DNA of 64,000 bases from Macrostomum hystrix (lineage: Eukaryota > Animalia > Platyhelminthes), in NCBI GenBank assembly GCA_950097015.1, contig CATNEN010000034.1:6200001-6264000 (forward strand), written 5' to 3'. The notes beneath the pieces are model-generated. The model was not told where the DNA came from, ran no database searches, and was given only the letters and a program-made list of their open reading frames with translations. Every line of letters starts with the position of its first letter. The stretch's first letter is position 1. The position numbers and the translations under genes are program-made. This document shows positions 1 through 64,000 of this stretch, one piece after another.

Positions 1-130
1 CTGAAGCAATGCAGTGTTAAGCGTCTGGCTAAGGGACACAAATTGATCCAATGGAGTCGGGAATCGAACACTCTATCTTCAAGCCGTGAGTCGGACGGTC
101 GTGAGTCTAACCACTGGGCTACAACCCTTA
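1..130 (-). mobile_element. tRNA-derived SINE, family A (cut by window edge)
   Basis: Reverse complement reads GGTTGTAGCCCAGTGGTTAG...GTTCGATTCCCGACTCC...CTTAACACTGCATTGCTTCAG, matching the full copy at 57862-58158. Confidence 0.8.
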
Positions 131-463
131 TAATCAAAAGCTGCCAACCAGACAAGGACCTCTACCGCCTCTTTTGAAGCCGGCCAATACGTGTTTCAAT
201 TGCAACTGTGGAAATAAACAACTCAATAAGTGCCTGGACTAAGCAGCATGTTGGTATTTTATCGTTTTTTATTCAGCCATACAAATTAGCAAATAAAATT
301 ATTATATACAATTACTAAATTAAGAAATTTCATTTTAAGAACCTATAACATTGTAACCATAAAGTCACCGACAAGCTCGCGCAGTTCAATAAATTTATAA
401 GACTATTAGCAAAGCGATATGCTAAATTAGGCGCTGATGAGTTTTGTGTAATTGCATTAACAT

Positions 464-858
464 AATAATAATAATAATAATTGACACTAGACCCAAGGGC
501 CAGTGCAGGTGTTGTGTCAGGCACACTAGCAGGTGGGGACTGCACACCTATTGTACTCCCCGGCTCTCTCGGACACCGGTTGACAGCCGCGTGTCAGCAA
601 TGGAATTTATTTTTCCAAACATATCGGCAGTATCCAAACCCCACAGAATTGCCGCACAGAACTGCTTTATTCCACGCCAGCCGGAATTATTATTACCCGA
701 CGAAATGTCGGTACTCATTTGCAGCTGAGTAGACTGTGTGCAAATCAGGGCAAAGCAGCTTGCCAAAGGCTGCACGAATAGTTCTAGACTAGGTCGGGAG
801 TCGAACCCAGGACCATCTGATCCAGAGTCCAACACCTTACTGACTGAGCTATCCGCCC
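464..858 (-). mobile_element. Full-length tRNA(Lys)-like SINE, family C, with 12-bp target-site duplication
   Basis: Starts GGGCGGATAGCTCAGTCAGTAAGG (A box) and has GGTTCGACTCC (B box), a CORE-like segment (CTTTGGCAAG...CAGCTGCAAATGAGTACC) and a (TTA)n tail. TTGCATTAACAT flanks both sides (452-463 and 859-870). Confidence 0.85.
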
Positions 859-1809
859 TTGCATTAACATGAGACACCATGAAAGCATCCTTTGGTGGGT
901 GACACAAAGTTGTAACTCAGAGATTTAATTATATTTATCTTGCTCAAGGACGGTTGGTAAACCGTAGACCAATTTGTAATCCAAAGTTGGTTAGTCAAGA
1001 AGACAAACCACGAAAACAAAATGTTGTGCCATATCTTCTCGTCTGAAATTTACAAAACTAAAAAGTAACTAAAAAAGAACTTAAAATCAAAAGCAACAGA
1101 CCAGAAAGGAAAGTTTCAGTAGCTACGACAGAAGAATTTCAAGTCACCAATTAAAATATTTAGTCACGTACTACACACACACACATAGAAAGGCTGAGGT
1201 GCTTAATGTAAAATGGAATTCTTATGGTAATGATACTTTTATAAAAATAAAACTTTTATTGCGTTAATCAGATGGCACTATATTAGCAATAACTGCTTTA
1301 ATTTGAAATATACATACGATAATATTGAAATGCATAATGTACAACGTGGTGAAATGACAGGTTTAGGTCCCAGTAAAATCCCAAAAATTGCTGCAAGATT
1401 TTAGATAAAATATAGTGCATTTAAAAGCTAAGTACAAGCCATTAAATGGCGGAAAAGTGTCGCAAAATAGCAAATACAAAAATGTGTAACAATAGCATAT
1501 CGTCTCGTTTGTGCACCACAATAAGCATAGCATTGTTGACAAATCAGCAACATATCTAGAATGTATTCCAATTTTGCTAATATTGTGTGTAGAAGATCAG
1601 CAAAATCAGCATATTTGTCATTGTGACGTAGATAGTGACAATGGATTAAAGTGCATTTGTACTATTAGGCTACATAGCATAAGTTGTTTAGAAAAAAAAT
1701 AACAAAACGATAGTATGTTTGTAACTCTTAATAAATTGTTTGCTGTTACACTTTTGTAAGACTTTTCAAATTTTGCTAGCAATCCACACGTGCCATTGCA
1801 ATTAAAAAT

Positions 1810-2247
1810 AGAAATCTGATTCTATGGGATAGAAACATGATTCTATGGGATAGAAACATGATTCTATGGGATAGAAACATGATTCTATGGGATAGAAACA
1901 TGATTCTATGGGATAGAGAAAGCATTCTATGGGATAGAAACATCATTCTATGGGATAGAAACATCATTCTATGGGATAGAAACATCATTCTATGGGATAG
2001 AGACAGCATTCTATGGGATAGAAACATCATTCTATGGGATAGAAACATCATTCTATGGAATAGAGACAGCATTCTATGGGATAGAAACATCATTCTATGG
2101 GATAGAGACAGCATTCTATGGGATAGAGACATCATTATATGGGATAGAAATATCATTCTATGGGATAGAGACAGCATTTTATGAAATAGATACATCATTC
2201 TATGGAATAGAGACAACATTTTATGGAATAGAAAGACCATTCTATGG
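1810..2247. repeat. Minisatellite, 21-bp unit ATTCTATGGGATAGAAACAT(G/C), ~20 copies
   Basis: Direct tandem repetition visible; explains ORFs 1776..2240 and 1837..2184. Confidence 0.95.
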
Positions 2248-2557
2248 ATGAGCCATCCTATCTATTGAAATAAAAATGCCATGTTCAATAGCAAAAATCA
2301 TGTGTTCGAAGAAGCTAATCGATATGCAGATAGATAACAGATATACACGAAAATACATTAGAGCCAAAATAATCGACAGACTTCTCATTATAAAGCGTAA
2401 CTGTACTTTGACTAGCGCACAATAGTACTTTACAATACAAGACGTGGATCAAAATAAATAGTCCATTTTTTGGTTTCCTCATACGCGTTGGAAAATACGA
2501 GAAGGTAAATTGAAGCAATTATTTTGTTTATGCTGAATAATACACTTGTCGGCGTCG

Positions 2558-5500
2558 TTAAGTTATCGTTCTCAATACGTAATCATTGCCACACGACGCA
2601 TTGGTGTAGTCTTCAACCAACTGGATGTTGTCCTGCAGGCCTCCTAAAATGCGGCAATAAGAATTTTCCCATTTTTATTTGCAGATTATTCCAATTACGA
2701 ACTGTTAGCCTCGAAGACAGGAAACAAAATCTGACTCGCTACTGTGAGTAGCGCGGTAGGCAAATAAAAAAATTAAAATAACTTACCGCCGTCACTGCGA
2801 CGAGCTGCTTGACTGCCAGCGTTGGTCGCCACAGCGCCGGCGCTGGGTGTGAGTCTAGTCTCCTCAGTCAAGGGCTCGCTAGCCGGGCTTCCCAACTGGG
2901 GAATTAGCAGCTGATTGCCGGGCTAAAATATTCGACACAACAGCAGAAAAATAGAAATATAGTTCGTAATTTGTTAACAGTAGGAATTGCCCCCTTAAAA
3001 CTATTTGTGCTGCACCCGAACGGAGCAACGCAAGCACAAGAAACTCAAGAACACGGGCCAACTTCTTTTGCGCATCTTCTGAAACAACAATCAAGTCCCC
3101 AGCTCTTCAGATCGTCGAGTTATTCAACGGTTCTGGCAGAAGGTCAGATTTTTCCCATCCAGTGTATTTTATACACTCCTACACGAATTAGCACTGCAAG
3201 CGCCTCGGCACGGATGACGCGCTGATAAAGTTTGAATGCCGAGGAGGTTGCACTGAGGCGCAGTGCAAATTCGTGTATAGGGGTGTATGAAATGCACTGA
3301 TTACTATAGGAAAAATCCGACCTTGGGCCAGAATCGATGAATATCTCGACGGTTAGAACTATATTTAACAACTTTCAACTCCCAATATCAACTTAAGAAA
3401 CGATAAAAGAAAGTTTTTTTAACTGCCTAATTAACAGAATGGCATTTCAACGATCTTGTGTCCACCGCTAGCTTATTAGTCAACTTAGTTTTCGTACAGG
3501 ACAACTAAATCGCAAACAACAAACCTCTTCCGGGTAGCGATCGCGCGCCGCCTTTTGCACTTTCGGATCTCGCCTATGTCGTTTGCGATAACAAAAGAAA
3601 AGAAAAGAAATCAGTACGCTAAGCAGCACAACGACTGTTACGATTAGTACTGTCGTTGGCCATGTAGCAGGCAGTTGGATGTTGTTATCAAATAGCACGC
3701 GCTGTCCTGACAGAGCTTCTAAAATCACAGTTTGGCCATTGAGTCTCTTCGCTACATCATCGGGCAGTTCGCATAGAAACTGCCTGGGCAAGTCCTGCAC
3801 GCATTTGGCTAGGCTAGAATTCGCACTTGAATCGTAACGCAGGCGATATTCTTGAACATAAGCCTCGCCTTGACAGCTAGTCTCTACCAGCCTAATCCTC
3901 CTGTGATTGATAATCTTCCAAGAGATTCTCGGATTTGCAACACTGCCGGTGAATCCGTCAGCATCAACTGCATAGCAACGACAAGCTGGCCAGGTCTTGT
4001 TAGACAACTGACCAATCAGGTATCGGATATTGTGACCTGGGGATATTGTTACAGAGTCACCCAACGTCAGATTTAACGCCCGGACTCGCTTGCAATCGGC
4101 CAGTTTTGGATCGTCCGACACTGCAGCCAGCTCGCAGGCGGAGACAAAATATGGGCGAGCGCCTGCTGTCCGGGTCTGGCCGGCCCAAAGCAGAGACAGC
4201 CGCCTGCCACCCGGCCTGTCAGCAATGTCGAACAGCTCGTCAACATAGCCTTCTTGTAGCGGCTCTGGCGGGCAGTCGGGCAGCCAGGTCACGTTGACGG
4301 CGCCAGCCGACGGTCCAGCGCCGGCTTCGGTGGCAGCAGCAACTTTTAGTTGATGTCCGCTGTATGAATGTTTCCAGGCAAAAAATCTATCGTCATCGAC
4401 ATCATTAACGTCGACTGCGACAGAGCGAATCGGCGAGACGCCGTCGTTAATTTGAAAGTTTCGAATTCGGCCATTGCGACAGGCTGGGCTGGGAAGCACG
4501 GCGCCAACTGTGCCCTCCCGGGGCATCGCCAGTACCAGAGCCGGGGCCTCGCACGGAGGCAATTCTAGCGCGCTGAATGCCGCACTGACCGGATCGGACT
4601 CGTGGCCAGAAAAATAGCGCGGCCTACAGCTGACACTCATATTGTACTGCTGGCCAGCCAGTAGAATTGCTTCCGTGTTAGCAAAGTCTACTCGAGTATT
4701 GTTAGTAGTAACGCTGGCTACAATCTGACTGAACCGCACAATATTCACTCTGTAGGTGAAGTTCTGGTCTATATTTGGCACAGTTGCTGCTCGGAATTGG
4801 ACGCTTAAAAGTTTAGTGCCAATGGGCTGCTGAGTAGTATAGAATATTTTCAGGTCGACAATTGGCAACGGCTTTTCTAGAATAATGCGATGGTGAATGC
4901 ATTTAAGAGAATACATTTAGAGTTGATATTTATACCAATTTGACAATCGTTTTTTTATTTTTGAAGTGTGTTGAAGTGTACGCTAGCTTCTAGAGTCTAT
5001 GCTCCGTAATTTTTTTAAGCAATATATTTTCTATGGCAGCTGTGTATGGCAAAGCTTGGCAGAGAAGCTAGCGTACACTTCTATGCTCAATAACTCGCAT
5101 CCGGAGCAAAGTTTTGTGGAATAAACTTACAAATGTTTTCTGTAGACCAGTTAAATTACTGGGCTATGAGCCTAACTGTTCACTTTGGGACACCCGTTAT
5201 ATAAAATAATAATATTTGACTTAATTATTTATGGAGAGAATGAAGAGAAAATGCGAGTGTCCGAGTAGTTTTCTGTTTCATAAGCTCAACTGCATTTTAG
5301 GCACAAAGAATGCTTCCCAGAATGGATTAAGCTACAAGGAAAGAAACTAATATCAAACGATAGACCTTTGATCAGACTAAAGTCACCAAATTTTTGCGGA
5401 AACCAACCTTCTTAACATTTTTCTAAGAAACGTAGTTTTTTTAATTCTACTCTTAGCTGTTGTTGTGACAAAAAAAACCACGACAGATATGCATATCTGT

Positions 5501-8500
5501 ATTTTAAAGGTACGATGCGGCATTCTATTCCAAAATTGGCATTGGGGAAAAAATGAATAGTGAAGTAATGCGGAATTGTCAACAGACTAGAAAAACAAAG
5601 TCCATCAAAACGCACAGGGAGAACTTTGAGTCAGAGTTCCGAAGGCACTGGACTCAGAGGATGGGAAAATCAGCCAAGCTCAGCCACTTCTATTACACGT
5701 TTAAGAAAGATTTCTCCCGAGAAAAGTACCTAACAATAATCTCTAACCCAGAACAAAGGCGCACAATGTCCCGATTTCGTCTAGGAAACCACAAACTGGC
5801 CTGTGAGACATTGCGCACTGTAAGACCGAAAATCGCCTATGAAAACAGAACATGTCCAAAGTGTAGAGTCGAGGTAGAGAGCGAAACTCATATTTTCTTT
5901 AGATGCGATTGGTCCGTTTATGTTCCAATTAGAAATAAATTAATAGAGAAAGGGGCAGGTACTGTTCGAAATTTCGAAAGCCTAACAGCTGATGACAAAA
6001 TGGTGTATTTAATGACACAGGAAAGCACAGGATTAACAGAAAGTTTTGTGGACTTCATAGAAAGCATACTTAAAGCTAGATAAAAAAGCCACTGCCCTGA
6101 GGCCCATAGTTAAAATGCAAAAACACAATCAGTATTCTCCTTTCGGGAGCGAAGTGATATTAGTCAGTTTTAATGCCTTTGTTTAATAAACAAAAAATAG
6201 TTTATTAGAAAAAATTCTAATACTTTATTCACCTAAAATTAATCTGATGCATGCTACTGTTTTCCTATCGCCGTTTTTTATTAAGTCGTTCAGCCTTGTT
6301 ACCAACATCAAATAAACAAAAAAACAGCACCCAATCGGCGCGCGCACTTCAATAAAAATAATAATAATATCAACAAATCAGGCCTCACCTTTGTCGCGCC
6401 TATCAAAGCTCCATGTGGCATTATCGCACCAGCCAATAGAGTTGCATAGTTCAGCTCTGACTAGCATGAAGTCGCCGTTAGTAACTGGCATTTCGCAGAT
6501 TCTGCCCCAGTCGCAATGGCCCTCTGAATTGCAGACGCAACCGCCGTCGCACGAGTTGGAATCTTTGCCTCTGTCCGAGTATGAGCAGTTTCTACCCAGC
6601 GGACCAGTGAAGCTATAACGGGGACGGTCAATAATAATAATAATATTAGTTGCAGGACCGATTCGGGCACATACGAGCCGTAGCTTGGTGACACTAGACC
6701 CGCACGACAAGCCCACAAGTAGTCTCTCCTTGCTTACAGAAATAGTTGCTTAAAATAGAACAAAACATTGGATTCATTGTAGAGCAAATCTGTGTTTTAG
6801 AGCTAAGCATTATTCAATTTCCTAGTGCTAAATTCTAAATTGAATTTGCTTAAACACGCCTTATCAGCCAATCAGATATTTGACTCAGCTTGTATCAAGA
6901 CAGATAAGGCAGATCGCAGCTAAATATTTGTGGAAAAACAATTTTCGCAAGATAATTTGAACTCGCATGTCAATTAGAGCATTTTGCTATGTGAATGATT
7001 AAATTTGAAATTAAAAATATAAACATAGAAAGATCTACTACGTTAGACAGCCAGTGGTGCAGGGAAAACTTTTTAGAGCACTGAAAAAAACAAGTGAGAT
7101 TTCAATGCATAAATATAACCACATCTCAGTCAGATCATCAATTCAACATGGAGATCTATCAAGGTCGTTAGTTCGATTCGGGGAATTGTCAATGCCATCA
7201 ATTCGATATGGGATCTTTCTGGGTAAAATAAACTCATTCTGGCCATCTGACATGCTTTCTCAAGGACGTCGCCTCAATCTGGGGATCTGTGTGGACTATA
7301 GCCTCAATCTGAGGATCTGTGAGGACTGTAGCCTTAATCTGGGGATCTGTGAGGACTATAGCCTCAATCTGGGGATCTGTGAGGACTGTAGCCTCAATCT
7401 GGGGATCTGTGAGGACTATAGCCTCAATCTGGGGATTTGTGAGGACTGTAGCCTTAATCTGAGGATCTGTGAGGACTGTAGCCTTAATCTGAGGATCTGT
7501 GAGGACTGTGGCCTCAATCTGGGATCTGTGAGGACTGTAGCCTCAATCTGAGGATCTGTGAGGACTGTAGCCTTAATCTGAGGATCTGTGAGGACTGTGG
7601 CCTCAATCTGGGATCTGTGAGGACTGGAGCCTCAATCTGAGGATCTGTGAGGACTGTAGCCTCAATCTGGGATCTGTGAGGACTGTGGCCTCAATCTGGG
7701 ATCTGTGAGGACTGTAGCTTCAATCTGAGGATCTGTGAGGACTATAGCCTCAATCTGGGGATCTGTGAGGACTGTAGCCTCAATCTGAGGATCTGTGAGG
7801 ACTGTAGCCTCAATCTGGGGATCTGTGAGGACTGTAGCCTCAATCTGGGTATCTGTTTCCAATTAATACAATAAAGATGATCTAAAGGTAACTCACGAGT
7901 CACGGTACCAGACGCGCAGTGTCAGATTTCCAATGCCCAACAGCGGTAGGCCAGTCCTACGCTGCACTTCGGACAGTGGTGGGTCGGCTATCGAGGTGAA
8001 ATGGCGTCGATCGAACCAATAGAATGTGAAGTTGGGCATCACTGGCTTATCTGCAAATATGCGAAGGAATTTTTATGCACTCATGAATTCGCTTTTGAGC
8101 ACGCAACTCAGACCTAGAGAATCTGGGAAAGCAGCTACTGAAACTTTGAGAAGATATGAAAGTATAACGTATTAGGGGTTGCAGCTCAGTGATAAAGCGT
8201 CGGACTCACGACTTAAAGGTCGGAGGTTCGATTCTCGACTTCACTGGAACAATTTGTGTCCATTTAGCAAGACACTTAACTCTGCGTTCACCCAGCTGTC
8301 AACCAGCATTAGCTGGGGTAATTGAGGGTGGGTGTGTCGTGTTCCCAGTCCATGGACTGAACAGCTGTATGCAGCATGCAGATCCGCAGCGCAATTAATA
8401 AATAAATCAAATTAATCAAATTAGGATGAAAGCAGAGCCATTCGAACCTCGCTATCGGTGAGTAGCAACTCAACATACTTGTAGGAGAATATGAGACAAC

Positions 8501-9154
8501 TCAAATCATGAAAATGTTCGATAGCTACTAAAAAAGCAATTCAGCAGATAAGCTACACTCACAGCCAACTAGGAGCTCCTTGTGCAAGCTGAGATCGGCA
8601 AAGCTTCCATTACCAGATGAAGCATCTGTAGATTGATGCAAGCCAACGCAATCATAGACAACCTTATTGTGTAGCTCCATTGAAACATTTTCAATGACAG
8701 CGTAAGCTGATAATCCATCTGGTGAAATTGTCACATTCAGCAAGGTGTGATTTGTACCATCCAAGACTGGGTGTTGGCGCACCCGAATCTGAGTTATCCA
8801 AGGCAGAGCAGCTTGGCTATTGGCTGAACAGTTAAGGACTAGTCTAGAGCCAACTATTGCATTGCGGCTAGGCTGCAGATTCAATGCTTGAGAAATTGTG
8901 GTTTAGAAAACGCTTATATTTGCATTAAAAACACTTAATCATGTGACTTTATTTGGCAACAAAGGAGTTTTATTAGTCCAAACATAAAATGCTATAAAAT
9001 CATGTCATTTTGTGCTATATTATTCCATTTCGAATAAAAAATACTTACAGAAATTGTAGAAATCTCTCTCAGTGATTGAAGACACTGGATAGTTGGCCAA
9101 CCAGTGGGAATAAAAAATGGATCCAAACAGACAAAATAATGCCTTGTTTGGCAT
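2558..9154 (-). CDS. Type I transmembrane receptor, Ig + FN3-like repeats, class I cytokine receptor (gp130/Domeless)-like, ~793 aa
   Basis: Exons 9154-9049, 8886-8563, 8050-7897, 6612-6389, 4876-3525, 2922-2787, 2643-2558; all GT-AG, phases 1,1,2,1,0,1 consistent; total 2382 nt. Contains a putative signal peptide (MPNKALFCLFGSIFYS), an Ig domain (LVLNC...YDC), a CHR-like linker (VRAELCNSIG...FDRRDKEKPLP), FN3 motifs (CRNGRI...VAAATEAGAGP; LSLLW...YFVSAC), a TM helix (VLIVTVVVLLSVLISFLFFCY) and the stop-transfer sequence RKRHRR. The exon structure is more secure than the family assignment. Confidence 0.75.
3001..3351. mobile_element. Foldback/MITE-like dispersed repeat with imperfect inverted arms
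   Basis: 3113-3197 is the imperfect reverse complement of 3260-3351; 3001-3194 matches 32011-32210. Confidence 0.65.
5553..6083 (+). mobile_element. 5'-truncated non-LTR retrotransposon, ORF2 C-terminal zinc-knuckle region
   Basis: RFRLGNHKL...RTCPKC...VESETHIFFRC...Y..IR matches the C-terminal CCHC region of LINE ORF2 proteins (CR1/L2/RTE-X-type). Lies antisense in intron 4 of the receptor; no RT domain upstream. Confidence 0.75.
6630..6718 (-). mobile_element. SINE family B, internally deleted fragment
   Basis: GGCTTGTCGTGCGGGTCTAGTGTCACCAA...CCTGCAACT plus (TTA)n; these motifs match 31200-31369 and 46440-46450. Confidence 0.65.
7269..7850. repeat. Minisatellite, 29-30-bp unit GCCTCAATCTG(G/A)GGATCTGTGAGGACTGTA, ~19 copies
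   Basis: Tandem array in a receptor intron; related to the arrays at 14238 and 16875. Confidence 0.95.
8177..8410 (+). mobile_element. SINE family A copy
   Basis: GGTTGCAGCTCAGTG...GGACTCACGACTTAAAGGTCGGAGGTTCGATTC...GCAAGACACTTAACTCTG...CCCAGTCCATGGACTGA matches 57862-58158. Confidence 0.8.
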
Positions 9155-9602
9155 GATTAACTGAAACAAAAAGAGTTAAAAGTAAGTAGAAAAAGAACTA
9201 GTTTAAAAGAAGTCAAATATATACTCAAATTATCAACAAATAGCTATTGAACAGCTAAATGACTTTTGTAAACTTAACAGGATTATAAAGCCCATGAGCC
9301 AATTATAGTTCAATCTTATCTGAGCCAACTTAGATAAGAAGCTTTGTACAGTAGAATTTTTTGTTAAGCTTGGAAAACATTAATCAGGTTGTGAACTTCA
9401 TTTTGGCAAACACAATATATTTTAGGCAATATGCAAAATAAGGCTGGTTTTAAAGGCTCTTAGGAATAGTAAAAGACAATAAATTATGCATTTTGAAAGA
9501 TAATGAATTCTGACCTAAAAACCATGACATATATTACATATGAAGCCTATATAAAATATTGAAAAAAATCATTATAGTAACTTTGCCTTAAATAACAAAA
9601 TA

Positions 9603-9950
9603 AAAATTGCAGGATGGCTGTATGCAATGGCATATCATTTGGAAATACTAGACCAGCAGCCAACCAACAAGGAGACAATTCTGACCATTCCACTGACTCT
9701 GGAGCACATATGCACATGAATACTATATACATCCACACACTTACACATGGTCTATACATATGCACTGACTTTCTCATTAGCAGACAGTGCACATTTTCAC
9801 TGTGCTTTAGAGGTTAGCCCTCATGGGGCATAATTTGTTCAACAAGTTTCCTAGCCCCGTACAAGCATTGACATGGAATCGAGCTCAGGGACCTTAGTGC
9901 AAGAGGAAAATACATTATACCACTTAACCACTCTGCCACTCACTCCTACA
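9603..9950 (-). mobile_element. SINE family B, near full-length diverged copy
   Basis: tRNA-like head (AGTGGCAGAGTGGTTAA...GGTCCCTGAGCTCGATTCC); body aligns with 46283-46350 and 31221-31400. Confidence 0.7.
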
Positions 9951-12184
9951 TTTTGTCATTAGTGAATAATTATGCAAAGAAGCTTTAAAATAGCTATAAA
10001 AACGAATTAGCTATATTACATGCTATCACATTCAGCATATCTGTTTAAAAGATTTAACTGTCTTTAGCATAGCTAGCTTTTTATCACTGTACATTAGGTC
10101 ATAATAATGTGGGTCATAAAAAATAGAGCCTACAAAATATATTTTTTTATTTAGCGATTCAGTCATAATATATATTTTACTTCTTCCATCAGTAATATAC
10201 CGACAATCTGACATGACAACCTTCTGAAATATTAGATAAATTAATTAGACAAAGAGTCCTAGTACTTGTAGAAATGCTAAGTAAGTTAGTAATACTCATT
10301 TTTAATTATATTCATGCTATTATCAATTTTTAATATAAAAATTCTAATATATTTTACACCTTTTGATGATCAAGTAAAAAAAATTAAGTTCTTCATAAAA
10401 AAGTCAACCTAAACTACGCTTCTGCAAAGTTTCGCTCGAACTACCTTTGCTTAACTTCGTTTCCTACAATGCTTTTATTTCGAATGTAAAGTCTATAATA
10501 TTTAACAAGTATAACTAACGCGATAAGTATTTTGTCTAGCTAAAGGGCGATAATATATTTAATAAAGCACATCTAAAATTATATAAGTTTTTAACGTGTT
10601 TTAATACGAACTTTTGTACTATATTTTGTATAAACAAATTTTAGTTAACTTTTTTAAATGGTAATATAAAGCTTGATTATTAAAAATGATAAGGCATGCA
10701 AGTAGCAACAACTACAACACAAATGACAAATGCAAAGGCAAAAGTTAATGCACAACATGTTTTGTGAGACTCATGCTTCGTAACATTTATAAACTGTTCT
10801 TAATAGGAATAGAATAATAGTAATAGTAATAGTAATATTAATAGTAATGGAAGTTTACTTGTCCTAACAGTAAGATATTAAAATAATTTTCTATGGAGTC
10901 TAGTTGTCTGACAACCATATGTAAATCGCTTTTTGCAAGCATTGCGTGATATATAGCTTTAATCAAGAGGCTACAAAAGCTTTAAAAGTAGTTAAACAAA
11001 CAACTTAGTAAACCACATGTATGTATATAATTTCAATTATTTAATTGAAGTTTCTATTTTAGCAACCCTAAACTACATCTTTTTTGTTTCTGACATCTTT
11101 AATTATGTTTGTGCATGTAAAATAATTTAGAATTTTGTTGACATATATTTATTTCAATGAAGATAAAACTTGTTTAGGATATTTACATTACTTTGTGAAA
11201 ACTGTTACTGCCCTGGGCTGGACACCATAATTATATTAACTGACTACTGGTACCAGCTGGTTTTAATAAAACTCAAACTGAAGCACTTGCTTTTTTATAT
11301 GATATGTATTACTATTAATAATCTTGCTAAATATAGATTTTTGTGTATTTGTAATTCAATAGGTACCATAATAATAACTAATAAAATGCTTAATTGGTTA
11401 CACCTACCTTGATTAGGCATGATAGTTATGCATCCGATAGTACTGTTGCACTATGTGAATGCTGTTAAATTAACTTTTATCAATTAGTTAGGTTGACAAA
11501 AATCTACAGCCTTAGACACAATATTTACTAATACTAGTTCTGTAGTTTAAATATACTAATTTTCATGTGTTGTTTGTCTGTGTGTGTGTCTGTGTGTCTG
11601 TGTCATTTCGACATCTCCTCCTAGAATACTGGCAACTCAGCATTGAAACTTATATGGGAAAATGAGAAATTTTCCAAAGTCGGCTATAGGCTATTTTAAT
11701 TCTGAAATTTCAAATTCTAAGATCTTCAAAAAAGCAGAAGAAAGTGTAAGTAGTATTGAGTACCCACCATGTCCCTTCCCTTGGTGAAAAATCAAATGGT
11801 TGCATCATGAAATTGTCACCCATCTATTTAGTGTAGGCCTATTTTCTCTCCAGCAGGGTCTGCACTCAGTTTTGAAAATGGGGTGGATAGGTGGCCGTTC
11901 GCACATTCTAACTGCCTCTGTGTATTGGTGGAGAGAGGGTATAGTGAGTTATTTCTATTGAGGGGTCTGATTTGTTCAATATTGAAGTGCGTACAATGGG
12001 CTGTGGCAGAGTTGGCTGGGTAAAATTCAATAAATAAACTTGGTGGGTCTCTCACTATAGGCAGAGAAGTATGTACTTGCTAAACTGGCTGCCCTTTGCG
12101 CTAAAAGGCAGTGAAATTTCAAATGAGGATTGTTCTTTTGCTTTTCAAGATTGGTGGATAAAATTTCTTCTGCTAGAAAGAAAT

Positions 12185-12440
12185 GAGGCGATGGGAGATC
12201 AGTTGATAGGAGATAAGGCAATGGGAGATCAAGGCAATGGGAGATGAGCTGACGGGAGATGAGGCAATGGGATATGAGGTGATGGGAAATCAGGTGATTG
12301 GAGATCAGGCAATAGGAAATCAGGCAATGGGAGATTAGGCGATGTGAGATGAGCTGACGGGAGATGATGCGATGGGAGATAAGGTGATAGGAGATGAGGC
12401 AATGGGAGTTCAGGCAATGGGAGATGAAGCGATAGGAGTT
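12185..12440. repeat. Degenerate ~15-bp GA-rich repeat (GGAGATGAGGCAATG)
   Basis: Tandem degenerate units; explains His/Leu/Ile-rich ORF 12027..12452. Confidence 0.8.
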
Positions 12441-13467
12441 CTCTCCCCTCAACTTCCTGTGGAGGAGGAATTCTGCTCGTACTAATATATATCCCTAATG
12501 TAATAACTGTATCTAAAATTATGCAATTTAGAAGCGTGGCTATGTTTGTTCATATCCCTTCTTTATTCATTTTAACACCTGGCTCTTTTTACCCTCTTTG
12601 CAGTCTATTGTTAGTTGGGTTTGACAGATAACTAGTAGATCTAGCCTTTAAGTTTATGTTATGTGAGCTTGAGGCTAAAACATGTGATATTAAAAAACAA
12701 ATCTACACATTATATAGTACATTTTCATGAGATGAAACAGTAGTACATATAACAATTGTTTAGCCTGCAATAATTAATTACTTATATAATCACTTGATAT
12801 GTAGCTTCACCATTGCTTTGTTTCCACTGCCCTGCTGAAGGCCCAGCTCCTACAGAAAATTGAGTCATTTGTACATATGAAGATATATATTCATCCTATA
12901 TAGACAAGGATAGTAGTAAGATTGTGCTAGGCCTATACAGAAAAATAAACAGTGCACCAATCCAGTGACATATTGGGTGGGGAAAGAAAATACTTTGCCC
13001 AAAACAAGAGACTCTCCCCCTAGCCTAGAGATGTGGGATGATTGTGGAATAGAGTTCCTTAGATCAGTTTGCCCACTTTAACATTCAGGGTTGGCAAAAG
13101 ACAGGCCAGTGGGCCTGATAAAGAGTCTTGCACGTCAGAGATTAGCAACCACTTGTTTACAATATAAACAGTGTTACATGTTCCAGTGCTATTTGAGCTC
13201 ATGGTTGTATGATATAAGAAAGATTCTATGTATAAAAATTCATGACCATTGATTTTTGTAGTAAATAATTTTTTTTTGCTTTTTTTCACAAATTGATTAC
13301 TCGTAATTGTTTGTTTATTAGGACTTGAATATATTTTCTTCAAAATTGCCAAAATATTATTCTGGTTTCCAGGCAGTGGGAGCCCGCAAGGTTGCGAGTG
13401 AAGCCTGGCGGTTTTGTCCAAACTAAGGAGCTATAATTCGGCATCTAAATAAATCAAAAAAAGAGAA

Positions 13468-14741
13468 ATGAACAACAGAGCCAATAGCAACAGCTGTTAT
13501 AATTGCGGCGATATTGGCCACTTCGCACGTGACTGTGTCAATGGAGGCACCGCCGATGGTCAAAGTCGGGCTCCGCGAAGAGGAGCCGGACCCAGTCGAG
13601 GCCGCCGAGGAGGCAGGGGCGGCGGCAGTGATGGTGCTGGTGGAAGGCTCCGCCAGGATGGCGACGGCGACTTGGGCGAAGCTCCGGTGTGTTACAAGTG
13701 CCACCGACCTGGTCACTTGTCGCGCAATTGTCGCCGTGGTGGCGGCGGGAACCGGTGTTACAAGTGCAACTGTTTGGGCCACTTGGCCAGCCAGTGCACG
13801 CGGGAGATACCGGCCGGCGCTTGCTACAACTGCGGCTCAACTGAGCACATTCAGCGAGACTGTCCCGAGCCGTTGACAAAGGCTTGCTACAGGTTGGGGT
13901 TTGCATCCCTTTATTGAGTTTAATCAATTTAGTGCTAAACGAATCTCGGTAAAAATAAAAAAACTGAGTTAAAAAACTGTCCATCAGCCAACCTCTTACC
14001 TGATATCTTCTAAATACATTTAAAGGTGCGGCGACAAAGCCCACCTGGCCAAGGATTGCCCAAATAGCGTGTCGGAGGATCGGTCCTGCTACAACTGCGG
14101 ACAAACTGGCCATCTAAGCAAGAATTGCCCGATTCTCAAAACTGGCGAGACCATCTGCTACACGTGAGCGAAGTCCTTGTGTCTGACTGTAATATTGAAG
14201 ATTAATTAAGTATTGCTTAAGATCCTTTAAGCTGTACTGCCATCCTCCCAGATCCTCAGACTGAGCAGCCATCCTCCCAGATCCTCAGACTGAACAGCCA
14301 TCCTCCCAGATCCTCAGACTGAGCAGCCATTCTCCCAGATCCTCAGACTGAGCAGCCATCCTCCCAGATCCTCAGACTGAGCAGCCATCCTCCCAGATCC
14401 TCAGACTGAGCAGCCATCCTCCCAGATCCTCAGACTGAACAGCCATCCTCCCAGATCCTCAGACTGAACAGCCATCCTCCCAGATCCTCAGACTGAACAG
14501 CCATCCTCCCAGATCCTCAGACTGAGCAGCCATTCTCCCAGATCCTCAGACTGAGCAGCCATCCTCCCAGATCCTCAGATCTCAAGATTCCAGTGCTTAT
14601 GTAGAGAATTTCTCTTCATTCGCAAATTGCTCTACTTTCAGTAGTAAAAAATAGCGCGGCATGATTTTCAGGTGCCAAAAGTCGGGCCACATTGCCAAAG
14701 ACTGCCCTGCCAAAGCGTCAGAGGCGAAGCGGAGCGAATAA
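13468..14741 (+). CDS. CNBP: Cellular nucleic acid-binding protein (7 CCHC zinc knuckles + RGG box), 210 aa
   Basis: Exons 13468-13892, 14026-14163, 14672-14741 (both introns phase 2, GT-AG). Seven C-x2-C-x4-H-x4-C knuckles with an RG-rich linker between knuckles 1 and 2, the canonical CNBP layout. Confidence 0.92.
14238..14580. repeat. Minisatellite, 29-bp unit GATCCTCAGACTGAGCAGCCATCCTCCCA, ~12 copies, in CNBP intron 2
   Basis: Tandem array; its unit is the reverse complement of the 16875-17402 unit. Confidence 0.95.
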
Positions 14742-15039
14742 ATCATTGGTCGCGGCTACCAAAGTTTCAGTCCATATCGGCTTAACTCAGTCAGTCTGAC
14801 TGCCTGTACACACCAGTGCATATGCTTTGAATTTTAACACTAACTTTTATAACTATTACATAATATTATGTAGGATGGTTGCCTACCCATATTTGGCCCT
14901 TACATCTTTGCTTGTTGCTTCATCCCTTTTTGCTGTCTTATTGCTAGCTAAGTGTATGGATAGTCAATTTTTAATTATTATTAAATTAGTCTTCCGGTTA
15001 GTTAATTAGAATTCGATTGAATATTACATCATAGTCAGT

Positions 15040-15708
15040 CACTGACACTTTTTCAACTGGCATTATGACCTCATGGTCAGTCGCTGTCACTGTTCCAACT
15101 GGCAGTATGACCTCATGGTCAGTCGCTGACACTGTTCCAACTGGCAGCATGACCTCATGGTCAGTCGCTGACACTGTTCCAACTGGCAGTATGACCTCAT
15201 GGTCAGTCGCTGACACTGTTCCAACTGGCAGTATGACCTCATGGTCAGTCGCTGACACTGTTCCAACTGGCAGTATGACCTCATGGTCAGTCGCTGACAC
15301 TGTTCCAACTGGCAGTATGACCTCATGGTCAGTCGCTGACACTGTTCCAACTGGCAGCATGACCTCATGGTCTGTCTCTGACACTGTTCCAACTGGCAGT
15401 ATGATCTCATGGTCAGTCGCTGACACTGTTCCAACTGGCAGTATGATCTCATAGTCAGTCGCTGACACTGTTCCAACTGGCAGTATGATCTCATGGTCAG
15501 TCGCTGACACTGTTCCAACTGGCAGTATGATCTCATAGTCAGTCTCTGACACTGTTCCAACTGGCAGTATGATCTCATAGTCAGTCGCTGACACTGTTCC
15601 AACTGGCAGTATGATCTCATAGTCAGTCTCTGACACTGTTCCAACTGGCAGCATGACCTCATGGTCAGTCTCTGACACTGTTCCAACTGGCAGCATGACC
15701 TCATGGTC
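15040..15708. repeat. Minisatellite, 42-bp unit GTCAGTCGCTGACACTGTTCCAACTGGCAGTATGACCTCATG, ~16 copies
   Basis: Head-to-tail array without spacers; produces 14-aa-periodic ORFs in three frames. Confidence 0.95.
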
Positions 15709-16874
15709 ATTATATTCGTACCACCTCTCTGACAATTATTTTTCACAATTTCACAAGATTTTTAACAATCATTTTTCTATAGTTTAGGGTTTGTAGCTTA
15801 GCGGTGTGGTATAATTATCTGCTAGTAACTTTTTTTGTCCTTGTTTCGATGCAATGGCCAGGGAAGGGAAGGGATTTTTCAAGTTTTGCCTTTATCAAAA
15901 TTAGTTTTATTTCTTTTTATGATTTTTTGGTACACTGTTGTGTATAAAAATTTCTATAATTTGCCATGACTAAATACTAATCGCTTTCTTTATAAAGTAT
16001 AAAGATTCGCTCACTATCCCATGGCGATCTTAATTTCTTTTATGGTTGTAAACTCGTCATTGGTTTTTACATAGATTGTATTAATTATAAAACATCAGAT
16101 TTTGTTACCTTTTTCTATATGTAAACGCAGATTTTTTTGAAAATGTTTTGATTTCGTTTTTTATCTAGCTAAACAAATTTTTAATGATAGTTTTTATTTT
16201 TTTCCTGTGAAACAAAATGGAAAACATTTTGAACTGTTTTTATTTTGAAAATATTTCACTATGGTACATTTACAATAAGTACAATGCTGTCGATTTCATA
16301 CACATATATAACTCTAGAGAAAATTCTGAAATGTTTTTAATAAATAAAGTGAGTTACAGTCTATTTATTATCTCTAAATAAATCATTTGTTTTAGCTTCT
16401 CTGTGTTGCTCATTATTAACATTTAAAGATAAGATAGCGCTTGGTCCAACCAGTTGTTGCGCTGTTGCTAGCCAATATGGTTGCTATCGAAATTTTATTT
16501 ATGCAATCCTAAAAGCGCGAGGTTTAAAAAGTTTTCATTTTCTCTTCAGATGCACTGTTCTTTGAATCAGCCAGTTTTGATAAGATTAGCAAATGGCAAA
16601 AAAAATTAATAGTGGTGCGAGCGCTCTCGTGACCTGTGGTCCTAATGCATGATTGGCTTCGTCACGTGACTGCTCTTTGCTCAAGAAATAAAAAACACGA
16701 ATAAGAAGCGGCGCCGACTAATTTTCTGCCAACAATATGGTGTACTGAATAGCTTATATAAGAGCATAGGTGTGGCTGACACTAAGTAGAACAGGCTACA
16801 ACCGGCCTGCAGGGCCAAGCCAGATTTAGGATCTCAGTCTGGCAAAGACTGCTGCTCAGCTGCTCAGTTTGAGC

Positions 16875-17402
16875 AGTCTGGGACAATGGCTGCTCAGTCT
16901 GAGGATCTGGGACAATGGCTGCTCAGTCTGAGGATCCGGGAGAATGGCTGCTCAGCTTGAGGATCTGGGAGGATGGCTGCTCAGTCGGAGGATCTGGGAG
17001 GTTGGCTGCTCAGTCTGAGGATCTGGGAGGATGGCTGCTCAGTCGGAGGATCCGGGAGAATGGCTGCTCAGTCTGAGGATCTGGGAGGATGGCTGCTCAG
17101 TCTGAGGATCCGGGAGAATGGCTGCTCAGCTTGAGGATCTGGGAGGATGGCTGCTCAGTCGGAGGATCTGGGAGGTTGGCTGTTCAGTCTGAGGATCTGG
17201 GAGAATGGCTGCTCAGCTTGAGGATCTGGGAGGATGGCTGCTCAGTCGGAGGATCTGGGAGGTTGGCTGCTCAGTCTGAGGATCTGGGAGGATGGCTGCT
17301 CAGCCTGAGGATCTGGGAGGATGGCTGCTCAGTCTGAGGATCTGGGAGGATGGCTGCTCAGTCTGAGGATCTGGGAGAATGGCTTTTCAGTCTGAGGATC
17401 TG
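16875..17402. repeat. Minisatellite, 29-bp unit GAGGATCTGGGAGGATGGCTGCTCAGTCT, ~18 copies
   Basis: Tandem array between the convergent CNBP and USP genes. Confidence 0.95.
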
Positions 17403-17739
17403 TAAGGGATACCAGTCTTTCGAAGGATAAAGAAAGGTACAGGCTGCAGACATACCAGCGAAGAGTTCTGCTAATGCATGCCAGTTTCAAAAGATTCAGT
17501 TTATGGAAAGGCAATGTTTTAGTATAAATGAAAGATTGTTATGGGTAAAGTTCACGTAGTATAAACGAAAATCAGTACGAGTTTATTATGAGAATGCGTT
17601 GATTTATGCGGAACAATGTGCTATTTTTGGACTGATTGTGAAACAGTGGGCGCAACTAATTTAACTAGTTAATGGTGGTTTCTTAAACGTTGTCCTTAGG
17701 AAGGAATTGTCAGCCAGATCCCTCGACTACGTCAGGGCC

Positions 17740-18312
17740 TCAGACTCCGGCTCCGGGTGGCTTGGCCGATCCGCCGGCCATTTTGTCCACGGAGACCTTT
17801 CGACTGCCAACGGAGATCTTGCGATTGTCCACCGAGGACTTGCGGCTAGCCGGCTTCTCCGGCGGAATGATGAGCACAGGCCGCTGGGCATGGTGCAGAA
17901 CGTAGTCTGAGACGCTGCCTAGAAAGGTGCGGCGCAGGGTGCCCATGCCTCGGTTGCCCATGATGATGATGCTGGCTTCCTCCTCCTTGGCCACCTCCAC
18001 AATGGCCTGGCCCGGATCGTTGGTGACGCGCTCAACAAACTTTGTCTCGTTGGTGACACCGAGCTGGCGGCAGCGCTCGCGCACCGACTTGCCAATCTGG
18101 GCGCCGGCCTTCATGGCCTCCTTCATCATGTCGGCGTAGACCTCAGAGTTGGCGATCAGGCTGGTGCCGGTGCCACGCGGCAGCGACGGCGGCTCGATGG
18201 CGTAGGTGAAGATCAAGAAGTCGGAGGACTTGTTCATATTTTCAGCGTAGAATGCTACGGCCCGGTGGCTGTGGTCGCTGCCGTCCACTGCGATGAGAAT
18301 GCGGCGAGTCAT
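17740..18312 (-). CDS. Universal stress protein (UspA family), intronless, 190 aa
   Basis: ILIAVDGSDHS N-terminus; ATP-binding motif G-x2-G-x9-GS (GNRGMGTLRRTFLGS); VSDYVLHHAQRPVLII C-terminus; AATAAA on the minus strand at 17582-17587. Confidence 0.95.
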   Translation of the reverse strand: MTRRILIAVDGSDHSHRAVAFYAENMNKSSDFLIFTYAIEPPSLPRGTGTSLIANSEVYADMMKEAMKAGAQIGKSVRERCRQLGVTNETKFVERVTNDPGQAIVEVAKEEEASIIIMGNRGMGTLRRTFLGSVSDYVLHHAQRPVLIIPPEKPASRKSSVDNRKISVGSRKVSVDKMAGGSAKPPGAGV

Positions 18313-18389
18313 TGTTGGGACGAGGGAAGGTCGATAGGTGATTTTTTCTCAGGTTAATTTGCAGCGACTGCAGTGCAAAAGTATTGTAA

Positions 18390-18425
18390 GAAACTGGTTG
18401 AGCTCTGTGCGCTTGCAGTTTTATA
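18390..18425 (-). promoter_or_regulatory. TATA box and initiator-like element of the USP gene
   Basis: TATAAAA at 18425-18419 (minus); the A of CCAGTT lies 30 nt downstream (18395), 83 nt upstream of the ATG. Confidence 0.55.
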
Positions 18426-20349
18426 GATTAGCAAATTATAACCGGTTCGCTGTTCTTATCATTGATTTGGGCTGTACACGAGGACGAAGTTGAAAGACGG
18501 ATCGCAGGCTCCGAAGCTATAGGCAGCAGCCCATGGCTTGCCATTGCTATATTTTTCTCCAATGACGGCTACGACTTAAGCATATAATACAGTCGCTCGT
18601 TCTCATTCCTTTCCAGGGCAACTATAACAGCGATCTTATCAAGCGGCAGGGTTGGCTTCACTGCAGGTCTATGGCTCTCAAAATGTCGACCTTTTATAAT
18701 GTAGTATTTATTGTGATTACAAAATATAAAACTTTGCATTTTTTTTCTACTTTCAATGCCACGAGACCATGATCGTTTGAAATGTATAGTTTTTCTTTAA
18801 ATTTCATTCGTACGCTTTGTATTTGACGAATTACAAGTTTTGTCAGGAATGTGATGCGTCTGAACTCAAACCAAGGGTCTGTTTGAGTTAGATTGCAGTT
18901 TCATTTTTTTCTGGCTTAATCAAGATCTGCCTCTGCTCTTCGTTTTATGAAAAGCGAAGTGAAAGAGTGGCCTGTGAATCCACGAGATCAATAATTACTG
19001 GGCCCATCACATCACCCACCCATCAAGCGCCTCTTTCTATTGCTCGAGATTCTCCTTTGTCCTCGCTCTATCGTGCTACTAAACAAATTTAAAAAACGTT
19101 CGTGTTCAAGCTATGAGAGAATTTCATGGTTCAAGTTCCTAATAGCCAGAAGAAATATTCTTTTTAATAGAAATCACCTTCAATATATGTACTAAAATAA
19201 AAAACTCTCTATTAATGCATGAATATTTTGCAGCGATACGCTATTTTAACGTGGCCGTTTAGATCCAATTTTAGATACAATATTTCGCAGACTCAGCTTA
19301 ATTCAAGATTGAAAGCCAAATTTGATAAATTAGTTCTTGTTTTACAAGCGCATCTCACTTTGATTTCGGCTAATAAAACAAAAATAATTACGTCTCGGAG
19401 AACAAGAATACAAAATTTAATTTCGCATGTTTTTTAAATAAAAAATACATTTTGATACTATTTTTTCTAATAACTTTTTTATTCTAAAATATACTACCAA
19501 TAATTAATTAGCATTTGTTAATGTGCATGAAACCAGTACAAATAGTTGCATTTAACACAATCACACTTCATTGTTATTTTACGTTACAAAGTTACAAGCA
19601 AACGAAAAGTTTTTGTGTGGAAATATAACACAGATTACTTGATGTTATGCATCTCAGTGGAATCACTGTATCTGTTTTTATTTTTTACGTGCTGACTTCC
19701 ATTCGTTCCAATTCTCACCCATAAGCCATAATGGGTAGATCTTAACAATCTTCTTAACTTGGCCTTTACATTATTAATAAGATTTATATATATACGAGGT
19801 CTGACTTTATTGCTGCGGCCCGTTTTAAAATCTTGCAGTATAATATTATTCGAGTGCAAAAAACGGAATAGCTCTTTAGAAATTATAACTCTACAGTACA
19901 TTTTGTCTCAACAGTCATTGTGGCACTCGAAGAAATAGTTTAATGTCTATAAAAAACCTTTACAACACAACTAAGTTTAAAGGTGCATATCTGCCGTTTG
20001 TATTTTAATGTTCTTAATTTAAATATTTTTTATATTTAAATATATTTAATATTTAAATAATATTTAAATATATTTAAATTAAAAAAATATATTGGGTTTT
20101 TTCTGTAATTTATACAGTTTTTTCCCCACAATTTGGTTCACCATATAAAAATTATATACTAACCATCGGAAAAAAAGCTTTTTTATGAATACGAACACAA
20201 GCATTAATAATAGCAATATTTCTTATTCCAGGTAAATACACTCAATGAAGTGAATTTTAAATTGCATTTACGGTTATAACAATGACCTTTCAGAATTAGA
20301 CCTCAGCTAGGTGAAACCTCAGAAGTCAAGTGACTGCCGGCCACTCAAA

Positions 20350-23300
20350 ATGGACGTGGCAGGAACAGGAGACAGTGGAACAGCTTCCGACACGACCCGT
20401 CAGTCAGCTCAGGTGCCGAAGACTCCCGCTATTCGACCGGTGCTTCATCGACGCTCAACAACGCTCCCCAATGCGGCAGCCAGCTCTGACAACCAAGACG
20501 CAAATCCGCCAGCCATTCGAAGCTACCAAAGTGTCATGCTTGGCAACCTGGCAGACCTACCGCCTGTGAACAGCCGAGTGGTTCGCATCTTCCTTTCTTC
20601 GACATTCTCCGACATGTCGGCCGAGCGCAACTACCTCATGCAGCACGCGAATCCGCGACTGAAAAAATTCTGTCGCGACGCATTCGGCTTGGAGTTCCAA
20701 ACCATCGACATGCGCTGGGGAGTCGGAGACGACGTTCAACTGGACCATCGCGGACCGGAAATGTGCTACCAGGAGATTGAGAATGCTCTCGCCTCATCAG
20801 CCGGGCCTTACTTCATCTGCCTACTGGGACAAAGGTACGGAAATCAACCTCCAGCTGCCCTAGTAGAGGAAGAAGTATTCGAAAAGATTGTCTCAGCACT
20901 AACGGAAGAAGGCTGCGATGTATCGTGTATTCTCGAATGGTACTCCAAGGACACAAACAACGTTCCACCAGTACGAGTGCTGAAACCAATTGCGACTCCG
21001 GCAGAATCGGTGAGTTCAGGAGTTCAGCTGCTGCCTAATTGATTTTCGAGGGCACAATTTCCAGTATTGTTGTTGTTTTCTGGCAAATTTCTCATGGAAA
21101 AAACGCGATATGGTTTTCAAAGTCAAATCGACAATATTGCCTGACACATATTTCTATCTACTATACTACAACTTTTTAGGTTGAGAAAACCTTTCTAAAC
21201 GAGGCCTACAATCGCTGGACGTCTGTTCGTGACAACCTTGTCGACTTAATGAAGAGAGGTGCCGAGCTCTGCTCCAAGAAAGGACAGATATCCCAAGTTG
21301 ATGTGAAGAAGTTTTCCGTTTCAGTCACGGAGATGGAGGTCATGAAGGGCATTTTGCTGATGCCGGAGCAAAAGCTGTGGCAAGCTCTCGCCTTTGTCAG
21401 GGAGTTTTCCGATCTAGATAATCGGCCAGATTTCAGCAGCGGAAAATTGTTCAAATTCCTCGATTTAAAGGACACCGTAGGCAAAGATGGCAGGCCAACG
21501 AAGATTCTCAATGAGACTGTTTACAAGATGGTGAAAGACCTGAATCAGCTTGTTATTAGACGAATGCCCTCACAAAATGCGTTTAAGTACTCGTTAAAGT
21601 GGACTGATGACAATAGGGGTGTCACTCGAGACTCGCAGAAAATCTACCTGCAGAGTTTTGTAAATGATTACTGCAACAGTGTACAGCGCCTAGTCAACGA
21701 ATCTGTGCGTGAGAGCATGCGCCTTCGAGCGGATGATCTGTACACTGAAGTGCTGCAGCACTCCACTGCTTGCGTCGAATACGCAAATAAGTTTCAGGGC
21801 CGTAAGGACATCATCGACAAGGTGAAGGCTTACGTGCAAGTGAGCAATACCACTGAGCCTCTGGTGGTGCATGGCGACTCTGGCAGTGGCAAGACCTCTC
21901 TTCTGGGCAGGGCCGCCAGTCTTGTGCGAAGCTGGCTGCCAGAGCCCGGTGCACCAGAAGCGATCGTGCTGCTGCGGTTCCTCGGCACCAGTCCTGGTAC
22001 GTCGAGCATTCGACAGACTCTCAAGTACTTGTGCCGTCAGCTGGCCCTGTTTGGCAATGATGACGACAAGGAAAAGTGCGAGTCACTCGACGACTTCAAA
22101 GAGATCTTGAACACCTTCTACTCAATGCTGGATCGCATTGGCCAGTTCAGGCGAATCTTGGTGTTCCTTGACAGTGTGGATCAACTGGACAGCTCAGATG
22201 GTGCCTACCACCTGACGTGGGTGCGGACACCTCTTCCTGACAATGTGAAGATGATTGTGTCCACTCTGCCAAACATGTTCGACCTGCTGAAGACATTTAA
22301 AGGGAAGCTTCCCAACCCGAACATCTACGTCGAGGTGACTCCGTTGGAGACGAGTCTGTGCACGAGCATTTTGTCAGCTCTGCTCAGCGAGCAAGGCCGC
22401 ACGCTGAATCGACAACAATGGGCTCTGATTGAGCAGGCCTTCTCAAAGTGCTCGCTCCCAATCTACGTGCACCTGTTGTACCACGAGGTTCTGAGATGGC
22501 GCTCGTATCAGCAGGTGGACGAGTCCTGCTTGCGCTACACCGTTCGCCAGGCCATCTTTCAGTTGTTCGAGAACCTCGAGCTCAAGCACGGCAAATTGTT
22601 TGTAAGTGTATTTTTTTGTTTTCTTTTGTATTGGAAAACTTGGCAGTTGCTCAAAATCTAAATTGCTCTCGTTTTGCATCGCAGACCTCGCACGCTCTGG
22701 CATTCATCACTGCCTCGAGAAACGGACTGTCGGAATCGGAGTTGGAGGACTTGCTCAGTCTGGATGACACTGTGCTCATCGATGTGTTCCAGCATCACCT
22801 GCCGCCCTTCATCCGCATTCCACCGATCTGCTGGGCTCGACTGCGACACGACATTGGATCATATCTAGTGGAGAGGGAGGCAGACAATATCCGGGTGGTG
22901 TTCTGGTATCACCGACAGTTCATCGAGGTCGCTCAGGAGTACTTCTTGTCTGATGAGAATACCAGGCGCGACATTCACTCAATCATGGCTGACTACTTCC
23001 TGGGACTGTGGAGTGGCCGCAAGAAGAAGTTTGTGTATCCAGCCTATCTAAGAAAGAAGCTTGTGAGTGGACAGCAGTCGAGTACTGCTTCGATGTGAAA
23101 CGCTTTTATGTGTAGCTCTTGGTACTGACGTATGGCCGTGTTGAAATAATGTGAGCCCTTGATCCTGACGTGCAATTTCAGAATCTTCCCGAGTACTCGA
23201 TGGAGGACCGAGCTGTTCCGGAACAACCATTCGTGCTCCGCAAAGATGAAGACGGCACCGCACAGTACAACTTGCGCAAACTGAACGAGCTGCCTTGGCA

Positions 23301-26300
23301 TCTCATCAAGTCTGAGCGAGTGAACGAGTTCTACGACTACATCGTGTTCGACTACGACTTCATGTTCAACAAGCTCAAGGGCACCTCGCGCTACCTGCTA
23401 CTGAGGGACCTTGACCTTCCTCAGAAGCTCGGAGTTGAGTGCATCTCCGAGGCAGAGCTCGTGTACAATGCGATCAGGCTCTCTGCACAGAGCCTCGTGT
23501 ACGACCCTTCAAACTTGAGCGTCGATCTCATTGGCCGGCTCATCATGTACGAGAAGGACTGTCCCCGAGTGAAGCTGCTGCTCAACCAGTGCAGACAATC
23601 GAAGCAAGCGCTCAGCAACTGCTGCCTCATTCCCAAAGTCCAGTGCTTTGACTCCGGCTCGGGAGTGCTCTACTCCAGCTTCGATCTGGGCCTGGGAATA
23701 GGCATAATGAAGCCCGATGGCCAGATAGTAACATTCTCTTTAGTTGACAACGATGTCACACACTACGACATTGAAGGCAATGAGATCAAGCGCCACTCTA
23801 GCGATTACAATTTAGCTGTCAGTTTAAAGTTTCTTACCGAAGACAGTGTTCCGGAGGACGGTATCGTCACAGTACTTGCCAGGCGCAACAAAAATATGGA
23901 GGCCATACAGGACGATGATGAGCCCGAACAGCAGCAGCACAGAGGCCTCGAGGATCCGCATGATGTTGTGCGCTTGGACTTGAATAGTGGAAAAGCAACC
24001 AGGCTGATGTCACTGGCTCGGCCGCTCAATCTCTCCATTAACAACGTTCGCGTTGTTAAAGACAAATACATTCTTCTTGGCAACGGGGCAGAGAAAGCTA
24101 TGCTGCTGTCGATAAAGGACAGGAAGCTTTGCCCGCTTCACGAAGGTCAGCTGAGCGTGTGCTCAGCACTCGGTAGTCAGTACCTGGACTCTGATCAGGA
24201 CTGTATTTGCATTGGCATTTCGGTTTCCGATCAAAAGTCAACGCTTTTGTTTTTTAAGAACCTTGGAACCGGAGAAGCCATCAGTGGAGACTTGCTGGAG
24301 ATATTCCAGTCGGTGGAAAAGACCAAGCTTCAAGAGATTTGGTCTTTATACGAACCAAGTGCCAACGCACTTGAACCAACACAGGATGCAAGAGCCGGGA
24401 CTGCCGATATTCTGCACAGTGCGAGCCAAATTTTGATGCCTTCCTGTTGTATTGTTCAGGATAGAAGCATTTTGGCATTCTTAGTCAAATTAAAAGATGC
24501 AACTGTCGAGGACACCCTCTTTGCCACGTTCTCAACCAAAAACTCTCTGCGACCAACGAGCATTTTGCAGCTCGGCTTGAAGTTTAGGACGGAAGCGGCG
24601 CAGTGTGTTCGCAGCGCCTCTTTGAACTACGTGGCATTTTTCTTAAAGACATATACAGACCAGCCACATCACTCTGCCATTTATAGAGGCTTTATTTATC
24701 ACGTCAAACAGAGGCGCGCCAACGCCCTCTTTTTGTCTACAGGGCAGGAGAAATTTATGAATGCCCTAAGCAAGTTTGGCGAGTCAGTACGCGCTCGATT
24801 CACAGAAAATGAGCAGCTCTTAATAACAAATGGTAACCAAACACTCATGCTGGTGTGGTCCGTGCGAACTGGGCAGCTTCTGCACGGAATCAAAACGGGC
24901 TCCGCTGAGAGCATCCTCTGCGGCCAGCCCAAGGGCACTGACTTCATGACCATCTGCTACTTGCCAGACAGATCAGGTGATACAACTGACAGTTTAACAA
25001 TCTCCATCAAAGTTTACAATTTGCGAGTATTCAGTCAGGAGAAACAGCTTGTGGAGGAGGCGTCAATGTCTCTTCCGCTGTTCACTAAGTCTGCCGGGTT
25101 CTGCTGCGCTAAATTTCCCGGCGAGCCTCAGAAAATCGAACTTTTACACTCAGTAGACAGTGCTCAATTGAGCTTAGACCCGAGCTGCTCGGAAGTTAGT
25201 CGGATGGTGGATGCAAAGCCGGTTGACAATGTGCGAATTCTTGTCAACGATCCGCGAGTCGAGTTGGTCAGAAAGTGCGACGGTCGCGGCACTGCGAGGC
25301 TGGTGCTGCCGAATTGTCAATTGGAGCCAGTTCTCGCACTGTTCAACTCCAATCCAAGCGACCTTGAGCAATCAAACAATGTTTTGGAATACTTTGGGTT
25401 CACTCTTGAGACCATTGTTGAGCAGGAAGGCGCAGCAGAAGTCCGCCATGTCACTTCCAAGGCGATGATGGAATACAACAATTTTCTATTTCCTGTCGGA
25501 CCCTTGCTGGAATGTGTTTCTGTCGAGCCGCTGATTTTCATTGACGAAGCGCGGAAGATCTTAATCCAGCTTAGATTCCCTTCCAATGTACTCATTTACA
25601 AGTTTATTATTTCTATTGTTAGCTTGAAAACAATGCGCGGCAACCAAAAAGAATTTCTGTTTGTCGACGAAATCGAAGAAAACCCGTTCTCGGATGGGTT
25701 CGTCAGCATTTTTAGCAAGTCGATTTTCAAAGACCAGACGCTTGGACAAGACCTAACAGATGAGGAGAAGCAGCAAGCTATTCAGAAATTTCTTTTAACT
25801 TACGCGACGTCCATAAAAAACAAGTGCATCGCATTTGATTTCTCCCCGAGGTGCAGCGCTCTGAATCTCGCCCTAGCGTACGATGGACAGCCGGGAAAGA
25901 AGATTCGCACCGGAGTTAGGGACCCTCCGATATGGCTCGGCAGCGTTATTCGAATCTACTACTGCGAGTCGGCTTCCGAGCCGCGTTTTAGTCGCCAGGA
26001 CGGCAAGCTCTTTGACATGGGCCTATCGGTGGCATTCCTTAACGACAACCAGCACCTCATTAACTACAAGCTCCAAGTTGTGGACTATATGCGAGGCGAT
26101 GTGATTCGCAGCATTAGGCCAGGCGAGGAATTGTACTTCATTCAAATGCAGGTTAGCTAGTCATTTACTATCCTCGAAGGTTCTTTAGCCTGAAGGCAAT
26201 AAAAAGTACGAGCTATGAGAATTTCTTATGGTTTTTACTAATTCTTCTGCTCTAGGTTACAAGTGACGGCAGTCTTGTAGTTGGCCAGCGGTTCTTCCCC

Positions 26301-28208
26301 TCGTACAAGATTGACATTGCTGCGTTTGACGACCCATCTGCTAGAAGAGAGGACACGTTTGCCACTGATCCTCCGCGCTGTCTACAGGTGACGACTTTTA
26401 TTGCTTTGTTGCTTTTTGTTGTCTTATCTAATTGCTACCAAGTCAATCTTCCAGTCTGTAGTCTGTCAATCCTCCAGTCTGTAGTTTGTCAATCCTCTAT
26501 TCCAGGGGTCGGCAAACTTATTAGCTAGCGGGCCAAAATAGAACCTAAAAGACGACAGCGGGCCGCATTGACTGTAGAAATATATCAGAGATAGGGGAGA
26601 GATGAGACAGGGGAGCGATGAGACACGGGTGAGATGAGACGCGGGAGAGATGAGACACTGGAGAGATAAGACACAAGAGAGATGAGACAGAGAAGAGATG
26701 ACGGGGAGATAAGACACGGGAGAGATGAGACAGAGAAGAGATGACGGGGAGACGAGACAGAGAAGAGATGACCGGGAGATAAGGCTGAGAAGAGATGACG
26801 GGGAAATGAGACAGAGGAGAGATTAGACAGGGGAGAGATGAGACACGGGAGAGATAAGACAGAGAAGAGATGACGGGGAGATGAGGCAGAGAAGAGATTA
26901 GACAGGGGAGAGATGAGACACAGGAGAGATGAGACAGAGAAGAGACGAGACACGGGAGAGGTGAGACAAAGGAGAGATAAGACACGGGAGAGATGAAACA
27001 GAGAAGAGACGAGACACGGGAGAGGTGAGACAGAGGAGAGATAAGACACGGGAGAGATGAAACAAAGAAGAGACGAGACACGGGAGAGGTGAGACAAAGG
27101 AGAGATAAGACACGGGAGGGATGAAACAGTATACCATAGGTGTCGGAAGGGGCAACGGGCCGGATTTGAGAGCTTTCAGAGCCGCATCTGGCCCGCGGGC
27201 CAGAGTTTGCCGACCTCTGCTCTAGTTTGTAGTCTGTCAATCGTCCAGTCTGTAGGGTGTCAATCCTCCAGTCTGTAGTCTGTCAATCTTCCAGTCTATA
27301 GTCTGTCAATCTTCCAGTCTGTAGTCTGTCAATCTTCCAGTCTGTAGTCTGTCAATCTTCCAGTCTATAGGGTGTCAATCCTCCAGTCTGTAGTCTGTCA
27401 ATCTTCCAGTCTGTAGTCTGTCAATCCTCCAGTCTGTAGTCTGTCAATCCTCCAGTCTGTTGGGTGTCAATCTTCCAGTCTATATTCTGTCAATCTTCCA
27501 GTCTATATTCTGTCAATCTTCCAGTCTGTAGCCTGTCAATCTTCCAGTCTGTAGTCTGTCAATCCTCCAGTCTGTAGTCTGTCAATCTTCCAGTCTATAG
27601 GGTGTCAATCCTCCAGTCTGTAGTCTGTCAATTTTCCAGTCTATAGTAAGTGTGTGGCTGTTACCCAACTACCCGTTGATTGCCTCAGGTGTACCGCATC
27701 AGTGACGGCACCCGCCTAGCAAATTATCTGTTTGAGACCAATCCTGTTGGCTTCTGTCTATTCGGCCAGCACGACCGCGACCTCCTGGTGCTGATGCAAA
27801 ACTCGCCTCTACAGCTATTTAGCCTCGTTGAACTGCCAGAAGAACAGGGTGATGTGAGGATGGCGGCTGATACTCCAAAAGATTCCATGGTGGCAACGAC
27901 AGACTCGGACACTGGGCAAAACAGCGAAGATTCTTATCAAACTAAACTGGACTGCCTTCGTAAGTTCAACTGACGTCTCCCAATCCGGCACAATGTTCCC
28001 ATGGTACCCCCGATAACCACAGTCAGACTTTGCGTAGCTTAATCAAGACATTACCCGAAACCACCTGCCAGGCGTTGTCCTTGGCCTAGCCTTCGTGGAG
28101 CTGGCTGTCGCTCGACCGGCTGACCCGATCGTCTTTCTGGCCGAGGCATTGCTTCGCCTGGGGCCACACGGCGCACCTCCAGCTGGAGCAAATGGACTGA
28201 AGAACTAG
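20350..28208 (+). CDS. DUF4062-NACHT STAND NTPase (NWD1/NWD2-type) with divergent C-terminal region and terminal Dpy-30-like motif, ~1989 aa
   Basis: Exons 20350-21009, 21180-22601, 22685-23062, 23182-26151, 26256-26387, 27689-27959, 28072-28208. The first five introns are phase 0 and the last is phase 1. Motifs: [12 protein letters not shown]...ERNYL...DMRWGV (DUF4062), Walker A GDSGSGKT, Walker [35 protein letters not shown] (NWD-type). If the last intron is retained the frame stops at 27973. Start codon uncertain. Confidence 0.85.
26445..27648. repeat. Minisatellite, 23-bp unit GTCTGTCAATCTTCCAGTCTGTA, interrupted by a MITE
   Basis: Units lie on both sides of the 26503-27219 insertion in intron 5 of the NACHT gene. 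Confidence 0.9.
26503..27219. mobile_element. Non-autonomous hAT (Charlie-like) element carrying an internal GA-rich tandem array
   Basis: TIRs CAGGGGTCGGCAAACT (26503-26518) and AGTTTGCCGACCTCTG (27204-27219) match 15/16; 8-bp flanks CTCTATTC / CTCTAGTT match 6/8; internal GAGATGAGACACGGGA-type repeats at ~26587-27125. Confidence 0.85.
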
Positions 28209-28300
28209 AAAGACCCGCAGCCAGCGAGGAGGCCGCGGAATAGAGCTCAGGGACCTTGGTGCGAGAAGCAAACGGGTTTACGGCTCTGCCACTCAGCCCA
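28209..28300 (-). mobile_element. SINE family B, internally deleted copy in the NACHT gene 3' UTR
   Basis: GAGTGGCAGAG...AAGGTCCCTGAGCTCTATTCC (head as at 9870-9950) joined to CCTCCTCGCTGGCTGCGGGTCT (as at 31337-31358). Confidence 0.6.
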
Positions 28301-28635
28301 ATGATATACACTTAATGCGCGTGTTTAATTTTTCTAACCAATTTTTTAGATTTGTTATTATAAAGTTGCAATATCCTCATTTTTATTCAGATGATTTTAA
28401 TTCGAGCCTTTTTATTTTACATAGTAAATCATCACAAAGAGATAATATTTTAAACAAGTGACTTAAAAAATAACACTTACTTTTAAATAAAGACGGTCAA
28501 TGCTGGACTTGCTTGTCCGGTTTTACTTGACTGTGAATACAGCAAAAGCTTTACATGTGTATTACTATTAGTAGCACACGGAGAATCAGAAATATATTTA
28601 TCAACTTTCCCATAAATTCCATTACGCTCGTACAT

Positions 28636-28777
28636 ATTCCTCACTAGATTTCTCCGATTCCTCACTAGATTTCTCCGAATTCTCACTAGATTTCTCCGAT
28701 TCCTCACTAGATTTCTCCGAATTCTCACTAGATTTCTCCGATTCCTCACTAGATTTCTCCGATTTCTCACTAGATTT
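28636..28777. repeat. Minisatellite, 21-bp unit ATTCCTCACTAGATTTCTCCG, ~6.5 copies
   Basis: Tandem array. Confidence 0.9.
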
Positions 28778-29235
28778 TATTAAATTGGACTAATCGCAAT
28801 CGGTTCCATATCAGTCTGATGAACATAGTCGAAATGAAGTACGTGTCGATACTATTTTGGTCGATAAACTTTTGTCCAGACTAGCATACTCAATGCATAC
28901 TCAATGCAGTACTTACTCCCATGAAAACAATGCGTGTGTGGCCTGATCTAAAATCAATAACATGCAGTCTTACGAAACAGCATTAGCTCTGAATAAGCTT
29001 TAAACGTGCAATTTCATGCCGTCTCATTGGGCCATGTCCAAGATCGATTTCGGCGTTTAGCCCGAAAGTCTGATTCACAAGGACTTTTAAATGTCCTATA
29101 AATAACATTAGCGCAAATTTTGATAGCTATTATTGATGGCACGTTGCACTTAAAACGTAAAATTATAAATCTATGTGTAGCCCACCTTCGAATCCCCGAA
29201 ATGTTTTTCATACATTTCTCCCATTCCCTCGATTC

Positions 29236-30141
29236 CTCACATTATCTAGATTTATCCCATTTCATACTCGTAGTTAAATGATATATCCTAGATGTATCCC
29301 ATTTCCTAGATTTATCCCATTTCCTAGATTTGTCCCATTTCCTAGATTTATCCCATTTCCTAGATTTATCTCATTTCCTAGATTTATCACATTTCCTAGA
29401 TTTATCCCATTTCCTAGATTTATCCCATTTCCTAGATTTATCATATTTCCTAGATTTGTCCCATTTCCTAGATTTATCCCATTTCCTAGATTTATCCCAT
29501 TTCCTAGATTTATCCCATTTCCTAGATTCATCCCATTTCCTAGATTTATCCCATTTCCTAGATTTATCCCATTTCCTAGATGTATCCCATTTCCTAGATT
29601 TATCCCATTTCCTAGATTTGTCCCATTTCCTAGATTTATCCCATTTCCTAGATTTATCTCATTTCCTAGATTTATCACATTTCCTAGATTTGTCCCATTT
29701 CCTAGATTTATCCCATTTCCTAGATTTGTCCCGTTTCCTAGATTTATCTCATTTCCTAGATTTATCCCATTTCCTAGATTTATCACATTTCCTAGATTTA
29801 TCCCATTTCCTAGATTTATCCCATTTCCTAGATTTATCCCATTTCCTAGATTTATCACATTTCCTAGATTTATCTCATTTCCTAGATTTATCACATTTCC
29901 TAGATTTATCCCATTTCCTAGATTTGTCCCGTTTCCTAGATTTATCCCATTTCCTAGATTTATCCCATTTCCTAGATTTATCCCATTTCCTAGATTTATC
30001 CCATTTCCTAGATTTGTCCCATTTCCTAGATTTATCCCATTTCCTAGATTTATCTCATTTCCTAGATTTATCACATTTCCTAGATTTATCCCATTTCCTA
30101 GATTTATCCCATTTCCTATATTTATCATATTTCCTAGATTT
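29236..30141. repeat. Minisatellite, 18-bp unit ATTTCCTAGATTTATCCC, ~50 copies
   Basis: Tandem array; produces 6-aa-periodic ORFs on both strands. Confidence 0.95.
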
Positions 30142-31010
30142 CCTTAGTTTTATATATTTCTCCTATTCTTGTAGTCTCTTTTTATCCAAAAATACTGGGA
30201 TTAAAGTTTTCATAAAAAGTGTCCTGATCTTAACTTAATAATCTGTAGTCTTATAACATCGCTCGCACCATTGGCACAGATTTTGAGTCCGCGTCAATTC
30301 ATATTTCGATATCTTAAATTTGCACTTTTTCTGAGTAATAAAGCTTTTCACCGGTAAATAGTTTAGCTACATGTCTAGCTTGGGGCATGCATCAGTGTGT
30401 GTGTAGCATTTTCAAACATTAATCTTGCTTAATCTAAATAATGCAATGGAAAAGCATCACTAATTTTAATATTCGTTAGAATTAATAACATCGCACTCTC
30501 AGCCTGTTGCCCACTCACAGCCTGCGTGAATTGAATTTCACCTGTGTGTGTGTGTGACCTCCTACTGTTTCTGGAATTTTTTCATTCGTTCCACTCAATG
30601 GCGTGTTGTGTCTCTCTGTCCCTCTTTCTCTGTGTGTGTGTGTGTGTGTGTGTGTGTTTCTGTCATGCTGTTCGTGGCCAGTTGCTTTACAAAAACTAGT
30701 CGGATCCAGTTCTTGTAAGTCTCTATATCTATTTCGATTTCTACTCTAATTCACTTCTCGCCAAACATTTTCCCAAGAAGACAAAAACTTCAGCTCTGTA
30801 GGGGGGGGTTGGTAGGGGAAGCGGAGGTTGAGGCGCAGAAACCGCATATGTTATTCTGCATTCAAAGCTGGACTAATCCGGAGCTCAGTGAGGGTGTGGC
30901 CGCGGCGGGGGGTGGTCGGCGCTCTTTCTTCGGCGGAGTGGGGTGGGCGGTCTTGTTTACGCCGCTAGACGAACAGCGGTGACGCCAGCGGAGGCCAGCA
31001 GTTGGTTTTT

Positions 31011-31463
31011 TATAAATAGGCGAGTAATGCATTCCTGTCACCAATACTATTCTTGAGTGTTGATAGCTCCACTGAAGACTCATACACATTTTTACTGAAT
31101 TTTCTAGTCTACGGACATTGTTTTCCGGGGTAAGTTTTCATTGTAAGTAGTGAAAATGCCACATTCATTTGGGGCGCAGCCGTGGAGAGAAGGCTTGGGG
31201 GCTTGTCGTGCAATTTACGCCCTTGAGGGCCTGACGATGAGAAAGTCAGGGCAGATGTACACACCTGTGTGAGCGTGGCCTGCGTACAGTATCTGTGTGC
31301 GTGTGTGCTCAGGAGTCAGCGAAATGGGCATAATTGCCTCCTCGATGGCTGCGGGTCTAGTGTCACCAAACGATGTGTCACTGCCCGCAGACCCTCAAAT
31401 ACTATTGTTATTATTAATAATATTATTTACAAATCCTCATTCTTGGTCTCAAAATATTCCTAG
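31011..31463 (+). promoter_or_regulatory. CDO promoter TATA box and 5'-UTR intron
   Basis: TATAAATA at 31011; GTAAGT donor at 31130; TTCCTAG acceptor ending 31463, 38 nt before the ATG. Confidence 0.5.
31170..31420 (+). mobile_element. SINE family B copy in the putative CDO 5'-UTR intron
   Basis: Shares AATTTACGCC...GAGGGC, CTGACGATGAGAAAGTC, GGAGTCAGCG and GCGGGTCTAGTGTCACCAA with the other copies; ends in a TTA-rich tail. Confidence 0.7.
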
Positions 31464-31501
31464 ATTCGTGATAGCAGTCATACAGCGCACTCTGCGAAGT
31501 C

Positions 31502-33187
31502 ATGGACAGAATCCTCGTGCACTCTAGCGAACAGGTCGGCATGCGAGTACCAAAGAGGTACCGCGACGAGAAGAGCATTGTCCAGCCAGCCGACCTCAAC
31601 GAGCTGATCGCCGAAATCGACAAGATCTTCAGCGAGGACACTGTCAATGTAGATTATGTACGGGCTTTGATGGAATCTTATCAGAGCAATCCTCAGGACT
31701 GGCGCGACTATGCCAAGTTTGATCCCCATCGGTACACAAGGAATTTGGTCAGCGAGGGCAACGGCAAGTACAATATGATGCTGCTGTGCTGGAACGAAGG
31801 CCAGGGCTCCTCCATTCACGACCACGCCAACAGCCACTGCTTCATGAAGGTCCTGCAGGGCGAGCTAGTTGAGACTCAGTACTATTGGCCTACTAAGAAG
31901 GGCCAACCGATGGCACTCAAGCAAACTACTCAGCTACTCATAGATCAGTGCGCGTATATCGATGGTGAGTTCTAAAAACGCCAAACATTGCTTAACAGTT
32001 CCCAACTATTCTTTGTGCTACACCCGAACGGAGCAACGTAAGCACACGAAACTCAAGAACACGGGCCAACTTTTTGTTGCGCATCTTCTGAAACAAGAAT
32101 CAAGTCGCCAGCTCTTCAGACCGTCCAGATATTCAATGGTTCTGGCCGAAGGTCAGATTTTTCCCATAAGCGCTAGTGTATTTCATATACCCCTATACAC
32201 GAATTAGCACAAAATGACAAAAATGACAAAACTTATCAGCATGTCACCCGAATGTGCCTGCATCATCTCCGTCTTCGGTGGTCACGTACCTCTATCTTGA
32301 CGGACTGCTGGGCCTTCAAGGGCTACAACTGGTGGAAATAGGCTGCAGTATAGACACCCTGACGCAAAATTCTCAAATTTTACTGATCAAGCCTAAATAT
32401 TAGGCGCAGCTCAACCACAGGACACCCTCGCCTAGTCTGTCAACCAATTAGTCACCTCCCGCCTCCCCGCTGCGTCCGTCGGACCGCCCTGCAGATAAGT
32501 CAAGTAAGTCAAGTCACCACCCGGGGGGGATTTGGCCCCCTTTGTATAAAGTTTAGGTGGCAAAATGGCTTGGTAATCCTTCTAAATCTAAATATACATC
32601 TAGTGAACTGGGTGCTGAATGCATAATAATTTAATTGAATTGTTCAGATACTATCGGCCTGCACCGAGTTGAGAATCCGTCACACGTTGACACGGCCATC
32701 ACTTTGCACCTGTACATTCCGCCCTACTCCGAGTGCCACTGCTTCGATGAGAACACTGGCAAACAGCGGACCGCACGAGTCACCTTCTGGAGCAAGTACG
32801 GCCAAAGAACCATGGAACCGGTGAGTTGATTGTTCACGTGACTGCAGTTAATCAGTTCGGTTGCTCTTCTACCTGAACTTGTAGATTAAAACTCTAGACA
32901 GACAGGGTCACAGATGCCATGCGCGCACCTGCTGGCTGTACCAGCTAAACAAGCACGTTGTTTCACAAAATAAAGTTAGCAAGATAAGTGAGAGATTTTG
33001 TTGAACTTTTGTAGAATCAGAAGCAGGCAGATCTAGATTTTACTAGAAATTTCTTCTAAAGCTAGGAACGAACCCTAGCGGACTAACCCAAAAAGAGTGT
33101 GTAATTATCTCAACTAGTTTGTATTCGTGCCTTGTTTGTTTAAATTTTCAGCCAACAGAGAGCGCCGATCCGGCGGAGGGCAAGTGA
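31502..33187 (+). CDS. CDO1: Cysteine dioxygenase type 1, 223 aa
   Basis: Exons 31502-31964, 32648-32820, 33152-33187 (phases 1, 0). Has YTRN (Arg60), [10 protein letters not shown] (His86, His88, Cys93), IGLHRVEN (His140) and TLHLY (His155, Tyr157; rat numbering). Confidence 0.95.
32011..32210. mobile_element. Second copy (one arm only) of the foldback repeat
   Basis: Aligns to 3001-3194 and ends at the inner boundary of the inverted arm; lies in CDO intron 1. Confidence 0.7.
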
Positions 33188-34264
33188 AGGCCAATAAGGT
33201 TCTGGCGCGCGATACGCAAAACAGCTTTGTGTAGTTCTGCTAGCTTCTGTTCAGCTAAAATTATTGCTTTCTTGTTTTTTCTGCTGCCAAAAAGCCCCTT
33301 GAATGGCCTGTCTCCAATGAGATGGTACCATTAGAAATCGGAAGGCTTGAACTGTGAAAAAAGCCTGTATCAAAAACGCGAAAAAGACACGCAGATTTCA
33401 TTATTATTCCGCTGTGAACTAATTAGAGAATTTGTAATTTTTAGCGTTGCGCCTGTCTATTTAGTTCACCCACAATGTGCAAAGAAGCATATGTACTTTT
33501 ATTTTGGTTTCACGGCCCTTTTTTGTTTGTTTCTTTTCCTAATGTGGTTTCATTGAAGGCTAAATTGTTGATTTTCGTATCAAAGCATATTGCAATAAAT
33601 TTGCTTTGTTAATATTCCCTAGTGTTTTGTTATACTGTCTTAAAGTGGCGTTTTTTTAATTGTCTCGAAAAATCGATTAAGTTTTTTTATTGTTTTAGCC
33701 TTAACTCCGTGATTTTGAATTAATTCAATCTAATCAATATGCCTATAACCATAAGTCCACAACGGAAATTTCTGACTGATTCATTAGATTTATATTGGCT
33801 AAATACTGGGTTCTTAATTCAGAAATAGTAACCTATTCGCTCCATTGTGATATTATTATGACTTTAATTTCCATGTTTTGGTTAGAAATCATAGCACGTT
33901 GACTGGCTTTAAAAGTTTTGAATTTTTCCAAAATGGTACTTTTAAACATTACAATTGTTTATGATTCTACCAGCTTACGAAAGTTTCTAGCACATATTCA
34001 CTAAAAAACGATAAATAAAAATATTCACCCGACACAGCCTCGTACTTTTGATACGATTGGATACACGAGAACATTTGGTCGGGCACCAAATGCAAAATTC
34101 CTGTACCAAAATAGTACTCTGACCGATATACCACGAAAAATTGGTATAATCAATATGTTACTACTCATGTCAGTAGAGTAGTGCGAATCGTAGGATTTTT
34201 ATGCATGGCTGGCTACCTGTATACTCACTCATAACTTTAGTCATTTACCTCTATTCTAAGGCTC

Positions 34265-35215
34265 CTAACTGACCCCCACTGCATCCGCTGCCTTCTACTG
34301 ACCCCCCACTGCATCCGCTGCCATCTACTGACCCCCACTGCATCCGCTGCCATCTACTGACCCCCCACTGCATCAGCTGCCATCTACTGACCCCCCACTG
34401 CATCCGCTGCCTCTCATGTACTGACCCCCACTCATCTACTGACCCCCACAGAATCCGCTGCCATCTACTGACTCCCCACTGCATCCGCTGCCATCTACTG
34501 ACCCCCCACTGCATCCGCTGCCATCTATTGACCCCCCAATGCATCCGCTGCCATCTACTGACCCCCACTGCATCCGCTGCCATCTATTGACCCCCCAATG
34601 CATCCGCTGCCATATACTGACCCCCACTGCATCCGCTGCCTCTCATGTACTGACCCCCCACTGCATCCGCTGCCATCTACTGACCCCCACTGCATCCGCT
34701 GCCTCTCATGTACTGACCCCCACTGCATTCGCTGTCCCTTCACTGACAACCCGTTGCATCCGCTGCCTCCACTGACACCCACTGCATCCGCTGTCACCCA
34801 CCGACACCCCCGTTGCATCCACTGCCCCCCTCACTGACAACCCGTTGCATCCGCTGCCTCCACTGACACCCACTGCATCCGCTGTCACCCACCGACACCC
34901 CCGTTGCATCCACTGCCCCCCTCACTGACAACCCGTTGCATCCACTGCCTCCACTGACACCCACTGCATCCGCTTTCACCCACCGACACCCCCGTTGCAT
35001 CCACTGCCCCCCTCACTGACACCCCGTTGCATCCACTGCCCCCTCACTGACACCCCGTTGCATCCGCTGCCTCCACTGACACCCACTGCATCCGCTGTCA
35101 CCCACCGACACCCCCGTTGCATCCACTGCCCCCCTCACTGACACCCCGTTGCATCCGCTGCTACCCACTGACACCCCGTTGCATCCGCTGCCCCTTACTG
35201 ACACCCCCATTGCAA
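34265..35215. repeat. C-rich minisatellite, 29-30-bp unit CCATCTACTGACCCCC(C)ACTGCATCCGCTG, with a 91-bp higher-order block
   Basis: Tandem array; the 91-bp block starts recur at 34741, 34832, 34923 and 35014. Confidence 0.9.
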
Positions 35216-36504
35216 ATTATATATGCTCAATGTCTTAGCTAATTAAGCCGTGTAACCGTGGAATCAAAACTGATCATCACGACTCTCTGATGAGCTTGAA
35301 AACAATAGACTGCATTAAAATCACTTGTTCTATTTAATTCACTTTAGCATAAATCGAATTAGCAAGGAAATACTAGCCATTGCGCAATGTACAGGGGTCC
35401 AGACTGTCTGGCCCCAGTAACTCGCGCGGACTTCCCGCAAATCAACACAACGCAACGCGCGCCGCAGATCCGATTTCGCCTATTTTTTCGACGGAAAAAA
35501 TTCTGGCAATGATAGTTAGAATGCAAACACACACACACAGAGAGAGAGAGATGACACAGGATATTGATTGATTGCAAACTTCTAGCATGAGACCTCATCT
35601 GTGAGCTGACGCAACAGACACACAGCGCTTCAGCCACTGTCCGGCCCATAGAAGTATAAATTTTCTTTCTAAATTTTCCTCACAAAGCATAATTTTGACG
35701 GGCCAAACGCAAAAAAATGCTGACGCAACGCTGCATAAACTCACGGCAGCCTTTTGGGGCCTCGAGGACCCCCCACATAAGCGAGTTGCGCCATCATTTT
35801 TCATTAATTTTCCAAGCGGGTTAGGGTATCCTCCCCAACAGGGATAAAACAGATGTCCCGCCAGGCTTCGTCCGTAAATTAGAGTTTGAATTTGAGATTG
35901 GAAACTTCATTTTGCTACTAGAAGAAGTCTCGCTTCTTTTTAAGTTTTGATTTAGAATTTTTTTGCCAAAAGAAATCGAAAACGACTCAGGAGGCTCTCA
36001 AGAAAAAAAGAGCCCAAAAAGCAATATCTTTCTTATTAGAAAAAAAGTTTCCAGAGTCCAATTTTAAGAAGCGTCAGAGAGTTGAGTTTTGAGAATATTT
36101 CTTTTCCGAAACAAAAATAACAGCATGGATGGTCAAGTCTACCCGGGTGGAAGGACTAGAAAGTTCGTTTGACCAGCACATCTGCTGCCGGGGGTAAATA
36201 ATTATGGCAGACCTTAACTTTAACCTTCTTTCTCTCCAAGGAGTCAGTGATCTGTGCACTCGCGCGCAAAAGCTCCTAGCAGTTCCGGCCATAGACAGCG
36301 AGATCGAGAGCAGTGCCAGATGGCATTGAGGCTGCTTGGCTGAAATTGCGCAAGATGCTCTGAGAACAGCATCTTCCGCCTTCTCTTTCTGGGAATAAAA
36401 ATTGATGAGAAATCGGATTTCGCGAAGCTCTGTTAGATTAAAAAAATGTGTCTCACCGACCCCCACTGCATACGCCTTGGGTGGGATTTGGGATTTGGGA
36501 TAGG

Positions 36505-36750
36505 GACAGTTAGGATTTCATTGAGTTGGGATTTCATTGATTTGGGATTTCATTGATTTGGGATTTCATTGAGTTGGGATTTCATTGAGTTGGGATTTCA
36601 TTGAGTTGGGATTTCATTGGGTTGGGATTTCATTGAGTTGAGATTTCATTGACTTGGGATTTCATTGACTTGGGATTTCATTGAGTTGGGATTTCATTGG
36701 GTTGGGATTTCATTGAGTTGGGATTTCATTGGGTTGGGATTTCGTTGAGT
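36505..36750. repeat. Minisatellite, 16-bp unit TGGGATTTCATTGAGT, ~15 copies
   Basis: Tandem array. Confidence 0.9.
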
Positions 36751-37519
36751 CGTGATCTTATCGAGATTATGAAATACACCATTTTAAATCTCGTAAACTA
36801 TTTGAATTCAAAGTTATCATAAGCTACTTCACAGAACAGTAAATCTAGCAATAAAATTGTTCATTATTTTTGGTGTAAAATGATGTTGAGCAGTTCATGC
36901 TCACAGCCCTTCTCATCTGCAGATAAGCTCGTCCGATAAAACTGAAGCGTAAGCCGATTTTTTTTCTCCAAAAATGATTTTGGGGGGGGGCGGCTGTTTA
37001 GGGCCGACATCTGGCCGGCTTTCAGCGACAAACTCTGGTCAGGTGGCTGGGTACCCCCCCCAGCATTTTTCGGATTGTGCAACACGACTCTGCGAGTCTG
37101 GGCCACCAGATCCCCTCTCAAATGCTCCTTCATCATTTTTCACCCCTCGTCCTGCTCTCCGCCCCACTCAGCGCGCGGCAAAGTGTCGCCTCCGTGTCGA
37201 AAAGTTTTTATTGGCTAATTGCAGAGTGTCCACTTTTATGGCCGCACCCTCCCCCCAATTCAAAAACTAGGGATTCCTTCATTTGTAGCGAACTTGGAAT
37301 TATCCTCAATCTGCTGATCCCATCTCTCTCCTCATGGCTGTCTCTATCCTCTGTGCAGACGGTGGCCACCCTAACTGTGCTCAAAATCAGGGCTCAAATA
37401 TTGCCTCAAGGATTTATTGTTAGGGTAGAACATTTATGACTGGGCCACCAGTTCACTTTCCCTAATCAAATTGAAATTAAATAGGTTCTACCTTCACCAT
37501 GGCTTATGCCCTACATCAG

Positions 37520-38665
37520 TTCATTCATTCATTCATTAATCCATTCATTCATTCATTCGTTCGTTCATTCATTCACTCATTCACTCATTCACTCATTCAT
37601 TCATTCATTCACTCATTCACTCATTCACTCATTCACTCATTCATTCATTCATTCACTCATTCACTCATTCACTCATTCATTTATTCACTCATTCACTCAT
37701 TCACTCATTCATTCATTCATTCATTTTTTCATTCACTCATTCACTCATTCACTCATTCATTTATTCACTCATTCACTCATTCACTCATTCATTCATTCAT
37801 TCATTTTTTCATTCACTCATTCACTCATTCACTCATTCACTCATTCACTAATTCACTCATTCATTCACTCATTCACTCATTCACTCATTCACTCATTCAC
37901 TCATTCATTCATTCACTCATTCACTCATTCACTCATTCATTCATTCATTCATTTATTCATTCACTCATATATTCATTCACTCATTAGTTCATTCACTCAT
38001 TCGTTCATTCATTCATTCATTCACTCATTCACTCATTCACTCATTCACTCATTCACTCATTCATTCATTCATTCATTCATTCATTCATTTATTCATTCAC
38101 TCATTTATTAATTCACTCATTCGTTCATTCACTCATTCGTTCATTCATTCATTCACTCGTTCATTCATTCATTCGTTCATTCATTCATTCGTTCACTCAT
38201 TCGTTCATTCATTCACTCATTCACTCATTCACTCATTCATTCATTCATTCATTTATTCATTCACTCATTTATTAATTCACTCATTCGTTCATTCACTCAT
38301 TCGTTCATTCATTCATTCACTCGTTCATTCATTCATTCGTTCATTCATTCATTCGTTCACTCATTCGTTCATTCATTCACTCATTCACTCATTCACTCAT
38401 TCATTCATTCATTCATTTATTCATTCACTCATTTATTCATTCACTCATTCGTTCATTCACTCATTCGTTCATTCATTCATTCACTCGTTCATTCATTCAT
38501 TCGTTCATTCATTCATTCGTTCACTCATTCGTTCATTCATTCACTCATTCACTCATTCACTCATTCATTCATTCATTCATTTATTCATTCACTCATTTAT
38601 TCATTCACTCATTCGTTCATTCACTCATTCGTTCATTCATTCATTCCTTCATTTATTCATTCACA
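37520..38665. repeat. Compound (TTCA/CTCA/TTCG)n microsatellite
   Basis: Tetranucleotide periodicity; source of the FIHS-rich ORFs. Confidence 0.95.
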
Positions 38666-38982
38666 CCACTATCGGGCTCTTACTTGCATATTTTACGTGT
38701 GCAAACATAAATTGCTCAAATAATTTGCTCACTGTCTAAGTTGCGCCACATCCGTTTTTTCTCCCAATCGTCAATTTTTTGGGAGCTGGCATGTCAGCAA
38801 AGTCTGTGAGAATATTTCTATTAGACTGTAATATAGTTTGGTCACGTTAAAAGGCACCATCGTGCAAAAATCACATTGACCGCATTCTGCGTCTAAAGCT
38901 AAATTGTTTGATTGACGGACGGAAGACAAATATTTGGCTTGTTCTGCGAAAGATAATAACATTTTCAAAGCAAATCAAAATC

Positions 38983-38983
<1 letters not shown>

Positions 38984-39017
<34 letters not shown>

Positions 39018-39312
39018 AATATATCTATCTATCCATCTATCTATCTATCTATCCATCTATCTATCTATCCATCCATCTATCTATCTATCCATCTAGCTAT
39101 CTATCTATCCATCTATCTATCCATCTATCTATCTATCTATCTATCCATCTATCTATCTATCTATCCATCTATCCATCTATTTATCTATCCATCTTTCTAT
39201 CCATCTATCTATCCATCTATCTATCCATCTATCTATCCATCTATCTATCCATCTATCCATCTATCTATCTATCCATCTTTCTATCCATCTATCTATCAAT
39301 ATATCTATCTAA
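38984..39312. repeat. (TCTA/TCCA)n microsatellite
   Basis: Tetranucleotide periodicity; source of the IYLS-rich ORFs. Confidence 0.95.
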
Positions 39313-39548
39313 TATTTATTCTCCTGTACTTCAATCCAAGGCCGGCAGGTGCATCAATGCTTATTTAGAACACTCACATAATGTTAAGAGTGACACTGCA
39401 AGCCAGTCTATACCACATGTGCCAACCACAGTAGCTAAAACTTTTGAAAACAGATTTTAACCTTGTTCTAAATAATGCTTCACCTGCACTCTGTGTCCAA
39501 GATATCGTAAGCGACTCATCTTCATCCGGGCCCGTAGGCGAGTCTTAC

Positions 39549-39549
39549 A

Positions 39550-39590
<41 letters not shown>
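39549..39590. repeat. (AC)n microsatellite
   Basis: About 21 AC units. Confidence 0.95.
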
Positions 39591-39592
<2 letters not shown>

Positions 39593-40074
39593 CCCTTCTC
39601 AGAACATGAGTCGGCCTCAGACTAATCATTCTATGCGGGCGCGTGCCCCCGTGCACGAGTTGCGAGTCCGCCTGCGCAACCGTCCTCACTTCTTATCCCA
39701 ATACATTTTTAGGCAGGAAAATAAAGATGATTTTTCATAAACCGATCCCACCGAAGCCCCATTCCATTGTCCCGGCACCTTACGCAACGGCCCTTACACC
39801 GCTATAATGGGCAGCCGCGCCTTCCTACTCGTGTGCCGTAGGGATTCCGATCCCCAAACGATTGCGCATTCGCTCCCAGGCCTCCCTTTTCCAATCGCTG
39901 TTTAAGTTCTCATTTTTGCCCCACGCCCACCGCCTGTCCTGTCAATAATTGGGGATCGGAAAAATTGAAGCTTAATGTCTGATTTTTGTAAGACTGCTTC
40001 GGCTTGAATTTCAGCTCAATTCTGCCATCAAATATCCAAATGAGTTGCATCACGGAGCCCCTGAACTGTCTGTT

Positions 40075-40500
40075 TTATTCATTCATTCATTCATTCATTC
40101 ATTCATTCGTTCATTCATTCATTCATTCGTTCATTCATGCATTCATTCGTTCATTCATTCAACCATTCACTCGTTCATTCATTCATTCGTTCATTCATTC
40201 GTTCATTCATTCATTCACTCGTTCATTCATTCATTCGTTCATTCATTCATTCGTTCATTCATTCGTTCATTCATTCATTCATTCGTTCATTCAATTACTC
40301 GTTCATTCATTCATTCGTTCATTCATTCGTTCATTCATTCATTCATTCGTTCATTCAATTACTCGTTCATTCATTCATCCGTTCATTCATTCGTTCATTC
40401 ATTCATTCATTCGTTCATTCAATTACTCGTTCATTCATTCATTCGTTCATTCATTCGTTCATTCATTCATTCATTCACCCACTCACTCATTCACTCATTT
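40075..40500. repeat. (TTCA/TTCG)n microsatellite
   Basis: Tetranucleotide periodicity. Confidence 0.95.
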
Positions 40501-41174
40501 GTTAATTAACGTATTTGATTCATAATTCCTGGCAAGTTGGAACCAATTTCTCGGAGGTGTGACTATTCGGCCAGGAGCGGCCTGTCCTCAATTTCTTCTG
40601 AGACTGAGGGGCTCACCATTTGAAATTGCCGCCCGCTTGCTTATCAGTTTATGGATTCCTAATTGACTTGCTGTCAAACTGTTTCATTTCCTTATTTCAT
40701 TCTGGCTATAGCAGCAAAAAGAACCGGACACGCATCCAACAAGTGATGGGTCCCCAATCTCTTTCATTCCCAAACTGTCTCTCTAGAAACCATTTGATTC
40801 TCCCTGATCCTAATCCCTGATTCGCGTCGCTAACACTCGCTTCCTCTTTATCTGACCCATTCCGCTTCTGGCAAAACTCTTTCTTCTATCAGGAAATCCG
40901 TCTCGTTTCTAGACAGCTTTTTATCCGACTAAATTGGCTCGCCTGTTTTCCGCAATCATTTTTCCCAATCAAACAGCTGAAATTATTGAGCTGCTGCCAA
41001 CCAGCTTTGCCTCTTGCCCCACTTCTCTCCAACAGTTTCGGTAAAGTTTCATTCTGCCACTCAGTTTCGAAGCTAGTTTCCCATTTATATGATCGTCTCT
41101 GACATCTCCGCTAGCTTCTCCGCAATGAGAACTTTGCTGATCGGATGAATTCATTGATGCATTTGAAATTTCGA

Positions 41175-42755
41175 TGGAGTGAAATTTACAGAAGTTTCAG
41201 TAGAGTGAAGTTTCAGTAGAGTGAAGTTTCAGTAGAGTGAAGTTTCTGTAGAGTGAAGTTTCAGTGGAGTGAAGTTTCTGTAGAGTGAAGTTTCAGTGGA
41301 GTGAAGTTTCTGTAGAGTGAAGTTTCTGTAGAGTGAAGTTTCTGTAGAGTGAAGTTTCTGTAGAGTGAAGTTTCAGTGGAGTGAAGTTTCAGTAGAGTGA
41401 AGTTTCTGTAGAGTGAAGTTTCAGTAGAGTGAAGTTTCAGTGGAGTGAAGTTTCTGTAGAGTGAAGTTTCAGTGGAGTGAAGTTTCAGTGGAGTGAAGTT
41501 TCTGTAGAGTGAAGTTTCTGTAGAGTGAAGTTTCTGTAGAGTGAAGTTTCTGTAGAGTGAAGTTTCTGTAGAGTGAAGTTTCTGTAGAGTGAAGTTTCAG
41601 TGGAGTGAAGTTTCTGTAGAGTGAAGTTTCAGTGGAGTGAAGTTTCAGTGGAGTGAAGTTTCAGTGGAGTGAAGTTTCTGTAGAGTGAAGTTTCAGTGGA
41701 GTGAAGTTTCAGTGGAGTGAAGTTTCTGTAGAGTGAAGTTTCTGTAGAGTGAAGTTTCAGTGGAGTGAAGTTTCTGTAGAGTGAAGTTTCTGTAGAGTGA
41801 AGTTTCAGTAGAGTGAAGTTTCAGTGGAGTGAAGTTTCAGTAGAGTGAAGTTTCTGTAGAGTGAAGTTTCAGTAGAGTGAAGTTTCAGTGGAGTGAAGTT
41901 TCTGTAGAGTGAAGTTTCAGTGGAGTGAAGTTTCAGTGGAGTGAAGTTTCTGTAGAGTGAAGTTTCTGTAGAGTGAAGTTTCTGTAGAGTGAAGTTTCTG
42001 TAGAGTGAAGTTTCTGTGGAGTGAAGTTTCAGTAGAGTGAAATTTCTGTAGAGTGAAGTTTCTGTAGAGTGAAGTTTCTGTAGAGTGAAGTTTCTGTAGA
42101 GTGAAGTTTCTGTAGAGTGAAGTTTCAGTGGAGTGAAGTTTTTGTAGAGTGAAGTTTCAGTGGAGTGAAGTTTCTGTAGAGTGAAGTTTTTGTAGAGTGA
42201 AGTTTCTGTAGAGTGAAGTTTCTGTAGAGTGAAGTTTTTGTAGAGTGAAGTTTCTGTAGAGTGAAATTTCTGTAGAGTGAAGTTTCTGTAGAGTGAAGTT
42301 TCTGTAGAGTGAAGTTTCAGTGGAGTGAAGTTTCAGTGGAGTGAAGTTTCTGTAGAGTGAAGTTTCTGTAGAGTGAAGTTTCTGTAGAGTGAAGTTTCTG
42401 TAGAGTGAAGTTTCTGTAGAGTGAAGTTTCAGTGGAGTGAAGTTTCAGTGGAGTGAAGTTTCTGTAGAGTGAAGTTTCAGTGGAGTGAAGTTTCAGTGGA
42501 GTGAAGTTTCAGTGGAGTGAAGTTTCTGTAGAGTGAAGTTTCTGTGGAGTGAAGTTTCAGTAGAGTGAAATTTCTGTAGAGTGAAGTTTCTGTAGAGTGA
42601 AGTTTCTGTAGAGTGAAGTTTCTGTAGAGTGAAGTTTTTGTAGAGTGAAGTTTCAGTGGAGTGAAGTTTCTGTAGAGTGAAGTTTCAGTGGAGTGAAGTT
42701 TCAGTGGAGTGAAGTTTTTGTAGAGTGAAGTTTCAGTGGAGTGAAGTTTCTGTAG
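41175..42755. repeat. Minisatellite, 16-bp unit TAGAGTGAAGTTTCTG with interspersed variants, ~98 copies
   Basis: CTGTA, CAGTG and CAGTA variant units are interspersed through the array. Confidence 0.95.
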
Positions 42756-44539
42756 CAAAAATTTTCGGTGAAGTGAGATTTCATTCAACATTAACATTTT
42801 CATTTGTTCACTTTAAGCGCCTTTGCATACACTCCGCTCCGTTCATATTTTCTCGCCTAGCTTTGTTTTCAAGCTTTTTGTAATATTTTTTTTACTCGTA
42901 ATTTGATGTCTCTATTGCCAAGCAAAAAAAGTGAAATTGTTTTACTACAGCTTATAACTGTCTCTGTTTCTAATCATCAATCAGACCTTAATTTTCTCGA
43001 CTACCACAGCCGAGTCTAATTATTTTTTAGCAAAAAAAGATTATGACGCAATCACCGCCAAGATAATTGCAGAGACAGACTGTACCTGTTACGCCAGTAA
43101 TATTGGTAAAGTATTCGATTTCTATCGTGAAGGTGCGCCTGTGTATTGAAATTATTGGCCTATTTTCAGTTGAAAAGTAATTTGATCGGAAGAAATAGTA
43201 GATTCTATTTATAAAAACAACATTTATTAAATTAAATCAATATGTGAAGAAGATTAGGAATTAAAATCCCAAATCCCATTCCAGCCACCTCCCTTGTTAA
43301 AACAAACAATTTCATCTGCAGCAGCAAATTGTCGGCAATTGTATCAAAAAGAAATTAGTTTTTAAATTATCAGAAGTCAAAATCAACAACAGGTGTTAAA
43401 GTGCTGCAGCACTTGACGCTTCCAAGACTTTCCACTTAAAGATCAGCCACTTGACTTGGAGGCAGGGAGAATGCGTCACGGTGCTGTTTTGACGCGCTGT
43501 TGTTCGCCTTCAGTAGATGCTTCCGCTCTCCAGAGTCCGTAGACGGCCAGTTCAAATGCTAAACGATGATGCAACCAGTCAACAGCGGGGGAGGCCCTTC
43601 TGTTGTGTATTTTTCCTCCCATCTGACATCTGCAAAGTTTCGCCAAAAATGTTTCTCTCTCCTTTGGCTTCCTCCGATGCCGCGCACGGTTCAAAGATTT
43701 GAGATTGTCGGTCTAGATTTTGAGTTCTGGTAGACAAGATTCGACACATTTATGACCAGGTTTCTAGACCCGCTAACTAAGCAGTGTTGTTCTACTTCCT
43801 GGCATTTTATTGTCCATCCACTAGGCTGCTATATTTCTTATGGCTCTGAACTGCTATTTGGCTCCCACACTGCCAATTGCGCAATTTATACCTGATTTGA
43901 TTGAAGACCCGAATACACATGTTTCTATTCCCAAACGGGAGCATTTTTTTACAACCCCGCACTTAATCCCCAAAGCGTTTTTCTCCAGCAATTAAAAGCA
44001 CTCTAGAAAACGAATCCGGACTCAAAGAGAATATTACTCGATCCTAACCCTTACTATCCAGTGCCGCAACTTGATGGCTGCTTTGGGACCAGCAATACGC
44101 GTCCAGTGGTGGGGATGTACAAAACACAAAATTCAGCTTCGCACTTAAAAATGTGTTTTAATTGCAACTATTTGGAAGCGATTCAAGCTGCAATCAATTA
44201 TGAAAGAAGGCGTCGATTTCCTCAGCTGAAGAACTTTTAAACTCGCATTTAGTCAAGTCTACAATTCGCAAAGTAAAGTCTTTGAAAAGGAGCATTTTTA
44301 TCATATCTTATCAGCAAATTAGGAAGCAACCGTGTCTGCGCGATTTCGGTTGAAAATGTCTAAAGCTGCCTATTTGATAAAAGGAAGAACAAACAAGAAT
44401 ACCTTTATATGCTTTGTGAGGCTTATCAATATTGCACTTGCATAGCTTTTGTTTGGGAAAGATTAAATATTTTTCTCGCAATTGAGTAGGTGAAATTAAA
44501 TAAATGCGGGTGGGATTCTGCATGAGCAGTGACAAAGAT

Positions 44540-45345
44540 TTGAGAGTCATGTGAAAGATTTGAGAGCCGTGAGAAAGATTTGAGAGCCGTGAGAAAGATT
44601 TGAGAGCAGTGAGAAAGATCTGAGATTCATGTGAAAGATTTGAGAGTCATGTGAAAGATTTGAGAGTCATGTGAAAGATTTGAGGGTCATGTGAAAGATT
44701 TGAGGGTCATGTGAAAGATTTGAGGGTCATGTGAAAGATCTGAGAGTCATGTGAAACATTTGAGAGTCATGAGAAAGATTTGAGAGTCATGAGAAAGATC
44801 TGAGAGTCATGTGAAACATTTGAGAGTCATGAGAAAGATTTGAGAGCCGTGAGAAAGATTTGAGAGCCGTGAGAAAGATTTGAGAGCCGTGAGAAAGATT
44901 TGAGAGCCGTGAGAAAGATTTGAGAGCAGTGAGAAAGATTTGAGAGTCATGAGAAAGATCTGAGAGTCATGTGAAAGATTTGAGAGTCATGAGAAAGATC
45001 TGAGAGTCATGTGAAAGATTTGAGAGTCATGAGAAAGATCTGAGAGTCATGTGAAAGATTTGAGAGTCATGAGAAAGATCTGAGAGTCATGTGAAAGATT
45101 TGAGAGTCATGTGAAAGATTTGAGAGTCATGAGAAAGATCTGAGAGTCATGAGAAAGATTTGAGAGCCGTGAGAAAGGTTTGAGAGCCGTGAGAAAGATT
45201 TGAGAGCAGTGAGAAAGATTTGAAAGTCATGAGAAAGATCTGAGAGTCATGTGAAAGATTTGAGAGTCAAGTGAAAGATTTGAGAGCCATGAGAAAGATT
45301 TGAGAGCCATGAGAAAGATTTGAGAGCCGTGAGAAAGATTTAAGA
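44540..45345. repeat. Minisatellite, 20-bp unit GAGAGTCATGTGAAAGATTT, ~40 copies
   Basis: Tandem array with variant blocks (GCCGTGAG). Confidence 0.95.
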
Positions 45346-46244
45346 ACCGTGAGAAAGACATAAGTGCGAGAAATACATGAGTATGAGAAATGCATGAGAG
45401 CATGAAAAATTTTTGAGATGGTGAAAAGCTGGTTAGAGTATATAACAAAGATATGATGCTTCGCTTGGTTAACATGCATGAGTTCCAACGGACTGTCTGT
45501 ATCGATACAAACATGGTTAAAAGCAAACACTGTTTCTCACCCTAATATGATTGATATCCTAGTTCCCGCATGACTGCCAAAGTCCGTTAAAATCAAATTC
45601 ATAAAGTATAGAATGGTCACCAAAATGATTGTGTGACGCGACTCGCTGTGACCGTGTTGCAACTATCAGGATAGGAGAGTTAGATCGGTCTAGCCCCCAC
45701 AATCTAGCGGACACCTGCTTCCTATATTCTTCGTTGAAGCTCTTATCAGATGCCAACAAGCTGAAGTCAAAGCCAACAGCTACAATCGGGCGCTTGGAAA
45801 AATTGCATAATAAGTGGTCATTGTATATAAACATTCTGCTAAAGACTTCTCGCGAAGGCTGTATATATATAGATTAAAGCAAGCGCTGCCAACAAAGACT
45901 TTGCCCCACCCCATCTTTAGTTGGTTGGGCACAGATTTTGTTAAATGTCGTCAAAACATTTCTGTCCATCTTTTCTCTGTATCGCTTGTATATTGGGACA
46001 TTCTTATAGGCGGCGGTGAGGTGGGTGTCAAGGTTTTCCGCTCCCGACGGCGGTAAATCATAATTCGGAGGCCCATTGTGGTTGCATCATCAAGTTTTCT
46101 GCGGTCAAATTTTGCCGACTAAACTAAAAAAAATCTCGCCTTAACGATCTAAAAATAAGCTTTAGCATTCTAAGGCCGTAGAGAATGTATGTGAACACTG
46201 CATGTCATATTCAACTCCTAATTGATTGCCTTTATTTAAACCTA

Positions 46245-46460
46245 AACGAGGGATTGAGTAGAGCGGTCTAACGCCATCGTTAGAATTTACGCCATCGAGG
46301 GCCAACCTCCAAGGCGCGGTGAGATTGTACACTGCCTGACGATGAGAAATTCAACAGAATAATTATGTAGTCAGCGGAGTCAGCGGAATTCCTCGACGCC
46401 TGCAGGTCTACCGGATGTGTCATCAGTGCCCGTCAGCGCTCCTGCAACTGTTGAAGAAGA
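46245..46460 (+). mobile_element. SINE family B copy
   Basis: AATTTACGCCATCGAGGGCCAACCTCC...CTGACGATGAGAAA...GGAGTCAGCG...CCTGCAACT matches the other family B copies. Confidence 0.65.
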
Positions 46461-46484
46461 GTAATAGTACTGATAATAATAGTA

Positions 46485-46710
46485 GTAGCTACAATGATTG
46501 ATAAAACCTGCAACAATCAGGCCAGATGTGCGGCCGAAAAGCATGGACAGGACCCTAAATCAGCCCATTTAACTAATCGGTAACCACATAACAACCATCA
46601 AACTGTAGGAAAGCAGAGCTAAATATCTTGCTAAAGGATACACATTGTTCTAGTGCTACGCGGAGTCGGGAATCGAACCTCCGACCTTTTTTAATCGTGA
46701 ATCCGATGAG
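46485..46710 (-). mobile_element. SINE family A, diverged copy, tail-to-tail with the family B copy
   Basis: Reverse complement has AAGGTCGGAGGTTCGATTCCCGACTCC, CCTTTAGCAAGATATTTAGCTCTG and the tail CGGCCGCACATCTGGCC...GCAGG...ATCAAT. Confidence 0.7.
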
Positions 46711-47714
46711 TTGCAAATATAAATATAAAAAAATGCTCATTATTTGACGCTCCCGCTGACAAATTCGCCCCATTACCTCCCCCAAGTCCTGTATGAATTC
46801 TCACAAGAATCGGCACATGTCCTGGTAGAGCATTGCGTCACCTCAGCATCCTCGCAATGATGTCAGAAGCTTCTTTGCCTCATCCACCGCCCCTGTCATT
46901 TTGCCAGCCGGGAAGCCAATGCTCAAACTGGGAGGTCTTTGTTTCGAATTAAATTTATAGTGAGCGTGCGCACTGTTTTCGAAGAAAAGTCTTGATTAAA
47001 AACTCACGCGGAACCTCCCACCGCCATCACCCAGGTGTCTCAACTGGTCGGCCTTCCGTCCCGCAGACTCCCCGCGGTTCGCAGGGTCAAAGGGAGATGT
47101 TGTACAATCCAATTGTCTCAAAGCACATCCGCATCGAGTCGAATATTGACAACTAAAAATTTTTGTCGGATAAAATTATTCGAGTTGCTAGCCTCAGATT
47201 TTTCAGACTTACTAATCACGCTGGATGCGTGCCTCATGCTCATGCTCCCTCAAATTAAGCAGCCCATTGGTCGCCGGGTAGCCACCTGTCTCCGCCTAGG
47301 TATAGTTTGTGAGGCTTGCGCAATGCGCTAAAGTTTATGCATCATCAAAAAATTACGTCTTCACCGCAGTTTAAAAGATGATTCTTCCGCACCGTCATTA
47401 GAACTGACAGAAGCAGTTTCTCATGTTTTGCTGAGTGCAGGTGTTTCTGAATACTCGCGATGGCTGCTCGCAACCTCAAGGATTGAAGGTATAGACAAAC
47501 TAGACACTCTTTAGAGGAGAGAGAAACTAATGAGAATTGAAGCGAGTGTCTAATCTCCGAGTGGTAGACACTCTCGGGTCAGAGTGGTGTTTGAGATTGA
47601 ATAACGGCTCTCAAATTTGGGAATTGTAGATATTGTTTGGATTTTAGGAACAATGCTTGTGCGCTTTTTGATTGACAGAAAGTGATACGATAGTGAAAAT
47701 ATCCACGAGAGTGA

Positions 47715-48410
47715 GAGTGAGGGGTCAGAGTTCGGGGACTGAGGGGGTCAGAGTTCGGGGACTGAGGGGGTCAGAGTTCGGGGACTGAGGGGGTCAGAGT
47801 TCGGGGACTGAGGGGGTCAGAGTTCGGGGACTGAGGGGGTCAGAGTTCGGGGACTGAGGGGGTCAGAGTTCGGGGACTGAGGGGGTCAGAGTTCGGGGAC
47901 TGAGGGGGTCAGAGTTCGGGGACTGAGGGGGTCAGAGTTCGGGGGCTGAGGGGGTCAGAGTTCGGGGATTGAGGGGGTCAGAGTTCGGGGACTGAGGGGG
48001 TCAGAGTTCGGGGACTGAGGGGGTCAGAGTTCGGGGACTGAGGGGGTCAGAGTTCGGGGACTGAGGGGGTCAGAGTTCGGGGACTGAGGGGGTCAGAGTT
48101 CGGGGATTGAGGGGGTCAGAGTTCGGGGACTGAGGGGGTCAGAGTTCGGGGACTGAGGGGGTCAGAGTTCGGGGACTGAGGGGGTCAGAGTTCGGGGACT
48201 GAGGGGGTCAGAGTTCGGGGACTGAGGGGGTCAGAGTTCGGGGACTGAGGGGGTCAGAGTAAGGGGACTGAGGGGGTCAGAGTAAGGGGACTGAGGAGGT
48301 CAGAGTTCGGGGGCTGAGGGGGTCAGAGTTCGGGGATTGAGGGGGTCAGAGTTCGGGGACTGAGGGGGTCAGAGTTCGGGGACTGAGGGGGTCAGAGTTG
48401 GGGACTGAGC
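47715..48410. repeat. G-rich minisatellite, 23-bp unit ACTGAGGGGGTCAGAGTTCGGGG, ~30 copies
   Basis: Near-perfect tandem array with one G5 and one G4 tract per unit. Confidence 0.95.
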
Positions 48411-48759
48411 TGGTAAAAGTTTGTTGTCAGAGGCGGTTAGAGTCTTTTGACGGCTACTGAAAAAGTGTCGCATTTTAAACATGCGATTTTTTATTTAAAA
48501 AAGCAACAAACATTTTTTCGCCGAACGGGATCTTTTTTTCCCGATTCAACAAAAATTCTTCCCAGTTCGTCTTTTTCCCTCTTCCAATCCCGACCGAGTT
48601 AGGAGTTGCGCAATGCTCCCAGTGGCTGAGGAAGAAACGCCGGCTCCGCAGAGGATTGGCCCGCACTTGGGCGAAATTCTGGGGGGATCTTTCTCCCCTC
48701 TGGGAAAAAATCCCACAGACACGGGTAGCTTTGGTTTCTTTCTCTACGTCATCCAGGCC

Positions 48760-49504
48760 CTAGCCAATGACCGCTGTCGGTCAGCGCGATGCTTTTTCCA
48801 AGCATGTTTAGCCAGCAAAAATTTATGCGCAATGTCTTTTAGTTGCATCATCGCCCGACCCCTCCGCCCCGAGGCTGCGGTCAGCCAATGCGAATCAGAA
48901 AGCCGGGCCAGCGTGACTTGAAGCCACTGACGCGCCACCCCACCCACCCACCCCACTCTGCCGGCCAGCCATATCATCCTGCACACTGGCGATTAGAAAA
49001 ACTGACCAGAGAACGGAAGCTGCACGGACGAAGCTATAGAGCAGAATTAAAAAGTAATAAAGATTGGACACTGACTGAAATCTGAAGCCGTCACAAGGCC
49101 GACTTTGTTCAAGTTGCGTCAGATAGTCGCTTTTTATTGCAGAAAGACTTCACTCAGCAGCTCTGCTCTCTACGCCTGATTTCATATTGAAGTCTTTGTT
49201 CCGCTTACTCATTGATTGCGGAGGACCAGTGGTGAGTTCATTTTTCATTAATTGTGATATTTATAACGCTATATAGCGTTAAGGAGAGAGACAGGGTGAG
49301 AAGGAGAGAGACAGGGTGAGAAGGAGAGAGACAGGGTGAGAAGGAGAGAGACAGGGTGAGAAGGAGAGAGACAGGGTGAGAAGGAGAGAGACAGGGTGAG
49401 AAGGAGAGAGACAGGGTGAGAAGGAGAGAGCAGGGTGAGAAGGAGAGAGCAGGGTGAGAAGGAGAGACGGTGTAAGTGCTAAAAGCGGCCCTCTCAAACT
49501 GCAG
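48760..49504 (+). promoter_or_regulatory. Putative hunchback promoter and 5'-UTR intron
   Basis: Two AGCCAAT boxes (~48764, ~48883) and CCACCCCACCC GC/KLF-type boxes (~48925-48955); GTGAGT donor at 49232; CTGCAG acceptor ending 49504, 13 nt before the ATG. Confidence 0.45.
49280..49470. repeat. Minisatellite, 20-bp unit AAGGAGAGAGACAGGGTGAG, ~9 copies
   Basis: Tandem purine-rich array in the putative 5'-UTR intron. Confidence 0.9.
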
Positions 49505-49517
49505 CTGCGGCATCAGA

Positions 49518-51734
49518 ATGTTCGCACTGAGCGCCAGCTCCGTTGGCGACGCGGCGGCCAGGCGGGCTGCTGAGGCGCGAGAGGCGGAGGCGGCCGCCGA
49601 GGCCGCAGCCGAAGCGGCGCTGCAGAGCCGGTACGGAAGACGCTGCGGCATGGTGGCGGCAGCTGCGGTGGCGTCGGTCAGCGCTTCTCCATCTCAGCAT
49701 TCGTCGGCTTCGTCCGCGGCGGCAGTGTCTACGCCGCAGCGATCCTGGCAGCAGCAGCAGCAGCATGAGCTCCAGTCACACTATCAGCATCAGCAGCAGC
49801 AGCAGCAGCACCTTCTGCAGAATCTGCCTTTTCCACCGTCAATTTTGCCGCCGTTATTTCCACCATTTCCGATGCAGTCGCCGAGTTACTCGTGCCGCAA
49901 CGACCTTAGCGGCCCAACGCGCTCCTTTGTCGAAGTTAGCCATGAGACGTCGACCGGCGTAACTGAAGACTCCGCATGGTAAGCCCTGATTTTTATTAAA
50001 AAACTTTTACGCTCTTGAATGGCGTTCTCTAAATGATTTGTCGAGACTAAATAATTCATTTTCTTAAATTAACAAACAGCAGCAGCAGCAATCAAGTCCA
50101 CTCTGCTACCGGACCTCACGCGCTTTCGCCGGCAGTTGCTGCCGTTGCGGCCGCCGCCTCAGTTGGCAAAGACGTGGAAACCTCGCCAGAGCAGATGCGC
50201 ACCTGCGAGGTTGACGAGCCGGCCATTGGCTCAACTTCGGCTGTCGGGTCAGGCGCAGTCGCCGTCGCAGCCGTAGCTGATGAGAAAAGTCCGAGTTTGG
50301 AGTCGCTGCGCTCGTCAGCACCGGACGAAGATCTCCGGCGTCGACGTCAGCGCAGCAGCAGCAGCGGCGGTGGCGATGCTGAGCTCAGCGACCCGCCCCG
50401 CCGGGGTCCGTACTGTGACGACTTTGGCGATGGCGGCGACATGGATGATATCGACGACGAGGACGACGAAGTCGTTGACGAAGAAGTCGACGAAGACGAC
50501 GTCGACGATGCTGAAGACTGCGGCGGTGACGCCTCCACAGCGGCGGAGGAGGACGAAGAGTACCGGCGGCTGATGGAGAACGCAGAGCCAGATCGAGCCG
50601 GGGTGTACTTCTGTCACCTGTGCGACTTCACCGGTGAGTTGCATGCGATGCTTCCATTATTAAATAATTAGTTAGTACAGACCCACTGGTTCATTATCTT
50701 ACAAAATGAGACTTTCTAATTCCCAAAGATTTAAAACACGACGCAGCATGGAGATGTATGTTCTTAGCTCATTGGTGTTAGAGAAAGCGATTGGTGTTAA
50801 TACCGGAACAAGATTCGAAAATCAATGGTCAGGATCAGCCAAGTTGCGCAATGGAGCAGGCAACTCTACTATTGTTGGCTACCTGATAAAACCGGGCTCC
50901 TAAATGGACATGAGTTTTTAAGGGAATTATCAGTCCAGGCTTGTGTTGTGCTCTACTGTTTTTAGATGGAAAATGAAAAAGATTTCGCTAAGTCCCAAGC
51001 ATGAATGTCAAATTTGTAACCTCCACCACCTCACCATTCTCACACCTCAGGCGGCAATAGAGACGCATTCAAGGCTCACATGGGCACTCACTATGACTAC
51101 CAATGTCCCAGCTGCGACTATAGATCCCGCACTGAGGGCCGCCTCAAGCGGCACATCAAAGACTTCCACGCCGAGGTGCCGCCGGAGAACTATTCGGGGA
51201 AGCCGTCGGCAACGAGAGTGGCCCGGCCCAAGCTTCTGCGCTGCAAGCAGTGCTCATACATCACCGAGGAGAAGGAGGCCTTCTGGCAGCATTCACGCGG
51301 TCACATCAAGGATGAGAAGCTGCTGGAATGTCCCCGCTGTCCGTTTGTAACCGAGTACAAGCACCACCTTGAGTACCACATTCGCAATCACTTTGGCTCC
51401 AAGCCGTTCAAATGCGGCAAGTGCAACTACCAGTGCGTGAACAAGTCCATGCTGAACTCGCACATGAAGTCGCACACCAATGTGTACCAGTACCGCTGCC
51501 TGCACTGCAGCTACGCTACCAAGTACTGCCACTCGCTGAAGCAGCACCTGCGCAAGTACGGCCACCGGCCTGCCACCATTCTCAACTCTGACGGCAGCCT
51601 GCCTGACTCCGAGGCTGCCCAAGAGCTCATTGGACTGCGGATGGCCGCCAAGACAACTTCAGGAACACCGTCTGGAACTGGAGGCTGTGGCAAGCAACTG
51701 AGGCATCAGAAGCAGCAAGCAAAGCAGCAACAAA

Positions 51735-51781
<47 letters not shown>

Positions 51782-52885
51782 CAACATGAGCAGCAGCAGC
51801 AGCAGCAGCACACTCTTCATCGTCCTCAGCCAATGCTTCCACCTCTGCCATCGGTATCGACTTCGCAGCCAATGCAGCTGCCTCCGCCGCCGCCACAATC
51901 TCTCTGCTGGCCGCTGCCGCCGGCTTTCTTTCCGACGCATCTTCTGCCGTCGTTTCCCTCCGGATTTCCTCGCGCCGGCCCGCCGCCGACCCTGCCGCAG
52001 CCGCTGTCGATGCCACCGATGCCACATTCGCAACATCCTCAACTGCACCCTTTTTCACATCATCAGCCGCAGCCACCAATGTCAACCAAGTCACTGCTGT
52101 ACCAGCAGCAGCAGCATCAGCACCAGCAGCACCAGAGGCACGGTCAGCTGATGCCGCCGTTCAGCGGCCATCCGTCTGTGTCGGCAGCCATGGCAGCAGC
52201 GGTGGCCGCAGCAGCCGCCGCCGCGGCCTCCGGTGCCCCCTTCTCGCTTCCGCCGCATCTTCGAGCCGCAATGCCGCTGATGCCACCGCTGGGGCGATCG
52301 CTGCCGACACCGCCTTCTCTGACATCCTCAGCGCCGACAGCTTTGGCCGGGTTGAAGTCCGAGCCGTCAGCTCGAGCTTCAACAACTGCTCCCGTGCCGC
52401 TGGACTTGTCCGGCTGTCGACAGAGCTCCGCCAGCCAGCATGGTGGTGCGGAGGACGAAGGAAACCGGAGCCCCGGGGACGCGTCGACGCCTGACGAAGT
52501 GGAAGACTCGGAGCAGTCGCCGTCGAAGACTCCGCACTTCAAGAAACGCCTCCTTGAACAATTTGACGATGCCACCGTCGCAGGGGCAGCGGAGATGGAT
52601 GACTCTGACGCGGTAGCCGAGCCCGGACCAGCTGCTGCTGCTGCTGCTGCTGCTGTTGCTGCTTCCGCCGCTGCACTAGCGCCGTCCTCGCCGAACAATG
52701 GCACAGTCCTCGAGCGTCTGCAGGAGTGTCACTACTGCGGCATCGTGTTCAAGGAGCCGCTGATGTTCGACCTTCACATGGGCTATCACGGCTACGAGAA
52801 TCCCTTCAAATGCAACCGCTGCGGCCTGGAGGCGAGGGACCGGCTTGACTTCTTCATCCACCTGGCTCGCAATCCTCACCTGTGA
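49518..52885 (+). CDS. hb: Hunchback C2H2 zinc-finger transcription factor, ~949 aa, 8 fingers
   Basis: Exons 49518-49978, 50080-50633, 51051-52885 (phases 2, 1). The four central fingers carry hunchback signatures ([56 protein letters not shown]). There is a C-terminal pair (C..C...F.....F.LHMGYHG...PFKC..CG) and two N-terminal fingers. AATAAA at ~53349 and ~53394. Confidence 0.93.
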
Positions 52886-53451
52886 TTGCCAGTTTTTTTG
52901 CTAATTTAGTTGAGTTTCAGGAGGGACCAGTTGCAGAAATTCGAGAAGCAAAAATCCCTTCTAGAAGTTCCGGCCGGCAAAGCAGTGTCGGTTTCTGTTG
53001 AAGCCGGAACTTGAGTCTTTTTGAGCACAGGAAATCATTAGGATCTTCCTTTAAAAAGGAAGAAGGCATTTTTTCAGTTCGGCCGTTCCCGTGGAAAGCT
53101 GTTTTGCAGTGAGTGTAGATCGATATATTTACGAGTAGTTGTGTGCTAATCATATTTCTAAGCTTTTGCACAATGCTTTGTGATTTAAAGAATTATTGCA
53201 CTAAAATATTTCAGTTTATTTTTATCATCATTAGCTAGTAATCATTTTACACTTCCAAGTGCTAATAATGTTAGTTCGTGTTTCTCTCTTGCTGCCATCT
53301 TGTACCCACTAAAAAATTGATGTACAAATCATATATGCCAGATTAGTCAATAAATGCGAGCAAAAAATAGCTTACCTTATTGCTTAGTTTTGTAATAAAA
53401 CAAAAACTTAAAACTGAATATGTGTTGCTTAGATTTTCATTCGATTCAGTT

Positions 53452-53572
53452 AGGACTCACGACTTAAAGGTCGGGGGTTCGATTCTTAACGCCAGAGGAT
53501 CAAATTGTATCCTTTAGCAAGACACTTAACTCTGCATTGCTTTAGTTCAACCAGCTGTTAAATGGGTATCAG
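53452..53572 (+). mobile_element. SINE family A fragment
   Basis: GGACTCACGACTTAAAGGTCGGGGGTTCGATTC...TTTAGCAAGACACTTAACTCTGCATTGC...CAGCTGTTAAATGGGTA. Confidence 0.8.
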
Positions 53573-54241
53573 TAAGTAACCCATTTTTCTTTGCTAAAAT
53601 CTATAAATGAAATCGTTTCGGATTCATATAATAATGAAATCTTATTTATCCAGGCAGATAAGCTGTCATGCTGTTATCTATATCCAAAATACGAATCTTC
53701 TAAAGTTCGCGAGAGCCGAACTCATTAGCTAGCCTTTATCAGAGTTGAAAATACCGACTTACCCTCATTTTGATTGCATCACAGAATCTTTGCGTATACT
53801 ACAGGAGATTGAAGAACAGACGGACGGACACAGTCCAGGGCTAGAAGCATTATCTTTGGACTAGACAAACACATCAGTAAACTTTGGATAAAGGCTAACT
53901 ATTGCAATGGCAGAGTGAAACAGAAACGACTGGCCATGGCCGGCCTATAAGTTTTGACTTCTTAGAAAACTATTCAAGACACGACAGGAGGCAAGGAGGA
54001 CAGAGGGCGACTGTTGCGCAATGTCCGAGATAAGCTATGGATCATTTTGCGCGTTATGGGCCAAAACTTTTCTAACCACGAATGGGCGAAAAATTGGGTT
54101 GGCTTTGTTTAAATTTCTCTTTGCCTATACGTAACTTCATAACCATAGACAGCTACTTGCAGTAGCCACATTTGCATGTGTCATTAAAATGATTTAAATG
54201 TAGAGAAAACACGGTAGAGCGATAAAGATAAAACATGAGCA

Positions 54242-54995
54242 CAATATCCCATGAACTCAATATCCCATGAACTCAATATCCCATGAACTCAATATCCCAT
54301 GAACTCAATATCCCATGAACTCAATATCCCATGAACTCAATATCCCATGAACTCAATATCCCATGAACTCAATATCCCATGAACTCAATATCCCATGAAC
54401 TCAATATCCCATGAACTCAATATCCCATGAACTCAATATCCCATGAACTCAATATCCCATGAACTCAATATCCCATGAACTCAATATCCCATGAACTCAA
54501 TATCCCATGAACTCAATATCCCATGAACTCAATATCCCATGAACTCAATATCCCATGAACTCAATATCCCATGAACTCAATATCCCATGAACTCAATATC
54601 CCATGAACTCAATATCCCATGAACTCAATATCCCATGAACTCAATATCCCATGAACTCAATATCCCATGAACTCAATATCCCATGAACTCAATATCCCAT
54701 GAACTCAATATCCCATGAACTCAATATCCCATGAACTCAATATCCCATGAACTCAATATCCCATGAACTCAATATCCCATGAACTCAATATCCCATGAAC
54801 TCAATATCCCATGAACTCAATATCCCATGAACTCAATATCCCATGAACTCAATATCCCATGAACTCAATCATGGGATACTCAATCATGAGATCCGAGGTG
54901 AACTCAATATCCCACGAACTCAATATCCCATGAACTCAATATCCCATGAACTCAATATCCCATGAACTCAATATCCCATGAACTCAATAACCCAT
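54242..54995. repeat. Minisatellite, 16-bp unit CAATATCCCATGAACT, ~39 identical copies plus ~5 after an interruption
   Basis: No variant unit seen between 54242 and 54869. Confidence 0.95.
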
Positions 54996-55272
54996 GATCC
55001 ATGCACGCATTGCCAAGTCGAAGGCAAAGTATGAAATCCTCATTATTCCCACCTTGTATTCCCAATCATAAAGGATATGGTCCAATTATTCGAGACACAT
55101 TTCCTTAATCTGAGCTGATTAGATCTCAGGTGAAACTAATCCAAATCCCCTTCATCCCAACTTAATTGATCAACATTCTTTCTTATCCAACCGTAATCTA
55201 CGATCTATTATTAGCTGACTCGATAGAAATTTCCATATTTGGATGTGAATCCATCATCCAATGAAATCAGGC

Positions 55273-55313
<41 letters not shown>

Positions 55314-55361
55314 ACGCTGCTGCTACTGCTGCTGCAAAAGTAGCAGAAACTGTTGCACCGA

Positions 55362-55369
55362 TATAAATA
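55362..55369 (+). promoter_or_regulatory. TATA box upstream of the GPCR, preceded by a (GCT)n tract (55273-55335)
   Basis: TATAAATA 60 nt upstream of the ATG at 55429. Confidence 0.5.
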
Positions 55370-55428
55370 GACGCAGCGAAGACCCCTCAAAGTAGGACAG
55401 TTCGACTCGAACAGGCGGAGCTTCGACA

Positions 55429-56619
55429 ATGGATCGAAAATTCGTCGTGTCCTCCGAGCTCGCACTGGACAATGATAGCGTCGGCGTGAACGACACCACC
55501 TGGCAGACTGCGTCGGGCGGCTACAATATCGCCGCCGCACTCGCCGGCCCGACCGCCGTGCTCATCTCCATCGCCGGCGCTGTCGCCAACATCGCCGCAC
55601 TGGTTGCCTGGCGCGGCAGCGGCGGTCCGAGGTGTCGTCAGCACGCGGCTCTGGTGGCCAATCTCGCCCTAGCGGAGCTATGTCTAGCCATGGCCGCTCC
55701 GCTGGCTTGGCTTCGCCAAAGGCCTCGCGATCCGGAGCCACCGCTCATTCTCGCCCTCGCCTTCGATCTGATCCTCGGCTTTGCTCAGTCGGCCCCGATG
55801 CTGGCCGCACTCGCCGTCGCGCTGGACAGGGCGAGGCTCGCCTTTCGCCGCGGTCGACCAGCGGCTTCGTCCAGCGCCTCGACGCGTCCACCCGGTCGTC
55901 GACTCTGGCCGCTGCTCGCCGCATCCAACTGGCTGCTGAGCGCCGCGCTGCAGGCTCCGGCCGTCTGCGCAGTCGGTGCCGCACTGGCCGACGCCGACGA
56001 GTCCTCGGTCTTGAGCCTGTGGCGCTGGCAGCGGCTTCTCACAGGCTGTGAGTTCGTGATTGTCTTCGCCGCCCTGGCCATATGCAACTTCATCGTTGGC
56101 CGACGCATCGAGCGCGGTAGTCGGCGTCTTCAGCGACAGCTGCCCGCTGTCTGGGAGCTGCGGCTGCATCGTCAGCAACTGGGCCGACGGCTGCAGCAGG
56201 GCGACTCTACTCGGCGGCTGTTGTACCGATTTTCCTCATCGGCTCAGTCGTCCACCTACGCCGCGACTTCAATGACGACGACGGCTTCAACTGAGCCGCA
56301 GAGGCGCCAGCTTCGCCGAGCGATGCGCTCTCTCGCACTCCTGGTGCCGCTGTTCGCTCTCTGCCGCGCGCCTCGCGCCGGACTCGCCCTCGCCGACTGG
56401 CTGACTGGCGGAGCGGCCCTGGCCGAGCTGGACGGCCGCCTCCTGTGCAGGATTTACCTGGACCTGCTGGCGCACCTGGCGAGCTTGCTGGATCCGCTGG
56501 CCTACGCTGATCGCCGCTGCAGGGCGCGGGCCCGCCGATGCTGCCTCATCGTGGCTGGCGGTTCCGGCGCCGCCGCTGGAGCCACGCCGCAGCGCCAGGC
56601 CTCGCCGGCTGCTGTCTGA
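55429..56619 (+). CDS. Divergent rhodopsin-like (class A) GPCR, intronless, 396 aa
   Basis: Seven hydrophobic segments with class A-like motifs: GAVAN (TM1), NLALAE (TM2), LAVALDRA (TM3), W in TM4, RSLALLVPLFALCRAP (TM6), LLDPLAY (TM7). N-glycosylation sequon NDT at the N-terminus; long basic ICL3. Confidence 0.85.
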   Translation: MDRKFVVSSELALDNDSVGVNDTTWQTASGGYNIAAALAGPTAVLISIAGAVANIAALVAWRGSGGPRCRQHAALVANLALAELCLAMAAPLAWLRQRPRDPEPPLILALAFDLILGFAQSAPMLAALAVALDRARLAFRRGRPAASSSASTRPPGRRLWPLLAASNWLLSAALQAPAVCAVGAALADADESSVLSLWRWQRLLTGCEFVIVFAALAICNFIVGRRIERGSRRLQRQLPAVWELRLHRQQLGRRLQQGDSTRRLLYRFSSSAQSSTYAATSMTTTASTEPQRRQLRRAMRSLALLVPLFALCRAPRAGLALADWLTGGAALAELDGRLLCRIYLDLLAHLASLLDPLAYADRRCRARARRCCLIVAGGSGAAAGATPQRQASPAAV

Positions 56620-56689
56620 CTGAATGCGAATCAGTTATGCTCTTTGACACTTGGCTGTACCGATTTTTTCTTGTTCTTAGATTCTAGAT

Positions 56690-57130
56690 TGTAGTTCTAT
56701 TGTCACTCGGTTGTAGTTCTATTGTCACTCGGTTGTAGCTCTATTGTCACTCGATTGTAGTTCTATTGTCACTCGGTTGTAGCTCTATTGTCACTCGATT
56801 GTAGCTCTATTGTCACTCGGTAGTAGCTCTATTTTTCGATTGCAGCTCCATTGCCACTCTGTTGCAGTTTATACAGGCACTCGGTTTTAGTTTTATTGCC
56901 ACACATTTTTAGTCCTATTGTCACTCGTTTTAGTCCTATTGTCACTCGGTTTCAGTCCTATTGTCACTCGTTTTAGTCCTATTGTCACTCGGTTTCAGTC
57001 CTATTGTCACTCGGTTTTAGTCCTATTGTCGCCCGGTTTTCGTCCTATTGTCACTCGGTTTTAGTTCTATTGTCACTCGGTTTTAGTTCTATTGTCACTC
57101 GGTTTCAGTTTTATTTTCACTCGATTGCAC
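56690..57130. repeat. Minisatellite, 22-bp unit TGTCACTCGGTTGTAGTTCTAT, ~20 copies
   Basis: Tandem array downstream of the GPCR. Confidence 0.9.
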
Positions 57131-57861
57131 TTCTATTGCCTCTCTGTTGCAGCAAAATATTTTTTGGTTGCAATTAATTTCTTACAGGATTTTTAAAAGG
57201 ATTTAATGTGCTTTTTCGATGATATCTATTTTTAATACATTTTTCCATACCACATCTGACAGTCGCTCTGCGTCTTTACTCGATTTTCTCTTTTTAAATA
57301 GTTTTCATTTTCCTGAATCGACAAATCGAAAAATTTGTATTAGTTCATTTATTATTTCTGTTGTATGTACTTACTTACTTAGGTAAATAATAGATAACGG
57401 TTCAATTTTTTGTTGCCATTCGATTATATATTTATTTTTGTAAACTTTATCGCGGCCCAATGATGGTAGTCCATTACGAGTATAGTTTAACTTTGCTCAA
57501 AAATGGACTTTGCATTGCTTAAAAGGCTAGATTATTTTAGAAGGATCTACGTTTTTTAGTGCTTATCTGTTTAGCTAGATTTTTTGCCACTAAAAGATTG
57601 ACTTTTCTACATTTTACCGTGTTTTTAACCATGTTCTACGAGTTTACGAGCTCGTAGATACATTTTTTCTAATATACGATGGGGCTCAAACTATAATCAC
57701 TTTCGCTTGCATCCGATCCGACTAATTATATTAGTCAGTCTGACTATAATAATTAATGATAATAAAGTATATTGTCAGCCGGATGCAAGAATGGCCCGGT
57801 AAACTGACGCCCTGAAGCATCAGACGGTAAATACCTGTTAGAGTCCAACATAATCAGAAGA

Positions 57862-58158
57862 GGTTGTAGCCTAGTGGTTAGGGCGTCGGACTCACGACTT
57901 GAAGGTCGGGGGTTCGATTCCCGACTCCACTGGAACAATTTGTGCCCTTTAGCAGGACACTTAACTCTGCATTGCTTCAGTTCACCCAGCTGTTAAATGG
58001 GTACCAGCATTAGCTGGGATAATTGAAGGTGGGTGTGGCGTCCCCCCAGTCCATGGACTGAAAAGCTGTACGCAGCCTTCAGATGCGCCGCGCAATAGCT
58101 GCGGCTGTGCTGTCGGCTGCACATCTGACCCAATTGGGGCAGGTGTAATCAATTAATA
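57862..58158 (+). mobile_element. Full-length tRNA-derived CORE-like SINE, family A, with 12-bp TSD
   Basis: A box TAGCCTAGTGG and B box GGTTCGATTCC; CORE-like GCAGGACACTTAACTCTGCATTGCTTCAGTTCACCCAGCTGTTAAATGGG; AAT tail; ATAATCAGAAGA at 57850-57861 and 58159-58170. Confidence 0.88.
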
Positions 58159-59829
58159 ATAATCAGAAGATAGAGCGACCGCACAATAAAGTACGAAGAA
58201 TATAGCTTTGCAATAGTAGCTGAGAGAGAGCAGTAATTAGCAAAATTTGAAAGGAATTCCGACAGGCATGTGCTTTGAAGGCCACCATGCAAAATACACA
58301 ATTCGTGTCGGATAATGAAAAAGTTGCAGAAAATAAAATCAGAAGCTAGCGCAGAACTAGCGAGCAAGTCATGTGCCTCTCAGTCCAAAGTTTTGAATCA
58401 GAAGCAAATGTTTTTTGAGAGGGGCAGAAAACATAAATGTATTTCAGAACGGACAGGCTAATTTTCTCGTGGCAATTTTCTACCTTTGTACAAAAGCAGT
58501 CTTTTTCTGCGGAGTTAGCCTTTTTTCAGAAGGCCGAAGAAAGATAGAAGAAAGTATGTATCTTGAATGTATCTTGCAGGAGGCTCGATCTGATTATAGC
58601 CAGCTAAATAACTAGCTGCATCAACTCGACTTTCAGTTCCCTCAGCCCGTGCTATTTAAATCTCCGCCAGCTGTCTAATCTTTTCCCCTCTCCTTTCTCT
58701 AATTCCGGACACTTGCAACCCTGCTCATTTTACCTGCATCTCCCTCACCTTACCATCAGCTTTCTTGCATGACCATGTATGGTCAAAGGCAGGTCACATG
58801 TTACAAGCTTGAGCTAAATATCCTTGTCAGCTTCGTGTGCCATCTCCCATTCCATATTAGTCCTGAGATTTTCACAGCGTTTAAAGTTATAAACTTATTT
58901 TTCTTTCCGTTTTTCCCCTTTTCAATTCGGTTGTTAAGTGTTATAGTCTCAGTTGCGATAAAAAAATAAATTTAAATCAGCACCTCTTTTAATGTGAATG
59001 CAATATAATATAATTGAGAATTATAATAATTAGGACTTGAAAAATTATTAAAAAACTTAAGTTTCAATGAATACTACAAATTATCGCTAATAACTTTCTG
59101 TTCGTACTTTGTTTTGGGAAGTAAAAATCTGATAAGCAAAATGCATTAGAGAACAGATTAGAAAAAGCATTAGAAATCAAGAGAACAGATAATATAGTTA
59201 TTTTGAAGTAAAAAGAAAAGGTAGCAAAGGATCAAAGAAAGAATTTAAATATTTATTACACAATTTTTTAGCAATTTTCAACATAATGAAAAGAAAGCGA
59301 TTCTCTTCGCTTGCTTAGCGTTTTTATTATTTATTAACATTCTACTGAAAACTGTAGACTGTTTGATAAACGAGAGAAATATAATTGTATACATTAAACC
59401 TCGAATACTTAACAGAAAAAAGATTGGGTTTTTGTCAATACACTCGTTATCTTGATTATTCTTGTTGAACCCAATCACGTTTAGAAAGAACAAAAGTAAA
59501 ATGCTCTTTCCGGTATGATATCATTCCCGCATAAAATATTGCTAAAACTAAAATATTAGCTTAAAATTCATATATTTAGAATAAACGCAATGCATGTCTT
59601 TTTTATTTACCAAAAAATATTTTAATAATTTTGTTTTCAACCACTGCTACAAAAACTCTCAAAACCACCGAACTATGTGCAAAAATGTCGTTAGGTCGAT
59701 TGACATGGTATCGATAGGTAATCGGGGACTGTATTTTTCACATATTGTTTGAGGTTCTAGAAATTGCCTTTACTTGCTATATTTACATGCAAACGCATAT
59801 TTTTTCGCGCATATGTCGATTCCTTAAAC

Positions 59830-62800
59830 ATGAGTGAATTAGCACCTGCATATGATTTTATTTTTCCTGCTGAAAGAGTCTTTAACTGTGCAGGTGTCAT
59901 ACCTGGTGATGATGTCTATACCCATGAAAGAGATATGTGCGCAAGAAGACGAACTGCAAAGCTTATTCAGCAGATGGGAATCGGATTAAGATGGTAATTG
60001 TGAACTCTGCCTATTTTTAAACAATTTTCTATATTTTCTTCATATTTGTACTTGCTAAAATGTTTAGCCTTAAAATTTTTTAGTAGCTCGCACTAACACG
60101 AAATTTATTTTGCAATGTGTTATTTTTTAGCAATGGTTAAGTTGTCATATGAATGCAAATAAAAAATTGACATGCAATGCCATGGGCTCCTAGGGATCTA
60201 AAAATAAAAATTATCGAAAATGTGAACTTGGAAGCTTGTTTAAACATATAGCATTAGTAGGGACTCTAGTGAGAGAAAAAAACAGGAAAAAAATGAAAAA
60301 AAGATAAAAAACAATGCTATGTTCTGATGAAAAAAAGAGCATAAATTTTATGTTAAGAAAGTAAAGCCTACTGTCAATAGAAAGAAGATAAAATTCACTT
60401 TACAACAAGTGTTTATACGCTACAATTAGTGCAAAAACAAAAAAGTTATATGGTGTATGGTCTCTACAATTACAAGTTAAAGGCCTATGGTCTCTACAAT
60501 CAAGTAGGGCCTATGTACTTATTTAGCTATTCAGTAGGCCTAGTTGTTGATCAAAGTCCCCACTCCCCACTGTCTTGCCAAGAAATAAATAGTGCAAGGC
60601 TATAGAAGACACTATAAGCCAAATCAGCAGTAGATAATTTTGGCTAGATAGTCATCTAGCAATCTAACAAGGGCAATAAACTGTTCATTAAGTGGTTCAA
60701 TCCTCGCAACAACAAAATAAAATTTTTACTTTTAAGTTTTCTGTATTTTTGCTTTGTTCATTGAAGTTCAGATTAAAAACTTATTTTAGGCTGCCTGGAA
60801 CTTTGAAACAATGAATACTTTTTCCTTAAAAAACCTTTTCTAAGATAGACACTAACATAGAAATCCTAGGAAATTGTCTTAATTTAATGTTTTTGGTATT
60901 GTTATAAACATGTTGTTAAAAATAAAAACATTCAACATTCTAATGACACTACCCAACCATCAAACCCAAGACCAAATCTGAGCTGGAAACCCTACACCAA
61001 ACCCCAGAATCTGGTGCTAAAAACTGATCAGAAACCTGACCCAAAGCCAAACCCCTACTGTGTACAGTATTAAAATAAGAATTTTTCCTTGCAAATTATA
61101 AAATGACACTTGTAATTGAAATTTGAATAATTTGAATAATTTGAATAATTGAAATTTACATGCTTTAATATATGCACTTATTATAAATCACAAGAATCCT
61201 AAACATATTGCAGGGCTCATAAAATTGTTTTTGTAACACCAAAGTTTTAGGATTCTAATTTTTCTGCTTTCTTGCTATGCAAGGTCCCAGTCGAGAATCA
61301 AAATTAATCAAAATTTGTAATGAGTGTAAATTAGGTTTTTTGAAGTTTTTTCAAGAGAACTCTCCACAAGAAAGCAAAAAGACAACATTTCTACAAACAG
61401 ACTTTGACAAGCAAGTTTCTTGCAAGCAAAGTATTTTACAGACATCAAAAATTTTCTACAATCTGAATTATAATGATTTTTCTTGTCAATTCATTGAAAG
61501 AACCCATTAGTTGTCATTCCAAATTTGTGAAAGTTTTTCAAAATGCAGCAACTTCTGAGTGCCGAATACATCTTTGAATCTGCTGATTACCTAAGTTATG
61601 ATCATTTTGATTTATTTCTAATTGTTAAGTCTACTAAAAGCTTAGAGTTCATTTTTGTTCAAAAGTCATTTTTATTAAGTGGCTATATTGGAAACAAATT
61701 AATTGGTTGGTAAAAATTGGTACAGAGGCCGAAAGGCTCACTCATTAAATAAAGTAGAACTTACTTTGCTACATTGCTTTTAGTTTTCTAAGTGCTATTG
61801 GCCTTAAAGTAATTTATATTTTTTAAGAAAATAAATATTGTATACTTTTCTATATCATAAGTTAATTGAATGAACATTGTTGGTTAGACAAACTGTAAGA
61901 ATTTGTATTGCATTTCTGAATACTGAAATCTCATCCTTCATTAAATTCACTATTCACTGAAATTCACTGATATAATGCATAATCCCCACTATTGGTTAAT
62001 GCAGCAGTCAGGTGGTGATGAATTCGGCCATCATCATGATGCACCGTCTATTTGTCTATTGGCCGTCTCACAAGCTGCCTTTAGGCAAAGTGGCCGCCGC
62101 CTGCTTCCTATTGGCCACAAAGATTGAAGACTGTCCGCGCAGACTTAATTTCATTGTTCAGCAATACTTTAAACACGAGCGACAGGTTGTTGATATGAAA
62201 CAGGTAAGAAGCCTGCATCTTAGTTTTTTTAATTCTTTCTATCCAAACTAAATTAGTTGTAGAACAGTAGTTAGAGCATCGAACTTCTCCACCGAGAGGT
62301 CGAGAGTTCGAATCATCACCGAAGGAGACCACGGAATTCAACATAGCTTAAGTTAACTTCGCTGAAAAATGGGGACCAACATTATCTGAGGAAGTCTGGC
62401 GGCCAACCCAGTCCACGGACTGAACTCTGCGAAATAGCTGCAGCTGTATATTTCATGCAGTCTCAATTCCAGAAACCAATGTCACATCCTGAGAATATCA
62501 CATGGTCCAACTTACAAAATTGGTCTAATAGTCTCTTCGTTATTGGTTTTTTTTCCCAGGTCAGCAACGAGGAGATGTCTCTGGTTAGCGAGGAAATTGT
62601 CCTCCTGGAGAACCTGATCCTTCCCTGTCTGGGCTTCAACCTGTCAATCACGCAGCCTCAAAGTGTTCTGGCGCGAGGAGTTAAAATGCTAAATTTGCCA
62701 AGCAGCCTGACCCAGACGGCCTATTATCACTGCACCAACCTGTTGCACCTGACTATCATGGTGCTCAGGTTGCGCCCCGAGACATTCGCCGCCGCCTGCG

Positions 62801-62988
62801 TCCAGATGGCCGCGTCCTGGAGCAACGCCGAGCTGCCCAAGGCCGCCGACAATGGCGGAAAGAATTGGTTTAACTTTTTCGATCCTAATATGACACCTGA
62901 ACTGCTCAAAGCTGCTGTTGACGAGTGCATTAGGGAACTCACCAAAGTGCCACCGGATGCCAAGCAGACTCTTAAAGATAGCATCAAG
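59830..62988 (+). CDS. CCNT: Cyclin T-like protein (P-TEFb subunit), 3' end not resolved in this window
   Basis: Exons 59830-59993, 62005-62203, 62560-62988 (phases 2, 0). Cyclin-box motifs: RRRTAKLIQQMG..LRCSQVVMNSAIIMMHR, AAACFLLATKIED.PRRL, ENLIL..LGFNL, QTAY...TNLLHLT, WSNAELP...GKNWF...D. A GTGAG donor follows 62988. Confidence 0.88.
62255..62450 (+). mobile_element. SINE family A, diverged copy in cyclin T intron 2
   Basis: AGTTGTAG...AGTAGTTAGAGC...GAGGTCGAGAGTTCGAATC...GCTGAAAAATGGGGACC...CCCAGTCCACGGACTGAA. Confidence 0.65.
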
Positions 62989-63064
62989 GTGAGCAGCTAG
63001 CTTTCAAATACTATTAGCCAAAAAGTACACGATTTGAAATCAGTCATTTGAAATCTATAATTTG

Positions 63065-63770
63065 TGATGCTTGGATTATAATGTAGGATTCCTGATGTTT
63101 GCATTATAATGTAGGATTCCTGATGTTTGCATTATAATGTAGGATTCCTGATGTTTGCATTATAATCTAGGATTCCTGATATTTGGGTTATAATGTAGGA
63201 TTCCTGATGTTTGCATTATAATGTAGGATTCCTGATGCTTGCATTATAATGTAGGATTCCTGATGTTTGCATTATAATGTAGGATTCCTGATATTTGGGT
63301 TATAATGTAGGATTCCTGATGCTTGGATTATAAAGTAGGATTCCTGATGTTTGGATTATAATGTAGGATTCCTGATGCTTGGATTATAATGTAGGATTCC
63401 TGATGTTTGGATTATAATGTAGGATTCCTGATGCTTGGATTATAATGTAGGATTCCTGATGCTTGGATTATAAAGTAGGATTCCTGATGTTTGGATTATA
63501 ATGTAGGATTCCTGATGTTTGGATTATAATGTAGGATTCCTGATGTTTGGATTATAATGTAGGATTCCTGATGTTTGGATTATAATGTAGGATTCCTGAT
63601 ATTTGGGTTATAATGTAGGATTCCTGATGCTTGGATTATAAAGTAGGATTCCTGATGCTTGGATTATAATGTAGGATTCCTGATGCTTGGGTTATAATGT
63701 AGGATTCCTGATGTTTGGATTATAATCTAGGATTCCTGATGTTTGGATTATAATGTAGGATTTCTGAATC
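63065..63770. repeat. Minisatellite, 28-bp unit ATGTAGGATTCCTGATGTTTGGATTATA, ~25 copies
   Basis: Tandem array in a cyclin T intron. Confidence 0.95.
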
Positions 63771-64000
63771 TACGATTAGCATTTCTAAAAACGCTTTTAC
63801 GCAAGCTCGGCCACAGATCAAAGAAAATATTTGGCAGCTAATTTATTTAAATAGTGCGTAAAATTTTCTAAAGGCCAACTTCAAAAGCTTGCTTAGATAA
63901 TCGATTGGTCTCATCAATAGCTGCCGGATTCCGTTTTTTACTGACAGTGGAGCTGGCAGTTCGCAAAAGGACTTACAGTTTTTGCTGTCAACTGTCAGCA

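Follow-up and report, generated by a model that had tools for sequence, protein, structure and literature searches.

An intron-split Dpy-30 tail at the 3′ end of an NWD1-like STAND NTPase gene family in flatworms

NWD1-like proteins are STAND NTPases in which a nucleotide-binding NACHT domain is followed by a winged helix and a propeller region. In the genome of the flatworm Macrostomum hystrix, a gene of this type carries an additional C-terminal module. The gene lies on the forward strand of the window, the stretch of 64,000 nucleotides of contig CATNEN010000034.1 that was analysed here, and its last intron is removed in assembled transcripts to join a short terminal exon that completes a Dpy-30 motif. 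We consider, with a probability of roughly 0.8, that a flatworm NWD1-like STAND NTPase gene genuinely ends at this exon and that the intron-split Dpy-30 tail is a flatworm family feature, most likely dimer-forming. The evidence supports a protein of the type DUF4062–NACHT–HTH_NWD1–propeller with the motif completed at its C-terminus by an exon that is in use.

The terminal exon is real and is spliced as had been proposed in an earlier note, which predicted a GTAAGT donor at 27960, a CTGCCAG acceptor and a branch-like CTTAAT upstream of it. All of these elements are present. Exon 6 terminates in ...GACTGCCTTC at 27959 and the GTAAGT donor starts at 27960; CTTAAT occupies 28038–28043, inside intron 6; and the CTGCCAG acceptor ends at 28071, with exon 7 beginning at 28072. 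Intron 6 (27960–28071) is 112 nt long and is in phase 1, its split codon (C before the intron, GC after it) encoding R, and the reading frame stays open across the joint. The coding part of exon 7 (28072–28208) encodes 44 residues, comprising the second half of the Dpy-30 motif (PF05186) and a short tail, and ends with a TAG stop codon at 28206–28208; it is followed by a 3′ untranslated region (28209–28439) in which the contigs end at 28406–28439. The unspliced frame past exon 6 reads ...LDCLRKFN and then meets a stop codon, which agrees with the alternative tail LRKFN that the note had derived.

Contigs of four public runs (X1–X4) were aligned to positions 24001–29900; these runs contain approximately half of the sampled words of 27300–28500. 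The joint 27959→28072, for which the note had suggested a search, was recovered in one assembled contig in each of the four runs, all from one study; it skips 112 nt between GT and AG and is flanked by 201–255 letters on its shorter side. The same contig in each run covers 25347–26149, 26254–26384, 27686–27959 and 28072–28406/28439 and thus contains three joints, all of the GT..AG type. We infer that the runs are RNA-derived, although the library type carries no record, because their contigs skip three canonical introns and amount to 42–48 million letters per run against a genome of 220 Mb. No contig of the four runs lies within the 112-nt intron 6 or extends past 28439, and no depth is found beyond 28531. 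An in-frame alternative acceptor exists at 28048 and is used by no contig of the four runs. The isoform switch through retention of intron 6 that the note had raised as a possibility finds no support: only the spliced form is present among these contigs, which drop rare variants. The last exon is judged to lie above chance since the position and phase of its intron recur in nine paralogs and since exon 7 passes the Pfam gathering score for Dpy-30.

The complete gene model comprises seven inferred exons encoding approximately 1989 amino acids, arranged as DUF4062, NACHT, HTH_NWD1, a degenerate WD40-like propeller, an acidic linker of about 35 residues and Dpy-30. Transcript support for the model covers 24001 onward; exons 1–4 were placed by tblastn with proteins of Macrostomum lignano and by a scan for in-phase splice sites. 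All introns are in phase 0 except the last, which is in phase 1. The inferred exon 1 (20350–21009) runs from the first ATG of the open frame, a putative start, and encodes the DUF4062 domain; a tblastn alignment with the M. lignano protein P0152 shows 65% identity over 20353–21009, and a phase 0 GTGAGT donor follows at 21010. The inferred exon 2 (21180–22601) encodes the NACHT/AAA_16 NTPase with the P-loop GDSGSGKT and is 77% identical to P0152, while the inferred exon 3 (22685–23062) encodes the NWD1-like winged helix and is 97.6% identical to P0152. Exon 4 (23182–26151, covered by contigs over 24001–26149) contains a conserved post-HTH region of about 250 amino acids and then a fast-evolving WD40-like propeller region. 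The joints 26149→26254 and 26384→27686, both GT..AG and present in the four runs, require cut shifts of +2 and +3, respectively; the exon limits after these shifts, 26151/26256 and 26387/27689, were checked against the sequence. Exon 5 (26256–26387) accordingly has 44 codons. Intron 5 (26388–27688, 1301 nt) is filled with tandem repeats, among which TRF identified a GA-rich array with a 16/32-nt period at 26588–27129 and 23-nt arrays at 26442–26497 and 27224–27647; the summed contig depth is very high over these repeats. Exon 6 (27689–27959), read from the contigs and their translation, encodes the end of the propeller, the acidic low-complexity linker and the first Dpy-30 helix (SYQTKLDCL).

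In Pfam, exon 1 matches DUF4062 (PF13271) with 37.9 bits against a cut-off of 24.7, exon 2 matches NACHT (PF05729) with 37.2 bits against 26.7 and AAA_16 (PF13191) with 45 bits, and exon 3 matches HTH_NWD1 (PF25469) with 34.9 bits against 27. Neither exon 4 (990 amino acids; WD40 and Beta-prop models included) nor exon 6 gives any Pfam match. An AlphaFold2 model of exon 4 residues 250–996, computed from a 14-row alignment, has a mean pLDDT of 56 and is β-rich over 12–375 and 635–735 and disordered over 380–588. Nearly all of the PDB matches listed by Foldseek for this model are WD40-type or other β-propellers, including Gemin5, Utp21, G-beta and RACK1, at E values of about 1e-8 and query TM-scores of only 0.12–0.27. 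The modelled region is therefore likely, but not firmly, a propeller. Of the architecture DUF4062–NACHT–propeller–Dpy-30 put forward in the note, the DUF4062, NACHT and Dpy-30 elements are borne out by Pfam, whereas the propeller is suggested by a model of low confidence and has no Pfam WD40 match.

The note had also read the spliced C-terminus as a Dpy-30 motif, and the profile search agrees. The window exons were scanned one by one, with the database proteins P0003 and P0152 serving as spliced proxies; exon 7 alone scores 22.8 bits with PF05186, against a gathering cut-off of 22 (E = 7.7e-5, profile positions 17–39 of 42), and RIIa is its weaker second Pfam match. The two-helix layout with an RP.(D/N)P turn is found, exon 6 giving helix 1 (KLDCL) and exon 7 helix 2, and an acidic low-complexity stretch, ELPEEQGD...SEDS, precedes the motif in exon 6. 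The window copy is the most divergent of ten family tails, with the lowest Dpy-30 score and with TKL replacing (D/E)YL. In a phmmer search of exon 7 against solved chains the best matches are NME5 tails, at an E value of only about 0.2.

The Dpy-30 tail is a trait of at least ten genes in the genome, inherited within a family and not an accident of the window locus. A six-frame PF05186 scan of the assembly (220,453,370 bases in 42 contigs) yielded 17 matches, 11 of which start at profile position 10–16, and nine of these 11 sit 1–2 kb downstream of a paralog of the window gene on the same strand. Paralogs were located by genome searches with the NACHT exon and exon 4, and 13 loci (L001–L013) were examined. 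Each of L001–L009 has an exon 6 homolog followed by an exon 7 homolog, and an exon 6 homolog is present in 11 paralog loci overall; L001–L003 are three loci on one contig, C41. L010 and L011, the latter downstream of a guanylate cyclase, share the 5′ motif boundary but were rejected as family members, since neither has a counterpart of the penultimate exon. In the nine paralogs a phase 1 donor of the GTAAGT/GTGAGT type (GTGCGT in L003) follows ‘(D/E)YL..(L/V)’ and a YAG acceptor precedes ‘xVL..(G/A)(L/M)A.VA..RP.DPI(E/D)(F/Y)LA.(W/C/H)LL’, which places the intron at the same motif column and in the same phase as in the window gene. All ten terminal exons match Dpy-30 (best E = 2.2e-12), and their alignment has the invariant columns L3, A11, R14, P15, D17, P18, L22 and L26. 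This conservation of intron and exon among paralogs is the strongest argument for the tail. The propellers are only 32–34% identical between paralogs, against 83–86% in the N-terminal halves.

The tail appears to be dispensable for some family members, since two paralogs that possess an exon 6 homolog have no Dpy-30 exon nearby: six-frame searches with the family HMM found none within 3.6 kb downstream of L012 or within 2.8 kb downstream of L013. L012, which lies next to L007 in inverted orientation, has a stop codon in its NACHT sequence, whereas L013 has a natural stop directly after the propeller. The M. lignano protein P0001, which has no Dpy-30, had been considered as a truncated model; this was rejected because the matching paralog L013 stops naturally at the same place. 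L013 and P0001 thus probably represent a branch without the tail.

Relatives in other species were collected by a HMMER search with exon 4, which returned 344 proteins, of which the best 150 were examined for the tail; a word-index protein search with exon 4, whose length limit excludes full-length relatives, returned two M. lignano proteins only. The family HMM and a regular expression picked out the tail in six proteins among the best 150 of the 344. Four are predictions from M. lignano: A0A1I8HEY0 (P0003; A0A1I8JGR1 is P0152), A0A1I8G4P0 (P0007), A0A1I8HSJ9 (P0009) and PAA68612.1 (P0011). P0003/P0152, P0007, P0009 and P0011 have the same architecture as the window gene and a Pfam-significant Dpy-30 end, and are labelled only as ‘NACHT domain-containing protein’ or ‘hypothetical’. 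P0003, P0007 and P0009 combine Dpy-30 scores of 29–36 bits with NACHT and HTH_NWD1, to which P0007 and P0009 add a DUF4062 match. By tblastn, P0152 can be aligned along all seven window exons; its ortholog is a paralog at 7.01 Mb on C34 (propeller identity 56–63%) rather than the window gene (34%). Among the database proteins found, the M. lignano relatives are the nearest to the window gene.

The other two tailed proteins among the six are trematode predictions, from Calicophoron daubneyi (CAL8080693.1, P0005) and Schistosoma spindale (CAI2730300.1, P0006), to which a prediction from Paragonimus kellicotti (KAF6774349.1, P0012) can be added. Like the window gene, all three have HTH_NWD1, an AAA_16-type NTPase match and a C-terminal ‘DYLE..GL...RP.DPI..(L/I)A’ tail; the NACHT match is below the cut-off in P0006 and none is detected in P0005. 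Dpy-30 is the top Pfam match of the P0005 and P0006 tails but, unlike in the window gene, its scores are below the cut-off (15.3 and 14.7 bits against 22). The P0012 model ends ‘LLGYLEATGLCEFL...’: only the first motif half is included, and the model seems to run on into the intron. A tail whose motif is split by a short intron directly ahead of a tiny last exon can be overlooked in gene prediction. Among the best 150 of 344 relatives, 106 are at least 700 amino acids long; in the last 110 residues of these, Dpy-30 is found in 4/106, all from M. lignano, Beta-prop_NWD2_C in 13/106 and WD40-type models in many. The statement of the note that NWD1/2 proteins normally end in WD40 repeats holds for the non-flatworm relatives examined, which end in β-propellers and not in Dpy-30. 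Among the best 150 of 344 relatives and in existing gene models the tail is a flatworm feature.

The window protein has DUF4062, NACHT, the PF25469 winged helix and a likely C-terminal β-propeller region in common with NWD1/NWD2 (QUI-1 in Caenorhabditis elegans). It differs in that its propeller is fast-evolving and has no Pfam WD40 match, and in that the chain continues into the linker and Dpy-30. When a profile of the ten terminal exons was compared with solved chains, the best match was DYDC2 (51 bits), followed by DYDC1 and then by DPY30 (34 bits), RSP2, AK7 and NME5. DYDC1 and DYDC2 are radial-spoke proteins. DYDC1/DYDC2, DPY30, NME5, AK7 and RSP2 share the motif ‘YL...VL..GLA.VA..RP.DPIEFLA.WLL’, and the P0003 tail aligns to human DPY30 over both helices. 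As in the window protein, the motif lies at the extreme C-terminus of a larger enzyme in AK7 and NME5. However, the carrier here is a STAND NTPase of about 2000 amino acids, whereas in the DYDC/DPY30/NME5/AK7 group it is a small adaptor or a nucleotide kinase. The family's motif is also split by a phase 1 intron of its own, unlike four of the five strongest canonical Dpy-30 matches in the genome, which are unsplit and cover essentially the whole profile (positions 1–3 to 41–42) in one open frame.

In solved structures, Dpy-30 domains form dimers that dock on amphipathic helices. By analogy with these, the tail of the window protein most likely would form a four-helix-bundle dimer on a flexible tether, with helix 1 supplied by exon 6 and helix 2, including the conserved RP.DP turn, by exon 7; the acidic stretch upstream would suit such a tether. 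The dimer would join two STAND chains, or pair one chain with another Dpy-30 protein, and would present a groove for the amphipathic helix of a scaffold protein, in line with the docking on AKAP-like helices that the note had envisaged. In a homodimer prediction for residues 1846–1901 of M. lignano P0003 the score was 0.36, against 0.02 for the best control, with at least 79% of contacts in agreement and a partner pLDDT of 67; among solved structures, 21 of 30 homodimers and none of 23 monomers reach the mark of this test. The P0003 tail may thus resemble known dimers, in a model that is of a relative and not of the window copy and that possibly recalls solved DPY30 dimers. The 21 predicted interface positions of P0003 were mapped by eye, exon by exon, and 12 are identical in the window copy. 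Five of the other nine exchange one hydrophobic residue for another and a sixth changes Q to E; Tyr to Lys is the main exception. A precedent for a large enzyme tethered by such a tail is found in mammalian axonemes, where the C-terminal DPY30 domains of AK7 and AK9 pair and, by docking on CFAP91, anchor the two enzymes (PMC11779644).

Three other readings were weighed. It is hardly credible that the joint is an artefact of assembly or read-through and that the Dpy-30 exon is part of a distinct small gene further downstream. The support does consist of assembled contigs from one study of unrecorded library type, but the joint is of the GT..AG type, has long flanks in all four runs and occurs in contigs from which two upstream introns are likewise spliced out. 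The frame continues over the joint, the same exon pair recurs in nine paralogs and in protein models from M. lignano and trematodes, and the exon 7 frame has neither a separate start codon nor a first motif half of its own. That the window tail is a decaying remnant, spliced and translated but no longer able to dimerise or dock although the tails of its paralogs do so, is decidedly unlikely. At 22.8 bits the window exon scores lower with Pfam than any other of the ten, the best paralog exon reaching an E value of 2.2e-12; the window copy has another residue in place of the conserved Tyr of (D/E)YL and gives weak matches to solved chains, and L012 and L013 have no detectable Dpy-30 exon downstream. 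Against this, the window copy keeps all eight invariant columns of the family, has an open frame, consensus splice sites and a spliced transcript in four runs, and retains 12 of the 21 predicted interface positions, with mostly hydrophobic swaps or the Q to E change among the other nine.

The remaining alternative concerns the partner. The tail could mainly heterodimerise, with a paralog or with a protein of the DYDC or NME5 type, and dock the NTPase on a radial-spoke scaffold (RSPH3/CFAP91), so that the family would be anchored to cilia. The epidermis of macrostomids is multiciliated, and Dpy-30 domains also function outside cilia, for example in COMPASS, a fact that weighs against a ciliary role. 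The ranking of radial-spoke DYDC2 and DYDC1 above DPY30 among the solved matches of the family profile points towards cilia, as do the NME5 tails that best match the window exon 7 and the C-terminal DPY30 domains of AK7/AK9, which heterodimerise and dock on radial spoke 3 (PMC11779644). The similarity, however, spans 25 residues of a short motif, and the sole in silico pairing is a homodimer. We regard this reading as rather unlikely. A broader proposal, namely a flatworm family of sensor-like STAND NTPases with variable propellers that are tethered by a DYDC-type Dpy-30 tail to a scaffold helix, possibly of radial spokes, or that form mixed paralog dimers, is unlikely and is offered as speculation. 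The preferred reading remains that of a genuine, intron-split family tail that is most likely dimer-forming.

The literature searched contains no paper linking NACHT or NWD1 with a Dpy-30 domain, nothing that combines NWD1 with flatworms and nothing on the M. lignano gene identifiers; the papers that mention both DPY30 and NACHT are on unrelated topics, to judge by their titles. The remark of the note that no description of this architecture was known to it stands to this extent. The design is not unique to the window gene: public protein predictions from M. lignano and trematodes contain it, as do at least ten genes of this genome.

NACHT/STAND proteins act through regulated oligomerisation. 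A constitutive dimerisation or docking module at the far end of such a sensor would alter the pre-organisation of the switch or its location in the cell. If true, tethering to a scaffold would be a way to pre-assemble or position a NACHT switch for which neither NLR nor NWD proteins offer a described example. The family occurs widely among flatworms, with many macrostomid copies that carry fast-diverging propellers and with relatives in parasitic trematodes, and it could therefore be a system for surveillance or for cilia that is specific to this lineage, in a phylum to which major parasites belong.

In the intron between exons 6 and 7 of the window gene, a second in-frame acceptor (AATCAAG|ACATTA) lies at 28048, 24 nt 5' of the acceptor that is used. 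If used, it would place eight extra residues ahead of the Dpy-30 motif; its use was seen in none of the contigs assembled from the four public runs. Intron 5 (26388-27688) carries a GA-rich tandem array of approximately 35 copies of a 16/32-nt unit (26588-27129), flanked on either side by arrays with a 23-nt unit (26442-26497 and 27224-27647). Summed contig depth in this intron reaches about 5 × 10^4 in all four runs and many contigs extend into unrelated sequence, which together point to a transcribed, satellite-like repeat that is spread genome-wide.

Two other Dpy-30 exons elsewhere in the assembly (G000) were scored with the profile built from the ten terminal exons of the family. On the minus strand of contig C34 (locus L011; G000:C34:1763300-1767200), an exon scoring 39.9 bits (...ALSIGVAEVAMRRPADPIEYLALWL) lies approximately 1 kb downstream of a guanylate cyclase on the same strand, which matches the Pfam families HNOBA (32 bits) and Guanylate_cyc (121 bits). 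The 5' boundary of this exon falls at the same point within the motif as in the NACHT family exons, and the locus may encode a cyclase ending in a Dpy-30 tail. A half-motif exon on the plus strand of contig C38 (locus L010; G000:C38:20164000-20167900, at 3146-3358) scores 44 bits; no NWD-type exon was found upstream of it, and the upstream ORFs lack any Pfam match.

The paralog at G000:C34:7009697-7015929, 0.8 Mb from the window gene, has an inverted duplicate (locus L012; G000:C34:7026500-7030600, minus strand, and G000:C34:7034343-7035725). A TAG interrupts the NACHT exon of the duplicate and no Dpy-30 exon was found in the 3.6 kb scanned downstream; it is probably a decaying copy. Sequence comparison of the window gene with the C34:7009697-7015929 paralog gave 83% identity in the NACHT exon and 86% in the first 249 amino acids of exon 4, but just 32-34% in the propeller and tail. 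Relative to this paralog the window gene is a mosaic of two parts, 20350-23930 and 23930-28208. In the propeller, the Macrostomum lignano NACHT protein A0A1I8JGR1 is 56-63% identical to the paralog and 34% identical to the window gene; it is the ortholog of the paralog, not of the window gene. This pattern suggests that the N-terminal half was gene-converted or that the sensor half was swapped, as is known from NLR families.
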